Assembly (NCBI GenBank): GCA_046154245.1
Contig: JBJXFZ010000072.1
Location: 3,097-67,096 of the forward strand
Source: Pyrinomonadaceae bacterium
Lineage (GTDB): Bacteria > Acidobacteriota > Blastocatellia > Pyrinomonadales > Pyrinomonadaceae
Length of the DNA: 64,000 nt
Reading direction: 5' to 3'
Shown: piece after piece, positions 1-64,000 of the stretch
How the letters are laid out: the number at the start of each line of letters is the position of its first letter
Position numbering within the stretch: the stretch's first letter is position 1
Position numbers and translations under genes: made by a program
Notes under the pieces: generated by a model
Databases searched by the model: none
The model's input: the letters and a program-made list of their open reading frames with translations, nothing else
Told to the model about the DNA's origin: nothing

Positions 1-3000
1 GACTCCGCGGCACAAGTGCCACTACTTAGTTTCAAGCCCAATGGGTCTGTGAACTTATACGGGGAATTGATGACGTAACTATACCGATTGAACGTCTGCG
101 GATTACGGATCGTTGCACTTGCCGTCAAGGGATCGACCGACGTGAATCTGCCGTGTTGAGCATTGTAATATCTCGCCTGTGCAAACTCTAATCCACTTTC
201 TTCGTCTTTCTCGTATCCGGTGTAATCTTTCCTGACGCTGTCTGGTTGGTATTTCAGGGCTTCTGTTCTTTGGGCCGTAACGGTTTCTTCGCCAAATGCC
301 GAGAAATCCTTGCGATTAGTTACAATTCCGTTCTCGTTTGTAATGACTCTCGGGCTGCCGAGGTGGTCTGTTGTCAAATAACTAACTTGCTGCGTCGGCG
401 CCAATGCTGTTGAATACTCAGCAACAAGTTTTCCACCACCACTATAAACGAAGATCGTAGTCTCGGTCGCAGAAAATTTCTTTACTCTCATACCTGCGCC
501 GTCATATTGATAAGTCGCATCCGGCGTGGTCGAACTATTTCCGGCAATAAAGAATTCTTTCTGATGATTTTCGGCATCGTAACCGAACCGTCTGCCTTGA
601 GCGTCCTGCGTTACGTTGCCGTTTTGATCGTAACCATAGCCCTGGCTGGATGAGAACCTGTTGTTTGCAGTATTGATATCAGGATTGCAAACTGATTGTT
701 GACAGCTTCCTAAAGTTGTTGTATTCGCAGCATCAAACTCGCGATTACCGTAACGGTCAATCGTGAAAGTTTGCTTCCAAGTCTCGATAGTGCCGACCAT
801 CTCCTTAGCTTGTTGTAGTCGATTAAGTTCATCGTAGGTGTAAGTCTGTTCGAACGGCTGTGCAAGTCCGTTGAAGCTGATCTTTTGCGACTTCATCGAA
901 CCGTTGTTCTGTGTCGCCGTTCCGTAGCCGTATTCAAGCTTCAAAACATCCTGCATTGTATCGGTAGTTCCCAGTCCTATCTGCGTTATCTGCTGACGGC
1001 TATTGTAGGTGAAATTCTCCCAACGACCATTGCCTAGTTGCATTTTTGTGATCGCCCCGGCTGAGTCGTGTGAAAAGCCGCCCGCGTACTTAAAGAAGCC
1101 GTGGTTCGCATTCTTCTTACTTTGCACCAATAGCAGATCGCCATCAGAATCGATAACATTTTTTACAACACGTCCCGACGGATAGGTTTCTTCTAGTAAT
1201 GCGCCTTTCAGGTTGTAGTTATACGCGGTCTGATATGTTTGTCCGTCGGTAATCTGTTGATGAGCTAAAAGACGTCCAAGGTTATCGAAGCCGGTAAAGT
1301 TGGTTTTCGAGATCGACGATTTTATGCCCGTTATTTTGCCCTTAACGCTGCCGGTCGCCGTCTGGAGAACATCATTTACGTCCATATACTGACCATCATA
1401 GTAAAAGTTCACATCGGGCGTTGCGTCTGAATAATCACGGGAGGTAAGTCGATTTATGGTATCGTAAGTCGCAGTAACAGTAATGTTTTTAGCATCTGTT
1501 GTAGAAGTTATATTGCCATTATTATCGTAAAGATACTTTGCAGACCACTGTGAATTGCCCGTAATTGAATCAGTTGCGATGAAGTTTGTATTCGTGTCTT
1601 GCTCGGGCTGTTTAGAATAAAGAAGTCTGCCCAAACCATCATGCATAAAATAGCGACTCTGTTCGCCCTGAACTGTTTTTCTTAAGTTACCGACAACATC
1701 AAAAGTATAATCGGTAACGAGATTTTGTCCGTTTGGGTCTTCAACAACTTGTATCATTCTGCCGAGGGCATCTGAAATTCCTTTGCGTTTTTTACCAGCT
1801 TGATCGGTTATAGTTACAGTATTGCCAAGATAACTCTTTAGAATTTTTGATCCATCGGGCGTTTCGATTTCCATTACACGGCCCATTGCATCGTATTTGC
1901 TTTGTGTCCAAACAGGCTGCTCGTTTTGCATCGGTCTATAAGGACTAGTTGTTACTTTTTTTACTCGACCGAGGGCGTCGTATTCGGTTTTCCCCACTAC
2001 GTAACCGCCATCTCGGTAGGAACGTGATTCTGTATTTCTACCTATTTTGTCGTAAAAAACCTCTGCCTTTATCAGGTTGTCATTCAGCGCGTTCAAATCG
2101 CTCTTTGTCTCGACGCGGCGGTTTGCGTCGTCGTAAACTATGTTCGCCTGCATTTCGAGCGCAGTGCCGACGGCGGTCACACTCTGTGTCGGACGGTCAA
2201 GCGGATCGTTATAGATCGCCTTTGATACCAGACCGTGTAGATCTTCGGCGTTAACAGGCTGGCCGCTGTAGTAATCACGTTGCGTGTATACAGTCCATCC
2301 GAGCGGGTTCGTGGCGGCGGTTGCGAATGCAAAAGTAGATTGCCCGTTTAGTTGACCCGGTGCTATATTTGCGCGAGCATCGCTATCAGGCGTACCGAAT
2401 CTGTCACTATAATCAAGCGTCGAGACATTGCCTTTAGCGTCTTTTGCCTTAACGACATTGCCAAGAATGTCATATTGTGAATAAGCACTGACCGCTCCTG
2501 TCTGAGCCTGTGCATTGTCGTAGCTTGTGACCTTTGTCTTATTTCCGCGATAAATAAAACTGTCGCTATAACTCGTCGAGTCATGACCGACAACGTTCGA
2601 CCTCGTAGTAAGCGGCGCATGGTTGGCTCCCGTTGCGTAGTTATCGTACTCAAATTGTGAAAGGGAAACCTTTGAATTGCCATAGATGTCCGACGAAACC
2701 CAGTTCTGAATTGGCAAACTTCGTAGGTGTGCTCCAGTATGCGACGTGTAATTCGAGTCTGTTAAAAAGTCGGTGTGCGTTCTTCGCAGAAACTGTCCGG
2801 GCTGCCCGTTTCCGAAATCATACTCCCAAACATCTGTTTGATTGTTAAACTGATCAAGTCCTATACTACCGTCAATAGGGCTAATAGCTGTTGTCTTCGC
2901 GACCTGATTCGTGTCAACGAGTGTCGTGGTGGTTTCGAGTGGACTCGATGCAATCAATGCACCGAGTTGCCAGGTTCGGTTGGTTCGTCTTTTCAACACA

Positions 3001-4502
3001 GGGTTACCATTTACTATGTCGAAATGTTCAGTCTGATATTCCTTGCCTTCAATCAAATCCGGCCAGCGGAAGATTCCATTGTCATCCTCAAAAGGAATCG
3101 GGCTTCGATGAAAGTAATGCACTGACTGAGCTAGAAGACTTTCCGACGAGTCATAGCTTTTCACAGTGCGAGTCGTTGTAGTGGCATATTGTGATGCAAT
3201 CTGACTATATGTCGACTTTAATGAGTAGGTCGTTCCTGAACCTCCGTCAGGGTATTCACGGACTGCCAACACTTGACGGAATATTTCTGAGAATGCATAG
3301 GCACTTGCGTTCACATACGTGCTTACCAAAACTAAACCGTTAGAAGCTCCACCTTGTAATGCGGCCCCCCAATCATACTCGGAAGCGCCACCGGTTGGCA
3401 GCTCAATTCGAGCTAATTCACTATAACTGTTGTAATAGAACCGATACCGTCGTCCGTCTGGTAACCATGCAGAAGAAACTACTTGAGGATTGTGCGAAAT
3501 GGTTGGGTCTGAATTTAGACCAAACAACTGCTGATATGTCTTAATTGTCTGATCCGACCTGAGAACTGACGAAAGATTGTCATAGGATATTCTTATTGTT
3601 CGCGTGACACCTCCGACACCCTTAAAGGTTAACTGGTCATGTAGTCCGTATTGTCCATCTTGATGTCCGTAGGAAATATTTACTTTTCGGCCTACAGAAT
3701 CGGTAATCTCGATCAGTTTTCCATAAACGTGAGTTCCATCGTAGGTAAACGTGATCGTGTTCCCGTTCCGATCTTTTATCCACGACACCCTCGACTGATC
3801 GATGCGATAACGTGTTCCATCCCGAAACAATAAAATACCGGATGGTGAAAAAGTGTATCCACCCGTGACAAATTGATCAATAATGGCGCTATCCGAAATA
3901 AATGTTGCCGCCGATCCATCTGAGCTAACAAAAACCGTGCCTCGCGACGAGCCTTGACCATTCCCACAGTAGCCTGTTAATGGGCCGCCCCCTGCTGTTT
4001 GAGAGATAAAGTCTGTCTCTGTTCCGTCGGGACTGACAAAACTCAAACGAGTTTGTGTGTCGGATACAAGAGGCCCTCCAGACACACATGGACCTTGGCC
4101 TGTTTGTCGTCCTATGAACGCACCAGGCATGTAGCGAGTTTCCATAGAGTGCCAATCTCCCGGATTAGAATATTCCAGGTAATTATCAGGACCCGGGTTA
4201 AATTGATGATTCACAGTCCATCGGCGCTTAATTGGAAGAGTTATTGCGTGGCCAGCAGAACCGCGGCCACCGATGCTCAAAATAGGTAACGTAAATGAAA
4301 GATTCCCGTTATAGAGATTAACGCTTGCAAGGTTGTCAATAGCATATGAACCCGCAGGCCGCCCCGCCGCTACTCCCGGAGGTGTTGTGGCATCTGTTGC
4401 CCTTATGGTTTGACCATAACTCTTGGCATTGAGACTAATAGCCACTATCGCAATTTGAATCGCGACAGAAAACTTGATCATATTCAACATTTTGTTTTTC
4501 AT
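1..4502 (-). CDS. RHS/YD-repeat toxin family protein; N-terminal 1500 codons, C-terminal toxin domain runs off the left edge
   Basis: Absent from the ORF track because it has no in-window stop. My translation of the minus strand from ATG 4502..4500 (AAGGAGAG 4 nt upstream) stays open to position 3; no other minus ORF in that frame is listed. Signal-like N-terminus MKNKMLNMIKFSVAIQIAIVAISLNA. YD repeats include YDALGRV, YDAMGRVMEI, YDTINRLTS, YDELNRLQQ and YDQNGNVTQD. The RHS core end reads ARYYNAQHGRFTSVDPL...NRYSYVINSPYKFTDPLGL, with DPLGL encoded at 47..33. Confidence 0.9.
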   Translation of the reverse strand, partial: MKNKMLNMIKFSVAIQIAIVAISLNAKSYGQTIRATDATTPPGVAAGRPAGSYAIDNLASVNLYNGNLSFTLPILSIGGRGSAGHAITLPIKRRWTVNHQFNPGPDNYLEYSNPGDWHSMETRYMPGAFIGRQTGQGPCVSGGPLVSDTQTRLSFVSPDGTETDFISQTAGGGPLTGYCGNGQGSSRGTVFVSSDGSAATFISDSAIIDQFVTGGYTFSPSGILLFRDGTRYRIDQSRVSWIKDRNGNTITFTYDGTHVYGKLIEITDSVGRKVNISYGHQDGQYGLHDQLTFKGVGGVTRTIRISYDNLSSVLRSDQTIKTYQQLFGLNSDPTISHNPQVVSSAWLPDGRRYRFYYNSYSELARIELPTGGASEYDWGAALQGGASNGLVLVSTYVNASAYAFSEIFRQVLAVREYPDGGSGTTYSLKSTYSQIASQYATTTTRTVKSYDSSESLLAQSVHYFHRSPIPFEDDNGIFRWPDLIEGKEYQTEHFDIVNGNPVLKRRTNRTWQLGALIASSPLETTTTLVDTNQVAKTTAISPIDGSIGLDQFNNQTDVWEYDFGNGQPGQFLRRTHTDFLTDSNYTSHTGAHLRSLPIQNWVSSDIYGNSKVSLSQFEYDNYATGANHAPLTTRSNVVGHDSTSYSDSFIYRGNKTKVTSYDNAQAQTGAVSAYSQYDILGNVVKAKDAKGNVSTLDYSDRFGTPDSDARANIAPGQLNGQSTFAFATAATNPLGWTVYTQRDYYSGQPVNAEDLHGLVSKAIYNDPLDRPTQSVTAVGTALEMQANIVYDDANRRVETKSDLNALNDNLIKAEVFYDKIGRNTESRSYRDGGYVVGKTEYDALGRVKKVTTSPYRPMQNEQPVWTQSKYDAMGRVMEIETPDGSKILKSYLGNTVTITDQAGKKRKGISDALGRMIQVVEDPNGQNLVTDYTFDVVGNLRKTVQGEQSRYFMHDGLGRLLYSKQPEQDTNTNFIATDSITGNSQWSAKYLYDNNGNITSTTDAKNITVTATYDTINRLTSRDYSDATPDVNFYYDGQYMDVNDVLQTATGSVKGKITGIKSSISKTNFTGFDNLGRLLAHQQITDGQTYQTAYNYNLKGALLEETYPSGRVVKNVIDSDGDLLLVQSKKNANHGFFKYAGGFSHDSAGAITKMQLGNGRWENFTYNSRQQITQIGLGTTDTMQDVLKLEYGYGTATQNNGSMKSQKISFNGLAQPFEQTYTYDELNRLQQAKEMVGTIETWKQTFTIDRYGNREFDAANTTTLGSCQQSVCNPDINTANNRFSSSQGYGYDQNGNVTQDAQGRRFGYDAENHQKEFFIAGNSSTTPDATYQYDGAGMRVKKFSATETTIFVYSGGGKLVAEYSTALAPTQQVSYLTTDHLGSPRVITNENGIVTNRKDFSAFGEETVTAQRTEALKYQPDSVRKDYTGYEKDEESGLEFAQARYYNAQHGRFTSVDPLTASATIRNPQTFNRYSYVINSPYKFTDPLGLKLSSGTCAAE

Positions 4503-4521
4503 GTTTCTCTCCTTGAACAAG

Positions 4522-5688
4522 CTATCTCCTGAAATAAGCCGGAACTGGAATATCACCTGACATTCCCCATTGGACCTGGCGGAGTGAGTTGTTGCTGGCC
4601 GATTGGCGGATATACCAGTTACCGTTCGAGTCACGCCAGACTGCGATATCGACTTTGCCGTCGCCGTCGAAGTCGTTTTGGACGGGGATGTCGTTAGCTT
4701 GGTCGCCGGATGGAGTTGTGGTCGTGGTTTGGGTCAGGGCGGCGTTGAGGATTATCCACGAAGCACCACTTCGCAACGCGTAGTTTGCCTTGCCGTCGCC
4801 GTCGTAATCGGCGCAGACCGCAGTGTCGCCCGACGAGCCGAACGAGGCACCGGTCGGTTGAGCGTTCGAGCTGTTGATTGAATAAAAATTGCGGTTGCTG
4901 CTTCGCCAAACGGCGATGTCAGCGCGTCCGTCTCCGTCATAGTCGGCAGGTGCGGGTTTGTCGCCGTTTGTGCCGTATTGCGCGTATTGCACGCCTCCGG
5001 TCGAGCTTAAAATTATGTACCACACTCCGTCCGAATTTCGCCACACTGCAACGTCTGTTCGCCTATCGCCGTCGAAATCGGCTTGCGCGAGATTGTCGGT
5101 CGAGATGCCGAACTGCACCGCGTAATGCGTGCTGTCCGATGATTTCAAAATCCACCACGTGCCAGTTGATGGCCTGTAGATCGAGAAGTCCGTCTTACCG
5201 TCGCCGTCGAAATCGCCTTGAGCAGGAATGTCGCCGTTCATGCCCCAACCTTGCGCAACTTGTTGCGAACCAGGCACACCACCAAGAACCCACCAAACGC
5301 CAGTCGATGGACGCCACACCGCAAGATCAGCCGGCGGCGCCGCATTCGCATTCGCGTCCTCAGCCGCAAGCAATCGACCTCCGGAGGCGTAAATGTATTC
5401 TTTGCTCAATTGCGGCGTCGGATTCGGCAATGGCTCCGTTACAAATGGATTTAATCGAGACAGGGTAGAACGATCTTTCGCTGCAATCGATTTCTGTCGC
5501 TTTGCATCCTCATCAAGATATTTGAGGCCGGATGCAACGACGGTAACTGCCGCAAGCGCAACGATACCAGTGATCACCCAATGCTGCTTAATGTAAGCAA
5601 CCAGCCTAGTGAGGTGCCGTTCGGTTTCGGGAATTTCAACGAGTGTTTGTTTATGTGGATTTTTGCCCTTTCTGTTTTTTGCGGACAT
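4522..5688 (-). CDS. membrane-anchored FG-GAP/VCBS repeat (beta-propeller) protein
   Basis: Track ORF 4522..5751, start trimmed to ATG 5688 (GGAGAGG upstream). TM segment HWVITGIVALAAVTVVASGL. Repeats: DFDGDGKTDFSIYRPSTGTWWIL, ADFDGDRRTDVAVWRNSDGVWYI, ADYDGDGRADIAVWRSS, NDFDGDGKVDIAVWRDSNGNWYI. The stop lies 19 nt upstream of the RHS start on the same strand. Confidence 0.85.
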   Translation of the reverse strand: MSAKNRKGKNPHKQTLVEIPETERHLTRLVAYIKQHWVITGIVALAAVTVVASGLKYLDEDAKRQKSIAAKDRSTLSRLNPFVTEPLPNPTPQLSKEYIYASGGRLLAAEDANANAAPPADLAVWRPSTGVWWVLGGVPGSQQVAQGWGMNGDIPAQGDFDGDGKTDFSIYRPSTGTWWILKSSDSTHYAVQFGISTDNLAQADFDGDRRTDVAVWRNSDGVWYIILSSTGGVQYAQYGTNGDKPAPADYDGDGRADIAVWRSSNRNFYSINSSNAQPTGASFGSSGDTAVCADYDGDGKANYALRSGASWIILNAALTQTTTTTPSGDQANDIPVQNDFDGDGKVDIAVWRDSNGNWYIRQSASNNSLRQVQWGMSGDIPVPAYFRR

Positions 5689-5963
5689 ATGCCTCTCCGT
5701 TTCATGAACGGGATCGCATGTCCGCCTGAAGGAAGGCGCAAACAACTGCAAGGGGAAATTTTGCTCCTCAAAAACTCAAGGAGAATTTCATTTGCTAGGA
5801 GTCGCTTGCCTCTCGATGTATCTTCGGAACAAACATGCGTTCCTCTGCCATCTCAAAAGCTAAATTTTTACTACTTACCCAGCTTGACACGTCGCTTATA
5901 GCGCCGATGCCACTCTAAAGTCAAATACAGATCCCGTTGTCGGGTTAACTAGTAAATTGCGAT

Positions 5964-6545
5964 TCAGATGGTTGACCAAGTGAGTGTGAATGCAGGTGGA
6001 AAGTTTTTCAGCACTAGCGGGCTGCGGCGGGTTCGGCCGTACCGATCCCTTAGGTATTCGCGGAGTTTGACGGCAGGCGGCAAAAAGTAGCCGTGTGCGT
6101 ATTGAAAGATCCGCAGTTCGCATCCCTCGTCCATGAACTTTGTTATTTCTTCCAGAACGCTGTCGCTGACCTCTTTTGGCAGCGAGACGAACGGCAGACA
6201 GCAAACAACATAACGCACCTTGCCAAGGCCCGACTTTGCGTGCAGATCATACGCGTTGGCCGCATTGCCCTGGATGATATTCATCGTCGGGAAGTTTCGG
6301 TTGAGCGCCTTGACCAGCCCTTTGTCCAGCTCGATGCCGAGATATGCGCCGCGGCTGGGAATGACGTCCAACAGATATTTTGGGATAGCGCCGGTGCCAA
6401 CGCCGAGCTCGAGGATGATGTTGTCCTCGTCGGGCTCTATGCCCTCAAGCATCTCGGCAGCCAATTCGGGTGAACTTGGCGCAAGGGCACCAACCTTTAG
6501 CGGGTTTTTTAGAAAAGCTTGCAGGAATTGGAGGTTTTCGTTCAT
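5964..6545 (-). CDS. class I SAM-dependent methyltransferase
   Basis: Track ORF of 193 aa. Motif I is ILELGVGTGAIP; overall layout resembles small-molecule/phospholipid N-methyltransferases. Confidence 0.7.
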   Translation of the reverse strand: MNENLQFLQAFLKNPLKVGALAPSSPELAAEMLEGIEPDEDNIILELGVGTGAIPKYLLDVIPSRGAYLGIELDKGLVKALNRNFPTMNIIQGNAANAYDLHAKSGLGKVRYVVCCLPFVSLPKEVSDSVLEEITKFMDEGCELRIFQYAHGYFLPPAVKLREYLRDRYGRTRRSPLVLKNFPPAFTLTWSTI

Positions 6546-6668
6546 CGAGCTGCTCTATACAAGCTAAAACCGTTTGTTTACAAATGTTTATCAGTTGTTA
6601 CGGTTGTGTGTCGAATGCCATTTTATAACCACAATCGTCCGTTTGGCAATACCTGACTAGTTTATTAC

Positions 6669-9230
6669 CTATCCTTTCTTCGTAGCGCTTTTCTTTGGCC
6701 GTGCCTTTTTCGACGCAGGCTTAGTCTTCTTTGTGAACGCTCCCGGCACTTCGGCCTCGATGATCTTCTTCACCTGTTCCAACGTCAGAGCTGCGGCCTC
6801 GTCCGCCGTAGAGCGTGTGCCGTCGGCCTTTTTGGGGAGATAAATGATCTTTTTGCCGAATTTGATGACGGGGCCCCAACGAGCATTTTCGAGCGATATC
6901 TTTTCGTCTTCCCAGCGTTGTATGTAACGGTTTGCTTCTTTTTCGCGCTTAGCCTCGATAAGTTCGTTCATCTCGGTCTGCGTCAGGTTCGCGAAATCAT
7001 ATCGACGGGGCACGTTGATAAACATACCGTCCCACTTTATGAATGGCCCGAACCGACCCGTTCCCTTTGTGATCGGCTTATTCTCAAACTCACCGACCGG
7101 CGCATCCGCCACCTGTTTAGCCTTGATGAACTCGATCGCTTTTTCCGTATCCACGCTTCCGAGGTCGGTGCCGCGAGGAATTGAGATAAATTCATCTCCC
7201 CATTTTACATACGGCCCGTAACGACCCACGGCTGCAGAGATCTCCTTGCCCTCATAAGTGCCCATTGCGGCCTGCAGCTTGAACAGAGCCATCGCCTCGT
7301 CAAACGTAATGGTCTCGATACTCTGGCCGGTTGGAACTTTTGCAAATTTCGGCTTTTCCTCCTCCGATACGCTGCCGATCTGTATGATCGGGCCATAGCG
7401 AGCCATGCGCGCCGTCACCGGCTTGCCGCTTTCGGGGTCAGTGCCCAACACTCTTTCGCCCTTTACACGCTCGGCGTTTTCGATGGTATTGTCGACGTCT
7501 TTTTTGAAGGGGCCATAAAACTCGTCGATCATCTTATTCCACTTCAGTTTGCCGTCGGCGACATCGTCGAACTCTTTCTCGATCTTGGCTGTAAAGCCAT
7601 AATCCATGATGTCGCCAAAATACTGCTTGAGAAAATCCGTGACCACGAGTCCTAAGTCTGTCGGGAACAATTTTGATTTTTCTGCACCGGTGTTTTCAGA
7701 ATCTTCGCGTTTGCTGATCGAGTCGTCCTTTAAGACCAGTACTCTGAAAGCTCTTGGCGCACCTTCTTTATCTCTTTTTTCAACGTAACCTCGTTTAAGG
7801 ATCGTCGAGATCGTCGGCGCGTATGTTGACGGGCGGCCGATGCCGAGTTCCTCTAATTTTTTGACGAGCGAGGCCTCTGTGTAGCGCGGCTGAGCGCGGC
7901 TGAACCGTTCGGTTGCTCTCAGTTCTGACAGCGGCAATAACTGCCCGACTGTCATAGGCGGCAACAGACTGTCGGACGATTCTTCCTGTTCGTCTTCGTC
8001 CTTATCTTCTCGATAAACTTTCAAAAATCCGTCAAACTTCAACACCTCGCCTGTCGCTGTCAGTTCTTCTTTGTTCGTGGAAATTTCGATTTTGACCGTC
8101 GTTTTCTCGAGTTCGGCCTCGGCCATTTGCGAGGCAATCGTTCGCTTCCAGATCAGTTCGTATAACTTCTGCCACTCTTCGTCTTTAACGGTCGACGCAC
8201 TTGCGTAGGTTGGGCGAATGGCCTCGTGGGCTTCCTGTGCAGATTCGTTTTTGTTTTTGAATTTGCGCGCCTGGTGATATCGATCACCGTACATTTCGCT
8301 GATCGCTTGTTTGATGTCGCTCTGCGCCGTCTCGCTCAGGCTCACGCTGTCGGTTCGCATATAAGTTATGTGACCGTTTTCATACAGCTTCTGAGCGATC
8401 TGCATGGTTCTTGCGACGCCATAGCCGAGCTTTCTTGATGCTTCCTGTTGGAGTGTTGACGTTGTAAATGGCGGGGCCGGAGAACGCTTGCCGGGCTTCA
8501 CCTTTATATCGGTCACCGTGTAGTCAGCACCGATACAACTATTCAAAAACCTTTCGGCGTCTTGGGCACTGTCCTGTTTGCGCCCTTCGCCCTTGAATGT
8601 GACTGCCTTTCCGTCGAGATCATCGGCAATAAACAACCCTTCGATCTTGAAATGGCTTACCGGTTGAAAAGCGTTGATCTCGCGCTCTCTGTCGGCGATA
8701 AGGCGTACTGCGACGCTCTGCACGCGGCCGGCGCTCAAGTTCTTACCGCTGGTGCTGATCTTGCGCCATAACACCGGGCTCAATTCAAAACCGACGATGC
8801 GATCGAGCACGCGACGCGCCTGCTGTGCCATCACCAGATCCATATTGACGGTGCGCGGCCTTTCCACCGCCGCCTCGATCGCGGGCTTGGTGATCTCGTG
8901 AAACACGATCCGCTTTGTCGTTACCGGGTTAAGCCCCAGCACCTCGCACAGATGCCAGCTTATGGCTTCGCCTTCGCGGTCTTCGTCAGTTGCCAACCAA
9001 ACTTCGTCCGATTTCTTTGCCAGCGACTTTAGTTCGTTTACGACCTTTCTTTTCTCTTCAGAAACTATGTAGCGCGGTTCGAAATTATTTTCGATGTCGA
9101 TGCCCATGCCGGCTTTCTCAAGATCGCGGATATGGCCAAAGCAGCTATTTACCTGAAAATCTTTTCCGAGGATCTTTTCGATGGTCTTTGCCTTGGCAGG
9201 GCTTTCGACTATTAACAGGTTTTTTGACAT
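6669..9230 (-). CDS. topA: DNA topoisomerase I
   Basis: The N-terminus MSKNLLIVESPAKAKTIEKILGKDF is a canonical TOPRIM start. C-terminal Cys-less repeats (GRYGPYVKWGDEFISIP, GRFGPFIKWDGMFINVP, ARWGPVIKFGKKIIYLP) are followed by a Lys-rich tail. The track start at 9254 (GTG) adds 8 non-conserved residues, so ATG 9230 is preferred. Confidence 0.95.
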   Translation of the reverse strand: MSKNLLIVESPAKAKTIEKILGKDFQVNSCFGHIRDLEKAGMGIDIENNFEPRYIVSEEKRKVVNELKSLAKKSDEVWLATDEDREGEAISWHLCEVLGLNPVTTKRIVFHEITKPAIEAAVERPRTVNMDLVMAQQARRVLDRIVGFELSPVLWRKISTSGKNLSAGRVQSVAVRLIADREREINAFQPVSHFKIEGLFIADDLDGKAVTFKGEGRKQDSAQDAERFLNSCIGADYTVTDIKVKPGKRSPAPPFTTSTLQQEASRKLGYGVARTMQIAQKLYENGHITYMRTDSVSLSETAQSDIKQAISEMYGDRYHQARKFKNKNESAQEAHEAIRPTYASASTVKDEEWQKLYELIWKRTIASQMAEAELEKTTVKIEISTNKEELTATGEVLKFDGFLKVYREDKDEDEQEESSDSLLPPMTVGQLLPLSELRATERFSRAQPRYTEASLVKKLEELGIGRPSTYAPTISTILKRGYVEKRDKEGAPRAFRVLVLKDDSISKREDSENTGAEKSKLFPTDLGLVVTDFLKQYFGDIMDYGFTAKIEKEFDDVADGKLKWNKMIDEFYGPFKKDVDNTIENAERVKGERVLGTDPESGKPVTARMARYGPIIQIGSVSEEEKPKFAKVPTGQSIETITFDEAMALFKLQAAMGTYEGKEISAAVGRYGPYVKWGDEFISIPRGTDLGSVDTEKAIEFIKAKQVADAPVGEFENKPITKGTGRFGPFIKWDGMFINVPRRYDFANLTQTEMNELIEAKREKEANRYIQRWEDEKISLENARWGPVIKFGKKIIYLPKKADGTRSTADEAAALTLEQVKKIIEAEVPGAFTKKTKPASKKARPKKSATKKG

Positions 9231-9463
9231 ATGCGAAAAAAAATACGCCAGCACTTAATTTTTGTGCTGACGTTTAAGACTTCTAACATTCGGCGTAAGA
9301 GCTTGTCAATAACGAAACACACAAGCCCCCGGTTGGTTATGGCGAACATTGCCAGAGAATATTTACAGCGGATTACGCAGGTACGGCAGAAGAAATGCTT
9401 TTATAAAATCTGCCTTTTCTGCGTCATCTGTGCCTGACCTTGTTTAAAATCTGACAATGCCGG

Positions 9464-10588
9464 TCACATTCGACGAGCATAATTTTTGCCCGGCAGCACG
9501 CGAATTAGATCGCGAATGTCGAGGCTCACAAGCGCGTTGTTAAGATCGCCGAACGACAGACCGCTCGTCTCAAGAAGGATGTCGATATGCGTCGCATCGT
9601 CAGCCGCGAGCAGCGACCAAACCTTGCGTTCTTTGTCATTAAGGTCGGCCGGCGCGAGTTGCTGCTGCCGACGGCTCTCGCGCTTTTCTTCGTCGATCTT
9701 TGGCGGCAAGATCGACGCTGAGATCTCGCTCGGCAACTCGGCGACGACGTCCTGCCACTGCTGGACGAGTTTTGCGCCGCTCTTAATAATGTAATTCGTC
9801 CCGAACGAATTGCCGGATGTGATATTGCCCGGTACGGCCATAACCTCGCGGTTTTGCTCGGTTGCGAGCCGCGCGGTGATCAAACTACCGCTTCGCTCCG
9901 AGGCCTCGACTATCAAAACGCCATAGCTCAAACCGCTGATAATTCTATTGCGATAGGGAAAATTGTCCTTGAGCGGCGGCGTGCCCAGCGGAAACTGCGT
10001 CACAAGACATCCGCCGTTTGCCAGGATCTCGCGCACCAAGCCGTTGTTCTCACGCGGATAAACATTGTCGATGCCGGTACCCATCACGGCTATAGTGCGG
10101 CCCATGCCTTTGACCGCACCCTTGTGCGCCGCCGCGTCGATGCCGCGAGCGAGACCGGAAACGATTGTTATGCCGCGCGACGCCAGATCACGCGAGAGCA
10201 TCTCTGCGGCGTTCTCGCCATACGTCGAACACTGGCGAGAACCGACGACACCAACGCATGGCTGCTCAAAACAGGCCTGCCAATCGCCTTTCACATAAAG
10301 CACCGGAGGCGGATCGTCCGTCTCACGCAGCATCGCTGGATAACTGCCGTCATCGAGTATCAATACGTCGGCGCCGAGCTCCTTTACCCGCTCAAGCTCG
10401 GTAACCGCTCTTGCGTGGAACTCGCGCTTTATGATGCTCTCGGTCGTTTCAGGTTGTAGCCGCAGGGATTCAAGTTCGCCGCGACGGGCGTGAAACACAG
10501 CGTCGGGCGAACCAAAACGCTCAAGTAGCTTTGTGGCAAGACGCGGGCCAACGCCGGGTGTCATATTGAGGGAGATCCAATCAATCAT
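9464..10588 (-). CDS. dprA: DNA-processing protein DprA/Smf
   Basis: 374 aa. Rossmann-like core VGVVGSRQCSTYG...SGLARGIDAAAHKGAV...VEASERSGSLITA. The common dprA-topA gene order is present. Confidence 0.9.
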   Translation of the reverse strand: MIDWISLNMTPGVGPRLATKLLERFGSPDAVFHARRGELESLRLQPETTESIIKREFHARAVTELERVKELGADVLILDDGSYPAMLRETDDPPPVLYVKGDWQACFEQPCVGVVGSRQCSTYGENAAEMLSRDLASRGITIVSGLARGIDAAAHKGAVKGMGRTIAVMGTGIDNVYPRENNGLVREILANGGCLVTQFPLGTPPLKDNFPYRNRIISGLSYGVLIVEASERSGSLITARLATEQNREVMAVPGNITSGNSFGTNYIIKSGAKLVQQWQDVVAELPSEISASILPPKIDEEKRESRRQQQLAPADLNDKERKVWSLLAADDATHIDILLETSGLSFGDLNNALVSLDIRDLIRVLPGKNYARRM

Positions 10589-11015
10589 ATCGATTTGGGA
10601 TATGGGAATTATGATTTCGGATTTCTTTTCGCCTTTGACGTCTTGATAGCCGAAACGACTATCGAGACGATTTCGTCAAATTCGGACAAGAGCATCGCTA
10701 CCAAGTTCTGCTTGATCTGACCGGATTCAACTAACAGTTCTATCCAGTAAATGAATTCGTCCGATTCTTCTTCAACAATCGCCAGCTTATTAATAAAATC
10801 AGCGGTCGATTTGGCGCGACAAGCTGCCCGATAGTTCGCCCCAACTGAAGTGGCGCTGCGAAGCAATTGTCTGCCAAGAATATCTGATGTCTTGTTTTTT
10901 GGCAAGCTTTCGACGAGGCAAATTACACGCACCGATAACTGCTTCGTTCGGTCCATCATCTCCAGCTTTGTCATATGTAAATCCGCAATCCGAAATCACA
11001 AATCACTAATCGAAA
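10589..11015 (-). mobile_element. candidate IVS-like element: four-helix-bundle gene nested between imperfect 36-37 bp inverted repeats built of 7-bp-periodic GGATT/AATCC units
   Basis: Left arm 10589..10624 is ATCGATTTGGGATATGGGAATTATGATTTCGGATTT. Right arm 10979..11015 is AAATCCGCAATCCGAAATCACAAATCACTAATCGAAA. By hand alignment, 27 of 36 positions of the left arm match the reverse complement of the right arm. The arms abut the dprA start codon on one side and the tRNA-Sec 3' end on the other. Confidence 0.5.
10609..10974 (-). CDS. four-helix-bundle protein (23S rRNA intervening-sequence protein / Avd-like family)
   Basis: 121 aa. The family pattern is visible in QLLRSATSVGANYRAACRAKSTADFINKLAIVEEESDEFIYWIELL. 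The ORF termini are encoded by the flanking repeat arms (C-terminal ...KRNPKS*). Confidence 0.8.
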   Translation of the reverse strand: MTKLEMMDRTKQLSVRVICLVESLPKNKTSDILGRQLLRSATSVGANYRAACRAKSTADFINKLAIVEEESDEFIYWIELLVESGQIKQNLVAMLLSEFDEIVSIVVSAIKTSKAKRNPKS

Positions 11016-11115
11016 TGGCGGAGGCGTGTGGGAGTCGAACCCACCCAAGAGACGCTCTCGCGCTCTCGCAAACGGTTTTGAAGACCGCGCCCATCACCGG
11101 ACAGGATGCGCCTCC
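11016..11115 (-). tRNA. selC: tRNA-Sec (anticodon UCA)
   Basis: Minus-strand sequence GGAGGCGCATCCTGTCCGGTGATGGGCGCGGTCTTCAAAACCGTTTGCGAGAGCGCGAGAGCGTCTCTTGGGTGGGTTCGACTCCCACACGCCTCCGCCA. It folds with a 7-bp acceptor stem, a 6-bp D stem (CCTGTC/GATGGG) with the 4-nt loop typical of tRNA-Sec, an anticodon loop CTTCAAA (TCA), a long variable arm, a T arm GTGGG-TTCGACT-CCCAC and an encoded CCA. Confidence 0.85.
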
Positions 11116-11122
11116 TAAAAAA

Positions 11123-11491
11123 TCAATCATTGCTTCGACGTAAAATTATTGCGATTAATAGATAAATGATGGCTGCATTTAACGACGCACTGCTTAAGAT
11201 CCGACCAAGCGATGGCGAGCAAGACTGATCCATATTGTAACAAGGTAATATTAAGCTCCATGGAAGCGTAAGCATCAATGTAACACTTTCAATCACCGGA
11301 TTACTGGACTGTTGGTAAATCAACGCAGTGATTAGAACCAATCCGACATAGGCCATCACAAAATATTCTCCGATCTTGGATTTAAACTTTCGGCGACCAA
11401 ACATCAACACACCGATGCCAACCAAGAAAAGAAAACCGTGAATCAAAAAACTAAAAAATATTCCTTCGCCGTGAAAAAATGCGAAATACAT
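11123..11491 (-). CDS. hypothetical small integral membrane protein
   Basis: 122 aa with about four hydrophobic segments. No family was recognised. Confidence 0.5.
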   Translation of the reverse strand: MYFAFFHGEGIFFSFLIHGFLFLVGIGVLMFGRRKFKSKIGEYFVMAYVGLVLITALIYQQSSNPVIESVTLMLTLPWSLILPCYNMDQSCSPSLGRILSSASLNAAIIYLLIAIILRRSND

Positions 11492-11517
11492 TTGAAAACC
11501 TCCATTCGCCTAACTGC

Positions 11518-12657
11518 CTAATTTTCCTGCAGCAATATCGTCGCCAACGTCACCCGCTTTGCAATGTCACTCACCAAAATATGCTCGTCGAGCGTGTGGG
11601 CACCGCTACCCCGGATGCCGAGGCCATCAAGAACCGGCACGCCAAGAGCCGCGACAAAGTTGCCGTCCGACGCGCCGCCGACCTGCGTTTCGCCAAGTTC
11701 GTAATCGAATGTTGCCGCGATGTCGCGGGCCTTTTTATACAGAGCGACGACCGCATCTGTTCGCTCCATCGGCGGGCGGTTTATCTCGCCTAAGAGTTCG
11801 AGCGTGACGCGGGCATCGATCGCCCCTAAAGAACGTAATTCGCTCTCGACACGTGCGGCCTCATCCGCACTGCTAAATCTTACGTCGATCTCACACGCGG
11901 CGTGATCGGGAATTACGTTTGTGGTAGTGCCGCCGTGAAATGTTGTGACATTTACGGTCGTGCCAACATCGGGGCGCTGGATCGCGTGAACACGCTCCAC
12001 GGCGCGAGCGAGTTCGGCGACTGCGTTCGCGCCTTTCTCCGGTTCGAGACCCGCGTGTGCGGGAGCGCCGTGAGCGACGAGCTTGAATGTGCCTGTGCCT
12101 TTGCGGCCCGTTTTCACGCGTCCGTCGGCCGAGGGCTCGAAAACAAGACATCGCTCGGCGTTTGCAGCCTCGCGCTCGACAAGCGGCCGCCCCGAATGGC
12201 TGCCGACCTCTTCGTCACAGGCGAGCAGGATCGTGATCGGCCGCGATGGCTTTCGCCCGGTCGCGGCAAGAAACCGCAGCGCCTCGATCATCAGGACAAT
12301 GCCCGATTTCATATCAAAAATGCCGCACCCGTAGTATTTATCGCCCTCGACGCGCGTCGGATTTTTCTCACGGGTTCCGACCGGGTGAACAGTGTCCGTA
12401 TGGCCGAGCAGTAAAATGTGTGGACCGTCGCCGGAGAAGGCATTGATAATAATGTGCTCGCCGTATCCGTCGACCGTGACGCGCTCGATCTCAACATTGA
12501 CGCCCGTCGCACGAAACGCTCGCTCTATCCAATCGACGACCGCGACGCTTTGCTCCGAGTCGTTAGACGGAGACTCGATCTCAACGATGTCTCTGATCGA
12601 AGCGATGATCTCGTCGCGACGGCCGTCGTAATATTTGAGAATTTCTGTGGGTGTCAT
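11518..12657 (-). CDS. M20 family metallopeptidase (carboxypeptidase G2 / ArgE-DapE-like)
   Basis: 379 aa. Metal-binding motifs LLLGHTDTVHP, GCGIFDMKSG and ACDEEVGS. Confidence 0.8.
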   Translation of the reverse strand: MTPTEILKYYDGRRDEIIASIRDIVEIESPSNDSEQSVAVVDWIERAFRATGVNVEIERVTVDGYGEHIIINAFSGDGPHILLLGHTDTVHPVGTREKNPTRVEGDKYYGCGIFDMKSGIVLMIEALRFLAATGRKPSRPITILLACDEEVGSHSGRPLVEREAANAERCLVFEPSADGRVKTGRKGTGTFKLVAHGAPAHAGLEPEKGANAVAELARAVERVHAIQRPDVGTTVNVTTFHGGTTTNVIPDHAACEIDVRFSSADEAARVESELRSLGAIDARVTLELLGEINRPPMERTDAVVALYKKARDIAATFDYELGETQVGGASDGNFVAALGVPVLDGLGIRGSGAHTLDEHILVSDIAKRVTLATILLQEN

Positions 12658-13913
12658 TGAAGCTTTAAGTCTACGTCCTGTATCGAATTAGCCGCGGCGT
12701 AGGCGCGTGCCTCGTCTTCGCTTGCAAATGCTTTTATTACATCAAAAGCGCGTGCTTCGGATTTGCCGTTCACAGCAACCATTAGCGTCGGCCGCGCGGC
12801 CGGACCGGTCGGACAGACGTCTAGCAGGACAGCGGTCGGCTTTGCTTTGGCCTGATTTTCCCGCGTTTGTTTTTTGAAGACCGGGTACATTATTGTCCGA
12901 ATGATCTGACACGGGGCGGCAGCAGATTGCACGACTTGTGGAGCGGTGAATGCCGCGTTGAAAAGCTCGCCCATGCGATAACCAGCCAACGTGAGCTGCC
13001 GCTCGGCAACGGCAAACGCTCGTTGTCTGTATTTTTTGGATGGTTCGGAGAAGCGGATCAGATCTGCTGAGAACACGTCGGTCGGGTTTAGGGCGAACGT
13101 CTCTTTTTGCAGGTAGTCGAAATCACCGACGCTCAGTCTTGCCTGTAGCGAAGGGAACGGGTGCCGTTTTATAAACTTCATGGCGAGCCCCTCAATGTAC
13201 TTGCGCTCGCTCGGCCCGCCGTCGTATGCGACGTTTCGACCAACGATCGAGTCCCAATACCAATGCAGGTTTACCTGCTTGTCACGCGGCGTACCCTTCG
13301 CCGTAAGTAAAAATAAATTTCCGCCTTGATCGCCCTTTGGCTCTTCGTCCGTAACGCGAGCCGATGTATGCAGCGGCTGGTGCAGATCACCGATGAGGTG
13401 CATTATCCATGCGATGGCGACAGCCTTGTCCGCGTCACGTGCCGATGCGTCGCGTATCAGCTTGTCGAACTCGTTTAATTTCGCAACCGCGACACCGCCC
13501 TCCTGAAAGCCGCTGAGCGGTTCGGCCTTACCATTAACTTGTTTCCAAAATGTGTCGTCGTAATGCCAGTTACCCTTATGGTATTTGCGATTGCGGACCT
13601 CGTTTCTAAACCGCGGATCCGACCCAAAATCACGCACGATGTCGGGCCACGTCGCTGCGATCATAAAGAAATCGAGGCGGCGCACATCCTCAGGCTCGAT
13701 GCCATACGGACGATAAAAGACTGCAAGATGCGAATCCTCAGGCGCCTGCCGCAAGATCTCGATCACCCGGTTGCGCACCGTCGGCGTCATCCGCAGCCAC
13801 GCAATGTGGGCCGTGATCTTGTGCCCGACGTCGTCCCAGCCGAGTGCCGGCATGGCCGTAAATGCAAGCATTGCGGTCAAAATCGTGAGGTTTGCAGCGA
13901 CTCGTTTCATCAT
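12654..13913 (-). CDS. S1/P1 nuclease family protein with a C-terminal extension
   Basis: Motifs GWDDVGHKITAHIA and MHLIGDLHQPLHTS. The signal peptide MMKRVAANLTILTAMLAFTAMPALG follows an AGGAG SD, so start 13913 is preferred over the track start 14015. The stop overlaps the M20 start by 4 nt. Confidence 0.8.
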   Translation of the reverse strand: MMKRVAANLTILTAMLAFTAMPALGWDDVGHKITAHIAWLRMTPTVRNRVIEILRQAPEDSHLAVFYRPYGIEPEDVRRLDFFMIAATWPDIVRDFGSDPRFRNEVRNRKYHKGNWHYDDTFWKQVNGKAEPLSGFQEGGVAVAKLNEFDKLIRDASARDADKAVAIAWIMHLIGDLHQPLHTSARVTDEEPKGDQGGNLFLLTAKGTPRDKQVNLHWYWDSIVGRNVAYDGGPSERKYIEGLAMKFIKRHPFPSLQARLSVGDFDYLQKETFALNPTDVFSADLIRFSEPSKKYRQRAFAVAERQLTLAGYRMGELFNAAFTAPQVVQSAAAPCQIIRTIMYPVFKKQTRENQAKAKPTAVLLDVCPTGPAARPTLMVAVNGKSEARAFDVIKAFASEDEARAYAAANSIQDVDLKLQ

Positions 13914-14095
13914 TTCGTCTCCTGAATCTGTTTTCACGATTCTATCGAAATAGATGCATGAGTGCGAGCCGATGATCTGGCGGTTAAAAAGTAAACAAAC
14001 CATTTTTATGGGCAAAACATCCTAAGGCTTGCAATCTTTCCCCAATTTAGCGTTCTCGCTAACGGAGGAGGTCCTGAGACCCAGGAAAGTGTGGT

Positions 14096-14350
14096 ATGCA
14101 AGTTTTATTGGAACAAAATTTGACACTGAGGCGTTTAAGTGATAGAAATGACGATTCTCATGGGGTAAGGATAGGCCTGATAAGCAGTATTTTCGGGTGC
14201 TGGCACAAAGATTTGAGTAGGCCGTTCAGTGATAAAAAAGGTTCGTATATCGTGTGCATCGAGTGTGGTGCGAGGAAGGTATTTGATACAAAAAGTTTTA
14301 AGACATTGGGGAACTTTTACTACGCCCCATTGGGTGACGCCCGACCCTAA
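14096..14350 (+). CDS. hypothetical small Cys-containing (zinc-ribbon-like) protein
   Basis: 84 aa. GCWH...CIECG spacing is zinc-ribbon-like. A hairpin terminator follows. Confidence 0.4.
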   Translation: MQVLLEQNLTLRRLSDRNDDSHGVRIGLISSIFGCWHKDLSRPFSDKKGSYIVCIECGARKVFDTKSFKTLGNFYYAPLGDARP

Positions 14351-14402
14351 CTGTGGCGATTCATAATAATCCTCAATTATACCTACCTAAATTAGACCTA
14401 CC

Positions 14403-14445
14403 GAGTGCGGCGTTTTCAACAGAGAAAGCCGCACTCTTTCATTTT
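14403..14445 (+). terminator. candidate intrinsic terminator
   Basis: GAGTGCGGC (14403-14411) pairs with GCCGCACTC (14428-14436) and is followed by TTTCATTTT. Confidence 0.5.
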
Positions 14446-14510
14446 AAATAAACTTCACTGTGGCGCTTCGCCGTAATATCGGTTAGAGTTGCAAAAAAAC
14501 GGAGGTTTCT

Positions 14511-15056
14511 ATGATCAAGAAGATAGTTCTTGTCGTTTTGGCGCTTTTGGTAGTCGTCGTCGCAGGTTTTTTGGTTGCGGTGGCGATGCAGCCGGACGAA
14601 CTAAAGATAACACGGTCGACCTCGGTTTCTGCCCCGCCGGCAAAGGTCTTTGAGCAGGTCAACGACTTTAACAAATGGGCGGCGTGGTCACCCTGGGAAA
14701 AGCTCGACCCGGCGATGAAAAAGGAGATCTCCGGCGCCCCGTCCGGCAAAGGAGCCGTTTATTATTGGAACGGGAATGACGAGGTCGGTGAAGGCCGAAT
14801 GACGATAACCCAAAGCCATCCGACGGCGCATATCGAGATCGCTCTCGAATTCATAAAGCCGTGGCAACAAAAGAGTGTAAACGAGTTTATGTTCAACCCC
14901 GACGGCGACAAGACAAACGTCACCTGGACGATGACCATGCAGAACAACTTTATGAGCAAAGCCTTTGGTCTGCTGATGGACATGGACAAGATGATCGGTC
15001 CCGACTTTGAAAAAGGTCTCGCCCAGATGAAGACGGTCGCGGAGGCCGGCAAGTAG
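14511..15056 (+). CDS. SRPBCC (START/polyketide-cyclase-like) family protein with N-terminal TM anchor
   Basis: 181 aa. GGAGG SD upstream. Family-typical VFEQVNDFNKWAAWSPWEKLDP and GEGRMTI. Confidence 0.7.
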   Translation: MIKKIVLVVLALLVVVVAGFLVAVAMQPDELKITRSTSVSAPPAKVFEQVNDFNKWAAWSPWEKLDPAMKKEISGAPSGKGAVYYWNGNDEVGEGRMTITQSHPTAHIEIALEFIKPWQQKSVNEFMFNPDGDKTNVTWTMTMQNNFMSKAFGLLMDMDKMIGPDFEKGLAQMKTVAEAGK

Positions 15057-15057
15057 A

Positions 15058-15447
15058 ATGGCCGCCAACAATCCACCATCCAGGACCGTCCGATGGCTCA
15101 GCTACGTTTTGAGCGCTCTGCCCTCACTTGCGTTGCTCTTTAGCGCGACGGCCAAACTGATCAAGCCAGCAGGCATAGAACAAAGTCTGGAACCGATCGG
15201 CTGGAAGGTCGGTCAACTTACAGGTCTGGGAATACTTGAGGCCGCTGTTGTGATCGTGTATTTGATACCAAGGACGTCGGTGCTCGGCGCGATCTTGATC
15301 ACGGGCTATCTCGGCGGGGCGATCGCGACGCACGTTCGTGTGGGTGATCATATGATCATTCCGCATATTGTTCTTGGAGTGATGGTTTGGCTTGGACTTT
15401 GGCTTCGCGAGCCGCGGCTGAAATCCGTTCTGCCGCTTAGAAGTTGA
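15058..15447 (+). CDS. DoxX-like family membrane protein
   Basis: 129 aa with four TM segments. The start is 1 nt after the upstream stop. Confidence 0.55.
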   Translation: MAANNPPSRTVRWLSYVLSALPSLALLFSATAKLIKPAGIEQSLEPIGWKVGQLTGLGILEAAVVIVYLIPRTSVLGAILITGYLGGAIATHVRVGDHMIIPHIVLGVMVWLGLWLREPRLKSVLPLRS

Positions 15448-15464
15448 TTTTTTGGGTGGGCAAC

Positions 15465-15830
15465 ATGTCAAAATACGCAGATGTTTACCTTTGTCCCATT
15501 CTCGAGGCGAACGTGACGGCATACAAGAAAATGGCGACGGCCGTTGGCAAGGTTTTCTTGAAGCACGGAGCGCTTCGCTATCGTGAGTATGTCGCCTCGG
15601 ATCTGAAGGTCCAAGATGTCGTACCGTTTCCGAGTGTTGTAAAACTAAAGAAAGGTGAGACTCTCATTTACGCTGCCGTCGAATTCAAATCCGAGGCCGC
15701 CCGCAACAAGGCGATGAAAGCTGTAATGAACGACCCCGAGCTTTTAGCGATGTGTGGTCCCGAGGATAAACAACTCTTTGACTACAAGCGAATGGTTTAT
15801 GGCGGGTTTAAGGTGATCGTCGATCTCTAA
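15465..15830 (+). CDS. DUF1428 family protein
   Basis: The N-terminus MSKYADVYLCPILEANVTAYKKMA is typical of DUF1428. The track start at 15444 is probably too early. Confidence 0.65.
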   Translation: MSKYADVYLCPILEANVTAYKKMATAVGKVFLKHGALRYREYVASDLKVQDVVPFPSVVKLKKGETLIYAAVEFKSEAARNKAMKAVMNDPELLAMCGPEDKQLFDYKRMVYGGFKVIVDL

Positions 15831-15846
15831 AAAGCTAATCAGCGAG

Positions 15847-17304
15847 ATGACCGAAAGTACCGAATTAGAGGCCGAAGCGGCCGAAGCAGGAGGGCCGGCC
15901 GCGCCGCCAAAGCCGCATTACGACCGTTCGATCGTCGAGGGCCCTCTGGGGCGTGCCGTCTGGAAGATCGCCTGGCCGACAATGCTTACAAACGTAATCG
16001 CCGGTCTGCAGGGCATGATAGATCACGCCCTCGTCGGCAATCTCGTCGGTTACAAGGCAAACGCCGCCATCGGCATCAGCTTTCAGATATTTCTCACAGT
16101 CGTCGTTTTTATTTCATCCATCTTTATTGGAATGTCGATTCACGTCGCTCGCTTTGTCGGTGCGGGTGATAAGGCCAGGGTCGATCGAACGGTTTACCAG
16201 GCGTTTTTGACCGCGATCTTTATCTCGGTCGGCATTATGGCGCCGGTCGGTTATTTTGCCGCGCCGTACCTGCTTGATTTTGTCAGCCCGGACGCGGGCG
16301 TTAAGGCCGAGGCGTTGCCGTTCTTAAGAGTTACCTTTGTCTTCAGCTTTGGTATTTTGATCTATTTTATGACGAGCGGCGCGCTGCGTGCCGCGGGTGA
16401 CGCAAAAACCGGTATGCGGCTCGGCATTGCGATGACGGTGCTAAATCTGATTTTGAATATAGTGCTGATCAGCGGCCTCGGCCCGATCCCGGCATTTGGC
16501 ACGGTCGGCTCGGCGATGGGTTCGAGTATCGCGGCAGGAACCGTCGGGCTATACGCGATCTACAAACTCTGGAGCGGCGGCTGGGTCGTGCATTTTCCTC
16601 GTGGACAAGGTTGGGGCCCGGATTGGAAGCTGATCAGATCGCTCTTTAAGTTTGGCCTGCCCGCCGGCATTCAGGGAATCGCGATGAACATCGGCGGTCT
16701 TTTGATGCTCTACTTTATCGGCACGCTTGAGAACAGCGCCGCCGCGCAAGCCGCTTACGCGCTCGCGTACGGTCAACTGTTTTTGCTCGTAACGTGGTCG
16801 TCGAACGGCCTGATGGGCGCGTCAGCGGCCGTCGCGGGACAAAACCTCGGTGCCAAACAACCCGATCGCGCATTCTCAGCCGTAAACACCGCCGCGCGAT
16901 TCGGCCTTGCCGGAGCGACATTTCTCGGGATCTTTTACTTTTTCTTCCCCGCTCAGTTGTTAGCTGTATTTGGCATGACCGACCCCACGGCTGTCGACAT
17001 AGGTGTTCAACTGCTGCGCGTGCTCGCCTTCTCGGGACTGTTTATCGCGGTCGCTCTGACATACACCGGCGGTCTGCAAGGCACGGGCGACACAAAAAGC
17101 CCGCTGTATATCTCGATCATCTCGCAAGTCGTCGTGCCGCTCGGCATCTGCTTCGTCATAAAGCAAGTCAGCCACCTCGGACCCATCCACATATGGCTCG
17201 CGATCCTCGCCGGCCACATGACCCGCTGCGGTTTGAGTGTGTTTAGGTTTCTGCAGGGCAAATGGCGCTCTATCAAGGTCGAGATCGAAACGACGGCTGC
17301 CTAG
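15847..17304 (+). CDS. MATE family efflux transporter
   Basis: 485 aa with 12 predicted TM segments and a MATE-like N-terminus (AWPTMLTNVIAGLQGMIDHALVG). Confidence 0.85.
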   Translation: MTESTELEAEAAEAGGPAAPPKPHYDRSIVEGPLGRAVWKIAWPTMLTNVIAGLQGMIDHALVGNLVGYKANAAIGISFQIFLTVVVFISSIFIGMSIHVARFVGAGDKARVDRTVYQAFLTAIFISVGIMAPVGYFAAPYLLDFVSPDAGVKAEALPFLRVTFVFSFGILIYFMTSGALRAAGDAKTGMRLGIAMTVLNLILNIVLISGLGPIPAFGTVGSAMGSSIAAGTVGLYAIYKLWSGGWVVHFPRGQGWGPDWKLIRSLFKFGLPAGIQGIAMNIGGLLMLYFIGTLENSAAAQAAYALAYGQLFLLVTWSSNGLMGASAAVAGQNLGAKQPDRAFSAVNTAARFGLAGATFLGIFYFFFPAQLLAVFGMTDPTAVDIGVQLLRVLAFSGLFIAVALTYTGGLQGTGDTKSPLYISIISQVVVPLGICFVIKQVSHLGPIHIWLAILAGHMTRCGLSVFRFLQGKWRSIKVEIETTAA

Positions 17305-17317
17305 CGTGTCGATCGGC

Positions 17318-20179
17318 CTATTTTGCCCCGCTTTGCAATTGGTCGAGGATCCGCTTGAGCTCGTCGAGCTTTTGGCCGGCTTCGCCGAGTTTGCCCGTCG
17401 CAGTGAGCCGCTGGTATTCGGCAAAGGTCTCGGCGGCGCGTTTTATCAGCTCGTTTGCTGATGCCGCCGGGGGCGTCTCGCCCGGCTTGTTGTCATCGGT
17501 TTGTTTAGCGGTCGCTTTTTGCGGCTGGCCCAATAATTGAGCGAGCGCTGCCTCGAAATTTTCGGCGTAAACGAGCCGCTCCTGAGTGGCGAGAACGACA
17601 AGGCGAAGCTCAGGCATCGGGCTGCGGACAGCCTGGAGGTAGATCGGCTCGACAAAGAGCAGTCCCGTGCCGATCGGCATTATGATGAGATTGCCGCGTT
17701 TGACCTTTGAGCCTTGCTGGTTCCAGAGCGTGATCTGCGAGGCGATCTGAGCGTCCTGGTCGATGCGGGCTTCGATCTGGAGCGGCCCGTCGATCACGCG
17801 CGACGGTGGGAAATTATAAACAAGCAGCTTGCCGTAAGCGTCGCCGTCGGCACGGCCCGCCATCCACGCGATCATGTTATTGCGATTGCCCGGCGTGAAG
17901 GGCAGAATGCGGGCGAATTCCGGCTCGCTCCCTTCACCGGGGAGCGGCATCAATACTTGATAGGGTTCGAGCGCGGCAGGCTGCTGTTGGCCGCCGGGTT
18001 TCGCCCCGCCGTCGTCGGACGCCGACTGAGCATCGCGGGCAACGCTCCACACGTCTTCGCGGCCGAAAAACATCGCCGGGTTTGTCGTGTGGTAAAGGCC
18101 GAAAACATCAGCCTGCGTTTTAAAGAGCGTTTCGGGATAGCGAACGTGGGTGCGAAGTCCCGCGGGCATCTCCGCGGCCGGTTTAAAAAGCTCTGGAAAC
18201 GCCGCTCGCCACGCAGTAACGATCGGGTCCGATTCGTCAAAAACATAAAACGCGACGGCGCCGGTATAGGCGTCGATCGTCACCTTAACGCTGTTGCGCG
18301 CGTAGTTAACGCGTATGCCGCCGAGATTGTAATGCCGCGAATACGGATAGCGGCTCGCGCGTGTATATGCATCCACCATCCAGAACAGGCGCCCGTCGGC
18401 GTTGACAACGATGTACGGGTCGTCATCCAGGGTCAGAAACGGAGCAACGCGAGCGATGCGATCGTTTATGTTGCGGTGCATCAGCACGCGGCTTTCCGAC
18501 GTTACGTCATCTGAAAAGGGCAGCTTTGAGAGGTCGTCGGTTGCCCACGCGATCGCAAACCGGCGAAGTCCGCTGCCGACCGCAAAGCCGCCATCGCCCT
18601 CGTAGGTCGAGTAGCTGTTGTTCTCGCCCTGCGGGTAGTCAAACTCCTGCTGACGGGTATTAACATAAACGTTCGTATTAGTGCTCTCGCCAAAGTAAAT
18701 TTCCGGCCGCGTGACTTTTACGTCGCCGCTCGTTTCAAGCGGGATGTTTGAGATGAGAAAACGCGGCTTGCCCTCGCTCGTAAATTCGTTTACCGAATTC
18801 ATCGTCACGCCGTAGCCGTGTGTATAGACAAGGCGTTCGTTGATCCAGTTGCGTGATTGCTCGGGCAGCTTGTTAACGTCCAGCTCGCGCGTCGCGATCA
18901 TCACCTGTCGCATCTCGCCTCCCACACGATACCGGTCGACGTCGACATCCGGAAAATCGTAGTAGGTGCGGATCTCTTGTATCTGCCGCAACGTGTCCTG
19001 AAGCGCCTGCCAATCCCAGAGACGAATGTTCGCGAGCGTGCTGCGGTTCGCAGCAAGATCGAGCGCATCCGGCGTGATGTCTGCGGGGTAATCGCGGGCC
19101 TCGACGTTCTCGATATTAAACGCCGAGCGCGTTCCGGCGATATTGTGTTCTATGTATGGGGTTTCGCGGCCGAGCTCATTCGGCTTGACGATAAAACTCT
19201 GTACATACGCCGGGATAATTATTACCGCGACAACATACACGACGATCGGGAGGCCGAGAGCAACAACGAACAATCGTCCGCCCTTTTTTGTGAACGCATT
19301 TACAAACAGAATGATCGCGGCAACAAAGAGCGCGATTGTCACGGCAGCGAGGCCGGGCAGCAGGTAATTATCCTCGGTGTATGTAACGCCGGTAAACGAT
19401 GAATGATCGGTCCATAAATACGCGTATCGCGACAGCATCGTCTGCCAGGCTACCATTATCAGCAACGCACCCAGCGCGGCCGAAACCGCAGCATATCCGC
19501 GGGTCCCGAAGCCGCTGAACTTGGTATCTTTTTCATCGGTTATCGACCGCTCCGGCACGGTGGACAAAAGGGCGTACAAAGCCGCCGCGACAAGCAGCAC
19601 AAGTGAGAGAGTCGTCAGCCACGCGGCGAGTTTGTTATATATCGGCAGCGTGAAGAGATAGAAACCGATGGGTTTGCCAAAGATCGGATCGGTGGTGGAT
19701 GTGGCGCCTTGATGCAGATAGAGCGCCCATGTGTTCCAATCGCCGCTGAGGCTGAGCCCAAAGCCGATGCCGAAGACAAGTGCGACGATCCAACTGAGCG
19801 GGCGCAAAAATCGTGCGAAACTGAGGTCGAGTACTTGTTTGTTAACGACGATCTTGCGGGGCTTCAGTATTTCGGCGCCAAAAAGGCGTTCGAGGATGTA
19901 AAAACCGCCGCGCAATATCGCAATTGTCAAAATCGCGAAGACGGCAAATAGTATCCAGCCCAGTGCGAACACGTACCAAAAACGCGCGCCGAAACCAAGC
20001 GAACCAAACCACAACGCCTCTGTATAGACGCTGACGCCGGTAACAAGAACAAACACGAGCAGCAATGCTCCCGCGAGAAACCACTTGATCCAGCCGCCTC
20101 GCCGCTTCCGTTGAGGAGTAATGTCAATAATCTCGGCGTCGAGGTCCGAATAATCAAGCTTGTCCATAGCGCCAAGCAT
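17318..20179 (-). CDS. UPF0182 family membrane protein
   Basis: 953 aa. N-terminal multi-TM region plus a large soluble domain with a conserved C-terminal block (LIIMPIGTGLLFVEPIYLQA...SPMPELRLVVLA). Confidence 0.8.
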   Translation of the reverse strand: MLGAMDKLDYSDLDAEIIDITPQRKRRGGWIKWFLAGALLLVFVLVTGVSVYTEALWFGSLGFGARFWYVFALGWILFAVFAILTIAILRGGFYILERLFGAEILKPRKIVVNKQVLDLSFARFLRPLSWIVALVFGIGFGLSLSGDWNTWALYLHQGATSTTDPIFGKPIGFYLFTLPIYNKLAAWLTTLSLVLLVAAALYALLSTVPERSITDEKDTKFSGFGTRGYAAVSAALGALLIMVAWQTMLSRYAYLWTDHSSFTGVTYTEDNYLLPGLAAVTIALFVAAIILFVNAFTKKGGRLFVVALGLPIVVYVVAVIIIPAYVQSFIVKPNELGRETPYIEHNIAGTRSAFNIENVEARDYPADITPDALDLAANRSTLANIRLWDWQALQDTLRQIQEIRTYYDFPDVDVDRYRVGGEMRQVMIATRELDVNKLPEQSRNWINERLVYTHGYGVTMNSVNEFTSEGKPRFLISNIPLETSGDVKVTRPEIYFGESTNTNVYVNTRQQEFDYPQGENNSYSTYEGDGGFAVGSGLRRFAIAWATDDLSKLPFSDDVTSESRVLMHRNINDRIARVAPFLTLDDDPYIVVNADGRLFWMVDAYTRASRYPYSRHYNLGGIRVNYARNSVKVTIDAYTGAVAFYVFDESDPIVTAWRAAFPELFKPAAEMPAGLRTHVRYPETLFKTQADVFGLYHTTNPAMFFGREDVWSVARDAQSASDDGGAKPGGQQQPAALEPYQVLMPLPGEGSEPEFARILPFTPGNRNNMIAWMAGRADGDAYGKLLVYNFPPSRVIDGPLQIEARIDQDAQIASQITLWNQQGSKVKRGNLIIMPIGTGLLFVEPIYLQAVRSPMPELRLVVLATQERLVYAENFEAALAQLLGQPQKATAKQTDDNKPGETPPAASANELIKRAAETFAEYQRLTATGKLGEAGQKLDELKRILDQLQSGAK

Positions 20180-20371
20180 ACACCCGCAGTATCTGCGGTC
20201 AAAGCAGTGCGTGTTCTGGTCGCCGAAGGTGACAAAGATAATAGTCCGGGGTGAAACGCCGGGTAATGTTGGTTAAACGCATCCGTCCCTGACGGGGACG
20301 AACGTTGGAGTTGCTCCCGCTGCATAACAAAATTTAGGTTGCGTTACTGTGTTACAATCTGAATCGTAATT

Positions 20372-20596
20372 ATGAGCCACACCATTCCTGCAATTTTTGA
20401 AAATGGCGTGTTTCGCCCGCTTGAGAAAGTCGAGCTCAATAACGGCGAAGAGGTCGAGATGATCCTGCTCGACAAAACACAACATAATCCAAAAAGGTCG
20501 CGTGAGATTTTGAACGAGATCGCCAAACTTCCAATCGAGGGCGGCGAGAACGGATTTTCCGGCCGAGACCACGATCAAGTCCTTTATCCCAAATAA
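20372..20596 (+). CDS. type II antitoxin (DUF104/AF2212-like)
   Basis: 74 aa. The N-terminus MSHTIPAIFENGVFRPLEKVEL is family-typical. It lies 5 nt upstream of a PIN toxin gene. Confidence 0.75.
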   Translation: MSHTIPAIFENGVFRPLEKVELNNGEEVEMILLDKTQHNPKRSREILNEIAKLPIEGGENGFSGRDHDQVLYPK

Positions 20597-20601
20597 CTTC
20601 C

Positions 20602-20997
20602 ATGATCTTTGTTGACACGAGCGCATGGTTCGCTTCTATTGTCCCAACCGATCCCAACCACGACAAAGCCGCCGAGTGGCTGCAAAGTAATAACGAAGTC
20701 TTATTCACCACTGATTACATTGTTGACGAAACTTTGACGCTGCTACGGGCGAGAGGCGAAAACAGGCGGGCGATCTCGCTCGGCACGAACTTTTTCGACG
20801 GTCAGTTGGCGGTCGTTTATCGGCTATCCGAAAACGACATTGCGCGTGCGTGGGATGTTTTTCAGCAGTTTAGCGATAAGGAATGGAGTTTTACAGATTG
20901 CACAAGCAAGGCGGTTATGGAGAGTTCCGGCATTACCTCCGCCTTCGCATTCGACAAACATTTTACGCAGTTCGGCGTCGTCGTGGTTGTTCCTTAA
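20602..20997 (+). CDS. vapC: PIN-domain toxin VapC
   Basis: 131 aa. MIFVDTSAW...TTDYIVDET...SFTDCTS carries PIN acidic residues. Confidence 0.8.
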   Translation: MIFVDTSAWFASIVPTDPNHDKAAEWLQSNNEVLFTTDYIVDETLTLLRARGENRRAISLGTNFFDGQLAVVYRLSENDIARAWDVFQQFSDKEWSFTDCTSKAVMESSGITSAFAFDKHFTQFGVVVVVP

Positions 20998-21002
20998 CGG
21001 GT

Positions 21003-21093
21003 CCACATGGCCCGCTGCGGTCTGAGTGTTTTCAGATTTTTACAAGGTAAGTGGCGAGCGATCAAAGTCGAGATCGAAACGACCGTTGCATAG
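21003..21093 (+). pseudogene. orphan 3'-end fragment of a MATE transporter gene
   Basis: It encodes HMARCGLSVFRFLQGKWRAIKVEIETTVA*, against GHMTRCGLSVFRFLQGKWRSIKVEIETTAA* at the end of the intact MATE gene (17214..17304). I counted 17 of 91 nt differences by hand, mostly at third codon positions. Confidence 0.8.
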
Positions 21094-21546
21094 TCGCCGA
21101 GCGGGGCGGTTGCAGTATCTGCAACACTGGCACGTCGTTTGTGCCAGAACCTGCGCTTTCCCGCAGGTTTCAAAAAACCCTCTGAGCGGCTACGCCGCGA
21201 CTGGCGGCACAGCCGCCGTGGTTTTTGGAACAACGATGGAAAAGCATAGCTTTTCCGCTCGGCGAGTAAGTACACCAGGTAAGTTTTTATTTGAGGCTGC
21301 TTAAGCGGCCTTCCCGCCTTTCGCGGCGCTTAGCCAACGTCGTTCACGGCGTGGTCGATGATCGGAAATGAAAGAAAGGGCGTTTCAACGTCCTTCTCTC
21401 TTTGGCTTAAGCCGCCGACCAGTAAGCCCGTTGAAACGGGCTGAAATTCATTTGGCAATTCCGACCACGAGCTAAAGCACGTGGCTATGTGCCGATCCGG
21501 AAAGCCTCGTAAACGAGGCTCAACTCATTTCTGAACGCAATTGGTC

Positions 21547-21885
21547 TTAACTTGCGGATGCCCTGTTAATCATTCCGTTATCCTGATCAATGCGAATCAT
21601 TGAGCTGCGTTTTAATGAACCATCACCGTCCACATTCGAAAACTCGCAATGGTACTTCGTAATTGGGCTACCATGTAACTCTTCGACTTCCTCGAATTCA
21701 GGATGTGTAAGGATTACCGCTTGAGCTGCTTTATAACGGCCTGGTCCCGCGAGTGCTTGGACAATCTTCTGTATCTTTCCTCCATCTCGAATGAGATTTT
21801 TCTTTATTTGATCACCAGACATTGACCATAGTGAATCTGGAACCTCGATTAGTCCTAGACGATGCCTTCTTACTTCCATTATCAA
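21547..21885 (-). CDS. hypothetical protein
   Basis: 112 aa. GGAGG SD 8 nt upstream of ATG 21885. It lies directly downstream of the displaced dnaN tail. No family was recognised. Confidence 0.55.
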   Translation of the reverse strand: MIMEVRRHRLGLIEVPDSLWSMSGDQIKKNLIRDGGKIQKIVQALAGPGRYKAAQAVILTHPEFEEVEELHGSPITKYHCEFSNVDGDGSLKRSSMIRIDQDNGMINRASAS

Positions 21886-21907
21886 TTACCTCCGTGTCTT
21901 GTTCAGC

Positions 21908-21960
21908 TCATATCCTCAGCGGCATGACGATGTATTTGTAGTCGTAGATGCTCTCGCCGG
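21908..21960 (-). pseudogene. displaced copy of the last 17 codons plus stop of dnaN
   Basis: 53 bp identical to 23048..23100 (TCATATCCTCAGCGGCATGACGATGTATTTGTAGTCGTAGATGCTCTCGCCGG). The repeat starts exactly at the stop codon. Confidence 0.9.
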
Positions 21961-22953
21961 CTATGCATATTTCTTGGGGTTTATTCTTTTCATCGCTTTG
22001 TCCAATTCGTCTTCACTTTCTGCAAGCCGCTTCGCTTCAGCGGTTCGGAATTTTTCGTATTCTGCAAGCGCATGACTATCGGCGGCCTCTTTACTGATCT
22101 TTCCCGCGTTTGTCAGTATTTCGCGTTCATTTAGCGTCAAGAAGCCGTGCAGTTTTTCGATCCAGTCGGCCATGCGCATCGGTTTGCGTCTCATCGCCTG
22201 AAGTTCGGCGAATTCGAGATATTGGTTAACGATCAGGTTTAGCTGTTTCAATTCGTTTTCGTCAAGATAGTTTTTTCCAACCGTAACGTCTTCTTTTTTA
22301 AGTTTTGTTCCGGGGAAATTCGTCAGCCCCATAAGTGGCTTTGCTGCATCTGCCTTTAACTTAATGAGTTCAGCCGCCGTGTGCCCGTGAATCGCGTAAT
22401 GGAATTTGTTCTGAACGGTAGCGAAAAACTCGTGGCTCATGTTGGTTTTCGGGTCGTAGTCGATGCTTGTCGCAAAAATGTCACAGACCTTGCGATAAAA
22501 AACCTTTTCGCTGCTACGAATGTCGCGAATGCGATCAAGCAGTTCGTCAAAATAGCTGCTGCGAGCTTCTTTGAGGCGTTCATCGTCGAGAGTGAATCCT
22601 TTGATTATGTATTCGCGAAGCCGCTGCGTGGCCCACTGGCGGAAATGCGTGCCAACATGCGATTTTACGCGGTAACCTACTGAGATAATTACATCGAGGT
22701 TGTAATACTGTGTCTGGTATCTTTTGCCGTCCCGGGCAGTTGTCAAGTATTCCTTGACAACTGAATTTTCGACTAGCTCGCCTTCTTCAAAAATATTTCT
22801 GATGTGAAGACTTATGTTCTGCTTGGTTGTTTGAAAGAGGTCGGTCAATTGGCTTTGATTAAGCCAAACCGTTTCGTCCTCAACAACGACATCAACTTTG
22901 GTTATGCCGTCAGGGGCTTGATAAATAAGGATTTCCGAGCTATTTTCAGGCAT
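21961..22953 (-). CDS. rhuM: RhuM family virulence/DNA-binding protein
   Basis: Family-typical EILIYQAPDGITKVDVVVEDETVWLNQSQLTDLFQTTKQNISLHIRNIFEEGEL and YYNLDVIISVGYRVKSHVGTHFRQWATQRLREYIIKGF. The track start at 23019 is TTG; ATG 22953 (MPENSSEILIYQ) fits the family N-terminus. Confidence 0.8.
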   Translation of the reverse strand: MPENSSEILIYQAPDGITKVDVVVEDETVWLNQSQLTDLFQTTKQNISLHIRNIFEEGELVENSVVKEYLTTARDGKRYQTQYYNLDVIISVGYRVKSHVGTHFRQWATQRLREYIIKGFTLDDERLKEARSSYFDELLDRIRDIRSSEKVFYRKVCDIFATSIDYDPKTNMSHEFFATVQNKFHYAIHGHTAAELIKLKADAAKPLMGLTNFPGTKLKKEDVTVGKNYLDENELKQLNLIVNQYLEFAELQAMRRKPMRMADWIEKLHGFLTLNEREILTNAGKISKEAADSHALAEYEKFRTAEAKRLAESEDELDKAMKRINPKKYA

Positions 22954-22996
22954 ATCACTAACGTAGTCGGAGTGCCTCTCAATATGAGTCAAAACG

Positions 22997-23026
22997 GAAC
23001 ATATTGTTGACTTCAACAATATGTTC
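22997..23026. repeat. perfect 14-bp inverted repeat with 2-bp spacer (GAACATATTGTTGA-CT-TCAACAATATGTTC)
   Basis: Read directly from the sequence. It lies between the dnaN stop and rhuM. On the minus strand it is followed by CGTTTTG, so it could be a dnaN terminator or an operator. Confidence 0.7.
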
Positions 23027-23047
23027 GCTCAACCACCTTAACTAAGA

Positions 23048-24277
23048 TCATATCCTCAGCGGCATGACGATGTATTTGTAGTCGTAGATGCTCTCGCCGG
23101 CGATGGACATTTGGGTTTGGGCGTTGGGGTCCTTGAATTCGAAGGCAATGCGAACCGGTGCGGCGGATTCGCGTGCCGGTGCCGTTGCGGCGGCCGTCTT
23201 GTCCGTTTTTTTACCGTCGCCCACTCGCTCACTCGCTCCCTCGCTCGCTCCGTCGCTCACGGCCTCGGCGGCGATCATCTCGGCGGAACCGACATTTGTC
23301 AGAAATTCGAGCAGGTATTGCCAGTTAAAGCCTAGCTGCACTTCCTCGCCCTTGTAATCGGCCTGGACGACCTCGTTGCCCTCACCCTGCTCGCTCGACT
23401 GGGCCGAGATCTCGACCTCGCCCTCGCGAACTGTGAGCCGAATAGAGCGGTTTCGCTCGTCGGCGATCAGAGCCATGCGGCGAACCGCGTTTCGCATCTC
23501 GTCTAGGTCAAAGGTTGCAACACGATCGTTGTCCTTTGGCATGACCATCTCGTAATTTGGGAACTGCCCGGTTAGCTTTCGCGTGATCAGCAGCCGCCCC
23601 TCGGTCTCGAAATAGATGTGGTTAGTGTCCTCGCCAAACGCTACATCGCCGGCCCCGCGAGAGAGTTTGACGAGCTCCATCAACGCCTTTTTCGGGATCA
23701 GCGTGTCCATCACGGCATCCTTGTCATCGATCGCACGCTCGACATACGCGAGGCGGTGGCCGTCGGTCGTGACCATTTTTGCAGTGCCGTCGCCGACGAT
23801 GAATTTGGCTCCCGAGAGTGTAAATCGCGACTGTTCGTTTGTGATCGCAAACACTGTGTTGCGGATAAAAAAGCCGAATATCTCGGCCGAGAGCTTCATC
23901 GGCGTCGACTTGAACTGCGGAATCTCGGGAAACTGGTCGCGGCTGACGCCGGCGAGGCGGTAATTTGCGCGGCCCGCCTTCATCGTCACCCAGTCGTTAT
24001 CCTCTTTTTTGAAATGCACGTCGCCCGGAGCGAGCACGCGAGCGATGTCAAACAGCTTTCGCGCCTGTACGCACATCGACCCCGGCGAGATGATCTCGGC
24101 CTCGGCGTCGCAGCGGATCGTGCAATCGAGATCTGTGCCGACGATGCGGATCTCGTTTTCGCCAATCGACTCGATCAGTATGTTTGAAAGCACCGGTATC
24201 GTCGTCTTTCGCTCAACGACGCCCTGAATAAAGCCCAATTCCTCTTTGAGAATGCTCTGATTAATTTTGAATTCCAT
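23048..24277 (-). CDS. dnaN: DNA polymerase III beta sliding clamp
   Basis: 409 aa. The N-terminus is MEFKINQSILKEELGFIQGVVERKTTIPVLSNILIE and the C-terminus is YIVMPLRI. It lies downstream of dnaA. Confidence 0.95.
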   Translation of the reverse strand: MEFKINQSILKEELGFIQGVVERKTTIPVLSNILIESIGENEIRIVGTDLDCTIRCDAEAEIISPGSMCVQARKLFDIARVLAPGDVHFKKEDNDWVTMKAGRANYRLAGVSRDQFPEIPQFKSTPMKLSAEIFGFFIRNTVFAITNEQSRFTLSGAKFIVGDGTAKMVTTDGHRLAYVERAIDDKDAVMDTLIPKKALMELVKLSRGAGDVAFGEDTNHIYFETEGRLLITRKLTGQFPNYEMVMPKDNDRVATFDLDEMRNAVRRMALIADERNRSIRLTVREGEVEISAQSSEQGEGNEVVQADYKGEEVQLGFNWQYLLEFLTNVGSAEMIAAEAVSDGASEGASERVGDGKKTDKTAAATAPARESAAPVRIAFEFKDPNAQTQMSIAGESIYDYKYIVMPLRI

Positions 24278-24673
24278 GATTTACCCGACTCCTGCTCTTT
24301 TTCTATTTCACGTGTGAAACTCAGTTTCTGACATTATACACGCTTTACTACTAAGAATTAAATAAGAACTTATTTATATATATAGTTTTTATAGTGCCTG
24401 TGAATTTGTGCAAAACCTGCATAAGTTCTTAAAAAATCGATGTTTTTCGTTCCACAGGCCGTTGTGGAAAAGTCTGTGGAAAAAAGTGTCGACCTTCACA
24501 ATAACGCGATCCCGATAGTTTTCCACCTATATTCACAAGCTCATCGCAGAACCTGCTGATGAAAAGTGGAAAACATAAAGCTAAAGATTGTCAATAAACG
24601 TCTTAATACGACGCAACGATCTGTGTTGGTGTGGAAAACCGACAATCATCATTTCCCTATCAAATACCAGTAT
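24278..24673. other. oriC: candidate oriC (dnaA-dnaN intergenic DnaA-box cluster plus AT-rich stretch)
   Basis: TGTGGAAAA (=TTTTCCACA) occurs at 24463-24471, 24475-24483 and 24630-24638. Weaker boxes are TTTTCCACC at 24519-24527 and AGTGGAAAA at 24565-24573. An AT-rich run lies at about 24340-24400 (AATTAAATAAGAACTTATTTATATATATAGTTTTTATAG). Confidence 0.65.
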
Positions 24674-26071
24674 TTAATTGCAAATACTTTCAATTAACTC
24701 GTCGATCTCGCTGTGGAAATTACGATCCTTTTGCACTAAAGTCTCGATCTTGTCCACCGAGTGCATAACGGTCGTGTGATGCTTACCACCAAACTCGCGA
24801 CCGATCTCGGGAAAGCTGTTTCGCGTCAGCTTTTTACACAGATACATGGCAATTTGCCTCGGCATGGCGACAGCACGAGAGTTGTTCTTTGCCTTCATCT
24901 CGTCGACCGTCATGTCGTATTTTGCCGCCACGGCCCGGGCTATACGATCGATCGTCACGCCCATGGGCCGTTCGCCGTCGATAAAGTTCTTCATCGCCTC
25001 TTGAGCCAACGCCCTTGAGATCGCAACGCCTCTTAATGATGCTATTGCGACTAGACGGACAAGAGAACCCTCAAGCTCGCGCACATTACTCTTTACCTTG
25101 CCCGCGATATAGATCGCGATCTCATCGGGTAGATCTATGCCGTCGAGATCGGCCTTGCGTTTTAGGATAGCGACTTTTGTTTCGAGATCTGGCGGCTCGA
25201 GATCGGCGATCAGTCCCCACTCGAAACGCGAATGCAGCCGCTCTTCAAGCGTCGGTATGCCGCGCGGCGGACAATCGCTCGTGACAATAATTTGTTTTTG
25301 CGCGTTGTGCAGAGCATTGAATGTGTGAAAAAACTCTGTCTGTGTTCTCTCTTTGCCGGCGAAAAACTGCACATCGTCCATCAGCAACACATCGATCGAT
25401 CGATACTTGTCGCGAAAGCCGGGCGTCTTGTTAAAACGAATTGCATTGATCAGTTCGTTCATGAACCGCTCGGACGTGATGTAGGTGACGCGCAAGTGAG
25501 GATTTTGCGTTTTGATCGAGTGGCCGATGGCATGCATCAAGTGAGTCTTGCCAAGACCGACGCCGCCATAAATAAAAAACGGATTGTAGCTCGTGCCCGG
25601 CATCTCCGCGACCGACTTTGCAGCGGCGTGTGCAAACTGGTTGCACGAACCGACGACGAACTTTTCGAATGTGTATTTCGGATTCAAACTTTCTTCAACC
25701 GGCTCGATGTCGATAAAGTGAGACCCGCCGCCGGCGTATGATGTGCTGCGCGCGGTTGAGAAAACGAGCGAATCGGGTTCGTCCTCGTCGAACCGCGGCC
25801 GAGAGTTGTCTTCTGCCTCGATCTCCCATTCGATGGTGTGGTTGAAGCGACCGGTCTTTTTCAACACTTCGTTCAAGAGGTCGTCGTAGTTCTTACACAC
25901 CCAATCTTTTGTCACGCTGCCGGCGCGCAACGTTATCGTCTGCGTGTTATCGTCGGCCTCGACAAATCGAATCGGACGAAACCAGGTGTTGAACACATCG
26001 GAATTGACGTGCGGCTGAATGCCGATCAGCACATCGTCCCAAATAGAATTTTGTATAGAAAGAGTTTTCAA
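24674..26071 (-). CDS. dnaA: chromosomal replication initiator DnaA
   Basis: 465 aa with a TTG start. Walker A GGVGLGKTHLMHAIG, Walker B DVLLMDDVQF, and C-terminal DNA-binding GGKHHTTVMHS. Confidence 0.95.
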   Translation of the reverse strand: MKTLSIQNSIWDDVLIGIQPHVNSDVFNTWFRPIRFVEADDNTQTITLRAGSVTKDWVCKNYDDLLNEVLKKTGRFNHTIEWEIEAEDNSRPRFDEDEPDSLVFSTARSTSYAGGGSHFIDIEPVEESLNPKYTFEKFVVGSCNQFAHAAAKSVAEMPGTSYNPFFIYGGVGLGKTHLMHAIGHSIKTQNPHLRVTYITSERFMNELINAIRFNKTPGFRDKYRSIDVLLMDDVQFFAGKERTQTEFFHTFNALHNAQKQIIVTSDCPPRGIPTLEERLHSRFEWGLIADLEPPDLETKVAILKRKADLDGIDLPDEIAIYIAGKVKSNVRELEGSLVRLVAIASLRGVAISRALAQEAMKNFIDGERPMGVTIDRIARAVAAKYDMTVDEMKAKNNSRAVAMPRQIAMYLCKKLTRNSFPEIGREFGGKHHTTVMHSVDKIETLVQKDRNFHSEIDELIESICN

Positions 26072-26209
26072 GATCTTTATAAAGGCGCTTACATCGAGCC
26101 GCCACTCGTGTTATGCAAAATTTTGTTTCCGCGTCTAGTCAACGCGCGCGTGTCGAAGACGTTTTACTTTTTAGAGTTTGTCGCGCCGGGGGAAGTTTAT
26201 TCGACGACA

Positions 26210-26230
26210 TTATCCACAACGTTTTCCACA
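26210..26230. promoter_or_regulatory. DnaA boxes upstream of dnaA
   Basis: A perfect TTATCCACA at 26210-26218 and TTTTCCACA at 26222-26230. AAATCCACA lies at 26357-26365, and an AT-rich tract lies at about 26470-26520. Confidence 0.7.
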
Positions 26231-26523
26231 CGTAAAAAACAGAATCGTATAAAACCTAATGTGTTGCATTAAGCCATTTACTTTCAACAGGTTACAACAA
26301 CTCTGTTTTTGGAAACGGATAACAGGCTAACATGAAAACACCCCTTGCGCAAATCGAAATCCACAGCAAAAAAAATTTGTTTGTAATACGAATTTAACTT
26401 CCTTTTAGACAACAATTCGAGTCGGTTTTCGAAAGTGATAGACTAAGAAATCGAACAGTTTTTCACTCAAAAACGTGTCAAAAAAGTGAAAATATTTTTC
26501 TTTTTTTTGAAAAAAGATTCTTT

Positions 26524-26919
26524 ATGCGAAACAAAATTCTATCTGAAATTTCGCGCGTCTGTGATGACCTGATCTATATCAGTGAACAAGACGCGCCGAT
26601 GACCGCCTTTGTGAGCGACCTTACCGGAGAAGAAGAGCGGGAGGTAACACTGTTTCGTCTTTCAGCAAAGGCCAATGAGAAGATCGAACAGATCGATTTC
26701 AATATTTTTTTTGAGCGGCTGACGGGTGCGAAGGATTGGCACGGAGAAAAAGAAAAGGAAAGAGCACGAAAATTTCTGGCGTTGAAGAGGACGCTGGAGA
26801 ACAATCTTAAACAATTACAGGTTCTTAAACTCGGACGAATTAGAAAAGACATCTTTGTCGTCGGTCGCGACAAAGATAATCGACTTATGGGCGTGAGGAC
26901 CGAGTCGGTTGAAACTTAA
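26524..26919 (+). CDS. nuclease A inhibitor (NuiA)-like family protein
   Basis: 131 aa. LIYISEQDAPMTAFV and the C-terminal ...VVGRDKDNRLMGVRTESVET resemble NuiA-family patterns. This assignment is from memory. Confidence 0.45.
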   Translation: MRNKILSEISRVCDDLIYISEQDAPMTAFVSDLTGEEEREVTLFRLSAKANEKIEQIDFNIFFERLTGAKDWHGEKEKERARKFLALKRTLENNLKQLQVLKLGRIRKDIFVVGRDKDNRLMGVRTESVET

Positions 26920-26924
26920 CGAGT

Positions 26925-27626
26925 CTATTGAGGCGAAACGCTGGCCGCTCCGCTCTTTTTTGTGTTCAGATCGCGCGGATTACCCGAGTAGGTGATCTTG
27001 CTCGCACCGGACGCGTCGGTTCTGAGACTGTTGAGAACATTCACAGACGCTTGACTCGCACCACTTGTCTCAATATTTGCCGTTTCGGCGAGCAAGGCCT
27101 CCGCGTCGACCTTTGTCGCACCGCTGAGTTCAATAAGCAGTTTGCTCGTTTCACCGGTCACAAAAACCCGCGACGCTCCTGACGAATCGATTTTGAGCTT
27201 CGAGTTTTTGATCGAGTTAAGGGTTACGTTGGCCGCGCCTGACGTTTCAACATCGTCGATATCAGGAGCGGAGATCAGGATCCTCATAGGGGTTTTTGGT
27301 GAAACGCGTCTTGAGCATTCGATATTGAGCACGCCGCGACGAACCTCGGTCTCGATAAGCGGCAGAATATTGTCATCTGCCTCGACCGTCACGCTGAAAT
27401 CCTTTTGTGCAGTGATGACGACCTCGAACGAGCTGCTGACGTCTACGCCCCTGAAACCGTCGAGATCGCGGTTCTCTGACACCGAATTGCCGGAACCCTT
27501 TACACCGCCAAAGTTAAAGGTCATATTAAACGGCCGGTCGCTAAGACGCCCGATCGACGATGCATTTGCCGCGATAAAGCCCACAACCAACGCCGCTACG
27601 AAGATCAAAAAGCCTACTTTTTTCAT
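26925..27626 (-). CDS. DUF2807 / head GIN domain-containing secreted protein
   Basis: 233 aa with a signal peptide. Repeated SGAxxV beta-helix-like units: SGAANV, SGASRV, SGATKV, SGASQA, SGASKI. Confidence 0.65.
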   Translation of the reverse strand: MKKVGFLIFVAALVVGFIAANASSIGRLSDRPFNMTFNFGGVKGSGNSVSENRDLDGFRGVDVSSSFEVVITAQKDFSVTVEADDNILPLIETEVRRGVLNIECSRRVSPKTPMRILISAPDIDDVETSGAANVTLNSIKNSKLKIDSSGASRVFVTGETSKLLIELSGATKVDAEALLAETANIETSGASQASVNVLNSLRTDASGASKITYSGNPRDLNTKKSGAASVSPQ

Positions 27627-27750
27627 ATTAATGCTCCAAAAGAAGTTGATGCTGAGAGTGCAAACGCTAATTTTACGGCAAAAGTTCGTGAAAAAGCGAA
27701 AAGGCGAGCCATCGTGGCCCGCCTTGATTAGGACGACATAAGAGGACGGC

Positions 27751-28020
27751 TTACTTGGCCTTTGGCGTTTCGGCCGGTTTTACCTCCTTAACCTCTTTAT
27801 TTATGTTGCCATTGACGTTCTTGCCGTCGGTTTTAACCCCGTCCTTTTTGACGTCGTCGGTCTTAGCCGGCGAGGCTGACGGCGAGGCGGCCGGTGAAGC
27901 CGTTGCGACCGGTGTCGGCGTCGCTGTCGGCTTGTTTGGAACATCGCTTTTCGGGTCGCAGGCGCCGAGGACCGCGACGCTTGCGGCTAGTAGTGTAGAT
28001 ATTAAGATTGATCTTCTCAT
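27751..28020 (-). CDS. small lipoprotein, low-complexity
   Basis: Start trimmed to ATG 28020 (AAGGAGAAAAA upstream). Lipobox LLAASVAVLGAC. Pro/Thr/Ala-rich, then Lys-rich. Confidence 0.6.
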   Translation of the reverse strand: MRRSILISTLLAASVAVLGACDPKSDVPNKPTATPTPVATASPAASPSASPAKTDDVKKDGVKTDGKNVNGNINKEVKEVKPAETPKAK

Positions 28021-28210
28021 TTTTTCTCCTTGCCCTGTTTTTGTAATGGGCACCTGAATCGCGGACTCGAGCTGTCCGCCAGCAGACATCACACAGCCGG
28101 ATGACGAGAAACGTCTTTCTGCGCGAACCCGATAGATAACGAGTTTTTGCCATTTCACATCAACACTGCGCGCGAAAGAACGCCTGCCGCGGAGAAACTT
28201 GCAGATAATT

Positions 28211-28813
28211 CTATTTACAGCGGTTGCGATCGACGTAGACTTTGCTGCCGCGGGAGTTCAGGTAATAGCAACCGCCACGCGAATTGCGATGATAAACGCG
28301 GATGCCGGATTTTGTTGGGGCCGGTGCACTCGACGCTGTCGCAGGTTTAGCGTTTGGGTCGGGAACAATGGTTGATTGCCACGCGACGACCTGCCATTTG
28401 GAGTTGCGTTTTACGAAGGTGCCTGTGTTTAGGTTATTGCCGACTGTTTTTGTGCCGTCGGATCTTGTCGTTGTGCTCACCAGGCGGAAAGCAACTATCG
28501 CCGCGTCGCCGTATTGCTGAATCCGGATGTCCTCGGCGGTGTAAACGGTCACGGGGTCGGTCGGTTTTGGGGCCGGTGCTGAGCGAACACCTTTCATCAA
28601 CTCTTCTTTATTGATGCGAGCGCCCGCCGATCGTGTATAGATTAGATCGTCCGCCCAAAAGCCGTCGTGAACACTCGCGTCATTGCGGCCGGCGCCGGCG
28701 AGGAATTCGTTAAGCATCTTTGTCAGCTCACCCGCGTCGGGCGCCGACTGGGCCGGCAAACGGGTTACTGCAAAGATGAGCAGGAATGCGGCAAAAAGAA
28801 AACTCCTTTTCAT
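28211..28813 (-). CDS. NTF2-like (DUF4440/SnoaL-like) secreted protein with a basic Cys-containing tail
   Basis: 200 aa with a signal peptide. The DUF4440-like core is FLAGAGRNDASVHDGFWADDLIYT...KWQVVAWQST. The C-terminal tail is GIRVYHRNSRGGCYYLNSRGSKVYVDRNRC. Confidence 0.55.
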   Translation of the reverse strand: MKRSFLFAAFLLIFAVTRLPAQSAPDAGELTKMLNEFLAGAGRNDASVHDGFWADDLIYTRSAGARINKEELMKGVRSAPAPKPTDPVTVYTAEDIRIQQYGDAAIVAFRLVSTTTRSDGTKTVGNNLNTGTFVKRNSKWQVVAWQSTIVPDPNAKPATASSAPAPTKSGIRVYHRNSRGGCYYLNSRGSKVYVDRNRCK

Positions 28814-28855
28814 ATTAGTTAGCGTCGTTTTAAAAGCCCAAGAGGTTAGTTTTAT

Positions 28856-29239
28856 CTAAAAGACCCGAAAGCCCTTTGATCTAAGGCAAAAATCCGCAAA
28901 CTCGGTGAGCCATTCATGCGTGACGCTGTAATTCTTCCACTCTTCGTCCCGGTCACGATACAGGGTCTTGTCGTCGGGTGCGTCCGTTACGGAGAGATCG
29001 GCGAACATGCGCTTGCCGGTCGTAACCTTTTTTAGAATTTCCTTTTTTATACGCGAGCCTATCTCGTGAGCGTCGTCTGCACCGATCTCGACACCGGTTG
29101 CGTTGTAGCTCATCTGCCTGATCGCGCCCTCATCGACGATGTCGAGGCTGCGGATGACCTCGACGGCAGCCTTCCAGTTCCAAACGTTCGCCGGGAACTC
29201 GAATCCTTCGCTGCCCTGATCTATCAATGTAAAGCTCAT
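28856..29239 (-). CDS. hypothetical protein
   Basis: 127 aa, acidic, with no recognised family. Confidence 0.45.
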   Translation of the reverse strand: MSFTLIDQGSEGFEFPANVWNWKAAVEVIRSLDIVDEGAIRQMSYNATGVEIGADDAHEIGSRIKKEILKKVTTGKRMFADLSVTDAPDDKTLYRDRDEEWKNYSVTHEWLTEFADFCLRSKGFRVF

Positions 29240-29385
29240 TAAAGAAGATGCTAAACGTGAATGTCGTCAATAGTCAACGCGTTGAGTTTGGTTTAGCTCC
29301 TTTGCGGCTTTGGCGTGAAACTTGCCGGAGCGGGTGCCGCAAAGTTCGCAAAGTAAACGGCGAGAGAATATAATCTGATTTTCTT

Positions 29386-30435
29386 ATGAAGCCAAGCATT
29401 TCATATGCCGACGCGGGCGTCTCGATCGACAACGCAAATCTGGCGGTCGCAAAGATACGCGAGTACGCCCGATCGACATTTAATGAGCGCACCCTAACCG
29501 AGATCGGCAGCTTTGGCGGGATGTTTGCCGGCGCGTTTCCCGACATGAGTGAACCTATTTTGGTCGCGTCGGCGGATGGGGTCGGGACGAAATTGAAGCT
29601 TGCGTTCGAGACCGGAATTCACAACACCGTCGGCGCCGATCTTGTAAACCATTGTGTCAACGACATTTTGGTGCAGGGGGCGCGGCCGCTCTTTTTTCTT
29701 GATTACTTTGCGACCGGAAAACTTGAACCGGACGTCACAGCCTCGGTCGTTGAAGGCATGGCACGAGCGTGCCTCGAGAACGGCTGCGTATTGCTCGGCG
29801 GCGAAACGGCTGAGATGCCGGACTTTTATCCAACAGGGGAATACGACCTCGCGGGCTTTATCGTCGGCATTGTTGATAAGAAAAGTGTGATCGACGGCAA
29901 GCGAATCGTGCCCGGCGACGTTGTGCTCGGTCTGCCGTCGACGGGTTTGCAGACAAACGGCTACTCGCTCGCTCGGAAATTGTTTTTCGAGATCGGCGGT
30001 TACAAAGTCGATTCATATATAGAAGAACTCGGTACGACCGTCGGTGAAGCGCTGCTCGCGACGCATTCATCATTCCTGCCCGAGATCGGCCCCTTGTTGG
30101 AAAAAGAAACTGCCGATGAGGGCGTCCGCCTATCCGTGATCAAGGGTCTCGCGCACATTACGGGTGGCGGCTTTTTGGAGAATATTCCGAGAATCTTGCC
30201 CGACGGCGTCGCGGTCGAGATAACGCGCGGCTCGTGGCCAGAGCCGCCGATCTTCGGCATGATGCAGCGGCTAGGCAATGTCGCTGATCAAGAAATGTTC
30301 CGTACATTTAACATGGGCGTCGGGATGGTTGTTATTTGTTCGGCCGCTGACGCGGACTCGGTTTGCGGCGAGGTCGTTGAATGCAGGAAGATCGGACAGG
30401 TTGTAGACGGTGACAAACCGGTATTGATTAATTGA
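29386..30435 (+). CDS. purM: phosphoribosylformylglycinamidine cyclo-ligase (AIR synthetase)
   Basis: 349 aa. Motifs YADAGVSID, GSFGGMF, DGVGTKL and AHITGGGF. Confidence 0.95.
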   Translation: MKPSISYADAGVSIDNANLAVAKIREYARSTFNERTLTEIGSFGGMFAGAFPDMSEPILVASADGVGTKLKLAFETGIHNTVGADLVNHCVNDILVQGARPLFFLDYFATGKLEPDVTASVVEGMARACLENGCVLLGGETAEMPDFYPTGEYDLAGFIVGIVDKKSVIDGKRIVPGDVVLGLPSTGLQTNGYSLARKLFFEIGGYKVDSYIEELGTTVGEALLATHSSFLPEIGPLLEKETADEGVRLSVIKGLAHITGGGFLENIPRILPDGVAVEITRGSWPEPPIFGMMQRLGNVADQEMFRTFNMGVGMVVICSAADADSVCGEVVECRKIGQVVDGDKPVLIN

Positions 30436-30438
30436 TTT

Positions 30439-31590
30439 ATGCCATCGGGTGATCTTTTTGAGTCTCAAACAAAACGCAACATCAACCCGGTAAAGTGGGT
30501 CATCGGTGCGATCGCGCTCGTCGTGCTTTGCGGCGGCGCGTATGCGTTGTTCCTATACAACTCGCCGACAAAGATGACGGCGGAGCAGATACTCGCCGAG
30601 GAAATTCGCGACAACACGGTTTTGCTGCTTGACTATTCGCGATTTACGGGCGATGAGTTTCGCCAGCAGATACTCGGCAAAGGGCGGCTTGAGACATTCA
30701 ACCGCCGCGATAACGATGCGTATTTTACTTATCCTGAAAGTGAAGAGCAGGAGTTCAATGACTTTGTCGCCAAATATTTCTATAACCCCGCGCGGCTCGA
30801 ATTTGCAAAAGAAAAAGACGGCCGCATGGAACTGGGTAATTATAAACTTTCGTCTTATGCGAGCGGTACGACGAGATTGTTTCGAACGAAACTCGACAAC
30901 GTAAAGATCCCGGCTGATCAGAGCGTAAGCTTCGCGTATAAAAACGTAAATTACACCGCGAGTCTTGCCGAGCTGCTAAACCTCACAAATAACTCGCAGG
31001 TTTACGGTGGCAAGATGATGACGCAGGCGAGCGCGAGGCGCGACGAACGGCAGTATATTTTTGCGAATCACGGCATCATGGTCGCGAGGCCAAACGAACC
31101 ATCGCTAAAGCGTCTGAGCGACGAGTTGCTAAAAGACGCCGGCGAGAATCGGGAAGCGAGGATCCAGCGGCTCGTCGATTTTGTCGCTAACGAGATCGAG
31201 TACAGTTTTGCCGAAGCGCTCGGCGGCCAAGAGACGCTAAAGCGGCCAAACGAAACACTGATGACGCGAAACGGCGATTGCAGTAACAAGTCGATTTTGC
31301 TCGCCAGCCTGCTCGAACAGATCGGCGAGGAATACATACTCCTATATTGTCCTCAGCACATCACGGTCGCCGTCCCGCAAGGCGCATTTGTAAATGACAA
31401 CAAGCTCGATTTTACGTGGAACCAAAAACCGTGGGTGATCGCCGAGACGACCGTTGCCGGGTTTCAGGTGGGCAAATCGAAGCTGACCGAGCCCGACAGG
31501 CTCAACCGGGTCGAGTACGTTCAGGACCCGAAGCTGCCGGATGTGATATTTGACGCAAATTCATACGCCGTTTTGAAGTTTCTCTATTAG
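30439..31590 (+). CDS. membrane-anchored transglutaminase-like cysteine protease superfamily protein
   Basis: 383 aa with an N-terminal TM segment. The candidate catalytic block NGDCSNKSILLASLLEQIG resembles the transglutaminase core. It is packed between purM (3-nt gap) and purN (0-nt gap). Confidence 0.5.
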   Translation: MPSGDLFESQTKRNINPVKWVIGAIALVVLCGGAYALFLYNSPTKMTAEQILAEEIRDNTVLLLDYSRFTGDEFRQQILGKGRLETFNRRDNDAYFTYPESEEQEFNDFVAKYFYNPARLEFAKEKDGRMELGNYKLSSYASGTTRLFRTKLDNVKIPADQSVSFAYKNVNYTASLAELLNLTNNSQVYGGKMMTQASARRDERQYIFANHGIMVARPNEPSLKRLSDELLKDAGENREARIQRLVDFVANEIEYSFAEALGGQETLKRPNETLMTRNGDCSNKSILLASLLEQIGEEYILLYCPQHITVAVPQGAFVNDNKLDFTWNQKPWVIAETTVAGFQVGKSKLTEPDRLNRVEYVQDPKLPDVIFDANSYAVLKFLY

Positions 31591-32172
31591 ATGAACATTG
31601 GAATTTTGATCTCAGGCCGCGGCTCGAACATGACGGCGATCGTCGATGCGGTGAAAAGCGGTGAGATCCCTCACTCGCGCGTTGTGGTGGTTATTAGCGA
31701 CAAGGCTGATGCCGCCGGTTTGGCTAAGGCTCACGAGCGAGGTGTTGAAACCGCGGTGATCGAGCGAAAGGGTCGCACGCGTGAGGAGCACGACGCCGAG
31801 ATAATTAGCGTGCTGATCAAACACGACGTTGAGCTTGTGTGCCTCGCGGGTTATATGCGGCTCCTCTCGCCGATCTTTATTCAGGCTTTTCCAAACAAGA
31901 TCATCAACATTCACCCGAGCTTGCTGCCAGCATTTCCGGGTCTCGATGCCCAAAAACAGGCTTTTGACGCAGGTGCCCGAATTACAGGCTGCACGGTCCA
32001 CTATGTCGACGAACTGCTCGACCACGGCCCGGTGATATTGCAGCGAGAGGTCGAGCGAGTCGATGACGACACGCTCGAGACGCTGTCAGCGAGGATTTTG
32101 GAGCAAGAGCACGGGTTGTATGTTGCGGCAGTCAGACTGATCTCCACGGAAATAAGGGATATTGATATCTGA
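31591..32172 (+). CDS. purN: phosphoribosylglycinamide formyltransferase
   Basis: 193 aa. Motifs ISGRGSNM, NIHPSLLPAFPG and VHYVDELLDHGP. Confidence 0.95.
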   Translation: MNIGILISGRGSNMTAIVDAVKSGEIPHSRVVVVISDKADAAGLAKAHERGVETAVIERKGRTREEHDAEIISVLIKHDVELVCLAGYMRLLSPIFIQAFPNKIINIHPSLLPAFPGLDAQKQAFDAGARITGCTVHYVDELLDHGPVILQREVERVDDDTLETLSARILEQEHGLYVAAVRLISTEIRDIDI

Positions 32173-32237
32173 CCGCCAGACGACAATTGGCAGTTATTAG
32201 TTACCAGTTTTAAGCTGCCTATTATTCAGAATTTGCT

Positions 32238-32267
32238 TTGACAACGGGCTTCTGGCGCGCGTAAACT
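32238..32267 (+). promoter_or_regulatory. candidate sigma70-type promoter of the rpmH operon
   Basis: TTGACA (32238-32243), an 18-nt spacer, then TAAACT (32262-32267), about 50 nt upstream of rpmH. Confidence 0.35.
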
Positions 32268-32303
32268 CTACGTTTTCGCTTTCTCTCAAGAAAGTGATAC
32301 ATC

Positions 32304-32840
32304 GTGGAGAGCAAGTATGCCGAAGAGAACGTTTCAACCAAACAACCGCCGCCGCGCCAAAAAGCACGGGTTTCGTGCCCGGATGGCGACGAAGAACGGC
32401 AGAGCGGTGATAAAACGCCGTCGCGCGAAGGGTCGCAAGCGGCTAACCGTTCAGCATTATTAAGATTTTCTTTATCTCGCGAAGCTCGGCTGCTAAAACG
32501 CGCCGAGTTTCTGTGTGTTTACGAGCAAGGAACGCGGATAGAGGGCCGTTTTATGACGGTTTTCATTTTGCCGAATAATCGCAGCGTCCATCGCGTCGGC
32601 GTGACGGCGACAAAAAAGGCCATCGGCAAGGCTGTGGACCGCAATCGCTGCAAACGCCTGTTGCGCGAGAGTTTTAGATTGAGCCGAGCGGAACTCGATA
32701 ACGTGATCCAGCGTTATGATTGGGTGCTCAACGCACGTCGAGCCCTGCTGCATACAAAGCTCGACAAGCCGCTTGCGGAGTTTAAGAAGATCGTTGGGAG
32801 AATAGCCACTGAGAACACAGAGATCACTCGAAAGGCCTAG
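32304..32840 (+). CDS. rnpA: RNase P protein component, possibly with an N-terminal extension that overlaps rpmH out of frame
   Basis: The conserved RnpA core starts at ...[26 protein letters not shown]. In this frame no ATG, GTG or TTG lies between GTG 32304 and the core. The only alternative is CTG 32490. The frame stays open across the whole of rpmH. Confidence 0.6.
32317..32463 (+). CDS. rpmH: 50S ribosomal protein L34
   Basis: Not in the track (48 aa). Sequence [56 protein letters not shown] 5 nt upstream. Confidence 0.95.
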
Positions 32841-32894
32841 TAAATTGGGTCTTGTGTTCTCTAAACTCTCGGTGAACTCTGTGGCAGGGCTTTT

Positions 32895-33104
32895 ATGAAG
32901 TTTCTCGTCCTCGACATTTTGGGTGTTTACAAGGCGGTTGTTTCGCCGTTCCTGCCGCCGGCGTGTCGATTTGAGCCGACTTGTTCGGAATATGCACGGC
33001 AAGCGATCGAGAAATACGGAACGCTCAAGGGCATGTGGCTCGGTCTAAGACGTATCTTACGCTGCCAGCCATTTTGCAGGGGCGGACACGATCCGGTTAT
33101 TTAG
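32895..33104 (+). CDS. yidD: membrane protein insertion efficiency factor YidD
   Basis: 69 aa. YKAVVSPFLPPACRFEPTCSEYARQAIEKYG is canonical. Confidence 0.9.
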   Translation: MKFLVLDILGVYKAVVSPFLPPACRFEPTCSEYARQAIEKYGTLKGMWLGLRRILRCQPFCRGGHDPVI

Positions 33105-33113
33105 TGCTAAGAA

Positions 33114-35033
33114 GTGGAAAATAATAAACAAGGTAATCAAGGACGTTTTTTGATAGCCGCCATCCTGTCGATGGCCGTGCTGTTCGGCTGGCAGTATTTT
33201 TTTGCACCAAAACCGCCGGTCGACACCAACTCAAACACCGCAACGCAGGCCAATACTGCTGCAAATACAAACACGGCGGCCGCGACCCCGGCGCCGCAGC
33301 CCGCTCAGCCCGAAGTCGCGACTCAAGCGCCCGACACGACGCCAAGCCGCACCATTACTATAAAATCCCCGCTTTACGAGGTAACGCTCGACTCAAAAGG
33401 GGCACTCGCGACGAGTTGGATCATCATAAAAAACAAGTCACCAAAGAGTGAATATCAGATCTACGCGGATGGTTCGAGCGGCGAAAACAAAAAACCTCTG
33501 CAGTTGATCTCGCAAAAAGCACTCGAGCAGCAGCCCCGAGAACTGCCGTTTAGGCTCATCACGCCCGACCAAAACCTGAACACCGCGCTCAATGATCGCA
33601 ATTACCAGATCTCGGTGGGCGACGACGCTATCAATCTAGCCGCAGGCGAAGAAAAGCAGATCGAGTTTTCGCTTCTTAGCGATAACGGCGTCGAAGTAAA
33701 AAAGTCGTTTGTTTTCCGTGGCGACAGCTACGTGGCTGACCTTGCCGTTACCGCAAAGCAAAACGGCCAGCCGATCGCAAACACGTCGCTCGCCATCGGC
33801 GCGAGCATCGGCGACCACGCGATCAACTATCACACGATCTATCAAACCGAAGCTGAAGCCGTGATCGCAAAGGACGGCGACATCGTTCGACATTGGGGCA
33901 ATTACTCATTCGAGTATGACGCCAGCGGACAGGCAAAGCTCAGCGACAAGGGCAACATCGACTGGGTTGGGATGAGCGATGCGTATTTTGCGATGGCTGC
34001 GATACCGGCGTCGCCCGTCTCGTCGACCGACTACAAGGCATCGAAGTACGACGTCGATATCGAACCGGTCTACGACAGCATATTCAATTGGGTGATCCGC
34101 AGCCCGAAGAAAACCGAGACGCGCCATCTCGTGACCGCCTTTATGCCGATCCCGGGCGACGGCTCGGTTACGAAAATTTTTACGGGGCCGAAAGACTACT
34201 TTCTTCTTAATGATCTAAGCAGCTCGATAAAGGCCGCGGACGGCCGTGCGGTCTCGATCGTCGATCTCATAAATTTCAGCAACTATTGGTGGCTGCGTTG
34301 GCTGACGCGTCCGCTGTCGATACCGATCCTTTATGCATTAAATTTCTTTAACGGCCTCACGCAAAACTACGGCGTCGCGATCATAACTTTCACGTTTTTG
34401 TTTTACATGCTGCTGTTTCCGCTCAGGTGGTCGCAGTCGAAATCTTTTAAGAAGGCGTCCGGCAACGCACCGAAGATGAAAGAGCTGCAGGACAGGATCA
34501 AGGCAATGCAAAAGAAGGGCGTGCCTAACGACGATCCAAAAATGCGTGCGCTGCAGATGGAGCAGCTAAAGATGACAAAGGACGCGCTGCCGATCGGCGG
34601 TTGTTTACCGATGCTGTTGCAGTTTCCGCTGCTGATCGCGTTTTATACGGCTATCACGATCGCGGTCGATGTTCGCCAGACATCGTTCCTCTGGCTGCCC
34701 GACCTTTCGGCCGCCGACCCGTGGCACATCCTTGAGTTCGCCTTTGCTCTGTCGATGATCCTTTCGATGAAGCTAATGCCAACGGCCGCGGCTGTTACGC
34801 CCGAACAGCAGATGCAGCAAAAGATGATGACGTATCTAATGCCCGTCATGATGCTGTGGGTGATGTGGACGGCGCCATCGGGACTTTTGCTATACTGGTT
34901 TTTCGGTAACATAGTGAGTTTTGGCCAGCAGATGGTTATTAATCGTCTGAATAAAACGAACACGCCGCCGGGCACCGATATCGTCGATACGGTCCCAAAA
35001 GGCGCAAAGCAGGTAAAGCCGAAACTCGCATAG
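33114..35033 (+). CDS. yidC: membrane protein insertase YidC
   Basis: 639 aa. N-terminal TM segment, large periplasmic domain, and C-terminal 60-kDa insertase core (GCLPMLLQFPLLIAFY, GLLLYWFFGNIVSFGQQ). Confidence 0.95.
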   Translation: MENNKQGNQGRFLIAAILSMAVLFGWQYFFAPKPPVDTNSNTATQANTAANTNTAAATPAPQPAQPEVATQAPDTTPSRTITIKSPLYEVTLDSKGALATSWIIIKNKSPKSEYQIYADGSSGENKKPLQLISQKALEQQPRELPFRLITPDQNLNTALNDRNYQISVGDDAINLAAGEEKQIEFSLLSDNGVEVKKSFVFRGDSYVADLAVTAKQNGQPIANTSLAIGASIGDHAINYHTIYQTEAEAVIAKDGDIVRHWGNYSFEYDASGQAKLSDKGNIDWVGMSDAYFAMAAIPASPVSSTDYKASKYDVDIEPVYDSIFNWVIRSPKKTETRHLVTAFMPIPGDGSVTKIFTGPKDYFLLNDLSSSIKAADGRAVSIVDLINFSNYWWLRWLTRPLSIPILYALNFFNGLTQNYGVAIITFTFLFYMLLFPLRWSQSKSFKKASGNAPKMKELQDRIKAMQKKGVPNDDPKMRALQMEQLKMTKDALPIGGCLPMLLQFPLLIAFYTAITIAVDVRQTSFLWLPDLSAADPWHILEFAFALSMILSMKLMPTAAAVTPEQQMQQKMMTYLMPVMMLWVMWTAPSGLLLYWFFGNIVSFGQQMVINRLNKTNTPPGTDIVDTVPKGAKQVKPKLA

Positions 35034-35037
35034 GGAT

Positions 35038-35487
35038 ATGAACGAAAATTGCGAAAACGCGAAAGTCTTTCTCGACGAGCTCGTCGGCCAGCTCGGGTTT
35101 GATCTGTCAGTTTCTACTGAGTGGACGGACGAAGGTTGTTTGGTGAATCTTAGCGGCGAGGACTCGCACTTGGCGCTGGCAGAAAACGGTGAGCTGCTCG
35201 ATGCGTTTGAAACTGTATTGTTTCAGGCGTTTGGCCGCGGGATGGATCGCGAGCATCGCTTTGTCGTTGACGCTGAGGGGTTTCGCCAGACACGCAAAGC
35301 AGAGCTGCACGCGATGGCGCGATTCGCGGCGGATCAGGTTCGCAAGAACGGGCGTGCATTTACCTTTGGCGTTCTAAATTCCACCGAACGTCGCATCATC
35401 CACACCACTCTTCAGCAAGAAGACGACCTCATTACCGAGTCTGTCGGCGACGGCCGCGAACGGCGACTTCAAGTCCGTTTGCAATAA
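35038..35487 (+). CDS. jag: Jag/KhpB-like R3H RNA-binding protein
   Basis: 149 aa. R3H-like STERRIIHTTLQ. The conserved yidC-jag-mnmE gene order is present. Confidence 0.8.
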   Translation: MNENCENAKVFLDELVGQLGFDLSVSTEWTDEGCLVNLSGEDSHLALAENGELLDAFETVLFQAFGRGMDREHRFVVDAEGFRQTRKAELHAMARFAADQVRKNGRAFTFGVLNSTERRIIHTTLQQEDDLITESVGDGRERRLQVRLQ

Positions 35488-35496
35488 GCTCCAAAT

Positions 35497-35561
35497 AAAC
35501 AGGATGGGCAGGATAGACAGGATTCAATTTTTCTATCCTGTTCATCCTGTATATCCTGTTT
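35497..35561. repeat. CAGGAT-nonamer palindrome, copy A (ORF-less)
   Basis: AAACAGGAT-GGG-CAGGAT-AGA-CAGGAT ..11 nt.. ATCCTG-TTC-ATCCTG-TAT-ATCCTGTTT. It fills the jag-mnmE gap. Confidence 0.85.
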
Positions 35562-35566
35562 AAATC

Positions 35567-36949
35567 ATGCCTCAAACGATTGTCGCACTAGCAACACCCA
35601 CGGGCCGCAGCGGTATCGGCGTCGTGCGTCTGAGCGGCCAAGGTGCGTTGCGAATTACACAGTCGATAACCGCGGGCAGTTTTTCACCACGACCGCGTAC
35701 CGCACATTTAAGGCAGCTTGTAGATACAACATCGGGCGAGGTGATCGACGAGGCGCTTATCACCTATTTCAAGGCGCCTCATTCTTTCACCGGCGAGGAC
35801 GTAATAGAAATCAGCTGTCACGGCTCGCCGGTTTTGTTGCGACAAATCATCGACCTTTGTCTCGCCACGGGCGCTCGAATGGCGGAGGCAGGAGAGTTCT
35901 CTCTTCGCGCGCTCGCGAACGGCCAAATCAATCTCGCCGAGGCCGAGGCGATCCGCGATCTCATCGACGCGCAGACAACTGCGTCGGCGCGCCAGGCCGT
36001 GCGCCAAATGAGCGGCGAATTTTCACGTCAGTTGCAGCCGCTAAAAGATGAACTCCTGAATGTTATCGTCGTGCTCGAATCGGCGCTTGAGTTTGTCGAA
36101 GACGATCTGCCTGCGACGCAGGTTGAACGTTTGAGAACAAGCTTGACTGACATTGCCTGCGATGTCGCGAAACTCGCCGACACGTTTCGCGCCGGACACT
36201 TGATACGCGATGGCTTGCGTGTGGCGATCGTCGGCCGTCCGAATGTCGGTAAATCTAGCCTTTTCAATGCGTTGCTTGGCAGCGAACGAGCGATCGTAAC
36301 GGAAATCGCCGGCACGACCCGCGATCATCTTCACGAACGATTTACGATTCATAACATTCCGATCTCACTGATAGACACCGCCGGTTTGCGTGATACGACA
36401 GACATGGTCGAGAGCATCGGCGTCGCGCGCTCGCGGAGCTTGATGTCTGACGCCGACATTGTCGTCGTGATGCTTGACGTTAATGAGGAGATAACAGATG
36501 AAGATCAAGCGATCATCGAATCCGTCCGTGACATAACGCATCTATTCGCGTTGAACAAAATCGATAAGCTTCAAAACCGCGAGGATGACAGAGAGGTTTT
36601 GGAGCAAGTGAAATCCGCAATTGGCAATCCGCGATCCGCAATCGTATCGACTTCTGCAAAAACGGGCGAAGGCCTTGACGAGCTAAAACGCGCGATCATC
36701 GCACCATTCTCGGCCGACGATGTTAATACGTCGGGGTTCCTCGTAACCGACGCGCGTCACCACGACTTGCTCGTGCGAGCAAAAACCGAGATCGAAAACT
36801 CGATGGAGAATCTCGACCGAGAAATGAGCGAGGAGATCGTGCTCATTGGTCTGCACAACGCACTCCGCTACTTGGGCGAGATCACCGGCGAGACGACGAC
36901 CGAAGACATGCTGACACGAATATTCTCGACCTTTTGCATTGGCAAATAG
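35567..36949 (+). CDS. mnmE: tRNA modification GTPase MnmE
   Basis: 460 aa. G1 [15 protein letters not shown]3 DTAGLR, G4 NKID, C-terminal FCIGK. Confidence 0.95.
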
Positions 36950-36956
36950 TCGACCC

Positions 36957-38297
36957 TTACGGTATGCCTACGAGGTTTAAGGCATAGCGGCCAGTAAGAC
37001 TCACAAGAAGACAACCGACGATCATAAGTATGATTCCGGGCGAAAAAAGATCGGTGAATTTTAGGCCGCCTTCGCCGTACGCCATCGCGTTCTGCGGCGT
37101 GCTTATGACAAATGGCATACCGAATGACGCGGCGACGGCAACCAAAATGGCCGTCGATGGCGCGGGTATGATCGCCGTCGCGATCGGAATGAGCATCACA
37201 ACCGTTGCCGTATTGCTCATAAGCGCGGAGAGCAGGGCGCTTACAAGACAAAGTATGAACAGAGCGAGTGTAGTATTCAATGTGGAGAAAGGGATTGCGG
37301 ACGATAGCTCTGCGACAATGCCGGACTGTTCAAGCAGACGACCGAGTGTGATGCCGCCGGCGATCAGCATAAGGGTTGACCAGTCGATCTTCAGCAGATC
37401 CTTTTTTGTGAGCATTCCCGATAGAAACAATACGGCCGCGGCGGAGATCGCAATGACCGATGACGGAACGCCGTGCACGGGTTCACTGAGCCATAACAGA
37501 ACCGTGGCTGAAATGATCGCGAGGAATTTCCACTGTCCGGCGATCTTTTTAACATCTATCTCCGCGGGAACATTTTTTCGCTTTTCTGCCCAGGCCTCTC
37601 GGTCGCCACGAACACGCAACAGTAGTATCACGTAACTGAGGCCGAGCATTGCGATCGTCAGCGGAAGCGCAAAGATCATCCAATCGGTGAACGAGACATG
37701 ATATCTCGGGTCGATAGATGCTATCGCGATCGCATTCGGACCAGTCCCGATCGGCGTAGCGATCCCGCCGAGATTTGCCCCAAGCGCAACACCAACCAGC
37801 ACGACGCGCCTGATCAGATCATCTTTTCCGAAATCCTGAAATATGGGCCGCAGACAAGCCAATATCAGCGCCGCCGCCGCAATATTTGACAGCCACATTG
37901 AAAGGAAAGCGGTGATCAGCAATACGAAAAGTAGAAATAGATAAAGTGAATTTCCTGCCCGACGCAATGCAAAGTTCGCGAGCCATCGATCCACGCCGTA
38001 CACGGACGTTCCGACGCCAAGTGCGAACCCGCCGAAGAACAGAACCATAACCGGATCGGCCGCCCACCCGAGCACCGACCCGATAGAGAATTTTGGATCA
38101 AGAGGCGAGAGCAACAGCGGTGCGGATGCCCACAGCAGAAGGGTTGGGACAAATGGCGGTGCTATCTCGGCTAGCCAAATGTAGAGGCACACAACCGCTA
38201 TCGCGCCGGCGCGCGCCATTACCGGCGAGCGCACAAACGTGAGCGGTATGGCGGCTAACAATGCCGCGATGAGTATTCGATACGCCCAGCGGTTCAT
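36957..38297 (-). CDS. SLC13/DASS (ArsB/NhaD superfamily) anion permease
   Basis: 446 aa and polytopic. Repeated GGIATPIGTGPN / STPQNAMAYG hairpin-type motifs. Confidence 0.7.
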   Translation of the reverse strand: MNRWAYRILIAALLAAIPLTFVRSPVMARAGAIAVVCLYIWLAEIAPPFVPTLLLWASAPLLLSPLDPKFSIGSVLGWAADPVMVLFFGGFALGVGTSVYGVDRWLANFALRRAGNSLYLFLLFVLLITAFLSMWLSNIAAAALILACLRPIFQDFGKDDLIRRVVLVGVALGANLGGIATPIGTGPNAIAIASIDPRYHVSFTDWMIFALPLTIAMLGLSYVILLLRVRGDREAWAEKRKNVPAEIDVKKIAGQWKFLAIISATVLLWLSEPVHGVPSSVIAISAAAVLFLSGMLTKKDLLKIDWSTLMLIAGGITLGRLLEQSGIVAELSSAIPFSTLNTTLALFILCLVSALLSALMSNTATVVMLIPIATAIIPAPSTAILVAVAASFGMPFVISTPQNAMAYGEGGLKFTDLFSPGIILMIVGCLLVSLTGRYALNLVGIP

Positions 38298-38328
38298 GCG
38301 CTATGTCGCCACATCGACCGAGCGAGGA

Positions 38329-38856
38329 TCAGGCCGCTTTTACCGCGATCTTTTCTTCGCCTAACGCGGCCCTTTTTTTCATCGTCAGCTTAAGCACGCC
38401 ATCCTTCAGTGTGGCGTCAACGCTCTCGGGTTCGACCTCTGCGGGAAGCCGAAGTTTGCGAAAGAACCTACTACTAGTCCATTCATTGTAGAACATGGTT
38501 TCATCCTCGGCTTTCTCATCCGTTTCGGTTTCGCCGCTGACGACCAGGAAATTGTCCTTAATGCTGACCTCGATCTCCTCCGGCTTAAATCCCGGAGCCG
38601 CGATTTCCGCTGTCACACGATCACCGGCCTCGATGATCTTGGCCGGCGCCGTTCGAAGGAGTTCGGATTCGGCTCTTAGCCAATCCTCCAGGTTGTTTCC
38701 AAGCTGCGAGCCGCGTTCCACAAAGAAGTCATAAGCGCGGGCGGCGATGTCCCTCGTAATGTTTTCGAGCTTTTCGAGCAATCTCTCGGATTCGACAACG
38801 GGCGGCGTTTGGTTGCTTTCTTCGGTCGGTAATAATTTTGTTTCTTGCTTACTCAT
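38329..38856 (-). CDS. Hsp20/alpha-crystallin small heat-shock protein
   Basis: Start trimmed to ATG 38856 (AGGAG SD). Alpha-crystallin domain ...ATLKDGVLKLTMKK. Confidence 0.85.
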   Translation of the reverse strand: MSKQETKLLPTEESNQTPPVVESERLLEKLENITRDIAARAYDFFVERGSQLGNNLEDWLRAESELLRTAPAKIIEAGDRVTAEIAAPGFKPEEIEVSIKDNFLVVSGETETDEKAEDETMFYNEWTSSRFFRKLRLPAEVEPESVDATLKDGVLKLTMKKRAALGEEKIAVKAA

Positions 38857-39102
38857 AATAAAACTCCTGAGTCTGATTGATCGGAGGTCCATTCAGTCAA
38901 TTCTGTTTGCGCACCTCCGAAACAATTGGTCTCGCAATCGTTGTGCCCCAGGAAAACCCAATAAAATAAGTCCGGCCGATGGCCAACACGCGGTAAAACC
39001 CGCAACTATGATCTGTAACCGCGAAGTTTTGAGCGCGACAATAACTGTCGGAAACATCGAATATTTGATTTGGAATCTAAACTTTCGCTCTTCAGAGTGA
39101 AG

Positions 39103-39164
39103 ACGTTCGACGAGAAATTTGATGTGATAGTGGTAGGCTGCGAGGCCGCGTCGGCCTCGGCGCG
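39103..39164 (+). pseudogene. orphan 5'-end fragment of mnmG
   Basis: It encodes TFDEKFDVIVVGCEAASASAR, against MFDENFDVIVIGAGHAGCEAASASAR at the true mnmG start (42649..42725). There is a 15-nt internal deletion and the ATG has changed to ACG. Confidence 0.8.
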
Positions 39165-39189
39165 AGATCGATTGAAGTTAAACACAGAA

Positions 39190-42100
39190 CTAAGGTCTGT
39201 TATAAACACTTGGAAGTGGAATGTCGGTTGGTGTTCCGAAGCCGACGGTTTGCACTCCATTGCTGCTCGTGTTCAAGAACCAAGTGCTGTTCGTCGGGCG
39301 GAATACTGCTGAATCCATTCTTCCGTCGCCATCATAATCTCCGGCTGTCGGAATATCGCCGTTGCTTCCCCAATGAAAGGCAAAATAGGAACTATCTTCA
39401 CTTCGCAAAATGAACCATTCACCCGTTGAAGGTCGCCAAAAGGCGACATCGGTTTTGCCATCTCCCGTGTAATCGCCCGGTGTCGCGATGTCGCCAGCCT
39501 GTCCGAATTGCACCGCCGTCAAGCCCGCTGTCGAACGACTGATCCACCATTGCGAATTTGATGGACGACAAATGGCGATGTCGGCTCTTCCATCTCCATC
39601 GTAATCAGCGACCACAGGTTTGTCTTCCGCGATCCCAAACTGTGCGCTCGTCAGTCCGCCATCGCTGGAACGAAGGATAAACCAAGTGGCAATCGACGGT
39701 CGAAACACCGCCGGATCCGCCTTGCCATCACCATCATAATCAGCCGGTGCAGGAATGTCGCCGTTGCTTCCCCAATGAAAGGCAAAATAGGAATTATCTT
39801 CACTTCGCAAAACAAACCATTCACCCGTTGAAGGTCGCCAAAAGGCGACATCGGTTTTGCCGTCGCCGGTGAAATCGGCGGGAATGGGTTTATCCGAAGT
39901 CGTGCCGAAGGGGAATGACACGTTTCCGCCCGATGATTTCTGATACCACCATTCGCCCGCACTTGGGCGAAAAACGGAAATATCGGTTTTTGAATCGCCA
40001 TCAAAATCAAATTGAGTGGCATTTCCCGACAGATATCTCGCCAGCGCGTAATCGCTGTCGAGACTTAATTTCGCGCTGCCTGCCGCGACGATCTTTCCGT
40101 TGTTTTGGCGCGCCAGTCGGAAGATCTCGGCATCGCCGCCGAAATCGGTTACGACTTTGCCGCCCATGCCGAAGTTTGGGTCGGGCGAGCCGTTCGGTTT
40201 GAAGCGGGCAAGCGCGAAGTTTTTACGCGAATTGCTGCCGAGCGTCGAGCCGCCTGCCAAAACATTGTTGTTCGGTTCGATATAGACGGCGTTCGCCACA
40301 TCCGTGCCGCCAAAGTCGAGCGTGGCGATTCCGCCCGCTCCGAACGTCGCATCAAGCGAAGCGTTCGCATATCGGGCAAGCGTGAAATTTCCACTGACTG
40401 AGCCGCTCAGAATCATTTTTCCGTCCGTCTGTAGCTTGATGTCCGTTGCCGGAAAATTAAGTGGAACGGGTGTCGGACTAAAAGTCGTGTCAATGGAGCT
40501 GTCTGCATTGAGCCTGAGCAGATGCGTTCCCGCGAGAATTATTTTGCCGTTTGGCAGAATGCTAATTGCTTTCACCTGTTCAACCGATGGGGCCTGAGCA
40601 GTGCCGTTGGCATAACTAAACACGCCGTTATTTCCGAATCCGCTGTCCCGCGTTCCATCCGCGTTGAGCCGCGCTGCCATCATATCGTAGTCGAAATTGC
40701 CCTCGTCAACCCTTCGGAGCGAAGAGCCGGCAATAACGATTTTCCCGTCCGTTTGCAACTTTAGGTCATACCCGATAAAAAACGACAGAAAGACATTGGG
40801 TATGATTACTTTTCCTCCCGTTCCAAACGTACTGTCGAACCTTCCGTTCGCGTTAAGCCTGACCACAAAGAGTGAGCCGCGGATAAGCGAATTCTCTGAA
40901 TAGGTTCCGGCTAGAAGAATTTTTCCGTCCGGCTGAATTCCTACCGCGTTTGCTTCCGAGAGCCGATCACTTAGGGCGAGTATGCCGCCCGTCCCAAACG
41001 TATCATCCAGAGTGCCGTCGGGAAGAAGTCTGGCGACGGAGGCGACCGAGTCGCTCACTCCGACTGCCACGATCTTTCCATCTGTCTGGACGGCAACGTC
41101 GCGCGCTTGGTCGTGCTTTCCGCCGACAAAAGGCTCAGTCCTAAAAGAAATAATTGCACCTGACTGATCTATCCGCGAGATGAATGTCCCGTTAAATCCA
41201 CCGCCGACAGCCACAATGTTCGAGCCTTGTAAAGCGATCGCCGCAAAATGGGAACCTGAAGAAGAAGCAACGCCGCCCGTGCCGAAGCCGGTGTCTAACG
41301 CGCCGCTTGAATTAAATCGTGCGACCATGGCCTGATTTCCGGCATTCCCGCAAACTAAGATCTTTCCGTCGCTTTGGAGCGACATATCGGAACCTAAGTC
41401 ACCAACAGGTGTCAAATCGTGCAGAATGATGCCGAAGGACGTATCGGTCGAGCCGTCAGAATTGAGCCGAGTAAGAAGCAATTGTGTGTTATTGCCCGGT
41501 GCATTGGTATTAGCGGTGAAGATGATTTTTCCGTCCGGTTGGAGAGCGAGTCCGCCCGGATAGACTGTGCCGGTGGGACTCGGAATTTCGCGGATTCCGC
41601 CCGTCCCAAATGTCGCATCGGGACTTCCGTCAGTATTAAATCGGTGAACTAGCCCGCTCGCCACGGTGAAAAGATTGCTTCCGCTAACCACTATCTTTCC
41701 ATCATTCTGGATTGCTATCTTATCCGTGTCCGACCCGCTAAAGTAGGTCGAGGTCGTGATGCCGCTGCTGCCGAACGTCGTATCGAGAGTGCCGTTCGCA
41801 TTGAGTTTTGTAACCTGTGTGCGGCCTAAACTGGGAGGATCGCTGACTCCCGCGATCAAAATTTTATCATCGGTGAGAATGGCAACATCTCTCGCCACCC
41901 TCATAACGCTACTGAAGAATACTCCGTTGTTGCCAAACGTGGTGTCGAGCATTCCGTCCGGCGTATAACGCACAGCGGCGGTCATTATGTTCGGGTAATT
42001 GCCGGCGTTGGCGTTGGCAATGACCACGATCTTACCGTCGGATTGCACGGCGAGCGAGTCTGCGTTGGCGGTTACGCCCAAATCGGTAATCACCTTGCCG

Positions 42101-42378
42101 CCTGCGCCGAAGGATGTATCGAGCGATCCATCGCTGTTACAGCGAATCAGCGCGACGCCATAATAATCACCGACAATCTGAGCGCGCCCAGCGACCAAAA
42201 ATTTGCCGCCGCCGATAACGGCGACATCGGCGAAATTGCCGGAAATCTGTATGGACTCGATATTAAAAACCGCCTTTCCGTTCCCGTTAAAGCCGGTATC
42301 CAACTCGCCCGCCGGGTGAACATCCGTCGACATTCCGAAAAAAAGAAATGCGGCCAAAATTAACACTTTGCCAATCAT
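39190..42378 (-). CDS. secreted delta-60-repeat protein with C-terminal FG-GAP propeller module
   Basis: 1062 aa with a signal peptide. About 13 repeats of the DG.LD..FG..G type at about 55-60 aa spacing (LDTSFGAGGKV, LDTTFGNNGVF, LDTGFGTGGVA and others). Six FG-GAP units follow (FDFDGDSKTDISVFRPSAGEWWY, ADYDGDGKADPAVFRPS and others). Confidence 0.85.
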   Translation of the reverse strand: MIGKVLILAAFLFFGMSTDVHPAGELDTGFNGNGKAVFNIESIQISGNFADVAVIGGGKFLVAGRAQIVGDYYGVALIRCNSDGSLDTSFGAGGKVITDLGVTANADSLAVQSDGKIVVIANANAGNYPNIMTAAVRYTPDGMLDTTFGNNGVFFSSVMRVARDVAILTDDKILIAGVSDPPSLGRTQVTKLNANGTLDTTFGSSGITTSTYFSGSDTDKIAIQNDGKIVVSGSNLFTVASGLVHRFNTDGSPDATFGTGGIREIPSPTGTVYPGGLALQPDGKIIFTANTNAPGNNTQLLLTRLNSDGSTDTSFGIILHDLTPVGDLGSDMSLQSDGKILVCGNAGNQAMVARFNSSGALDTGFGTGGVASSSGSHFAAIALQGSNIVAVGGGFNGTFISRIDQSGAIISFRTEPFVGGKHDQARDVAVQTDGKIVAVGVSDSVASVARLLPDGTLDDTFGTGGILALSDRLSEANAVGIQPDGKILLAGTYSENSLIRGSLFVVRLNANGRFDSTFGTGGKVIIPNVFLSFFIGYDLKLQTDGKIVIAGSSLRRVDEGNFDYDMMAARLNADGTRDSGFGNNGVFSYANGTAQAPSVEQVKAISILPNGKIILAGTHLLRLNADSSIDTTFSPTPVPLNFPATDIKLQTDGKMILSGSVSGNFTLARYANASLDATFGAGGIATLDFGGTDVANAVYIEPNNNVLAGGSTLGSNSRKNFALARFKPNGSPDPNFGMGGKVVTDFGGDAEIFRLARQNNGKIVAAGSAKLSLDSDYALARYLSGNATQFDFDGDSKTDISVFRPSAGEWWYQKSSGGNVSFPFGTTSDKPIPADFTGDGKTDVAFWRPSTGEWFVLRSEDNSYFAFHWGSNGDIPAPADYDGDGKADPAVFRPSIATWFILRSSDGGLTSAQFGIAEDKPVVADYDGDGRADIAICRPSNSQWWISRSTAGLTAVQFGQAGDIATPGDYTGDGKTDVAFWRPSTGEWFILRSEDSSYFAFHWGSNGDIPTAGDYDGDGRMDSAVFRPTNSTWFLNTSSNGVQTVGFGTPTDIPLPSVYNRP

Positions 42379-42648
42379 AGTTTCCCCCGAAATTCACCCG
42401 CTCAAGTTTTATCCCGAAACACCTGAAATACTATACCCGCAAGCAGGTCGAGTCAATAATTTTAGCGTCTCGCATCTTCCCCCAATGGAAGGCTTTTTTT
42501 CTCGATCTCTTTTCGGACCGATGTTATATTTTTGCGGACTACGGAAAGCGAAAGCCGATTGGAAACGCTCGAATTGCACACAGCTTTTCGTTGGCAAAGA
42601 GTGGCCGTTAGAGTAGAATCTTAAATTCCCTTTAAGGGAACCGGCAGC

Positions 42649-44520
42649 ATGTTTGACGAGAATTTTGATGTGATAGTGATCGGTGCGGGACACGCAGGCT
42701 GTGAGGCCGCGTCTGCCTCGGCGCGTCTCGGCGCCGAAACCGCGCTGGTCACGATCAATCTCGATCTTATCGGGCAGATGTCGTGTAATCCGGCCGTTGG
42801 CGGCATTGCAAAAGGTCACGTCGTGCGCGAGATCGATGCGCTCGGCGGCATCATGGGCCGCGTGATCGATCGCACCGGAATTCAATTTCGGCTTTTGAAT
42901 CGCTCTCGCGGGCCGGCGGTTCAGTCACCACGCGCCCAGGCCGATCGAAGTCTGTACCGAACAGAGATGCGCCGGGTACTCGAAGCGACGCCAAATCTAC
43001 ATCTTCGCCAGGGCGTCGTGATTGACCTAATTGTTGACGATAAAAGAGTTATTGGCGTTGAGATGCAGGATACACGTCGGTTTGGCGCAAAAGCCGTCGT
43101 TGTCGCAACCGGAACATTTTTGAACGGCATGATCCATGCCGGACGGCAGACATTCTCCGCAGGTCGCGCCGGCGAACCGGCGTCAATCGAATTAGCCGAG
43201 AGTCTGAAGAAGCTTGGGTTTCCTGTCGGCAGGCTCAAAACCGGTACACCGCCCCGGCTCGATGGACGGACAATTGACTGGGATGCATTCGAGCCTCAAC
43301 CACCTGACGAAAATCCCGTCGCCTTTTCGTTTGCTACCGAAAGGATCGAGCAGGATCAGATCCAGTGCTTCATTGGTTATACGAGCGATCGGCTTCATCG
43401 GGCGATTCGCGACAATTTGCATCAGTCGCCACTATATTCCGGCAAGATCAAAGGTGTAGGACCGCGCTACTGCCCGTCAATCGAAGACAAGGTCGTAAAA
43501 TTTGCCGACAAAGATCGTCATCAACTTTTTCTCGAGCCAGAGGGCCACAACACAAACGAAGTCTATCTGAACGGGTTCTCGACATCGCTGCCGTCGACGC
43601 TGCAGCAAGAACTGCTGCAAATGGTTCCGGGGTTTGAAAGCGTCAAGATCGTCCGGCCGGGCTACGCGATCGAGTATGATTTCGTCGATCCGCGTGAAAT
43701 GCGACCGACCATGGAATCGTCCCGACTGGACGGACTTTTCCTCGCGGGGCAGATAAACGGCACAACCGGTTACGAGGAGGCGGCCTGTCAGGGATTGATG
43801 GCCGGAATCAACGCGGCATGCTCGGTACAAGGCCGTAAATCCGTTATTTTGCAACGAGATGAGGCGTATATCGGCGTGCTCGCCGACGACCTGATCCGGC
43901 ACGGGGTAGATGAGCCGTACCGACTGTTTACTTCGCGGGCCGAGGCAAGACTCACACTGCGACACGATAATGCAGATCAGAGGCTTTCGCCGAAGGGGCG
44001 GGAGATCGGTCTGGTCGGAGATACTGACTGGGAGCGATTTAGCAAAAAGCGTGATCGAATTGCCGCTTTGCGAAACGCGCTTGATCAAACTCGATTCAAG
44101 CGCTCGTCGCCGGAATATGCTGCCGTTTCGCAGGTCGTCGGTGCCGATCTCGGTGATTCGATAAATTTGTCGCAACTGGCGATGAGACCGGGCGTTAAAA
44201 ACGATTTGATCCTCCGATTGTTGAATGATGAGGATGTCCGTGTATCTGAGCTTGAGACTGCGCTTGCCGATTCGCTTTATAGCGGTTATATCGAAAAACA
44301 GCGTGTGGCGACCGAGAGGGTAAATCACCACGATACATTGCGGGTGCCTGATAATTTTCAATTCAGGACGATCGGCGGGCTCTCAAACGAGATGGTAGAG
44401 CGGCTCGAACGTGCTCGTCCGCAGAATTTCGCACAGGTTCGCAACATAGCCGGATTAACGCCGGCGGCGCTTTCCTCGGTATTAGTTCACTTAACCGCCA
44501 GCCAAACCCAGACAAATTAG
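42649..44520 (+). CDS. mnmG: tRNA uridine-5-carboxymethylaminomethyl synthesis enzyme MnmG (GidA)
   Basis: 623 aa. FDVIVIGAGHAGCEAA, with a full-length GidA pattern. Confidence 0.95.
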   Translation: MFDENFDVIVIGAGHAGCEAASASARLGAETALVTINLDLIGQMSCNPAVGGIAKGHVVREIDALGGIMGRVIDRTGIQFRLLNRSRGPAVQSPRAQADRSLYRTEMRRVLEATPNLHLRQGVVIDLIVDDKRVIGVEMQDTRRFGAKAVVVATGTFLNGMIHAGRQTFSAGRAGEPASIELAESLKKLGFPVGRLKTGTPPRLDGRTIDWDAFEPQPPDENPVAFSFATERIEQDQIQCFIGYTSDRLHRAIRDNLHQSPLYSGKIKGVGPRYCPSIEDKVVKFADKDRHQLFLEPEGHNTNEVYLNGFSTSLPSTLQQELLQMVPGFESVKIVRPGYAIEYDFVDPREMRPTMESSRLDGLFLAGQINGTTGYEEAACQGLMAGINAACSVQGRKSVILQRDEAYIGVLADDLIRHGVDEPYRLFTSRAEARLTLRHDNADQRLSPKGREIGLVGDTDWERFSKKRDRIAALRNALDQTRFKRSSPEYAAVSQVVGADLGDSINLSQLAMRPGVKNDLILRLLNDEDVRVSELETALADSLYSGYIEKQRVATERVNHHDTLRVPDNFQFRTIGGLSNEMVERLERARPQNFAQVRNIAGLTPAALSSVLVHLTASQTQTN

Positions 44521-44522
44521 TT

Positions 44523-44542
44523 GATGTGGCACGTGCCACATC
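44523..44542. promoter_or_regulatory. parS: candidate variant parS site 1
   Basis: Perfect palindrome GATGTGGCACGTGCCACATC. The core TGTGGCACGTGCCACA matches TGTTTCACGTGAAACA at 12 of 16 positions, with symmetric changes. It lies about 90 nt upstream of parA. Confidence 0.5.
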
Positions 44543-44556
44543 GGATCTCGCCCTCG

Positions 44557-44578
44557 AAATGTGGCACGTACCACATTT
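44557..44578. promoter_or_regulatory. parS: candidate variant parS site 2
   Basis: AAATGTGGCACGTACCACATTT has the same core with one asymmetric position. It lies about 50 nt upstream of parA. Confidence 0.45.
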
Positions 44579-44629
44579 GTAACTAGCGATCTGCCGGTGC
44601 TCTGTGCTAATTTATAGAATCGTTTACAG

Positions 44630-45415
44630 ATGGGCAAGATAATCGCAGTCGCAAATCAAAAAGGCGGCGTGGGGAAAACAACCACGGCCGTAAACCTCGC
44701 CGCTGCGCTAGCCGGTGAGGACAGAAAGGTACTTCTTGTCGATGCTGATCCGCAGGCAAACGCCACATCGGGGGCCGGAATTGCACGAAATGTATCTCGC
44801 AAAACACTTTACGACGCTTTGGTGCTCGGCGAATCGCCCCGTGAAATGGTAATACCAACCGGCGTCCCAACGCTCTGGGTCCTGCCGTCAGACAAAAATC
44901 TTGCCGGGGCAGAGGTCGAGTTGGTCGAGACGGAAAATCGCCATTATGCCCTGAAAAACCTGTTGGCCAATGTAAAGGACTATTTTCATTACATCCTTAT
45001 TGATTGTCCTCCGTCGCTCGGTATCTTGACCGTAAACGGACTCACGGCCGCGGATTCGCTCCTGGTGCCGATCCAGTGTGAGTATTACGCTCTTGAGGGC
45101 GTGACCGAGCTTTTTGACACGCTTGCGAGACTCCGACGCGAACTAAACCCAAATTTGGCGATAGAGGGACTGTTGCTGACGATGTTTGACGAGCGTACAA
45201 ATCTCTCGACGGCGGTAGCGAAGGACCTTCGTGATTTTTATGGTTCGCAGGTACTGGAAACCGTAATTCCCCGGAATGTCCGGCTTGCCGAGGCGCCGAG
45301 TTTTGGGCAGCCGATAATGATATATGACCCTAAATCACGTGGTGCAGAGAGCTACAACCAACTTGCAAAGGAGATACTAAGAAATGCCGAGACAGTCTCT
45401 GGGGCGCGGGCTTAG
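44630..45415 (+). CDS. parA: chromosome partitioning ATPase ParA/Soj
   Basis: 261 aa with the deviant Walker A NQKGGVGKTTT. Confidence 0.95.
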   Translation: MGKIIAVANQKGGVGKTTTAVNLAAALAGEDRKVLLVDADPQANATSGAGIARNVSRKTLYDALVLGESPREMVIPTGVPTLWVLPSDKNLAGAEVELVETENRHYALKNLLANVKDYFHYILIDCPPSLGILTVNGLTAADSLLVPIQCEYYALEGVTELFDTLARLRRELNPNLAIEGLLLTMFDERTNLSTAVAKDLRDFYGSQVLETVIPRNVRLAEAPSFGQPIMIYDPKSRGAESYNQLAKEILRNAETVSGARA

Positions 45416-46253
45416 CGCTCTTTTAGGTGAAGACAAAAATACTGCACCAACCATTGATGCCGAGATCGATATAGATCTGATCGACCCCAATCCGCAGCAA
45501 CCGCGTACGAGATTTGCCGAAAGCAATCTGGATGAGCTCGCTCAGTCGATACGTGCGAACGGTGTGGTTCAGCCAATTGTCGTTCGTCCAAAAGGATCGA
45601 GGTACGAGATCGTGGCCGGCGAGCGTCGTTGGCGGGCATCGCAAAAGGCTGAATTAAGGAGAATTCCGGCGGTTGTAAAGCAAGTTTCGGATGATAAATT
45701 GCTCGAGCTGGCCCTCGTCGAGAATATCCAGCGCCAGGAACTGAACCCCATCGAGGAAGCAAAGGCCTACCGCAAACTTATTGATAACATTGGACTTACG
45801 CAGGATTTGGTTGCGGAGCGGGTGGGCAAATCCCGCACCATCGTCACCACCGCGATGCGTTTGTTAAAGCTCCCTGATGAGGTCCAAAAGGACCTTGAAG
45901 AAGGACGGCTATCGGCGGGACATGGCCGAGCATTGCTGATGACCGACGATCCGAAACTTCAGAGGTCGATCGCTAAGGCGGTTATCGACCGAGGCCTTTC
46001 AGTTCGAGAGACAGAACAGGCTGTGAAGAAAGGCGGAGCCGGAGCCGTGAAGGCAGTGAAGGCCACCATCACGAGGTCCGTTGATCCAAATGTAAAAGTC
46101 GCCGAGACAAAGCTAATGCGAACGCTAAGCACAAACGTGAAAATCCTTCCGGCAAAAAAAGGACAAGGCGGCAAGATCGAAATCGAGTACTACGGAGTCG
46201 ATGATCTGAATCGAATTTACGACGTAATTCTTAATAATAAAGGAGTTAACTAG
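45384..46253 (+). CDS. parB: chromosome partitioning protein ParB/Spo0J
   Basis: 289 aa. Motifs GRGLSALL, IVAGERRWRAS and LVENIQRQELNPIEEA. Confidence 0.95.
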   Translation: MPRQSLGRGLSALLGEDKNTAPTIDAEIDIDLIDPNPQQPRTRFAESNLDELAQSIRANGVVQPIVVRPKGSRYEIVAGERRWRASQKAELRRIPAVVKQVSDDKLLELALVENIQRQELNPIEEAKAYRKLIDNIGLTQDLVAERVGKSRTIVTTAMRLLKLPDEVQKDLEEGRLSAGHGRALLMTDDPKLQRSIAKAVIDRGLSVRETEQAVKKGGAGAVKAVKATITRSVDPNVKVAETKLMRTLSTNVKILPAKKGQGGKIEIEYYGVDDLNRIYDVILNNKGVN

Positions 46254-47273
46254 ATGTCAAAGCGTTTGACGGAAATGGTAAGCTGCGCGGGTTGAGTGGC
46301 TAAACTCGCCCCGAGCGACCTTGCTCAAGTTTTGAGCAAACTTCCGCCACAGAATAGCGAGAATGTGATCGTCGGATTTGAAAATTCGGACGACGCGGGT
46401 GTGTTTCGCCTATCTGACGATCTGGCGCTTGTGCAGACGGTCGATTTTTTCACTCCTGTCGCCGACGATCCTGAAGTTTACGGCCGCGTCGCCGCGCTCA
46501 ACTCGCTGAATGACGTCTACGCAATGGGCGGAACACCGATAAGTGCTTTGTCTATAGTATGTTACCCTCAAAAGGGCGACTGGGATGTACTCGGCCAGAT
46601 TCTCTTGGGTGGCCAAAAAGCGATGACCGAGGCCGGCGTCGTCGTGATCGGCGGACACTCGGTTGACGATCAGGAGATGAAATTTGGCTATGCCGTTACC
46701 GGCGTCATCGATCCGAAAAGGGTTATCACGAACGCGGGTTCCGTCGCCGGAGATGTCTTGGTACTGACAAAACCGATCGGCACAGGAGCGATCAACACCG
46801 CGGTAAAGAAAGGTGCCGCAAGGCCTGAGGCCGAGGCGGCTGCCATCAAGGCGATGACAACATCGGCGGCCGCGGCGTCAAAAGCAATGGTCGCGGCGGA
46901 CGCAAATTCGTGCACGGATGTGACGGGTTTTGGTCTTCTCGGTCATGCCTATGAGATGGCAAAGGCGAGCAACGTAACGCTGCAGATCGATTCGTCTCGA
47001 GTTCCTCTTTTGCCGGACGTGTTGGAGTTGATCTCACAAGGAATGTTGACGCGAGGCGACAAGAATAATCGCGTCTATGTCGGCGAGACGGTTAAGATCG
47101 ACAGCAGTGTCTCAGGCGAGATGCAAAGCGCGTTGTTCGACCCGCAAACCGCCGGTGGTTTGCTGATAACTTTTCCGGAGGAAAATGCGGCGAGGTTTTT
47201 GACAGAAATACCTGACGCGATTTTGATCGGACGTGTCGTCGAGCGCGGCGAACATTTTATTGAGGTGAGTTAA
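46254..47273 (+). CDS. selD: selenide, water dikinase SelD, selenocysteine-containing (in-frame UGA at 46293-46295)
   Basis: The track begins at GTG 46296, directly after an in-frame TGA. Extending to ATG 46254 gives MSKRLTEMVSCAG-U-VAKLAPSDL, which places U at the catalytic Cys17/Sec position of SelD (E. coli GAGCGCK). Downstream motifs are GGHSVDD, TKPIGTG and DVTGFGLLGH. Confidence 0.85.
46321..46339 (+). other. candidate bacterial SECIS hairpin
   Basis: TTGCTCAA-GTT-TTGAGCAA is a perfect 8-bp stem that starts about 25 nt after the UGA. Confidence 0.55.
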
Positions 47274-47669
47274 TTGTTTCTTTTCATTTTTGAATCGATC
47301 GGCACGTCCGAGCTTATCCTCGTCGGCATTGTTGCGCTGATCTTTCTCGGGCCGCGTCGCCTGCCCGAGATCGCGAAAAAGATCGGCAAGATCACGGCCG
47401 AGTTTCGCGGCACAGCCAACGAGTTTAAGGAAACGTGGAAGCGAGAGGTTGATTTCGAGGAAGAAGCTAAAGTATTTGACCTCAATAGTTTAGAAGCGGA
47501 AACCGAGGCCGGTAAGCCCGAGTTGCCGTTAGCAGCTTCAACGAAACCTGTCGAGAGTCCGACGATCAAAGAGGTAGATGCATCCGCCTTTGAAAATCTA
47601 AAACCAACAGAACCCGATAAAATAGAATCACCGACCGAGATCGCAAACGACAAAATAAACTGGCTCTAG
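47274..47669 (+). CDS. tatA: twin-arginine translocase TatA/TatB family protein
   Basis: 131 aa with a TTG start directly after the selD stop. GTSELILVGIVALIFLGPRRLPEIAKKIGK is canonical. Confidence 0.85.
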   Translation: MFLFIFESIGTSELILVGIVALIFLGPRRLPEIAKKIGKITAEFRGTANEFKETWKREVDFEEEAKVFDLNSLEAETEAGKPELPLAASTKPVESPTIKEVDASAFENLKPTEPDKIESPTEIANDKINWL

Positions 47670-47672
47670 TCG

Positions 47673-48728
47673 ATGGAAGATTTGGATAAAGAAACTGAAC
47701 AGCAAGCCGGCGGTCAGATGTCGTTTCTCGAACATCTCGACGAGTTGCGCAAACGGCTCGTCAACTCGGTCATTATCATCGTTATTGCATTCGTCGTTTG
47801 CTTTGCTTTTTCGGATGAGATCTTTGCTTTTCTCGAAGTGCCGGTTCGCCGCGCATTGTCCGAAGCGCAGCGGCGCGAAGTCCCGGTGACGGGACTTACC
47901 GGCGATGAGCGAGTGCTCCCGCTCAACACTCTGAAAGAAGGCGACCGAGGACGGTTCGTTTTTTCAGAGTCGACTAAATTGGGCACGGGTGTGATCCAGC
48001 CCGGCGGATCGGTTGACTCGGTCGTTGTCCGTGACACCGACGGAGAGCTTTCGTTGTTTACGGACGAGCCTATCTACACAAGTACCGCGGTGATACCAAA
48101 GGGGGTTCGGCTACCGGTAAAGCTCGGCCAGGATGTGAGCTCCGAACTTAGCGACGAAAAGCTGATCGTCACCACGGCTCAGGAATCATTTACTCTTTTT
48201 GTGACCGTCTCGCTATATTCCGCGATCGCTGTTTCGATACCACTGCTTCTGATACAGGTATGGGGTTTTATCGCACCGGCACTTTATCGGCACGAGCGAG
48301 CCTATGTGGTGCCCTTCGTGCTGCTCTCAAGCATTTCGTTTGTCGGCGGCGCCGCGTTTGCCTATTACATTCTCTTTCCGCCGGCTGTCGGTTATTTGCT
48401 CGGCCTGGCTGAGGAATTTAGGCCACTTCTGCGTGCGACAGACTACTTCGATCTGATAACTCTGATCATGTTGGCGATGGGACTGATCTTTCAAATGCCA
48501 GCAATTACCTATGTTTTGAGCCGGATCGGTATTATTTCGGCTAGCTTCCTGATCAAAAGCTGGAAGCTCGCCCTCGTTATTATTTTGATCGTCGCAGCGG
48601 TGGTCTCACCGACCGGCGATATACCAAACCTGCTGCTGTTTGCGACGCCGATGATGGTGCTTTATCTCGTTTCGATCTTTATCGCATGGCTGTTTGGCAA
48701 AAAGCGGCGAAGCGAGGCGTCTGCCTAG
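47673..48728 (+). CDS. tatC: twin-arginine translocase subunit TatC, with an enlarged first periplasmic loop
   Basis: 351 aa. Motifs MSFLEHLDELRKRL, QVWGFIAPALYRHER and SPTGDIPN. Confidence 0.9.
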   Translation: MEDLDKETEQQAGGQMSFLEHLDELRKRLVNSVIIIVIAFVVCFAFSDEIFAFLEVPVRRALSEAQRREVPVTGLTGDERVLPLNTLKEGDRGRFVFSESTKLGTGVIQPGGSVDSVVVRDTDGELSLFTDEPIYTSTAVIPKGVRLPVKLGQDVSSELSDEKLIVTTAQESFTLFVTVSLYSAIAVSIPLLLIQVWGFIAPALYRHERAYVVPFVLLSSISFVGGAAFAYYILFPPAVGYLLGLAEEFRPLLRATDYFDLITLIMLAMGLIFQMPAITYVLSRIGIISASFLIKSWKLALVIILIVAAVVSPTGDIPNLLLFATPMMVLYLVSIFIAWLFGKKRRSEASA

Positions 48729-48845
48729 ACAGGCCAAAGCAACCAACAACTAGCCAAAATCATCTTGAAAAATAGTAGTTTACTGTCTAAAATCAAGCAT
48801 TTGGATAAGGTTGAGTAGTTTTCATGAGCGGTAGGAGTTTTTCTT

Positions 48846-50486
48846 ATGTCCAGAAGTAGATCTATCAAGGTCGCATTGTTATCGGTTTTTGTTTTGACGT
48901 TGGCCACGCTTGGCGTTATCGCGCAGCCACCCGACAAAAACAACAAGCCAAGCGAAGACCCGACCGACAAGGCGCGCGTTGTTAAGCCCGAGCTTAAGAA
49001 CGTTTATAAGAAATGGCTCGATAATGACGTTGCATACATCATCACCAACGAGGAGAAGAAGGCCTTCAAAGCGCTGGCGACGGACGAGGAGCGCGAGAAT
49101 TTCATTGAAAACTTTTGGCGCCGCCGCGACCCAAATCCCGACACTGAAGAAAACGAATACCGCGAAGAATATTACGAACGCATCGCCTACGCTAACGAGC
49201 ATTTCACGTCCGGGATTCCCGGCTGGAAGACCGACCGCGGCCGCATTTATATTGCCCATGGCAAACCTGACTCAATCGAGTCCCACCCGTCCGGCGGATC
49301 GTATGATCGGCCGAGTCACGAGGGTGGCGGGTCGACAACGACATATCCGTTTGAGATCTGGTTTTACAGACACCTTGATGGGATCGGCGACGGTCTTGAG
49401 ATCGAATTTGTCGACCCGACAGGGACAGGCGAATATCGCCTTGCACGTGATGCGAATGAAAAGGACGCTCTGAAATTTGTTCCCAATGCAGGACTGACCA
49501 CCGCTGAGTCACTCGGCCTCGCGGATAAGGCAGATCGAATTGCGGGTACCGGCGGCGCAAGGCAAAACTATCAGCGCGAACAGGACTCGCCATTCCGCAG
49601 ACTTGAGATCCAGACCGGTTTGATGAGACCGCCGTCGGTTAAGTTTGGCGACCTGCAGGGTCTCGCTGGCGGTGATTCGGCGAGCATATTAGACAAGGAC
49701 CCGGTCGATTTTGATCTTCGTGTTGATTTTTTCCGTCAGTCGGATGACCGCGTGATAACAGCTTTTACGATCCAGACCACAAACAAGGAACTGCAGTTCG
49801 AGGAAGTCGGCGGTCTCAAACAGGCGACGATGAACATCTTCGGCCGCATTACGGCAGTGTCCGGCAAACGCTCCGGCATATTCGAAGATTCCGTCACCGC
49901 CACCGCGACGACCGAGGAGTTGAACGAAGCTCGTGATAGAAAATCGGTTTATCAAAAGGCGATCGCTCTTACGCCCGGAACCTACAAGGTTGATGTCGTC
50001 GTTCGCGATGTCGGCACGGGTAATCGTGGCATTCGCAATCTCGGTTTTGTCGTACCCAGGTATGACGAGAAAAAACTCTCGACCTCGTCGCTTATCATGG
50101 CCTCGAAACTTCGTGTCACAAACGAACGCGACATCGGTCAGCAGTTTGTGATCGGCAACGCGAAGGTCATTCCAAATCTGACCGGCATTTACAAACAAGG
50201 GCAGGAAGTCGGTCTCTACATGCAGGTTTACAACGCCGGCATCGATCAGACGACACTACGACCGGCCGTGGATGTCGATTATGTTCTGACACGAGACGGT
50301 AAAGAACTGCTGCGACAGAAAGAGGACTGGAGCGGATTGAGCGACTCGGGACAACGTCTTACGCTCGCCCGTCTTTTGCCGACGACGGGATTAACACTCG
50401 GTGATTACGAGCTGAAGGTTTTGGTCAAGGACCGCGTAGGCGGACAGGTGATCGAGAACAAAGGTAAGTTTACGATCACTCAGTAA
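48846..50486 (+). CDS. GWxTD domain-containing secreted protein
   Basis: 546 aa with a signal peptide and GWKTDRGRIYIAHGKPDSIESHP. Confidence 0.8.
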   Translation: MSRSRSIKVALLSVFVLTLATLGVIAQPPDKNNKPSEDPTDKARVVKPELKNVYKKWLDNDVAYIITNEEKKAFKALATDEERENFIENFWRRRDPNPDTEENEYREEYYERIAYANEHFTSGIPGWKTDRGRIYIAHGKPDSIESHPSGGSYDRPSHEGGGSTTTYPFEIWFYRHLDGIGDGLEIEFVDPTGTGEYRLARDANEKDALKFVPNAGLTTAESLGLADKADRIAGTGGARQNYQREQDSPFRRLEIQTGLMRPPSVKFGDLQGLAGGDSASILDKDPVDFDLRVDFFRQSDDRVITAFTIQTTNKELQFEEVGGLKQATMNIFGRITAVSGKRSGIFEDSVTATATTEELNEARDRKSVYQKAIALTPGTYKVDVVVRDVGTGNRGIRNLGFVVPRYDEKKLSTSSLIMASKLRVTNERDIGQQFVIGNAKVIPNLTGIYKQGQEVGLYMQVYNAGIDQTTLRPAVDVDYVLTRDGKELLRQKEDWSGLSDSGQRLTLARLLPTTGLTLGDYELKVLVKDRVGGQVIENKGKFTITQ

Positions 50487-50513
50487 AACGATAATTAGTT
50501 AGTTGATTTTTGA

Positions 50514-50547
50514 AAGGCGTCGTGTAGTAACGACGCCTTAATTTTTG
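50514..50547. terminator. candidate bidirectional intrinsic terminator between convergent genes
   Basis: AAGGCGTCG-TGTAGTAA-CGACGCCTT is followed by AATTTTTG and preceded by an A/T-rich run. Confidence 0.6.
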
Positions 50548-51488
50548 CGTTTTGCTTCGATAACAGGAGAATTGCGGCCTTCGCTGGTCGCAAAGATCGA
50601 CGAGCCGCTCGCGCTGTAGCACACGGATTCTCCGCCCTTTCGTCTTCCGAGATCGATATTCGATGGCGTCTGTTTCCAGATCTCTTCAAAGCTAGTTTCG
50701 TTGTCCGGCAGCGACCACTCGTAGGCTTGCGAGTAATCGCAGATCACCATTCGCCTGCCATCAGGAGAAATATCGCCACCGGTCACAAAGCCGTTTGGTA
50801 TCGACGGAACTGATATTTCGGGCATTTTTTCGGCCCGCTGGACGTCGGCGCCTCCAAAGTTAGGCTTCACACGATAAACGCCCGCTGGGCCGGTTACGCG
50901 TTTTGTGACGACATAAATATCGCCGGATCGTGGTTCAACCATTAGGGTTTCGGCGTCCTGTTCGAAATCCGGATAAACAAATCGAACAGTCTCAACTGTG
51001 TCTATACCCAGGGACTTTTTTCTGGTCGCGAGAAGTGTCGTGTCCGAAATTGTCGGTTCGGCCACGCGATAGACCTTGCGCTCGCGCCGACTAAGCTTGT
51101 TGTCGCCGATCTCGCCGATATACAAGAAGCACTTGCCTGCCTTGTCCTTGTAAGCGGCGATATCCTCCCAATCGTCGTTTTCGATATTTGCGATGCGCCA
51201 TGTACCTTTGTTATTGCCCTCGAGATCAAGCGCATAGATATAGGCGTCGTCGCCCGAGTCGTTATGCGTCCACAAAATGCCTTGCTGGCATCGCGAAGCG
51301 GCGAGTCCGCTGCTCTCGTCGATGTCGGACGACTTTATTTTGCCGACGATCTTGGGCGACTCGTACGACGAGTCCGCAGCGTTTAGCTTTGGATTTGTCG
51401 AGACATGTGCGCACGATGACAGGTAAAAAACAGACACGCCCGCGAGTATGACAAAGCAGGTGATTTTAGCTATAGTTTTGAACAGCAT
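50538..51488 (-). CDS. hypothetical lipoprotein, probably beta-propeller-like
   Basis: 316 aa with lipobox LSSC. Recurrent motifs SSGLA, HNDSGD, DWEDIA and IGEIGDN. The family was not confidently recognised. Confidence 0.5.
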   Translation of the reverse strand: MLFKTIAKITCFVILAGVSVFYLSSCAHVSTNPKLNAADSSYESPKIVGKIKSSDIDESSGLAASRCQQGILWTHNDSGDDAYIYALDLEGNNKGTWRIANIENDDWEDIAAYKDKAGKCFLYIGEIGDNKLSRRERKVYRVAEPTISDTTLLATRKKSLGIDTVETVRFVYPDFEQDAETLMVEPRSGDIYVVTKRVTGPAGVYRVKPNFGGADVQRAEKMPEISVPSIPNGFVTGGDISPDGRRMVICDYSQAYEWSLPDNETSFEEIWKQTPSNIDLGRRKGGESVCYSASGSSIFATSEGRNSPVIEAKRKN

Positions 51489-51572
51489 ACAGAACGTATT
51501 TCTACATTATAACGTAAGAAAAAGTGTACGCGTCATTACGCAGATTTGTTCTTTCACGAGTACGAGTTACAG

Positions 51573-51965
51573 ATGATAGTCGGAACCGAATGGTTGATCG
51601 AGGCAACAGGGTGTGAAGCAGCCGCATTGCGCGATGAAGTTGCGATTCAAACACTGATGTCGCACGTCGTTGACGATCTCGGCCTTAAGACCGTCGGTTC
51701 AGTCTGGCATAAATTCGAAGGCGAGGGCGGCGTTACGGGTCTCATCGCTCTCACCGAATCACACCTTGCTTGTCACACATATCCCGAACACGGCGTCGCG
51801 ACATTTAATCTTTATTGCTGCCAAGCCAGACCCGTTTGGAACTGGGAAAAGCAGCTTAGGTTACGTCTTGGCGCGACCGACGTGACCGTGACCCAAATTG
51901 TTCGAGGCTCACGCGAGATGGGCGGATCAAGCGCGATCAGTTTTGGAGTTGGAGGCCGCGGATGA
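51573..51965 (+). CDS. speH: S-adenosylmethionine decarboxylase proenzyme (SpeH/class 1, pyruvoyl)
   Basis: GVTGLIALTESHLACHTYPEHG contains the ES self-cleavage site and the HTxPE motif. ATG 51573 is preferred to the track's TTG at 51546. Confidence 0.8.
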   Translation: MIVGTEWLIEATGCEAAALRDEVAIQTLMSHVVDDLGLKTVGSVWHKFEGEGGVTGLIALTESHLACHTYPEHGVATFNLYCCQARPVWNWEKQLRLRLGATDVTVTQIVRGSREMGGSSAISFGVGGRG

Positions 51966-53899
51966 CGACACTTGCTACAAACTGTCCCTCTTGCGCGGCG
52001 CCGATCGAGTTTAAGGCCGGTTCCACGCTGGTCGTTGTGTGTGCATTTTGCCGCTCGGCGATCGCTCGCACGGATCGCGGGCTCGAGGACATCGGCAAGG
52101 TTGCCGAGATCGTCGAGAGTCAATCACCCCTAAAGCTTGGATTAAAAGGTACTTACAACGGCAATCGGTTTGAGCTTACCGGACGGGCGCAGATTGGGCA
52201 CGAACTAGGCGGCGTCTGGGACGAGTGGTACGCGACCTTCTCAAATGGCTGGGTCGGCTGGCTCGCCGAGGCTCAAGGGCGATTTTACCTGACGTTTTAT
52301 CAACCGCTGCCGGAGGGCGGACAACTACCGACGTTCGCTGGTTTGCAGCTCGGCCAGATCGTCAGCGAGATTCCGAGTCAGACGCCATTGATGGTTCAGG
52401 AGAAAGGTCGTGCGACGACAATCGCGGCCGATGGCGAGATCCCATACAAACTCGTACCCGGCGAGCAATTTGAATATGCCGACCTCGCAGGCAAACAAAA
52501 TGCTTTTGCGACGATCGATTACAGCATTGATCCGCCGTGGGCGTTTGTCGGCTCTCAGGTGACGCTCGACGAGATCGGTTTGGCGGACGCAAAGCCGGTT
52601 ACGCGCGAGTTAAAGAGAGTCACGAGTGCAGCGATGGGCTGTCCGAATTGCGGCGGGCCGTTGTCGCTAAGCGCACCTGACAGCGCGATGCGCGTAACTT
52701 GTCCGAATTGCAGCTCACTGCTCGATGTCAATGAAGGCAAATTAACATATCTACAATCACTGACACCTCCGGCGGACGCGCCCGACTTTGTCGCGCCGAT
52801 CGGAGCCGAGGGGACTTTTGCAGGCGATGTGAAGTTCAAGATAATCGGCGCGACGGTTCGAAGCGTGACATTCGACGGCGTCAAATATTTTTGGCACGAA
52901 TATCTGCTCTACAATCCGTCGATCGGTTTCCGATGGCTCGTGCATTCTGATAATCATTGGAATTTTGTCGAGCCGGTCAACGCTGCCGAGGTTGAACAGA
53001 AAGAGATATTCGGCGCCATACGCAAGGTCGTCTGTAACGGAAAAAGCTACAGGATCTTTCAGGATGCACCCGCTACCGTCGAGTATGTAAAAGGCGAATT
53101 CTATTGGCGTGTGGAACAAGGCGAGACCGTTCGCGCGGTCGATTATGTCGCTGCGCCGATGATGCTCTCGCAAGAGGTTTCAGCAAACGAGGTCAACTGG
53201 TCCGCCGGGACATACATGACCAATGACGAGGTCGAAAAAGCGTTCGGCATCGAAGGATTGCCAAAACCGTGGAGCGTTGGACCAAACCAACCGTTTACCG
53301 GACAGTTTTATTACACTTGGGGAGCGTTGCCGCTGCTCGGTCTGTTTGTCGTCGCGTTGTTTATGATACCGTTCACCGGCATGACGAGCACGGTCCTTAG
53401 TGAAACTATCAACCTGCCGCCGTCGGCCGCGCCGCAGGTGCAGTTTAGTCAACCGTTTGAGCTAAAAGGAAATCGTAATATCCGCATCTCGGCGTCGGCG
53501 CCCGTTAACAATTCGGCAGCCGATCTCGATGTCGATCTCGTAAACGATCAAAGTCAGGAGATCGAGTCGGTGAGTATTCCCGTCTCATATTACCAGGGCG
53601 TTGAAGACGGTGAGAGCTGGTCGGAGGGCAGCACGGGCAATGACGCAATGTTGTCGTCACTGCCGGCCGGCAAATACACGCTTCGTGTCGAAGGCACGAC
53701 AGAAAACGTTCCCGCTCCGCTGCCAGTCACTCTCAAGGTCGAGCAAAACGTAAATCGCGGCGTAAACTTTTGCTGTGCGCTGCTGATCTTGGCGATCGTT
53801 CCGATCCTGGGTTTGTTTCGCAAGTTTTCATTCGAGCGAGGTCGTTGGCGCGACAGCATGTTTGGTTCGTCGAGCAGCGGCGGCTCGGATGATGAGTAG
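51962..53899 (+). CDS. DUF4178 domain-containing membrane protein with zinc ribbons
   Basis: 645 aa. ATGA overlap with speH. CPSCAAPIEF..CAFCRS and CPNCGGPLSL..CPNCSSLLD each precede DUF4178-like beta domains. Two TM segments. Confidence 0.7.
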   Translation: MTTLATNCPSCAAPIEFKAGSTLVVVCAFCRSAIARTDRGLEDIGKVAEIVESQSPLKLGLKGTYNGNRFELTGRAQIGHELGGVWDEWYATFSNGWVGWLAEAQGRFYLTFYQPLPEGGQLPTFAGLQLGQIVSEIPSQTPLMVQEKGRATTIAADGEIPYKLVPGEQFEYADLAGKQNAFATIDYSIDPPWAFVGSQVTLDEIGLADAKPVTRELKRVTSAAMGCPNCGGPLSLSAPDSAMRVTCPNCSSLLDVNEGKLTYLQSLTPPADAPDFVAPIGAEGTFAGDVKFKIIGATVRSVTFDGVKYFWHEYLLYNPSIGFRWLVHSDNHWNFVEPVNAAEVEQKEIFGAIRKVVCNGKSYRIFQDAPATVEYVKGEFYWRVEQGETVRAVDYVAAPMMLSQEVSANEVNWSAGTYMTNDEVEKAFGIEGLPKPWSVGPNQPFTGQFYYTWGALPLLGLFVVALFMIPFTGMTSTVLSETINLPPSAAPQVQFSQPFELKGNRNIRISASAPVNNSAADLDVDLVNDQSQEIESVSIPVSYYQGVEDGESWSEGSTGNDAMLSSLPAGKYTLRVEGTTENVPAPLPVTLKVEQNVNRGVNFCCALLILAIVPILGLFRKFSFERGRWRDSMFGSSSSGGSDDE

Positions 53900-53906
53900 G
53901 TAAATT

Positions 53907-54056
53907 ATGTTGAAGAAACTTTACGTGATATTTGCCGGCGGGGTTCTGCTGACGTATTCAGCCGCCGCGTGGTTCGGTTGGGAAGTTGCAAACTCCGGCA
54001 GCCGCTCGCGTTTGGGAACGCCGTTTTTCTATACGGGTTTTAGAGGAGGAAAATAA
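53907..54056 (+). CDS. 49-aa single-TM protein
   Basis: Below the track's size cutoff. Sequence MLKKLYVIFAGGVLLTYSAAAWFGWEVANSGSRSRLGTPFFYTGFRGGK*. The stop overlaps the next ATG (TAATG). Confidence 0.55.
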   Translation: MLKKLYVIFAGGVLLTYSAAAWFGWEVANSGSRSRLGTPFFYTGFRGGK

Positions 54057-54316
54057 TGTTAAGTCTGACAAATTTGGGCACGCTCGCCATGATCGTTAAA
54101 CTCGAAGACCTTTTGCCCGTCGCGGCAACTACGATCATCTTTGTCGCGATCGGCCTGATCGTTTTTACCATCGCGTTTTTGATCGTAGTGCTGGTATCAC
54201 CGTTCTCGGTCAAAAAAGAGATCGAAGAAGACCACAACACGGCGCTCGCTATCATCATCGGCGCGCTGATCATTGGTATCGCGATGATAATCGCTTCGGC
54301 TATTCAGGGAAATTAG
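54056..54316 (+). CDS. DUF350 (YjfL-like) membrane protein
   Basis: 86 aa with 3 TM segments. An acidic loop (KKEIEEDHNTA) is typical of DUF350. Confidence 0.7.
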   Translation: MLSLTNLGTLAMIVKLEDLLPVAATTIIFVAIGLIVFTIAFLIVVLVSPFSVKKEIEEDHNTALAIIIGALIIGIAMIIASAIQGN

Positions 54317-54319
54317 GGA

Positions 54320-54393
54320 TTCAAACAGGATAGGCAGGATGAGCAGGATAATTGCTTTTCTCTATCCTGTCGATCCTGTGCATCCTGTTTGAA
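54320..54393. repeat. CAGGAT-nonamer palindrome, copy B (ORF-less)
   Basis: TTCAAACAGGAT-AGG-CAGGAT-GAG-CAGGAT ..14 nt.. ATCCTG-TCG-ATCCTG-TGC-ATCCTGTTTGAA. Confidence 0.85.
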
Positions 54394-54401
54394 TTTCTAA
54401 C

Positions 54402-55925
54402 ATGAAACGCGCTCCGCTACTTTTTCTCAACGTCTTTGTCATCGCAACCTGCGGGCTCATCTACGAGCTGCTCGCTGCAACTCTCTCGTCCTATGTGCTT
54501 GGCGACAGCGTCACGCAGTTCTCACTCATCATCGGGATCTATCTTTTTGCGATGGGTGTCGGCTCGTATCTGTCAAAGTTTATCGACAAGAATGTCGCCG
54601 AGAAATTTATTGAGATCGAACTGGGGGTTGCGGTGATCGGGGGTTTTTCAGCCCCGCTTCTGTTCTTTGCGTTTGCGCACCTCACGTACTTCGCTCTCGT
54701 CTTATATGGCATAGTTTTTATCATCGGAACACTCGTTGGCCTCGAGATACCGTTGCTAATGCGTATCCTAAAAGATGAGCTCGACTTTAAAGATCTGGTT
54801 TCTCGCGTTCTCGCATTCGATTACATCGGCGCCCTGGCCGCATCACTGCTGTTCCCGATCTTTCTAGTGCCACGCCTCGGCCTTAACCGGACATCACTGC
54901 TTTTTGGCATGCTAAACGCAGCCGTCGGCATCTGGGCGACGTGGCTTTTGCTGCCGCTGCTAAAACGAAATGTGACATTGATGCGTGTAAAAGGCGCGGT
55001 GATTCTCGTGCTGCTCGCCATCGCGTTCATCAAGGCCGATCGCCTAACGACGCTCGCCGAGGACGCGCTGTTTGTCGATAACATCATTTATGCAAAAAGC
55101 TCGCCGTATCAACGCATCGTCGTCACAAAGGGCAAAACCGGCTACTCGCTTTTCCTGAACGGCAATCTGCAGTTCAACTCATTCGACGAATACCGTTATC
55201 ACGAGGCGCTCGTTCACCCCGCATTTGCGGCATTTAACGGCGAGCCGAAACGCGTGCTCGTGCTCGGCGGCGGCGACGGCCTCGCGGTTCGCGAAGTTTT
55301 GAAATACAAGTCAGTCGAACATGTCCAACTCGTCGATCTCGACCCCGAGATGACAAAAGTCTCGTCGTCGGTCCCCGCGCTGGGTGAACTGAATAACTAT
55401 GCACTCGACGACCCGCGCGTATCGATAACAAACACTGACGCATATGTTTGGCTCGACGACACGCAAACCGAGCCATTCGACATCGCGATCGTCGACTTTC
55501 CCGACCCGAACAATTTCGCTCTCGGCAAACTTTATACGACGCGTTTCTATAATTTGCTAAAAGCAAAACTCAGACCGGACTCATCCGTGGTGATCCAAAC
55601 AACATCACCGCTAATCGCCCGCAACTCGTTTTGGTGTGTTATGAAAACGCTTGAGGCGAGCGGCTACACGGTCAAACCGTTTCAAACAACGGTTCCGAGC
55701 TTTGGCGTTTGGGGTTTTGCCCTTGCGAAAACACAACCGTTCGAAACACCAGTTAAGCCGCGCGAGAACGTCGAATTGAAGTTTCTAAACAACGAGACCT
55801 TCGCGTCGATGTTCGAGTTTCCATCCGACACATCAAAACCGGCTGAAGAACTCGAGATCAACCGCCTCGACAACCAGGCGCTTGTCCGATACTACGAGAG
55901 CGAATGGCGGCGGTTTGAGCAGTGA
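54402..55925 (+). CDS. membrane-bound polyamine aminopropyltransferase (spermidine synthase-like)
   Basis: 507 aa. About 7 N-terminal TM segments, then an aminopropyltransferase domain (YHEALVHP, VLVLGGGDGLAVREVLKY, VDLDPEM, IVDFPDP). Confidence 0.8.
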   Translation: MKRAPLLFLNVFVIATCGLIYELLAATLSSYVLGDSVTQFSLIIGIYLFAMGVGSYLSKFIDKNVAEKFIEIELGVAVIGGFSAPLLFFAFAHLTYFALVLYGIVFIIGTLVGLEIPLLMRILKDELDFKDLVSRVLAFDYIGALAASLLFPIFLVPRLGLNRTSLLFGMLNAAVGIWATWLLLPLLKRNVTLMRVKGAVILVLLAIAFIKADRLTTLAEDALFVDNIIYAKSSPYQRIVVTKGKTGYSLFLNGNLQFNSFDEYRYHEALVHPAFAAFNGEPKRVLVLGGGDGLAVREVLKYKSVEHVQLVDLDPEMTKVSSSVPALGELNNYALDDPRVSITNTDAYVWLDDTQTEPFDIAIVDFPDPNNFALGKLYTTRFYNLLKAKLRPDSSVVIQTTSPLIARNSFWCVMKTLEASGYTVKPFQTTVPSFGVWGFALAKTQPFETPVKPRENVELKFLNNETFASMFEFPSDTSKPAEELEINRLDNQALVRYYESEWRRFEQ

Positions 55926-55935
55926 TAACAAATTA

Positions 55936-56327
55936 TTCAAACAGGATAGACAGGATAAAAAGGATGAAACATGAGGAACTGACATCACAAATAGGCGCTG
56001 GGTTCTTGGAGTCTGTTTACGAGAAAGCGCTGATCGTAGCATTTTCACAGCGAGGTTTGAATGTTAAGTCGCAAGTTGCACTGCAAGTGAATTTCCGTGG
56101 AGTAATCGTGGGAGATTTTTATGCAGATTTGATCATCGAAGAAAAGGTTTTGATCGAAATCAAGGCAGTTAGCAAAATTTCTCAGAACCATAAGGCTCAA
56201 ATAATCAACTGTCTCAATGCGACGGGTTTTGAAGTTGGTCCGCTCGTAAATTCTGGCACGGCCCGTATTGAGTATTTCAGATTTCATCCAAGCGACCATC
56301 CTGAACATCCTGTCAATCCTGTTTGAA
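55936..56327 (+). mobile_element. CAGGAT-nonamer palindrome, copy C, carrying a GxxExxY gene (candidate IVS-like element)
   Basis: The left arm 55936-55965 is TTCAAACAGGAT-AGA-CAGGAT-AAA-AAGGAT. The right arm 56298-56327 is ATCCTG-AAC-ATCCTG-TCA-ATCCTGTTTGAA. Confidence 0.6.
55964..56326 (+). CDS. GxxExxY protein (PD-(D/E)XK nuclease fold, PDDEXK_3-like)
   Basis: MKHEELTSQIGAGFLESVYEKAL... carries GFLESVY. The nuclease-like signature is ADLIIEEKVLIEIKAV. The start is created by the arm hexamer AAGGATG, and the stop lies in CCTGTTTGA of the right arm. Confidence 0.75.
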   Translation: MKHEELTSQIGAGFLESVYEKALIVAFSQRGLNVKSQVALQVNFRGVIVGDFYADLIIEEKVLIEIKAVSKISQNHKAQIINCLNATGFEVGPLVNSGTARIEYFRFHPSDHPEHPVNPV

Positions 56328-56334
56328 TAAATCC

Positions 56335-57945
56335 GTGAAACTTACTCGCCGCGAAATTTTAACCACATTCCTGGGCGCTCCGATCGCTCTCGCGGCGTGT
56401 CGCGATGTTTCAACGCGCCGGTTTCCCGATGGTGAGATCGTTGGACAGAATGTCGAGCTTGGTCACATCTTACGTGAGCGTCGAACCTTCGATGTTCCGC
56501 CCGGTAATTGGGAAACCAAAAAGGTCGCGATCATCGGCGGCGGCATCGCGGGTTTGACGGCCGCATGGAAATTTAAGAAAGAGAACTTCAATGATTTTGT
56601 TTTGCTTGAATTGGAACGCGAGATCGGCGGCACGTCAGCGAGTAGTCCGGGTCAGCCGGTGGGCTATCCGTGGGGAGCGCACTATCTGCCCGTTCCGTTT
56701 AAGGAGAACACTGAGCTTATAGAGCTACTTAGCGAAATGTCGCTCGTCGAAGGCCGCGATGATAGCGGCGAGTTGATCGTTAAAGAACAGTTTCTCTGCC
56801 GCGAGCCTGAGGAACGTGTCTATTACAAAGGCCGCTGGTACGAAGGTCTTTATCTGCACGTTGGCGAGAGCGAAGAGGACAAGCGACAGTTTGCCGAGTT
56901 TCAAAAGAAGATCGACTATTGGGTCAACTGGCGTGACGCGCTCGGGCAACGGGCGTTTATTGTTCCGGTTGCAAATTGCTCGACCGACACCGACGTCACG
57001 CAGCTTGACAAGATCACATTCGCAGATTGGCTCGCACAAAGCGGATTTACGAGCGAGCGGCTTATCTGGTATTGCGATTACGCGTGCCGCGACGACTACG
57101 GTTTGAAGCTCGATCAAACATCCGCGTGGGCCGGACTGTTTTATTTTTGTTCACGCGTTCGAAGGTCAGGCGCTGAGTCGCAGCCGTTCATTACTGTTCC
57201 TGAGGGCAATGGCCAGTTTGTAAATCATTTTTTTGAGAAGGTGAAAGACCGCGTGCGCCGATCGCAGATGGTCGTGTCAGTCGTACCGACGGCGAATGGC
57301 GTTGACGTTATTTGTCTTGATGGCGGCGAGTTACGCGGCATTCGTTGCGAACGCGCGATCTTTGCGTCGCCGATGTTTACGGCGCCGCATGTAATTCGTG
57401 GCTTTTCGGCGGATGCTCCGTTTGCAGCCACAGAATTTCACCACAACGCGTGGTTTGTCGCGAACTTATTTTTGAAAGACAGGCCCAAGCCACGCTTTGC
57501 AAAAGATTTTCCGCTTGCGTGGGACAATGTTTTATGCGAAAGCCCGTCGCTTGGCTACGTAACCGCGACGCATCAAAAGGGCATCGACTACGGCCCGACG
57601 ATTTTGACCTACTATTATCCGATGTGTCATGAGCCGAACGGCAGAACAAAGCTGTTTGATTATGACTGGCGGCAGCTTGCTGACGTTTGCCTCACCGATC
57701 TGTCGCGAGCTCACACGGACATTTACGAACTGACGACGCGAATCGATATTATTCGTTGGGGCCACGCGATGATCAGCCCGCGTCCAAATTTTATATGGAG
57801 CGGCGTGCGCGAAAAGGCGATGAAACCATATCGGAACATTCACTTCGCGCACACAGACCTGAGCGGCATCGCATTGTTCGAAGAGGCGTTTTATCATGGC
57901 CTTCGTGCTGCAGGCCAAGTAATAAAAGAAATTCAGACAGGATGA
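56335..57945 (+). CDS. Tat-exported FAD-dependent (amine-oxidase-like) oxidoreductase
   Basis: Twin-arginine signal KLTRREILTTFLGAPIALAAC. Dinucleotide fold VAIIGGGIAGLTAAW. The start could be GTG 56335 or TTG 56323 (the track's choice), which lies inside the palindrome arm. Confidence 0.75.
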   Translation: MKLTRREILTTFLGAPIALAACRDVSTRRFPDGEIVGQNVELGHILRERRTFDVPPGNWETKKVAIIGGGIAGLTAAWKFKKENFNDFVLLELEREIGGTSASSPGQPVGYPWGAHYLPVPFKENTELIELLSEMSLVEGRDDSGELIVKEQFLCREPEERVYYKGRWYEGLYLHVGESEEDKRQFAEFQKKIDYWVNWRDALGQRAFIVPVANCSTDTDVTQLDKITFADWLAQSGFTSERLIWYCDYACRDDYGLKLDQTSAWAGLFYFCSRVRRSGAESQPFITVPEGNGQFVNHFFEKVKDRVRRSQMVVSVVPTANGVDVICLDGGELRGIRCERAIFASPMFTAPHVIRGFSADAPFAATEFHHNAWFVANLFLKDRPKPRFAKDFPLAWDNVLCESPSLGYVTATHQKGIDYGPTILTYYYPMCHEPNGRTKLFDYDWRQLADVCLTDLSRAHTDIYELTTRIDIIRWGHAMISPRPNFIWSGVREKAMKPYRNIHFAHTDLSGIALFEEAFYHGLRAAGQVIKEIQTG

Positions 57946-57998
57946 AGAGGATACGCAGGATTGTTTGTATCCTGCTAATCCTGTCTATCCTGTTTGAA
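57932..57998. repeat. CAGGAT-nonamer palindrome, copy D (ORF-less)
   Basis: TTCAGACAGGAT-GAA-GAGGAT-ACG-CAGGAT-TGTTTGT-ATCCTG-CTA-ATCCTG-TCT-ATCCTGTTTGAA. The left arm contains the stop codon of the oxidoreductase gene. Confidence 0.85.
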
Positions 57999-58010
57999 TA
58001 AAGCGTCACG

Positions 58011-59063
58011 ATGGATGCGACAATAGCAAAACCGAACTACTGGCTCTTTTCCCGCGAGATCGATCTATCGGTTTTTCTCGGCAGTGCGCTTCTCTCGATG
58101 CTTCTGCTCGCGCTTGGTTGGCAGCTGGGCATTTTGAATGCAGACTCGCCCGAATGGACTTGGATCACTGCGGTGCTGCTGATCGACGTCGCGCATGTTT
58201 GGTCGACAAGTTTTCGCGTCTATTTTGATACTGCGGAATTCAAACGCAGGTTTTGGTTGTACTTGCTTGTGCCTGTTTTTGGCTACGCGATCGGCGTAGC
58301 GCTCTATTCCGAGGGCGATCTTGTCTTTTGGAAAGCATTAGCGATCGTCGCGGTGTTTCACTTTGTGCGCCAGCAATACGGCTGGGTCGCGTTGTATCGC
58401 CGCAAACTAAACGAGACGGCGACATGGACTTGGGTTATCGATGCCGCGGCGGTTTATCTTGCGACCATTTATCCGTTGGTGTTTTGGATGACGCGGCTGC
58501 CGCGCGAATTCAACTGGTTTGTAGCGAATGATTTCTTTTTGCTTCCAACGTTCGTCGAGCAAATCCTTTTCCCCGTCTACGTCCTTGCACTCGCGGCCTA
58601 CGCCGCAAAATCGATCTATCAATATTTCGCAAGTGGATTCTCAAACATCGGCAAAGACATCATAGTCGCGACGACCGCCGTCTGCTGGTACGTCGGGATC
58701 GTGTATTTCAACTCGGACTACGCGTTTACGGTCACAAACGTCATCATCCACGGCGTGCCGTATTTTGCACTTATCTACTTTTACGCGCGAGCGCGGCGCG
58801 AAACGGCCGGACCTTTTTACCGGGCTTTCTCACAGAATTGGGTGATATTTCTCACGACGCTCTGGGCTCTCGCCTATGTGGAAGAATTATTCTGGCATCG
58901 CGGTGTTTGGCACGAGCAGCAATGGCTGTTTGGCGCCGACTGGAATTGGCAAAACTTGAAAACTTACATCGTCCCGCTGCTCGCCGTGCCGCAACTGACG
59001 CATTACGTGCTCGACGGTTTTATCTGGCGAAAGAAAAGCAATCCGAACCTAAATTTCATCTAA
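58011..59063 (+). CDS. hypothetical polytopic membrane protein with conserved His motifs
   Basis: 350 aa with about 9 TM segments. His-containing blocks HVWSTSFRVY, FHFVRQQYGW, IIHGVPYF and HYVLDGFIWRKK. Confidence 0.55.
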   Translation: MDATIAKPNYWLFSREIDLSVFLGSALLSMLLLALGWQLGILNADSPEWTWITAVLLIDVAHVWSTSFRVYFDTAEFKRRFWLYLLVPVFGYAIGVALYSEGDLVFWKALAIVAVFHFVRQQYGWVALYRRKLNETATWTWVIDAAAVYLATIYPLVFWMTRLPREFNWFVANDFFLLPTFVEQILFPVYVLALAAYAAKSIYQYFASGFSNIGKDIIVATTAVCWYVGIVYFNSDYAFTVTNVIIHGVPYFALIYFYARARRETAGPFYRAFSQNWVIFLTTLWALAYVEELFWHRGVWHEQQWLFGADWNWQNLKTYIVPLLAVPQLTHYVLDGFIWRKKSNPNLNFI

Positions 59064-59092
59064 ACAAAAAGGCGGGCATCGCTCGCCCGCCT
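59062..59092 (-). terminator. candidate intrinsic terminator for the minus-strand PDZ gene
   Basis: GGCGGGC-ATCGCTC-GCCCGCC (59071-59091). On the minus strand it is followed by TTTTTGTTTA. Confidence 0.6.
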
Positions 59093-59121
59093 GAACCTCG
59101 AGATAAAAAAGTTCCCTTGGA

Positions 59122-60036
59122 TCACTTACCGTCCGGGTCATCTCCGGTTTCGAAAAAGAACCCACTACCCTTTGATTTCTCCGGCGTCACGGTGATGGTT
59201 TGACGGTTGCCGTTGCGGATAATCGTGAGCGTCACGTCGCCTTCCTTTTTCTCACTGATCGAACGAATAAGGTCCATCTCGCGCTTTACGGTTTTGCCTT
59301 CGCACTCGGTGATGATATCGCCCGCTTTTAGACCGGCCTTCGCGGCTGGCGAATTTTCCCGCACGTCGTTTATCATCACGCCGCTCTCTACGCCGTAATG
59401 CGAGGCGAGCTTTTTGGTCAGCGGCGTAACACCGACGCCGATAACGCGGCCGTCACCAGATCTCCAAATAAGGGTTTCGCCCTCGCCGCCCGGAACGGTG
59501 AATACACGCGGCAATTCGCCGCGCGGAAATTCTTTGAATTCAGGCATCGACGGCATAGGCGGCATAGGCGGCATCGGCGTGCGAAGCAGAAAGTTGCCGT
59601 CAGCAAATTTCGGCTCCGGCCGTTTTCCTAACGTTGCCGTGACGTCTTGCTCGCGGCCGTTGCGCGAGATCGTGATCGTTGCATGATGATCAGGTGCGAC
59701 CTCACTGATGAGCCGCGTCAGCTTTCGGGTACTCGTGATTTCCTCGCCGTTGAAACGCACGATCACGTCCCCGGCCTTCAAACCCGCCGCGGCCGCGGGC
59801 GAATTTTCCACAACCTTTTCCACAGCAACTCCGCGAACGCTGGAGAGTCCGAACTTCGAAAAATTCTCTCGTGTGACTTCCTGCGTCTGCACGCCGAGAT
59901 AGCCGCCATCGCCGTCAAACGAAAAAGCAAACGAGCGTGTACGCTCCTTTTCTTTGGGCGCCTCAGGCGTCTGTCCGATCGCAATTACGAGCGATGATGT
60001 GACGATGAGAATCGAACTGAGTAAATTTCTGAACAT
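59122..60036 (-). CDS. secreted tandem-PDZ domain protein
   Basis: Start trimmed to ATG 60036 (GGAGG SD). Signal peptide present. Two PDZ-like units (SPAAAAGLKAGDVIVRFNGEEI and SPAAKAGLKAGDIITECEGKTV) are joined by a PMPPMPPMPSMP linker. Confidence 0.75.
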   Translation of the reverse strand: MFRNLLSSILIVTSSLVIAIGQTPEAPKEKERTRSFAFSFDGDGGYLGVQTQEVTRENFSKFGLSSVRGVAVEKVVENSPAAAAGLKAGDVIVRFNGEEITSTRKLTRLISEVAPDHHATITISRNGREQDVTATLGKRPEPKFADGNFLLRTPMPPMPPMPSMPEFKEFPRGELPRVFTVPGGEGETLIWRSGDGRVIGVGVTPLTKKLASHYGVESGVMINDVRENSPAAKAGLKAGDIITECEGKTVKREMDLIRSISEKKEGDVTLTIIRNGNRQTITVTPEKSKGSGFFFETGDDPDGK

Positions 60037-60177
60037 AAAAAAAACCTCCACAAAACAAATCAATATTAAATATTTGTTGCGCGCTGCGGGCCAAAAGGTT
60101 TGCCGGGCACAAACCGCCCACGGCGTACAAAGCCTGTATTTCGGAAACCCCGCGAGCATTGGTTTTATGACAAGAAA

Positions 60178-61386
60178 CTATCCGGCCCCGAGCTTTTCGA
60201 GCCGTTCGGCAGCAGCCTCGAGAGTTTCGTCCATTTTGCAGAAGCAGAATCTGACCATTTGCGAGCCGAGTCGCGTGTCGTGATAGAACGACGAGCCGGG
60301 AATTACGGCGACGCCGATCTCGCGGATCATGTGCTTTGTAAATTCGATATCGTTAGAAAAGCCGAAGTTCGAGATGTCAGCCATGACGTAATACGCGCCT
60401 TCGGGGTAATCGCATTTGAAACCAGCGTTTCGCAGAACGGGCACAATAAAGTCACGTTTGCGCGTGTATTCGCGCTGCACCTCGTCGTAATAACTCGGCG
60501 GCAAACTTAATGCGTACGCACCGGCATGCTGCAGACAGTTCGCGGCGCCGACCGTGAGAAAGTCGTGAACCTTGCGGATCGCACCCGTGATGTCCGGCGG
60601 CGCGATGCAGTATCCGACACGCCAACCCGTCACCGAATAAGTTTTCGACATCGAATTGACGACAACAGTTCGCTCACGCATGCCGTCGAGTTGAGCCATC
60701 GAGATGTGTTCGGTATTGCGGACGAGGGCGTCCGCGTTCCGATATATAATGTGTTCGTAGATCTCGTCGGTAAAACACAAGGCGTCGAACTCTTTACAGA
60801 GCGATGCGATGAATTCCATCTCGTCACGCGTAAAGACTTTGCCGGTCGGGTTATTGGGGTTACAGATAATGATCGCTTTTGTGCGCTCGTTAAATGCGGC
60901 GCGTAGTTCATCACGGTCAAAATAAAAACCATCTGCGCCCGGACGCAAAGGAACAAACCGCGGGGTCGCGCCAGAGATGATCGCGTCGGGCATGTAGTTT
61001 TCGTAGTACGGGTCAAAGATAATGGCCTCTTCGCCCGGATCGATGGTCGCCATCGCCGCCGCGATCATTCCTTCGGTCGAGCCGCAAGTGACGGTTATCT
61101 CGGTTTCCGGGTCGATGTCGAGGCCGAGGAACCATTTTGTCTTTGCGGCGATCGCGTCACGAAACGATTTCACGCCCCACGTGATCGCGTATTGATTGTG
61201 ATCGTCGTCGATCGCCTCTTTTGCTTTTTGTTTAATGTCGGCCGGAGCGGGCCAATCGGGAAAGCCCTGACCGAGATTTACAGCGCCGTGTTTAACCGCT
61301 TCGCGCGACATTTCGCGAATCACCGACTCGGTAAACGATGCGGCCTTGCTTGAAATTCGACCCTTTGAACTCTTTGGCCGTGACAT
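60178..61386 (-). CDS. PLP-dependent aminotransferase, class I/II
   Basis: 402 aa with the PLP-lysine block NSMSKTYSVTGWRVGY. Confidence 0.85.
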   Translation of the reverse strand: MSRPKSSKGRISSKAASFTESVIREMSREAVKHGAVNLGQGFPDWPAPADIKQKAKEAIDDDHNQYAITWGVKSFRDAIAAKTKWFLGLDIDPETEITVTCGSTEGMIAAAMATIDPGEEAIIFDPYYENYMPDAIISGATPRFVPLRPGADGFYFDRDELRAAFNERTKAIIICNPNNPTGKVFTRDEMEFIASLCKEFDALCFTDEIYEHIIYRNADALVRNTEHISMAQLDGMRERTVVVNSMSKTYSVTGWRVGYCIAPPDITGAIRKVHDFLTVGAANCLQHAGAYALSLPPSYYDEVQREYTRKRDFIVPVLRNAGFKCDYPEGAYYVMADISNFGFSNDIEFTKHMIREIGVAVIPGSSFYHDTRLGSQMVRFCFCKMDETLEAAAERLEKLGAG

Positions 61387-61390
61387 AAAA

Positions 61391-63355
61391 CTACTTTTCC
61401 GCGAGACTCAGACTCGACGTTTGCGGTACGAACTTGTTGTCGATCACCGCCTGATCGTCGGCAATCACCTCCTCGACATTTGCGAGGTTGGCCTCGGGCA
61501 GAAATTGGTTAAAAGCATGGCGAAGAGCGGCTTCGTCGTTTGCGGTAACTGCGCTCTGAAATTCGGCCAACATCCTAGCGACATCGGCGTTCGCATAGGT
61601 TGCGATCTTGCCAACAAAGATCTTTGGATGACGCGTTTTTAGCAGATTCTCGCCCGTTATCTCAAGCTCCTCAAACAGCTTTTCACCGTCTCTTATACCG
61701 GTAAAGACTATATCGACATCTTCGTAGGGCGTAAGGCCGGACAGACGGATCATGTCTTCGGCGAGATCGAGGATCTTGACCGGCTCGCCCATGTCGAGTA
61801 CAAAAATCTCACCTCCGGCGCCTAACGCACCGGCCTGCAGGACAAGCTGCGACGCCTCGGGAATCGTCATGAAGTACCGCGTCATGTCCTTATGCGTTAC
61901 GGTCAACGCCTCACCTTTGCGAATCTGCTCGCTAAAGATCGGTACCACCGAACCGGCCGAACCCAGCACATTGCCAAAGCGAACGGCGATATAGTTTGTT
62001 GCGTATGTTTGGTTTAGATCCTGCACGACGATCTCGGCGACGCGTTTTGATGCACCCATGATCGACGTTGGATTTACGGCCTTGTCGGTCGAGATCAGAA
62101 CGAAATCGCTTGCGCGAAACTCGCCCGCCAGTTTACCCACGAGCTGTGTGGCAAAGACGTTGTTCTTGATCGCCTCGCTTGAGTTGATCTCCATCAGCGG
62201 GACGTGTTTGTGGGCAGCAGCATGGAAGATCACATCGGGCCGGTGTTTTTCAAAGATCTCGCGCATGCGCGCCTCGTCCGCGACGTCGGCGATTATGGGA
62301 ACGCACTCGACATCGGCATCGCCAAGCTCGCGAGCTATTTGGAAGAGAAAAAACTCTGCGCGCTCGACGAGCAAGATCCTCTTTGGTTCGTAATCAATGA
62401 TCTGTCTCACTAACTCAGAACCGATCGAGCCGCCGGCGCCCGTGACCAAGACGGTTTTGTTGCCGAGGAACTCGTGCAGATTTTTGTCTTCTAATTCAAC
62501 CGGTTCGCGCCCCAAGAGGTCTTCGATTCTCACGTCGCGAATGCGGCTGACGGAAATCCGGCCGTGCGCGATCTCGTTGAGACTCGGCACGATCTGCGTT
62601 CTTACGGACATCGAGCTACAGAGATCGACTACCCGACGAATTTCTTTCCCTTGCGCATGATCGATAGCGATGACGACCTGTTTGATCTCGAGTTGATTGA
62701 CGAGTCGGGGCAGATCGTCGGTGGTCCCGAGGACCTTTATGCGGTTAACACGTCCGCCGACCTTGTGGATGTCATCATCGACAAAGCCGCGTATCTCGAG
62801 TTCGCCATCGAAGCGCCCGAACATCTCCTTTGCCAAAGTTGCTCCCATTCTACCGGCACCGACAATGAGAACCTGTCGACGCTTGATACGACGGCTGCCC
62901 GAGACGTAGCGATTTTTATCTTGTAGCTCGTAAAACACACGCCTCAGAATACGCAAACCCAAAAGACCGCCGAATGCGAGAACCGTATCTATCAAAATTA
63001 CGGATATCGGTATCTGCCAGAGAGTGAAGTCGCTGAATGTCAGCAAAAAGCGAAACGCGAGCAGAATAACCGCTGAGATCGTCGCTGCTTTCAGAAAAAC
63101 TTCGATGTCCTTGATGCTCACGTACCGCCAGATCAACGTGTAGGCCCCGACTAGAAAAAGTGCGGAAAACTGCACAAAAACGACAAATGGCAACTGTCGC
63201 AGGGCGGTTTCAGAGTAGAATTCAGCGACCTGAATGTTTAGGGCCGGCAAATACGCGATGAAAAAAGCCGCGCACAGCACGGCAACGTCTGCCAAAAACT
63301 GTAACGGCCTTCGCAGTACCCACAGACTTTCCCTTACTTTATCGTTTTTACCCAT
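61391..63355 (-). CDS. polysaccharide biosynthesis protein, CapD/PglF/WbpM-like NDP-sugar 4,6-dehydratase
   Basis: 654 aa. N-terminal TM region plus two Rossmann-like domains (VLIVGAGRMG, VLVTGAGGSIGSEL). Confidence 0.85.
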   Translation of the reverse strand: MGKNDKVRESLWVLRRPLQFLADVAVLCAAFFIAYLPALNIQVAEFYSETALRQLPFVVFVQFSALFLVGAYTLIWRYVSIKDIEVFLKAATISAVILLAFRFLLTFSDFTLWQIPISVILIDTVLAFGGLLGLRILRRVFYELQDKNRYVSGSRRIKRRQVLIVGAGRMGATLAKEMFGRFDGELEIRGFVDDDIHKVGGRVNRIKVLGTTDDLPRLVNQLEIKQVVIAIDHAQGKEIRRVVDLCSSMSVRTQIVPSLNEIAHGRISVSRIRDVRIEDLLGREPVELEDKNLHEFLGNKTVLVTGAGGSIGSELVRQIIDYEPKRILLVERAEFFLFQIARELGDADVECVPIIADVADEARMREIFEKHRPDVIFHAAAHKHVPLMEINSSEAIKNNVFATQLVGKLAGEFRASDFVLISTDKAVNPTSIMGASKRVAEIVVQDLNQTYATNYIAVRFGNVLGSAGSVVPIFSEQIRKGEALTVTHKDMTRYFMTIPEASQLVLQAGALGAGGEIFVLDMGEPVKILDLAEDMIRLSGLTPYEDVDIVFTGIRDGEKLFEELEITGENLLKTRHPKIFVGKIATYANADVARMLAEFQSAVTANDEAALRHAFNQFLPEANLANVEEVIADDQAVIDNKFVPQTSSLSLAEK

Positions 63356-63574
63356 TATCGGTGCAACAAATCACCAAGAGCTTGTATATATTGAAGTTAC
63401 ATTGCACACGGTTTGTCTGTCAATGTAATTCACTTATTAGAAAGGCAGTCATATTGCGTCCAAATTGCATCAAACCGAAGCGATCCGCCACGAAAAATGA
63501 TTGTATCGACAGGGGTATTTGCGTTAAACTCTTACCCTGTTAACACGTGAGGTTAGGTATTAAAAGTGATAAAG

Positions 63575-64000
63575 ATGAAGTTCTTATTATCGATTATTGT
63601 TACGTTTCTGCTTTTTGGATCGGTTCAGGCTCAGGATGCTCCCGTCGACATGCAAAAGGCCAAGGGTTACCAGCTTTATCCGGGCGATGAAGTAACGGCA
63701 AAGGTTCTCGGTGAAGATCAATTCGATTTTGTCGCGACCGTAAATGAAGACGGCAAGATCGAGGTTCCGTTTTTTGACAAGCCGATCGACGCAAAATGCC
63801 GAACCGAGCGCGAGCTTCGCGCAGACATAACACAGTTACTTTCAAAATATCTGCGTTCCCCGCAGTTGAGTTTGCGTATCACCGATCGCAAAAGTCGCCC
63901 GCCCGCAACCATCTACGGCGAAGTTCGCAAACCAGATCAGATCTTACTTATGCGCAAAGCCACGCTCGTCGAGCTGCTCGCTTTTTCGGGCGGCGTTACT
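63575..64000 (+). CDS. polysaccharide export (Wza/SLBB-like) protein, 5' part; runs off the right edge
   Basis: The frame is open from ATG 63575 to the window end. Signal peptide MKFLLSIIVTFLLFGSVQAQ. YQLYPGDEVTAKVLGEDQFDF...DGKIEVPF is typical of the Poly_export domain. Confidence 0.7.
   Translation, partial: MKFLLSIIVTFLLFGSVQAQDAPVDMQKAKGYQLYPGDEVTAKVLGEDQFDFVATVNEDGKIEVPFFDKPIDAKCRTERELRADITQLLSKYLRSPQLSLRITDRKSRPPATIYGEVRKPDQILLMRKATLVELLAFSGGVT

Follow-up and report, generated by a model that had tools for sequence, protein, structure and literature searches.

The spacer between tRNA-Sec and dprA in a Pyrinomonadaceae acidobacterium is filled by a cassette, the core of which is a four-helix-bundle (4HB) gene of the S23p / TIGR02436 family located between two inverted arrays of approximately five 7-nt repeats. 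The cassette seems to represent a widespread type of accessory element that has hardly been described and that shares the build of the intervening sequences (IVSs) of rRNA. The results make it highly probable that it is an accessory cassette of the IVS type that is exchanged as a unit. The whole picture, that of a widespread IVS-type accessory cassette outside rRNA with read-through transcription, processing by RNase III and translational coupling, is favored with more reserve. The window that was analyzed is a stretch of DNA of 64,000 nucleotides (64 kb), in which tRNA-Sec, a five-heptamer arm, the 4HB gene, the inverted five-heptamer arm, dprA and topA follow each other on the minus strand (Table 1). 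In agreement with the initial annotation, the element occupies the entire space from the tRNA CCA to the dprA ATG, with 1 nt between the tRNA-Sec 3' end and the upstream arm and 1 nt between the end of the downstream arm and the dprA ATG. Rfam scans of the window at gathering and E-value thresholds returned tRNA-Sec as the sole match. No second 4HB gene was found with phmmer and the family HMM in all ORFs of the window and in ~700 kb of related loci.

Table 1. Features of the tRNA-Sec/dprA junction and its downstream context (positions in the window).
Feature	Position	Strand	Evidence
tRNA-Sec (anticodon TCA, CCA encoded)	11016..11115	-	ARAGORN; Rfam RF01852, 67.3 bits
5' (upstream) arm, coding strand: TCGATTA GTGATTT GTGATTT CGGATTG CGGATTT	10980..11014	-	sequence, TRF, pattern scan
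Four-helix-bundle (4HB) gene, 121 aa, PF05635 / TIGR02436	10609..10974	-	HMM matches, model
3' (downstream) arm, coding strand: AAATCCG AAATCAT AATTCCC ATATCCC AAATCGA	10590..10624	-
Whole cassette, 427 nt, tRNA-Sec/dprA spacer	10589..11015	-	fold; presence/absence polymorphism in relatives
dprA, 374 aa, directly downstream of cassette, ATG 10586-10588	9464..10588	-
topA, same orientation, downstream context	6669..9254	-

The heptamers of both arms were confirmed as initially annotated: positions 10590-10624 read TCGATTT GGGATAT GGGAATT ATGATTT CGGATTT on the forward strand, and the reverse complement of 10980-11014 reads as listed in Table 1. On the coding strand the upstream arm is G/T-rich with a GATT core. 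The inverted repeat (10586-10624 and 10979-11017) has a length of 39 nt, a complementarity of 77% and a separation of 354 nt, and TRF detected a period of 7 at 10979-11011. The pattern GATTN3GATTN3GATT with at most one mismatch was matched six times in the 64 kb versus 0.65 expected, a number reached in 0 of 100 shuffles, and four of the six matches fall within the arms. The GGATT heptamer pattern is confined in the window to the cassette and the inside of mnmE. The arms were paired in both the MFE and centroid structures of a 441-nt RNA fold (-130.9 kcal/mol, z -2.6). The stem of the window copy is the weakest of its family, with 27 of 35 positions paired (8 mismatches) and an arm duplex of -25 kcal/mol versus the family mean of -36; the stems of relatives have 25-32 bp and reach -50 kcal/mol, those of L023 and L081 being near-perfect. 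The proposal that the arms encode the termini of the ORF holds for the C-terminus, the downstream arm encoding the final four codons (N-P-K-S) and the stop, but not for the start codon (10972-10974), which is located 5 nt inside the loop and outside the arm.

The identity of the encoded protein was established by family HMM matches above the curated cut-offs of PF05635 (67.4 bits, cut-off 33.8, 1.5e-18) and TIGR02436 (87.8 bits, cut-off 24, 5e-25), and a phmmer comparison with 2RLD gave 8e-19. The AF2 model has four helices with a pLDDT of 90.7 and superimposes with TM scores of 0.84-0.90 on 2RLD, ~0.8 on 2GSC and ~0.7 on Avd of DGRs (4DWL, 8UB7), which has the same fold at ~12% identity. Avd is pentameric and binds RNA within the RT complex. 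A DGR component was rejected for the cassette since no reverse transcriptase is nearby, the neighbors being tRNA-Sec, DUF7942, an M20 peptidase, dprA and topA; a repeat search of 10500-11150 found no TR/VR-like long direct repeat. The crystals of homologues contain five chains (2RLD, 2GSC and Avd 4DWL), and a Xanthomonas 4HB protein has been cited as a homopentamer (PMC4990558). The stop codon of the window copy (TAA, 10609-10611) lies 6-8 codons earlier than in relatives, the proteins of which have 127-129 aa. Comparison of orthologues gave dN of 0.09-0.3 with saturated dS and dN/dS ≤0.1; the 4HB protein is under purifying selection. Despite the saturated dS, the arms retain the GATT core, 4-5 units and complementarity. 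Members of TIGR02436/PF05635 are very abundant, with about all of 8000 scored candidates passing at 1e-5 (at least ~8000), and we know of no function for these proteins outside DGRs. The literature searched on TIGR02436, GxxExxY and 'four helix bundle protein' yielded no description of the flanking architecture. As initially proposed, the CAGGAT elements of the window have the same design of inverted periodic arms around a small gene: arms with a 9-bp period (55942-55965 and 56298-56321) surround a GxxExxY (TIGR04256) gene, the PD-(D/E)XK-like product of which is a candidate nuclease, and three further CAGGAT hairpins of the window lack a gene. No relatives of the GxxExxY protein were found among viral contigs.

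In order to follow the cassette among close relatives, the junction was compared in 80 relatives with dprA 75-93% identical to that of the window, the phylogenies being NJ trees from MAG data. The junction is not the same in all relatives: its contents are highly variable across the 80, sister lineages differ, and the junction states are patchy on the dprA tree. A 4HB sequence is present at the junction in 22/80 relatives, of which ~15 are apparently intact and ~7 frameshifted or truncated. The junctions of L071 and L026 contain cassette remnants and those of L074 and L083 contain hairpins without a gene, while solo heptamer arrays of other sequence are present in 28 relatives, seven have junctions of only 6-19 nt, and a MazE-PIN pair is inserted in one. 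The solo arrays have 4-5 units with heptamers unlike those of any 4HB cassette of these genomes. Homologous arms are present in all of the 4HB-bearing relatives, and GGATT arms were found only with the 4HB gene or its remnants. Two divergent 4HB lineages (classes A and B), both with GGATT-core heptamer arms, share the site, and the two are as distant from each other as from cyanobacterial and Chloroflexota plasmid copies. L009 and L010 both have dprA 93% identical to the window, yet one is cassette-free and the 4HB of the other is only 55% identical. That a single site has different occupants in close relatives speaks for mobility or exchange. Pairing of cognate arms yields -35.7 kcal/mol, that of non-cognate arms -30.4 and that of shuffled arms -12.3; the advantage of cognate arms is significant overall (permutation P<5e-5) and in class A (P=0.005), but class B shows no such advantage over non-cognate arms (P=0.17). 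The comparison shows that the gene and its arms are passed on and exchanged together, and that the cassette is dispensable: among close relatives it has been gained, has given way to a second lineage, has decayed or has disappeared. Homologous recombination between the conserved flanks, tRNA-Sec and dprA, could by itself account for this turnover. Neither a recombinase nor an insertion footprint was found at the junction, and the search for a target-site duplication yielded nothing beyond the self-complementary TCGA, which belongs to the arms themselves. The 64 kb contain one copy of the cassette with its inverted repeats and no transposase.

Comparable repeats were also found to flank the 4HB genes of other genomes, as shown by a wider sample that comprised 71 metagenomic and 8 plasmid loci in several phyla. 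At these loci the gene is located in an element of median 460 nt with a median arm of 32 nt, and the inverted arms have a period of 7, sometimes 8. The autocorrelation was best at a lag of 7 in 48 of 71 upstream flanks and 51 of 71 downstream flanks versus 6/112 and 1/71 in controls. The survey reveals inverted arrays with a period of 7 as a nearly universal characteristic of 4HB genes. Arm similarity follows protein similarity (Mantel r=0.23, 0/2000 permutations), and the cassette type occurs in unrelated operons of other phyla in DISARM/BREX, RND efflux, DUF1156-HEPN and cas1 contexts. The initial annotation had considered tRNA 3' ends as insertion targets; this is not general, since a tRNA is adjacent at only 2/88 other 4HB loci, and the usual site is the spacer between co-oriented genes. 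Flanking genes are co-oriented at 27/41 metagenomic and 8/8 plasmid loci, and the G/T-rich arm is upstream of the gene by 28:1. The orientation bias and co-oriented neighbors suggest that the cassette depends on transcription, but common descent and replication-strand effects are other possible causes. Stop-codon-free 3' arms were considered as a reason for the arm orientation; the explanation is weak, with 25/51 (3') versus 20/51 (5') arms free of stop codons at metagenomic loci and 8/22 versus 1/22 in Pyrinomonadaceae.

The identification as an IVS-like element is borne out by the 23S IVS of Coxiella burnetii, which the cassette matches in size, 4HB ORF, terminal stem and heptamer repeats (PMC4990558). 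The Coxiella IVS comprises 428 nt with an S23p ORF, a 28-bp stem cut by RNase III and tandem GACAGAT heptamers in the 5' part (PMC4990558); the cassette (~430 nt) has five heptamers in each arm. ORF-bearing 23S IVSs of Coxiella, Leptospira, Xanthomonas and Brucella share with the cassette a single PF05635 ORF in the loop, terminal inverted repeats forming a stem, an apparently promoterless location inside a host transcript, a patchy distribution and decay of the ORF in some copies (PMC4990558). The location sets the cassette apart from classical 23S IVSs, which reside in rRNA helix 25 or 45 and not between a tRNA and an mRNA. Excision of an IVS fragments the rRNA, whereas the putative excision of the cassette would separate cistrons. 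Furthermore, the cassette ORF is under selection and placed for coupling to the next gene, whereas the S23p of Coxiella seems untranslated.

The arms also have the properties of heptamer SSRs, namely tandem 7-nt units with a G-run and A/T core in intergenic positions. The STRR heptamers of cyanobacteria are likewise a period-7 repeat family. Heptamer SSRs with the units GGGAATC in Xanthomonas and GGGGA(T/C)T in Nostoc have been described, the former with 186 arrays, 70 in inverted pairs (Rehm et al. 2015, PMC4692102). One GGGAATC array overlaps the start codon of XCC0516, which encodes a crystallized 4HB protein. Common to these SSRs and the cassette arms are the period of 7 and a G-rich G-G-A-T-T-type unit. 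The SSRs typically have ~4 units in intergenic spacers inside operons, either solo or as convergent inverted pairs, and were described as possible G-quadruplex formers not tied to 4HB genes, whereas the cassette arrays bracket a gene, are not dispersed in the 64-kb window and contain many units with GG or no G-run. A G-quadruplex function of the arms was rejected since most relatives are without GGG runs and units such as TTGGATT have only GG. REPtrons and MITEs resemble the cassette in that a small gene lies between inverted short repeats and gene-less hairpin copies exist, the latter being clear in the window for the CAGGAT / GxxExxY family. However, the REPtron gene encodes a Y1 (IS200/IS605-like) transposase and not a 4HB protein. 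The internal periodicity of the arms is a further difference from REP elements and MITEs, and no target-site duplication was found. A REPtron was ruled out by the 4HB identity of the enclosed gene and the GGATT repeat, which is not dispersed in the window.

The shared transcription of tRNA-Sec, the 4HB gene and dprA postulated in the initial annotation is in accord with the cassette-free relatives, where the 6-19 nt between the tRNA-Sec CCA and dprA ATG leave no room for a promoter. Thus, the cassette is probably co-transcribed with tRNA-Sec and dprA. In a scan of 9200-11700, sigma-70 and terminator consensus sequences did not rise above the level of shuffles and were absent from the spacers, the cassette included. 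At 8/19 scorable loci the stop codon of the 4HB gene overlaps the dprA ATG (ATGA), and it is ≤28 nt away in the rest; the window ORF ends 20 nt before dprA. Among the arm mismatches, G.U is no commoner than A.C (12 versus 13, with 46 of the transversion type); this spectrum carries no RNA-specific signature and does not show selection to act on RNA rather than on DNA. In the proposed mechanism, the cassette would have no promoter of its own and would be read through from the M20 / DUF7942 / tRNA-Sec side into dprA-topA, and the arms would pair in the transcript as a stem of 25-35 bp. By analogy with the IVSs of Coxiella and Leptospira, RNase III may cut this stem, a step proposed only tentatively; such a cut would liberate the 3' trailer of tRNA-Sec, yield a 4HB mRNA capped by the stem and give dprA-topA its 5' end. 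Ribosomes on the 4HB gene would traverse the 3' arm and stop at or beside the dprA ATG, opening the stem and coupling translation of dprA to that of the 4HB gene, and this coupling is likewise offered with caution. As a result of the degraded stem and early stop of the ORF, cleavage and coupling may both be weak in the window copy.

A function of the arms in DNA has been considered, in which they are terminal inverted repeats or ssDNA hairpins of a cassette mobilized in trans, resembling MITEs, IS200/IS605 ends, REP/RAYT and attC sites, and the RNA stem is incidental. The mismatch spectrum, the exchange of the cassette across phyla together with its arms, the gene-less hairpins and internally deleted remnants at the junction that resemble non-autonomous derivatives, the gene-less CAGGAT hairpins scattered in the window beside one gene-bearing copy, and the inverted pairs among the Xanthomonas arrays (PMC4692102) are in its favor. 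However, the cassette encodes no transposase or recombinase, a target-site duplication was not found, GGATT-type arrays are not dispersed in the window, and the arms are biased in orientation among co-oriented neighbors. The 4HB fold has to our knowledge no catalytic activity, also counting against this explanation, which is considered unlikely. The same low weight is given to the possibility that the arrays are binding sites of the 4HB protein, which as a homopentameric ring would engage approximately five 7-nt units of RNA or ssDNA, much like TRAP or HutP, either to regulate its own gene or to protect or mark the cassette, with solo arrays genome-wide as further targets. This would be consistent with the 4-5 units of 5' arms, 3' arms and unrelated solo arrays, the five chains in crystals, the co-divergence of heptamer and protein, the core that is kept across phyla despite saturated dS, and the array over the XCC0516 start codon. 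Nonetheless, co-inheritance predicts the co-divergence equally, unit counts elsewhere are 3-4 (Coxiella), ~8 (Planktothrix) and up to 14-26 (Xanthomonas, Nostoc), and the solo arrays at the junction differ in their heptamers from the 4HB cassettes in these genomes.

It is very improbable that the 4HB gene has been inherited vertically as a regulator or accessory factor dedicated to dprA, with the arms as operator or regulatory sites. The same site in many Pyrinomonadaceae, the purifying selection and the overlap of the 4HB stop with the dprA start would fit, but most close relatives lack the gene, its occurrence on the dprA tree is patchy, two divergent lineages occupy one site, and the cassette type is found in unrelated operons of other phyla; its distribution largely refutes such a partnership. 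Chance origin of the inverted repeat and periodicity in an AT-rich spacer, to which only the modest complementarity of the window copy lends itself, has a negligible probability and is ruled out by the pattern enrichment, the conservation in all orthologous cassettes and the recurrence at 79 independent loci. Apart from these alternatives, the IVS-type cassette could belong to a broader scheme, advanced here as speculative and rather doubtful, in which free-standing 4HB genes are the core of pan-bacterial hairpin cassettes that include rRNA IVSs and heptamer families. The arms of about five heptamers would then be specifically recognized by the pentameric 4HB ring, classical ORF-bearing IVSs would be the rRNA-resident members, the Xanthomonas GGGAATC, Nostoc GGGGATT/STRR and junction solo arrays would be gene-less derivatives or targets, and the cassettes would propagate among transcription units.

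Both the IVSs and the families of heptamer repeats have been puzzles for decades, and the TIGR02436 4HB proteins are among the largest orphan protein families in bacteria. The comparison ties together rRNA IVSs, orphan 4HB genes in operons and heptamer SSRs. The junction is a clean and comparably dated natural experiment in which two cassette lineages, decayed copies, bare hairpins, solo arrays and the absence of any cassette are found within one family. Two ideas are made testable, the excision by RNase III from mRNA and tRNA precursors and the binding of five heptamers by a pentameric ring. For annotation, the results explain the small 'four helix bundle protein' genes inside operons and flag them as accessory insertions.

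The four-helix-bundle (4HB) gene between tRNA-Sec and dprA is bracketed by inverted arrays of heptamers, and the heptamers of both arms were identical on re-reading of the window sequence to those reported in the initial annotation. An inverted-repeat search returned arms of 39 nt that are 77% complementary and separated by 354 nt, and TRF assigned a period of 7 to the right arm. The window contains six matches to GATTN3GATTN3GATT against 0.65 expected, four of which lie within the arms. The cassette is a real feature, and a chance origin of the inverted heptamer arms was excluded. The arms were said to encode both termini of the ORF, which holds for the stop and the four C-terminal codons before it but not for the start codon, located 5 nt inside the loop. 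The arms are predicted to pair in both the MFE and centroid folds of the 441-nt RNA (-130.9 kcal/mol, z -2.6). In the window copy the ORF stops prematurely at a TAA 20 nt short of dprA, and the stem, with eight mismatches, is poorer than in any relative compared; by sequence, both the stem and the junction of the ORF end with dprA are eroded in this copy.

Features of the tRNA-Sec/dprA region in gene order (window positions)
Feature	Position	Strand	Remarks
M20 peptidase	12657-11518	minus	first in gene order
DUF7942-like ORF	11491-11123	minus	
tRNA-Sec	11115-11016	minus	CCA encoded
Upstream array	11014-10980	minus	five heptamers, 35 nt
4HB ORF	10974-10609	minus	121 aa; PF05635 / TIGR02436 matches
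Inverted array	10624-10590	minus	35 nt
dprA	ATG at 10588	minus	
topA	9254-6669	minus	last in gene order

The product of the 4HB ORF is a member of the PF05635/TIGR02436 family. The AF2 model (pLDDT 90.7) superimposed on 2RLD with TM scores of 0.84-0.90 and on 2GSC (Xcc0516) with ∼0.8, whereas the likeness to the Avd protein of DGRs is more distant (TM ∼0.7). The nearest homologues, 66-97% identical, are from MAGs of Pyrinomonadaceae (Acidobacteriota). Among intact copies dN is 0.09-0.3 with synonymous sites saturated, and dN/dS is ≤0.1 where computable, indicating a protein that is under selection and therefore functional.

Comparison of the selC-dprA junction in relatives, as proposed in the initial annotation, covered 80 loci with DprA 75-93% identical, obtained by a DprA scan of species-representative genomes and mostly from MAGs or metagenomic contigs (loci designated L). 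The junction was not identical but differed widely, the spacer between tRNA-Sec and dprA being extraordinarily variable. Three MAGs with close 4HB homologues have the order M20, tRNA-Sec, 4HB, dprA, topA with heptamer arms on both sides of the 4HB gene; there the 3' arm, (AATCCNA)n in three frames, codes for a C-terminal tail ..NPKSQIPNPKS and the 4HB stop overlaps the dprA ATG. A 4HB sequence is present in the spacer of 22 of the 80 loci, approximately 15 intact and 7 frameshifted or truncated (L018, L042, L053, L057, L073, L080, L081). L071 retains the arms with ∼45 nt from the start of the ORF, arms around unrelated sequence remain in L026, and L074 and L083 have hairpins without a gene, built from other heptamers (AAAAGTA, TTTGCGA). 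GGATT-core arms were found only with the 4HB gene or its remnants. The spacer is only 6-19 nt from the tRNA CCA to the dprA ATG in seven loci, and 28 have a solo array of 4-5 heptamers unrelated in sequence, of the types AGTGAAT, CAGTGGT/CAGTTGT and AAGGATA. The internal pattern is conserved within each solo-array type, and the loci with any one type (among L009-L088) lie scattered on the dprA tree; the arrays may have been left by other cassettes or may serve as landing pads. In L040 (contig CAVTYF010000001.1, 3114-4000) an 887-nt insertion codes for an antitoxin of the MazE/AbrB type together with a PIN-domain toxin, which makes the junction a hotspot for small accessory cassettes in general. 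One clade (L020, L024, L027, L028, L037, L062, L068) has no tRNA-Sec between M20 and dprA, the M20 stop lying ∼20 nt from the dprA ATG, and in L063 the tRNA-Sec is truncated at the 3' end, which suggests that some lineages may have lost the selenocysteine trait.

Two cassette lineages can be distinguished: class A, with [G/C]GGATTT arms and a 4HB protein 66-84% identical to that of the window, and class B, with TTGGATT/TTAGATT arms and 50-64% identity. The distance between them equals that to plasmid copies of Planktothrix (61-62%), Chlorohelix and Gloeocapsa. Junction states are scattered on the NJ tree of DprA and sister taxa differ, which rules out vertical co-inheritance of the cassette with dprA; L009 and L010, both with 93% DprA identity to the window, contain a 46-nt solo array and a class B cassette, respectively. 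The distribution also contradicts a role for the 4HB gene as a dedicated dprA partner. On this comparative evidence the cassette is accessory and exchanged or replaced between lineages; homologous recombination via the flanking tRNA-Sec and dprA, which are conserved, would be enough to account for this turnover.

A tblastn search showed that plasmids of cyanobacteria, Chloroflexota, Bacteroidota and Spirochaetota carry 4HB genes. Each of the eight loci inspected has co-oriented neighbours and, on its flanks, inverted tandem arrays with units of ∼7 nt. The cassette lies between DISARM drmD and BREX pglX on a Planktothrix plasmid, between genes for a DUF1156 protein and a Swt1-family HEPN protein on plasmids from two phyla (L090, Chlorohelix NZ_CP128402.1; L091, Gloeocapsa NC_019759.1), and just upstream of cas1 in Pseudanabaena; operons with defence functions appear to host the cassette frequently. 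Other plasmid cassettes have RND adaptor/permease or KAS III/M20 neighbours. The Nostoc punctiforme arms are (AATTCGC)4 ... (GCGAATT)4, and the Chlorohelix and Gloeocapsa heptamers are the TTTAGAT/TTGGATT units of class B. A metagenome scan added 80 diverse 4HB loci, 71 with usable flanks, in which arms were detected by simple scoring. The best autocorrelation lag was 7 in 48 of 71 upstream and 51 of 71 downstream flanks and 8 in another 11 and 12, versus lag 7 in 6 of 112 distal and 1 of 71 ORF-interior control windows. Median lengths in these metagenomic loci were 460 nt for the element (IQR 435-493) and 32 nt for the arm; the G/T-rich (GATT) arm was upstream in 28 of 29 scorable loci, and both flanking genes were co-oriented in 27 of 41 and both opposite in none. 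Similarity of arm 6-mers grows with protein identity (Mantel r = 0.23; 0/2000 permutations). A tRNA adjoins only 2 of 88 4HB loci, and the tRNA 3' end, earlier named as a classic insertion target, is therefore not a general one. In the sequences surveyed, heptamer-array hairpins are a hallmark of the orphan 4HB family; an incomplete literature search found no paper stating general period-7 inverted bracketing of 4HB genes.

The initial reading of an element like the intervening sequences (IVSs) of 23S rRNA was largely right, since the cassette shares the build of ORF-bearing IVSs. That of Coxiella burnetii is 428 nt with an S23p (4HB) ORF and a terminal stem of 28 bp, which RNase III cuts at a site with two to three tandem GACAGAT heptamers, the number being strain-variable (PMC4990558). 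In contrast to IVSs, which reside in rRNA, the window cassette lies at a tRNA/mRNA junction. The element is very probably an IVS-type accessory cassette exchanged as a unit. Heptamer arrays are also known from operon spacers of Xanthomonas (GGGAATC; 186 arrays, usually of four units, with 70 inverted pairs) and Nostoc (GGGGA(T/C)T). Rehm et al. regarded these as potential G-quadruplexes, identified no function for them and did not connect them with 4HB genes (PMC4692102). Repeat #15 in supplementary file 2, a GGGAATC array, overlaps the XCC0516 start codon (-17); the overlap passes without comment and the main text does not mention the S23/IVS family (PMC4692102). XCC0516 is the 4HB protein of PDB 2GSC, which links the genome-wide Xanthomonas repeats to a 4HB gene, and a link between 4HB cassettes and dispersed heptamer repeats is probable.

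Other short-period repeats were also observed. The CAGGAT hairpins at 35500-35558, 54326-54387 and 57938-57992 have arms of three 9-nt units and no gene. The arms of a fourth copy (55939-56321) enclose a GxxExxY gene (TIGR04256, PD-(D/E)XK-like) with its ATG within the last 5' unit and its C-terminus, HPEHPVNPV, and stop supplied by the 3' arm; this element exactly fills the gap from a 507-aa ORF (54402-55925) to an ORF starting at 56323. Four copies in 64 kb suggest a dispersed family, one member of which carries a gene. A tandem AATCCGC array (4.6 units, 36612-36643), of the same unit kind as the 3' arm of the cassette, has no inverted partner and is coding, inside a putative mnmE/trmE ORF (35567-36949). 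The window arrays at 59543-59579, 23217-23258 and 14371-14402 consist of GGCATAGGC (4.1 copies), TCGCTCAC (4.2) and CCTAAATTAGACCTA (2.1). Many further hairpins and arrays of short period occur in the intergenic DNA of Pyrinomonadaceae (including L003, 5557-5617, and L069, 592-797). Among them are hairpins of the AATTGTT type and of a GGATT nonamer type, GGTCCTATA 9-mers, small hairpins of the form AACCACC...GGTGGTT, a GTGAGTG/CATTCAC hairpin that follows dprA, and a GGAAT-type pair of 7.7 and 13 units. Such repeats occur ∼110 nt upstream of tRNA-Sec in L017, L058, L079, L033, L036, L043, L046, L006, L032, L048, L010, L011 and L050.

In every cassette the arms have retained 4-5 units each, their GATT core and their complementarity. 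Since neutral DNA would be randomised at a divergence that saturates synonymous sites, the arms are under selection. Duplex energies were -35.7 kcal/mol for cognate, -30.4 for non-cognate and -12.3 for shuffled arms, with permutation P <5e-5 over all cassettes, 0.005 for class A alone and 0.17 for class B, the arms of which are nearly uniform; near-perfect stems of 28-32 bp occur in L023, L081 and L069. The results show that the gene-plus-arms unit is dispensable and exchanged between lineages, with both protein and arms under selection. Arm mismatches had no excess of G.U over A.C (12 vs 13) and therefore do not tell selection for pairing in RNA from that in DNA. This spectrum is compatible with arms that act as DNA, either as a TIR or as a single-stranded hairpin, although we consider this unlikely. 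Equally improbable is putative binding of about five heptamers by a pentameric 4HB ring; arrays of 4-5 units, crystal forms with five chains and arms that diverge together with the protein fit such binding, whereas the different unit numbers in other taxa do not.

The preferred reading is that the arms act in the transcript. No promoter-like sites were found in the cassette, which together with the 6-19 nt spacers of cassette-free relatives and the co-oriented neighbours makes expression by read-through, and thus co-transcription, likely. Once transcribed, the arms would pair, and the resulting stem might be cut by RNase III as in IVSs. The stem begins 1-3 nt past the CCA, and cleavage would therefore be needed to free the 3' end of tRNA-Sec; the same cut would also set the 5' end of dprA-topA. 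Translation of 4HB would cross the 3' arm and end on or beside the dprA ATG. The 4HB stop and this ATG overlap as ATGA in 8 of 19 loci and are separated by ≤28 nt in the others, which may couple dprA translation to that of 4HB by termination-reinitiation. The hallmark pattern, with its probable link to dispersed heptamer repeats, is of more interest than the single element and is experimentally tractable.

Follow-up and report, generated by a model that had tools for sequence, protein, structure and literature searches.

The 64,000-nucleotide stretch of DNA analysed here (the window) contains four palindromes built from CAGGAT repeats that belong to a large, apparently undescribed family of hairpin-bounded mini-cassettes. 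These cassettes look like non-ribosomal cousins of the intervening sequences (IVS) of 23S rRNA. We consider it fairly probable that the four loci represent co-transcribed, IVS-like selfish cassettes together with ORF-less derivatives, tolerated by the host and partly co-opted through their stem. A complete cassette is framed by an outer clamp (TTCAAA...TTTGAA in the window; TTTTGA/TCAAAA or TTTAGA/TCTAAA elsewhere) and has a 5' arm of two to five ACAGGAT-NN units and a 3' arm of their complements. Between the arms lies a small PD-(D/E)XK (GxxExxY) gene whose start codon falls within the final 5' unit (...AGGATG) and whose stop, with the ~9 codons before it ([HNDY]-P-V repeats), is supplied by the 3' arm. 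Sister cassettes with arms of 7-nt units carry a four-helix-bundle '23S rRNA IVS protein' as cargo. The cassettes lie in sense orientation in the short spaces that separate two cistrons, or a tRNA from a gene.

Palindromic elements of the window and their cargo

Searching the window for CAGGATNNNCAGGATNNNCAGGAT with up to two mismatches returned eight arm matches, two per locus and on opposite strands, against 0.00 expected from 100 shuffles, which bore out the four palindromes of the original prediction and their positions (Table 1). CAGGAT occurs 45 times in the window (21.9 expected), and the surplus is made up by the arms of the palindromes. The variants that had been named were confirmed as well: copy C has AAGGAT, copy D has GAGGAT, and copy A has AAATAAAC/GTTTAAAT ends. 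As predicted, the flanking genes are co-oriented at all four loci.

Table 1. Positions in the window of the palindromic elements, the GxxExxY gene and the operon that hosts copies B, C and D
Feature	Position	Strand	Description
Fifth element, four-helix-bundle (23S rRNA IVS protein family) cassette	10599..11011	-	PF05635, TIGR02436
Copy A	35495..35562	+	ORF-less; jag-like (R3H) gene upstream (label by reading the translation only), mnmE downstream
Host operon of copies B, C and D	51962..59063	+	Gene order conserved in 80 metagenomic relatives
DUF4178 protein	51962-53899	+	Host operon gene
DUF350	54056-54316	+	Host operon gene
Copy B	54313..54400	+	ORF-less; occupies the DUF350-speE-like gap
SpeE-like polyamine aminopropyltransferase	54402-55925	+	Host operon gene
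Copy C	55933..56330	+	Full cassette enclosing the GxxExxY ORF
GxxExxY / PDDEXK_3 nuclease-fold protein, 120 aa	55964..56326	+	TIGR04256, PF13366
Flavin amine oxidase-like protein	56335-57945	+	Host operon gene
Copy D	57932..57998	+	ORF-less; amine oxidase gene upstream, another gene downstream
Uncharacterised 350-aa protein	58011-59063	+	Host operon gene

The arms of copy A (35496-35523 and 35535-35562, 11-nt loop) lie between the upstream stop TAA (35486-35488) and the mnmE ATG at 35567. In copy B (arms 54320-54349 and 54364-54393) the stem is prolonged to 54313-54400, placing the DUF350 stop TAG (54314-54316) within its base, and the speE ATG follows at 54402. The ORF of copy C is enclosed by arms at 55936-55966 and 56297-56327. 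The left arm of copy D (57932-57961; right arm 57969-57998) supplies the TGA stop (57943-57945) of the oxidase ORF that extends into it, and the downstream ATG is at 58011. Right arms end 4 (A), 1-8 (B), 4-7 (C) and 12 nt (D) ahead of the next start codon. The lack of a GGAGG-type Shine-Dalgarno sequence in these gaps had been regarded as distinctive and is not, as about 8 of 37 long ORFs of the window have GGAG/GAGG before their first start codon.

RNA folding gave stable hairpins for copy A (-37.4 kcal/mol, z -8.1), copy B (-48.6 kcal/mol, z -9.3; antisense strand -40.9) and copy D (-38.0 kcal/mol, z -6.6), and the arms of copy C base-pair around the ORF. The original view of a hexamer at 9-bp period without a plain stem was right about the period; the conserved unit, however, is the heptamer ACAGGAT plus two variable nucleotides (period 9 nt), and a stem does form. 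The position just 5' of the hexamer holds A in 72-100% of cases and is mostly paired, the two remaining spacer positions form a Watson-Crick pair in only ~40%, and the stem takes the shape of a run of 7-bp helices with small internal loops between them. Stable intergenic hairpins, with a right clamp (TTTGAAT) that is moderately T-rich, might be intrinsic transcription terminators or attenuators between genes. We consider this very improbable, since a terminator scan called none of three hairpins, the 30-bp stems have internal loops and no U-tract after them, the hairpins lie within a conserved operon 1-12 nt ahead of the next start codon, and one copy encloses a translated gene. Spacers and loops differ among all four copies while the heptamers are kept, which implies that the heptamer is under selection or is regenerated; this divergence is unlike a recent MITE burst.

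The ORF in copy C matches TIGR04256 (2.4e-30) and PF13366 (6.3e-30), in agreement with its earlier assignment as GxxExxY. Its ATG overlaps the final left unit (AAGGATG), the right arm is translated as HPEHPVNPV, and the stop is the TGA within the TTTGAA clamp. Among the best 120 homologues, most have ..HPxHPVNPV-like tails and many an MDRIDRM start; more distant members have other tails that are likewise a translated arm. The arms are thus an integral part of the gene. The AF2 model shows the C-terminal tail as disordered, and the fold is only generically Cas4/lambda-exonuclease-like (TM 0.5-0.57). The window protein retains the catalytic D/E/K residues; compared with 131-aa relatives it has an 11-aa internal deletion (helix 1, residues 10-20), and it carries F108S and an L-to-P exchange at conserved positions. 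The gene is probably decaying.

A fifth element, absent from the original prediction, shows the architecture of copies A-D. Its ORF (10609-10974, minus strand) matches PF05635 (1.5e-18) and TIGR02436 (5e-25) and is enclosed by inverted arms of GATTnnn heptamers (11011-10987 and 10623-10599), with the final codons (NPKS and stop) inside the right arm. It occupies the gap between tRNA-Sec (11020-11115, minus strand) and the start of dprA (10588). Arm period is predicted by cargo type: it is 7 in 16 of 16 well-extracted arms of four-helix-bundle cassettes, and 9 or 8 in 13 of 15 for GxxExxY cassettes. The left arms of four-helix-bundle cassettes are GATAACT/GAAAACT ... ATG arrays. Both cargo types fall outside the known transposases and recombinases.

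Recurrence across phyla and turnover at orthologous junctions

The recurrence that had been anticipated is found at no fewer than 120 genome loci in several phyla that match a threefold CAGGAT-N3 pattern, recurrence meaning here a match of the sequence pattern. The exact matches listed come from Acidobacteriota, Verrucomicrobiota, Planctomycetota, Chloroflexota, Gemmatimonadota, Bacteroidota, Desulfobacterota and Methanoperedens. Among the matches listed, only two or three CAGGAT..ATCCTG palindromes contain a GxxExxY ORF and most are ORF-less. On viral contigs the palindromic form is almost absent, with one case in 120 loci matched there, and no rRNA lay near the hairpins at any of 18 cross-phylum loci checked.

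This conservation of ACAGGAT across phyla, with spacers and loops left free, and the fixed order of the arms (within 200 nt, CAGGAT..ATCCTG 62 times versus 4 times in reverse, among the matches listed) could reflect arrays of sites for a sequence-specific host regulator, either a CsrA-like RNA binder or a DNA-binding repressor that reads the 9-bp-spaced hexamers. The CAGGAU(G) unit is presumably similar to both the CsrB repeat and the SELEX consensus of CsrA, which would favour the former. We nevertheless find a regulator quite unlikely. The heptamers are paired in a very stable stem and not shown in loops, the sites are intercistronic and not at promoters, a promoter scan found nothing specific at the hairpin sites, and unrelated units stand at orthologous sites with unchanged architecture.

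The latter point emerged from 80 orthologous operons from metagenomes with conserved gene order. Their speE-oxidase gap is empty, with stop/start overlap, in ~27, holds GxxExxY cassettes in ~14 of differing lineages, a four-helix-bundle (PF05635) cassette with 7-nt-unit arms in ~15 or more, and a two-gene insert in ~9; deletion remnants also occur there. All of the 30+ cassettes at this junction are sense-oriented. At the gap between the oxidase and the next gene, scored in roughly 30 loci with both genes found, eight are empty and five (window counted) hold a CAGGAT hairpin, the remainder having other unit families or other inserts. For the DUF350-speE gap, 70 of 72 distinct sequences have a hairpin that fills the gap, with varying unit families. 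Unrelated units with shared architecture at orthologous sites include GGAAAAT, GACGCGG, GATAACT and AGAAGTC. One gap is nearly always filled, by differing families, and the other two are polymorphic.

Cargo identity is decoupled from host identity, with speE 97% versus cargo 69% identical in one pair (L173/L164) and 90% versus 54% in another (L188/L182). In a third pair (L142/L143) speE is 97.2% identical, yet the DUF350-speE hairpin families differ, and the exchanged segment begins ~35 nt within DUF350 and ends exactly at the speE ATG. The presence/absence polymorphism that had been predicted is thus clear and extends to replacement, and close relatives differ by gain, loss and replacement of cassettes. 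The compared elements showed no transposition signature, neither a target-site duplication nor identical copies at separate sites.

Remnants of 262, 128 and 101 nt occur among relatives, the right arm is fused directly to 25 codons in one locus (L131), and other cargoes are frameshifted or truncated. This graded deletion series joins the ORF-less copies to the ORF-bearing ones, in line with the derivation proposed originally, and hairpins of the type of copies A, B and D are what cargo decay and internal deletion leave behind.

The stem as an RNA helix

Comparison of 13 CAGGAT hairpins at orthologous sites of the DUF350-speE gap shows 96% of cells paired, 11 pairs that vary through G.U alone, and 40 G.U cells in mRNA sense versus 2 A.C cells, which would be G.U on the opposite strand. 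The sense fold beats the antisense fold in 10 of 10 cases, by 11 kcal/mol on average. The GGAAAr unit family has a similar G.U bias (53 versus 15); the AAGGAT and GACGC unit families showed no sense/antisense G.U bias. Because the orthologous CAGGAT stems vary almost only via G·U in mRNA sense, the DUF350-speE stem is evidently kept as an RNA helix. Substitutions that obey RNA pairing rules rather than keep the sequence also speak against regulator arrays. At this one junction, where stem-to-codon geometry was measured, the stem begins a median of 3 nt past the stop and finishes a median of 2 nt ahead of the start (70 distinct hairpins).

Occupancy of the DUF350-speE gap together with RNA-level purifying selection can equally be read as host function, and both agree with the translational-coupling structures that had been named as an alternative. 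Here the hairpins would be host regulatory RNA that sets the relative expression of neighbouring cistrons, by translational coupling or masking, exonuclease protection or processing sites, like REP/BIME or puf-operon hairpins, and the small ORFs would be later passengers. Besides the near-complete occupancy and the conserved sense-strand helix, this account draws on the stop and start codons held in the stem base, on three nested-looking hairpins (L173, L177 and L194; as if newer elements had landed in older ones) and on the proposal that heptamer repeats before start codons act as translational regulators (PMC4679880). We hold it possible but rather doubtful. In many close relatives the other two junctions lack any insert and show a simple stop/start overlap, so the operon works without hairpins. 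One site is served by several unrelated unit sequences, some copies are visibly decaying (L149), and an identical heptamer recurs across phyla and unrelated operons. Deletion intermediates exist, and the arms lie within cargo reading frames family-wide, which argues for ORF loss rather than ORF insertion.

The IVS-like selfish reading of the original prediction is partly supported, by the recurrence, the polymorphism, the deletion series and the PF05635 cargo; its purely selfish, MITE-like form is weakened by the DUF350-speE hairpin in 70 of 72 sequences and by the conserved sense-strand helix. On our preferred reading of partly co-opted selfish cassettes, folding of the stem would loop the insert out and set the stop codon directly opposite the start codon, and translation of the operon could survive insertion through termination-reinitiation or through unmasking by the upstream ribosome. 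Since the stem would reunite these codons, insertion would be tolerable and partly co-opted, by the same looping-out logic that would let IVS live in 23S rRNA. The long stem may in addition serve as a substrate for RNase III. With the original junction overwritten, the hairpin would be hard to lose, which would amount to effective co-option at some sites. Placement in a new gap would probably be catalysed or targeted by cargo proteins on the periodic arms, and spread among related strains would proceed by homologous recombination of the entire junction.

Likeness to known elements

23S rRNA IVS possess an S23p ORF and a 28-bp terminal inverted-repeat stem and are excised by RNase III; many of these ORFs are in decay, the distribution is sporadic and the origin unknown (PMC4990558). 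With those of Leptospira, Coxiella, Salmonella and others, the present elements share the short insert, the terminal inverted repeats, the long stem in the transcript, the decaying ORF and sporadic distribution, and the S23p four-helix-bundle ORF (PF05635/TIGR02436), which here is cargo both within the window and at the speE junction. Unlike IVS, which sit in helix 25 or 45, they lie between protein-coding cistrons or beside tRNAs, their arms are tandem 7-9-nt units, and in the CAGGAT type the cargo is a PD-(D/E)XK gene with arm-encoded ends. The earlier statement that GxxExxY is a classical 23S IVS cargo lacks support, as we found no literature on it in that role.

REP/BIME elements, REPIN-RAYT systems and MITEs, which affect mRNA stability and translation of adjoining genes, are, like the present elements, abundant extragenic palindromes between co-transcribed genes; most have no ORF, and the smaller part form inverted arms around a protein gene. 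In contrast to RAYT, the cargo here is neither Y1/HUH nor any known transposase. The present elements lack a GTAG motif and showed no target-site duplication, their arms are periodic and partly translated, and same-genome copies have only the heptamers in common, not spacers or loops.

Integron cassettes (attC) likewise combine a small promoterless gene with an imperfect palindrome, a single orientation, host transcription and cassette exchange at a fixed site. Here, however, the palindrome brackets the gene, while attC follows it, there is no integrase or attI, and the sites are ordinary operon junctions.

TAACTGA heptamers occur as direct repeats in Beggiatoaceae, Cyanobacteria and Bacteroidetes, with no inverted partner and no cargo, and were read as regulator binding sites (MacGregor 2015, PMC4679880). 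The arrays described here differ in being inverted, hairpin-forming, gene-enclosing pairs. Common to both are tandem heptamers that end a few nucleotides before a start codon, gaps without a canonical ribosome-binding site and a patchy cross-phylum distribution, and the four-helix-bundle cassettes have left arms of this same type.

Palindromes and cassettes in the window

Reading of the sequence bore out the four CAGGAT palindromes (copies A to D, see table). A search for CAGGAT-N3-CAGGAT-N3-CAGGAT with at most two mismatches gave 8 matches in the window, one arm per strand at each locus, compared to 0 expected in shuffled sequence. The CAGGAT palindrome finding is real and non-trivial. The arms had been described as hexamers at 9-bp spacing. 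The periodic unit is real, but what is conserved is ACAGGAT followed by two free bases and the stem is therefore a run of 7-bp helices with small loops between them. The outer ends of the copies read TTCAAA/TTTGAA. Folded as RNA, the three short copies reached -37 to -49 kcal/mol, 6.5-9.3 SD better than shuffles, and the arms of copy C paired around the enclosed ORF. Inverted repeats at the window elements give stems of ~30 bp, in line with the terminal inverted repeats and long transcript stem of 23S rRNA intervening sequences (IVSs). A lack of Shine-Dalgarno motifs at the copies had also been put forward as distinctive. This did not hold up, because roughly three in four long window ORFs are also without one. 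GGAG or GAGG was present within 18 nt upstream of the first start codon in ~8 of the 37 window ORFs of at least 150 aa, and Shine-Dalgarno use seems low in this genome.

Hairpin elements and neighbouring features, as positions in the window
Feature	Position	Strand	Content or context
CAGGAT copy A	35497-35561		between a jag-like gene and mnmE
CAGGAT copies B, C, D	54320-54393; 55936-56327; 57932-57998		successive gaps of the operon DUF4178-DUF350-SpeE-like-amine oxidase-unknown
ORF of copy C	55964-56326		GxxExxY/PDDEXK_3 protein
Fifth element, arms	10599-10623 / 10987-11011		found by inverted-repeat scan
Fifth element, ORF		minus	121 aa; '23S rRNA-intervening sequence protein' / four-helix-bundle family
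Selenocysteine tRNA	11020-11115	minus	Rfam RF01852, 67.3 bits; immediately precedes the four-helix-bundle cassette and dprA
Pair of 18-bp palindromes	44524-44576		gap between ORFs 42649-44520 and 44630-45415

The protein encoded within copy C matched TIGR04256 with 105.3 bits (cut-off 35) and PF13366 with 104.4 bits (cut-off 22). The GxxExxY motif is present, as are the catalytic residues D...ExK, and all invariant columns of the family (G24, E27, Y30, D66, E76, K78) are kept. Its ATG lies within the last left-arm unit (AAGGATG), and its final nine codons (HPEHPVNPV) plus TGA form the right arm and clamp. Tails of the type HPxHPVNPV were found in most of the 120 closest homologues and an MDRIDRM start in many; both represent translated arms. 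Distant members carry other repetitive tails (e.g. MNADxRR.../...IRVHPRxSA, NPxNPxNP), implying other arm types. Its relatives are 131 aa long; in the window copy, 11 residues are missing from helix 1 and F108S is present. This deletion, together with substitutions at near-invariant positions, suggests that the gene is probably decaying. The family comprises 15,714 clusters at 50% identity; many cluster representatives (P0121-P0123, P0130, P0136 and others; 250-277 aa) consist of two domains in tandem and were each matched over two stretches.

An AF2 model of GxxExxY (pLDDT 91.7) displays a minimal PD-(D/E)XK fold and a C-terminal tail that is disordered. Its best structural neighbours were Cas4 SSO0001, 3IJM and lambda-exonuclease-type nucleases (TM ~0.5-0.57), generic matches from which the substrate of GxxExxY cannot be read. 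No solved homologue was found by sequence in the PDB, PADLOC gave no defence-system matches for either GxxExxY or the four-helix-bundle cargo, and the library searched contained no paper that we could find on GxxExxY function, CAGGAT repeats or translated-arm peptides.

The fifth element represents a second cassette type. Its ORF matched PF05635 (1.5e-18) and TIGR02436 (5e-25), its arms consist of GATTnnn heptamers, and the last ORF codons lie within the right arm. Between tRNA-Sec and dprA, the cassette takes up the gap and shares the orientation of both neighbours; since the tRNA lies directly upstream, the cassette appears to be co-transcribed with it. On a Gemmatimonadota contig (L065, 144-331 and 666-775) a CAGGAT palindrome of -82 kcal/mol follows two tRNA genes, which echoes this context. 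The left arms of four-helix-bundle cassettes had period 7 in 16 of 16 well-extracted cases, the unrelated unit of the window included, and those of GxxExxY cassettes had period 9 (10 cases) or 8 (3 cases), counts that are inflated by descent at one site. The separate locus of the window and two cross-phylum GxxExxY cassettes (L014, L030) agree with this rule.

Gap states in orthologous speE operons

We compared 80 metagenome loci retrieved with the SpeE-like protein as query (79-90% identity) in which the gene order is kept. In the gap between DUF350 and speE, 70 of the 72 distinct sequences read contained a hairpin of -20 kcal/mol or lower, the exceptions being a 3-nt gap (L158) and a weak fold (L190). 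The stems fill this gap, starting a median of 3 nt past the stop codon and ending a median of 2 nt before the start codon, which places both codons at the stem base. The units differ by lineage and comprise CAGGAT, AAGGAT/AGGGAT, GGAAAAT, GACGCGG, AGAAGTC, GATGAAT, GATAACT, GATAAGT and GAGAGT.

The gap between speE and the oxidase gene was found in five states: empty with overlapping stop and start codons (~27 loci), filled with a GxxExxY cassette whose arms are of CAGGAT or CAGGGAT type (~14 loci), filled with a four-helix-bundle (PF05635) cassette with heptamer arms (about 15 or more loci), occupied by a two-gene insert (~9 loci), or carrying remnants. All cargo genes were in sense orientation and several were frameshifted. 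The two-gene insert belongs to one clade (L172, 5556-6238; same junction in L153, L165, L174, L176, L179, L181, L185, L194 and L196) and consists of a 78-aa ORF (MQTNIETIYQ...) followed by an overlapping 154-aa ORF. It showed no NCBIfam match and no periodic arms; judged by its sequence, it resembles a toxin-antitoxin pair of the VapBC/PIN type. Small selfish genes in general seem to land at this junction.

Downstream of the oxidase gene, the gap was empty in 8 of the ~30 loci where both flanking genes were found. A CAGGAT hairpin occupied it in 5, the window among them, and in the remaining loci it was taken by other unit families, by ordinary hairpins or by inserted ORFs. Where CAGGAT fills this gap, the oxidase ORF ends within the left arm. 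At the position of copy D, L125 and L126 carry a 25-bp perfect non-periodic hairpin (GTAGCCCGCACGTAAGTAAGGGCTC...GAGCCCTTACTTACGTGCGGGCTAC).

The gap states are scattered over the speE tree. Cassettes are gained, lost and replaced among close relatives. Two loci, L142 and L143, share 97.2% nucleotide identity in speE and the same truncated cargo, and their hairpins are of the AAGGAT and CAGGAT type, respectively. The two loci diverge over a tract that begins ~35 nt inside DUF350 and stops exactly at the speE ATG, the signature of allelic replacement by homologous recombination. Host and cargo identity are decoupled (97% vs 69% in one pair, 90% vs 54% in another), indicating that the same junction repeatedly received different cassettes. 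The cargo decays and leaves ORF-less hairpins behind: lengths form a deletion series from the full ~450 nt over 363, 262, 153, 128 and 101 nt to hairpins of ~70 nt, and in L131 the first 25 GxxExxY codons are joined to the right arm. With MITEs the elements share terminal inverted repeats, numerous copies and derivatives that lack the ORF, here with deletion intermediates. Unlike in MITEs, for which a cognate transposase is expected, a PD-(D/E)XK protein of 130 aa or a four-helix bundle forms the cargo, neither being a known transposase. No target-site duplication was recognisable when filled and empty sites were compared.

Some long hairpins between DUF350 and speE look nested. L173 has a TTAACAGGGAT hairpin within an outer GAATTCAAAC/GTTTGAATTC clamp, and in L173, L177, L194 and L175 (gaps of 134-183 nt) clamp and arm remains of one unit family enclose the hairpin of another, which suggests that new elements insert into existing hairpins.

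RNA-level constraint and distribution across phyla

Thirteen CAGGAT hairpins in the gap between DUF350 and speE are clear orthologues that share their spacers and resemble each other in their loops. Across their 27-pair structure 96% of cells were paired. The non-Watson-Crick cells comprised 40 G.U in mRNA sense, 2 that would be G.U in antisense and 12 other mismatches, and 11 of the 27 pairs vary through G.U alone. The sense strand folded better than the antisense strand in all 10 CAGGAT sequences, with a mean gain of 11 kcal/mol, and in 10 of 12 GGAAAr sequences; the AAGGAT and GACGC types showed no such bias. Because both G.U pairs and fold are biased to the mRNA sense, the stem is maintained as a transcript RNA structure in at least two families, and not as a DNA cruciform or a protein-binding sequence. 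The original prediction of a selfish IVS-like element family was largely borne out by the comparative evidence. For at least some copies, there is also good evidence of constraint as functional RNA structures.

The pattern also recurs elsewhere as predicted, the exact 24-nt form being found at at least 120 loci in a collection of species-representative genomes. Among the matches listed, these loci come from many bacterial phyla and from Methanoperedens; roughly half represent the same palindrome, clamped for example by TTTTGA...TCAAAA, the rest being single strict arms or coding repeats. Among these same matches, the arm order CAGGAT...ATCCTG outnumbered the reverse by 62 to 4, and a GxxExxY gene was enclosed in only two or three loci. 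The elements represent a multi-phylum family of sense-oriented, hairpin-bounded cassettes in intercistronic gaps, with GxxExxY or four-helix-bundle proteins as cargo and a stem kept at the RNA level. A phage origin was rejected, as viral matches were nearly all coding tandem repeats, with 1 palindrome in 120 loci. Gene context was read by eye for L009 and L056, a long-ORF heuristic being too noisy, and no rRNA was seen near the hairpins in the 18 cross-phylum loci checked. Other periodic-unit inverted arrays adjoin CAGGAT palindromes in L071, L072 and L091 (CACGAAG/CTTCGTG units), and arrays of CGCAGAGA-like units lie beside them on the same contigs of other phyla in L074, L039 and L017. Several unit families hence coexist in one genome.

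Relation to known systems and possible mechanism

The closest published descriptions are the 23S IVSs, which are excised by RNase III (PMC4990558), and the TAACTGA heptamer repeats that precede start codons (PMC4679880); neither covers hairpin cassettes in mRNA operons. IVSs reside in helix 25 or 45 of 23S rRNA, whereas the five window elements lie between protein genes or beside tRNA-Sec, and the window contains no rRNA. The optional S23p/four-helix-bundle ORF of IVSs (PF05635) is shared by the fifth element and about 20 cassettes at the speE junction; copy C carries PF13366 instead. REP/REPIN-RAYT systems have an IS200/IS605-like Y1 transposase as partner and a conserved 5' GTAG, in contrast to PF13366 and PF05635 cargo and TTCAAA/TTTGAA ends. 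The GGA motifs might recall CsrB-like sRNAs that titrate CsrA. There, GGA is located in hairpin loops or single strands, while all GGA motifs here are inside the stem; as other unit families also occupy the same site, CsrA was rejected as a general explanation. Intrinsic terminators, i.e. short GC-rich stems with a U-tract, were likewise rejected, since the terminator and promoter scan did not flag the hairpins. An Rfam gathering scan of the window reported tRNA-Sec alone, and an E-value scan of 54250-58050 gave only sub-threshold miRNA-precursor look-alikes. Loops look alike across unit families (..GCGGTTCT.., TTGCTTTTC). We claim no homology for them because this likeness is inseparable from the purine-to-pyrimidine composition switch at the loop.

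We infer that the stem makes insertion tolerable by restoring the stop/start juxtaposition of an ancestral overlapping junction, and excision of the insert by RNase III, by analogy to 23S IVSs, might perhaps also help. Once the ancestral junction is overwritten, selection would retain the hairpin at such sites. The cargo proteins, in turn, may act in movement or targeting and recognise the periodic arms. A bolder and in our estimate rather unlikely reading is that the arms serve their own cargo as address arrays, within a new class of transcript-resident hairpin-targeting cassette. GxxExxY would read 8-9-nt units and the Avd-like, probably pentameric four-helix-bundle proteins 7-nt units. Existing hairpins, either intercistronic or in rRNA, would be the insertion sites of such cassettes; cargo would be swapped at fixed junctions, thousands of ORF-less hairpins on which hosts then depend would be left behind, and 23S rRNA IVSs and TAACTGA repeats would be special cases of one system. 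If our overall interpretation holds, it would provide a context for two very large orphan families, GxxExxY and the four-helix-bundle '23S IVS protein', and would derive 23S IVSs as the rRNA-resident subset of general transcript-resident hairpin cassettes. It would also explain a type of intergenic hairpin that is common in Acidobacteriota, Verrucomicrobiota, Planctomycetota, Chloroflexota and others, account for spurious 'HPVNPV / MDRIDRM' peptide tails in the same phyla, and offer a natural system for how a 70-450-nt insert between coupled cistrons leaves an operon unbroken. Gene callers and operon predictors ought to recognise hairpin cassettes.

Unrelated to the CAGGAT family, the window also holds two 18-bp near-perfect palindromes (ATGTGGCACGTGCCACAT / ATGTGGCACGTACCACAT) 17 nt apart, which look like a pair of operator sites.

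Follow-up and report, generated by a model that had tools for sequence, protein, structure and literature searches.

A decaying GxxExxY gene between palindrome arms at a Pyrinomonadaceae operon junction, and the tandem-repeat arrays that accompany its family

Results

The element and its arms

The window analyzed here is a 64,000-nucleotide stretch of DNA from a Pyrinomonadaceae bacterium (GCA_046154245.1). Towards its end, a gene for a membrane-fused, speE-like polyamine aminopropyltransferase (54402-55925, + strand; NF002956, E 2e-197), with its stop codon at 55923-55925, is followed by a gene for an FAD amine oxidase-like protein (56335-57945, + strand), whose GTG start at 56335 aligns with the ATG of orthologues in which the junction between the two genes is empty. 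Compared with four such orthologous junctions (L087, L092, L094, and L103), the window carries an insert spanning 55926-56334 (+ strand). Within the insert lies a 120-residue GxxExxY/PDDEXK_3 open reading frame (55964-56326, + strand), which has a 33-nt in-frame deletion after position 55993. A repeat search places the frame in an inverted repeat with arms of 34 nt (55933-55966 and 56297-56330) that are 85% complementary and have 330 nt between them. An initial annotation of this DNA had described a palindrome-bounded element lying 10 nt after the first gene and 7 nt before the second. Such an element is indeed present, and these gaps are correct for the bounds 55936-56327; because the inverted repeat extends to 55933 and 56330, however, the gaps between repeat and genes are 7 nt on the side of the speE-like stop and 4 nt on the side of the oxidase GTG.

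Both arms follow the same design of three 9-nt units, each consisting of ACAGGAT and two purines, together with a TTCAAAC terminus. The left arm (55933-55966, + strand) begins with the terminus TTATTCAAAC, followed by the units ACAGGAT-AG (55941-55949), ACAGGAT-AA (55950-55958), and AAAGGAT-G (55959-55966), as in the unit logo of 203 arms described below, so that the entire string reads TTATTCAAAC-AGGAT-AG-ACAGGAT-AA-AAAGGATG. The right arm (56297-56330, + strand) has ATCCTGA, ATCCTGT, and ATCCTGT starting at 56298, 56307, and 56316, followed by TTGAATAA. Its string, CATCCTGAACATCCTGTCAATCCTGTTTGAATAA, codes for HPEHPVNPV and the stop codon TGA (56324-56326). The unit period of 9 nt equals three codons, and the arms therefore stay translatable.

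The arms also supply the signals of the gene. Its ATG (55964-55966) lies inside AAAGGATG, at the end of the third left-arm unit, and an AGGA Shine-Dalgarno motif (55952-55955), contributed by the second unit, precedes the ATG by 8 nt. The last ten codons, CAT CCT GAA CAT CCT GTC AAT CCT GTT TGA (HPEHPVNPV*), are the right arm itself (56297-56326). The initial annotation had read all three features in the same way, attributing the ATG to a third left-arm hexamer, and our coordinates agree with it. Its broader statement, that the Shine-Dalgarno motif, start, tail, and stop are all supplied by the arms, holds for this copy and for the clade to which it belongs, but not for the family as a whole: in other GxxExxY clades the frame either ends ahead of the arm or begins beyond it, in the latter case with a GGAGG of its own. 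Since these clades start or stop outside their arms, the arm-encoded termini are a compaction specific to the clade of the window. No promoter belonging to the cassette gene is recognizable. The gene is co-directional with the host gene just upstream and, in this clade, draws its Shine-Dalgarno motif and ATG from the left arm; its frame crosses the right arm and ends at a TGA in the terminus of the latter.

ORF-less palindromes and predicted RNA structure

The two-unit pattern ACAGGATNGACAGGAT, searched with up to three mismatches, has 18 matches in the window, compared with an average of 1.0 and never more than 4 in 100 shuffled controls. The matches group into four palindromic elements, one with the reading frame and three without. 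The first ORF-less palindrome (54313-54400), with 3+3 units and a 12-nt loop, lies between a DUF350 gene and the speE-like gene; it is conserved in three relatives (L001, L003, and L161), while others have palindromes of other unit families or nothing at this position. The second (57935-57992) is located just 3' of the oxidase gene, whose stop codon TGA (57943-57945) falls in its left arm, and the third is found at 35496-35562. All three belong to the ACAGGAT-unit family, whose ORF-less palindromes are dispersed among gene junctions other than that of the cassette.

The palindromes are predicted to form very stable hairpins (-36 to -46 kcal/mol, z -7 to -9), and in the minimum free energy fold of the whole element, the arm bearing the Shine-Dalgarno motif and the AUG pairs with the 3' arm. 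We saw no asymmetry in predicted RNA stability between sense and antisense strands (6 versus 7; n=13, and thus low power). The palindromes were not flagged as intrinsic terminators in a terminator scan, and an Rfam scan of 35000-59000 gave no match on them. The same scan returned one weak match to the radC RNA (E 0.67) elsewhere in that region.

Protein family and predicted fold

Profile searches confirmed the family of the encoded protein, which matches PF13366 with E 6.3e-30 and 104.4 bits (cut-off 22) and TIGR04256 with 105.3 bits (cut-off 35) and E 2.4e-30; in Pfam and NCBIfam it matches PDDEXK_3/GxxExxY only, with no match to a transposase family. They likewise confirmed an N-terminal deletion, as the profile alignment is incomplete and begins only at position 13-14. 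The protein keeps GFLESVY, ADL, and EIK, and so the GFLESVY motif and D...ExK nuclease-like signature noted initially are both there; the PD-(D/E)XK residues, E of helix 2, D, and ExK, do not vary among 53 relatives. An identical 120-residue protein is on record from a Pyrinomonadaceae metagenome-assembled genome (MAG; Acidobacteriota), and the close relatives have 131 residues. The family is large, with 22,318 cluster representatives at 50% identity for PF13366/TIGR04256 (E <= 0.001), and its function is listed as unknown (PMC3424549).

An AF2 model of a full-length relative, P0002, has a pLDDT of 90, with helix 1 at residues 4-21, where the residues deleted from the window copy are located, and an arm-encoded tail of low confidence (pLDDT falling from 72 to 50). 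Its top matches in Foldseek are Cas4 SSO0001 and PD-(D/E)XK nucleases akin to lambda-exonuclease and RecE, with 4ic1 in first place (E 3e-5 to 6e-5, TM 0.58). We also considered a Holliday junction resolvase, that is, a small PD-(D/E)XK enzyme acting on a cruciform, but this idea is weak because Hjc ranks only 36th, with Cas4, lambda-exonuclease, and RecE highest. When the PDB was searched by sequence with the family profile, nothing matched at E <= 1, and P0002 matched none of the PADLOC and PHROGs models for known anti-phage defence and phage families. A scan for relatives in viral contigs confirmed none.

Decay of the window copy and selection on intact copies

The window had been described as holding a full-length copy, which is accurate in that this is the copy with a reading frame, but not in the sense of a complete gene. 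Compared with the closest homologue, P0002, the 33-nt gap after 55993 removes exactly 11 residues (LKCCFEVSNEL), in accordance with the original estimate of about 11 lost just before the GxxExxY motif. Most of helix 1 is thereby missing, including the invariant residues F15 and E20, and the copy lacks the complete PDDEXK_3 fold (helix 1, helix 2, three strands, helix 3, two strands).

The closest homologues, P0002 (L001/L002) and P0005 (L003-L006), occupy the same junction and have the same arms. The similarity to L001 is concentrated in the element: dS between the window and L001 is 0.012 for the cassette, 0.40 for speE, and 0.66 for the oxidase, and the tract of high identity (55920-56375) nearly matches the element (55933-56330). 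A second such tract is found at 54320-54670. Both comparisons rest on a single metagenome contig, L001, which is possibly chimeric. Inside the tract, the window differs from L001 by the 33-nt deletion, one synonymous change, and four non-synonymous changes, all of the latter derived when polarized against L003 and L007. The four substitutions are found at 56186 (D to N), 56211 (Y to C), 56241 (L to P), and 56253 (F to S), and three of them (Y94C, L104P, and F108S) affect invariant or near-invariant positions. Since the split from the near-identical full-length copy, the window frame has evolved with a dN/dS of about 1. The decay that had been suspected from the sequence is thus corroborated; because of the loss of 11 residues and the four derived non-synonymous changes, the frame is probably a recent pseudogene and, as these changes lie inside a near-identical tract, it lost its constraint very recently.

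Full-length orthologous copies show a dN/dS of 0.07-0.18, similar to that of the flanking genes (0.04-0.11). Judged by these ratios, the intact copies elsewhere are kept by purifying selection as functional genes.

Arms accompany GxxExxY genes across phyla

Related GxxExxY genes were found to have matching flanking arrays. In all the DNA fetched, an array lies within about 120 nt of 80 of the 91 GxxExxY domains, and the fetched loci contain 351 arms compared with 44 after shuffling. For most of 80 loci in species-representative genomes, the inverted-repeat scores of the flanks are far above those of shuffled controls, and the flanking repeats at those loci are all made of ACAGGAT units with 9-nt spacing. 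Loci with arrays come from Acidobacteriota, Abditibacteriaceae, Dehalococcoidia, Anaerolineae, Verrucomicrobia, Sumerlaeota, and other MAGs. In the logo of 203 arms, seven positions are conserved and two vary with a bias to purines, and the terminus is T(T/C)AA(C/A)(A/C)(A/T)GGAT. Between phyla, the arms are conserved at the DNA level, whereas the proteins are only about 50% identical.

The type of unit varies with the protein. A GGGAT arm variant is limited to one protein clade, even in L027, where a single operon contains both a GGGAT and a CAGGAT cassette. GGAT units accompany GxxExxY genes across phyla, and CTGATAA, GATTnnn, and ACTTATC units accompany S23p genes. The arms are not always inverted around the frame, some frames being placed between two complete palindromes or between direct arms. 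In the ORF-less copies, the variable positions of the two arms are complementary in 24% of cases, compared with 36% expected by chance. Because the variable positions are not complementary and no stability bias between sense and antisense strands was seen, the arms resemble a series of recognition sites more than a helix maintained as such. The GxxExxY gene is co-directional with its upstream neighbor in 54 of 61 independent loci, usually starting less than 100 nt from the stop of the latter, with the baseline for adjacent bacterial genes already above 50%.

In the clade where the right arm is read as protein, the arm sequence has left its mark on codon usage. All 27 proline codons in the last ten codons of nine relatives are CCT, whereas elsewhere in the gene only 3 of 22 are; the residue preceding each of these prolines is H, N, D, or Y, with a codon that nearly always ends in AT, and third positions are more conserved in the tail than in the core (0.82 versus 0.59). 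The exclusive use of CCT, the codons ending in AT, and the frozen third positions thus point to a constraint at the DNA level, on ATCCTG and not on the peptide.

Gain, loss, and replacement at the junctions

We surveyed the speE|oxidase junction in 80 metagenome loci. Empty junctions, in which the stop abuts or overlaps the start (TGATG or ATGA), are present in relatives whose speE identity reaches 86%. Some relatives have an ORF-less palindrome at this position, either of the CAGGAT family or of other unit families. Full cassettes at the junction belong to different GxxExxY clades, and in L096 the arms are of the GGGAT type. Deletion derivatives are also present: L088 still has both arms with the initial 25 codons between them, L106 has kept an N-terminal remnant, and the copy in L091 is truncated. 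Other occupants of the junction are cassettes in which inverted arms of other tandem units enclose a gene for a PF05635 23S_rRNA_IVP (S23p) protein, and a PIN toxin-antitoxin cassette. An S23p cassette is found in the window as well (10599-11011, PF05635 match at 10609-10974). Downstream of the oxidase gene, where the window has an ORF-less palindrome, L027 has a 120-residue GxxExxY cassette and L003 a palindrome of a different family. Outside this operon, a related cassette lies between egtB and egtD of another one.

Matrices of sequence identity for speE and for the oxidase are strongly correlated (rho 0.87), whereas those for GxxExxY and either flank are much less so (0.43-0.45), and the sister genomes L008 and L018 share 91% identity in speE but only 68% in GxxExxY. 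By these comparisons of sequence identity, the cassette phylogeny disagrees with that of the flanking genes. At the same time, the GxxExxY cassette has been retained at one junction across about 20 genomes. We saw no target-site duplication when 55926-56334 was compared with empty sites. A multi-locus search for identical copies placed each exact protein (P0034 and P0100) at one locus only, and there is therefore no sign of recent bursts within a genome.

Discussion

Comparison with known systems

By analogy of architecture, the closest described system is the intervening sequence (IVS) of 23S rRNA with its S23p frame in Coxiella and Leptospira. The Coxiella IVS is a selfish element of 428 nt with inverted-repeat ends that are cut by RNase III, in which three to four tandem GACAGAT heptamers directly precede the start of S23p, a frame under reductive evolution (PMC4990558). 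Both systems have a frame of about 110-130 residues in the loop of a stem whose strands are terminal inverted repeats, tandem heptamers immediately ahead of the start codon, a Shine-Dalgarno motif in the stem, frequent decay of the frame, and a sporadic or horizontal distribution. A further link is that S23p cassettes of similar build occupy the same speE|oxidase junction in relatives. The two differ in location, which is here an operon junction between protein genes in an mRNA and not helix 25 or 45 of 23S rRNA; in cargo, which is here a PF13366 PD-(D/E)XK nuclease and in the IVS the four-helix bundle S23p (PF05635); and in the units, which here have a 9-nt period and an ACAGGAT core. Excision by RNase III, a feature of the IVS, would be hypothetical for the present element.

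REPIN-RAYT systems are the closest functional analogue. They share short palindromic repeats dispersed at gene ends and a protein gene flanked by them (PMC3116915, PMC3337134), long vertical persistence with purifying selection on the protein, and different repeat families at orthologous intergenic sites in different species. In contrast to a RAYT, however, the protein here is a PD-(D/E)XK nuclease, with a predicted fold of the Cas4/lambda-exonuclease type, and not an HUH/Y1 (IS200/IS605-like) transposase; the arms are arrays of tandem heptamers rather than a single REP hairpin, the frame usually lies inside the palindrome, and the cassette tree is incongruent with the flanks. Transposons and their MITEs resemble the element in having terminal inverted repeats, subterminal repeated motifs, presence/absence polymorphism, and ORF-less derivatives formed by internal deletion (here L088 and L106), but we saw no recognizable transposase, target-site duplication, or multi-copy identical insertions.

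Free-standing homing endonuclease genes include PD-(D/E)XK ones such as I-Ssp6803I. As in these, a small nuclease gene occupies a site that is filled in some related genomes and empty in others, a tract of high identity limited to the cassette resembles co-conversion, and the frame decays after fixation. The differences are the strong purifying selection here over dS > 1, the cassette's own repeated arms and dispersed ORF-less copies, and a setting that is neither intron nor intein; cleavage by the nuclease is here putative.

Finally, heptameric inverted-repeat pairs have been described in Xanthomonas (GGGAATC) and Nostoc (GGGGA(T/C)T) as intergenic arrays, mostly of four tandem heptamers, of which 70-75 in Xanthomonas form convergent pairs able to fold into stem-loops; they were interpreted as G-quadruplex-forming SSRs with no associated gene (PMC4692102). 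They resemble the present arrays in being intergenic, with a gene context conserved between species, and differ in the sequence of the unit. Full-text literature searches for GxxExxY, PF13366, and TIGR04256 gave nothing on repeats or mobility, and this widespread kind of cassette is apparently undescribed.

A model for the cassette and its alternatives

We favor, with slightly better than even confidence, the explanation that the element is a compact nuclease cassette prone to gain and loss, with MITE-like ORF-less relatives and expression by read-through from the upstream gene. The encoded nuclease would recognize the arms, with the heptamer arrays as its putative binding or cleavage sites. 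Cutting at the arrays might stimulate recombinational, homing-like copying of the cassette into junctions, as well as exchange between strains, and the ORF-less palindromes would be non-autonomous relatives of the cassette. Pairing of the arms in the mRNA may hide the Shine-Dalgarno motif and the AUG, and thereby keep expression low. In favor of this explanation are the arrays that accompany the gene across phyla, the gain, loss, and replacement at the junctions, the purifying selection on intact copies together with the GGAGG motifs of other clades, the prevailing co-directional orientation, and the nuclease-type fold. Long vertical retention and strong purifying selection are unusual for a purely selfish homing gene and count against it, as do the lack of a visible target-site duplication, the single locus of each exact copy, the arms that are not inverted around every frame, the dependence of the identity tract on one possibly chimeric contig, and the scan of viral contigs, in which no relative was confirmed. 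Moreover, a nuclease is unnecessary for such a lifestyle, because the S23p/23S_rRNA_IVP cassettes share the architecture without one. In a broader reading, which we consider less likely than not, cassettes with GxxExxY and those with S23p/IVP, among them the classical intervening sequences of 23S rRNA, would represent two classes of cargo within a single, hitherto unrecognized superfamily of tandem-repeat-armed palindromic cassettes that have colonized operon junctions and rRNA helices throughout the bacteria. Each cargo protein would specifically recognize its own array of 7-9-nt units and cause the cassette and its ORF-less derivatives to be copied or maintained.

The retention that weighs against a selfish cassette speaks for a domesticated, REPIN-RAYT-like system. 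Here, the palindromes would be long-lived and mostly vertical, with GxxExxY as a single-copy partner retained by the host, and both would persist through a benefit to the host such as operon mRNA punctuation, rather than through horizontal spread. REPIN-RAYT systems offer a precedent (PMC3116915; bioRxiv 10.1101/2021.07.10.451892), and the strong purifying selection, the retention at one junction in about 20 genomes, the confinement of every exact protein to one locus, the ORF-less palindromes conserved at orthologous junctions of close relatives, and the frames that have complete palindromes on both sides, an arrangement known from RAYTs and their REPINs, all agree with it. We nevertheless consider it unlikely: the cassette phylogeny is incongruent with the flanks, with replacement between sister genomes and empty junctions in close relatives; the phyletic pattern of the family has been described as 'multiple transfers, mixed clades' (PMC3424549); the window copy decays without visible consequence; and the protein is no HUH/Y1 transposase. 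The palindrome could instead be a mobile or structural unit that is moved or maintained from elsewhere, with GxxExxY, like S23p, as mere cargo that does not act on the arms. The non-nuclease PF05635 cargo in the same architecture, the many unit families of ORF-less palindromes at the same junctions, the varying orientation of the arms around the frame, and the Xanthomonas heptamer inverted repeats reported without an associated gene (PMC4692102) would all fit. However, cargo type and unit type go together (GGAT with GxxExxY, other units with S23p), the arm variant follows the protein clade, and the arms are conserved at the DNA level between phyla in which the proteins have diverged to about 50% identity, which makes passive cargo distinctly unlikely.

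An explanation at the RNA level seems to us highly improbable. It would make the palindromes processing sites for RNase III or other enzymes, mRNA stabilizers, or attenuators, with the frame incidental, or, in a variant, CsrA-type arrays of GGA sites (CAGGAUG). The latter would draw on a resemblance of CAGGAUG to CsrB repeats, but the GGA motifs are base-paired in the predicted fold, which is unfavorable for CsrA. The high predicted stability of the hairpins (-36 to -46 kcal/mol, z -7 to -9), the invariable position of the palindromes in transcribed junctions, and the Coxiella IVS, with tandem heptamers in a stem that is excised by RNase III (PMC4990558), speak for a role in RNA. Against it, the predicted stability is without strand asymmetry (n=13, low power), the spacer positions of the arms lack complementarity, neither the terminator scan nor Rfam recognized the palindromes, and RNase III does not require the heptamer that is conserved across phyla. 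As for an ordinary resident gene with a coincidental inverted repeat and coincidental arm-encoded termini, its long residence at the junction is all that such a history would account for; the 18 pattern matches where 1.0 is expected, the 351 arms compared with 44 in shuffled loci, the recurrence of arrays around homologues in many phyla, and the empty junctions in relatives have already refuted it.

Implications

For the annotation of MAGs, the arms have practical consequences, since they create spurious reading frames and N- or C-terminal extensions (NRIDRI..., HPVHPV...) and provide neighboring genes with stop codons. The cassette explanation provides a testable hypothesis for a very large protein family, namely that its nuclease is paired with ACAGGAT heptamer arrays in a cassette prone to gain and loss at operon junctions. 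The S23p cassettes at the same junction tie the finding to the 30-year-old question of the intervening sequences of 23S rRNA and their frames, and it also touches on the unexplained heptamer inverted repeats of Xanthomonas and cyanobacteria. If the superfamily reading were true, it would assign a function to both PF13366 (about 22,000 clusters at 50% identity) and PF05635, and account for how IVSs and bacterial heptamer inverted repeats arose. The main interest lies in the family-level pattern that the decaying window copy has exposed, rather than in the copy itself.

Gene termini supplied by palindrome arms

The repeat unit of the GGAT family, whose palindromes carry ACAGGAT-type units at 9-nt spacing with or without a GxxExxY (PF13366) ORF, reads in one frame as GGA-TRR, where three of the four possible purine pairs give a stop codon, and in another as AGG-ATR, which can give ATG. 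In the window, the stop codon of the FAD oxidase gene (57943-57945) comes from the arm of the ORF-less palindrome at 57935-57992, in the reading ACA GGA TGA. Across all fetched loci, the stop codon falls within or just before the arm region in 50 of the 91 arms entered by a long ORF; the first GGA-TRR is the commonest position, with 15 cases. In the relative's locus L003, the junction 3' of the oxidase gene, orthologous to window ~57935-57992, has a palindrome outside the GGAT family (L003 11985-12115). Its arms seem to be built of tandem units of the GCAGAGAC type with a period of about 8 nt, its loop is ~60 nt long, and a gene call runs straight across it.

GxxExxY genes also occur at other loci and in a double form. 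The 131-residue, tail-bearing protein P0100 (loci L174-L183) is encoded by a cassette of the same type as that of the window, located inside an ergothioneine operon, where it is flanked by an egtB-like gene (DinB_2 + FGE-sulfatase) and an egtD-like gene (Methyltransf_33). The cassettes of L030, L039, L065, and L072, which come from different phyla, share flank types: one flanking ORF ends in YV(K/R)DYVSLNQF, while the other begins with MLDTDTKRRIDTARDILVGKVPDPKSQVEQ and resembles the N-terminus of the type I restriction-modification protein HsdM. These shared flanks may mean that one target is used repeatedly, or that a gene has been split. Many of the 250-280-residue proteins recovered in the representative search, P0121, P0122, P0125, and P0131 among them, contain two GxxExxY domains, and may have arisen from tandem cassettes fused via read-through of open-frame arms.

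Related architectures and cassette types

An ORF-less palindrome of 80-90 nt occupies the DUF350|speE junction in most relatives (L087-L166, orthologous to window 54313-54400), and the junction is empty in some others. Each arm consists of three or four tandem units of 7-9 nt, the unit varying by genome (CAGGAT, GGAT(G/A)AA, GGAAAAN, GCCGATT, GCGGAAT, CACAGATTA, GGCAGT, CGCGGGCT, and others). At this one site the architecture is shared and the sequence family differs between genomes.

Beside the GxxExxY cassette, the window holds a second cassette type, at 10599-11011 on the minus strand, with dprA immediately downstream on that strand. Its ORF (10609-10974) encodes a 121-residue S23p protein (PF05635, 23S_rRNA_IVP; E 1.5e-18) of a four-helix-bundle family, and is enclosed by inverted arms of 25 nt each. 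The arms look like tandem 7-nt GATTnnn units, and one contains the final codons and stop of the ORF (AAT CCG AAA TCA TAA).

The window has two further features. A perfect or near-perfect 18-nt palindrome, ATGTGGCACGT(G/A)CCACAT, is present in two copies 17 nt apart (44524-44576), and is unrelated to the GGAT family. The radC RNA (RF01754) matches weakly on the minus strand at 42619-42754, with 23.7 bits where the gathering score is 40 (E 0.67); the match is probably due to chance.

At the speE|oxidase junction, two relatives carry a two-gene cassette (L102 2845-3566; L111 2618-3337) comprising a small antitoxin-like ORF and an ORF for a protein with a PIN domain (PF01850, E 3e-16), which makes this junction a hotspot for small cassettes in general.
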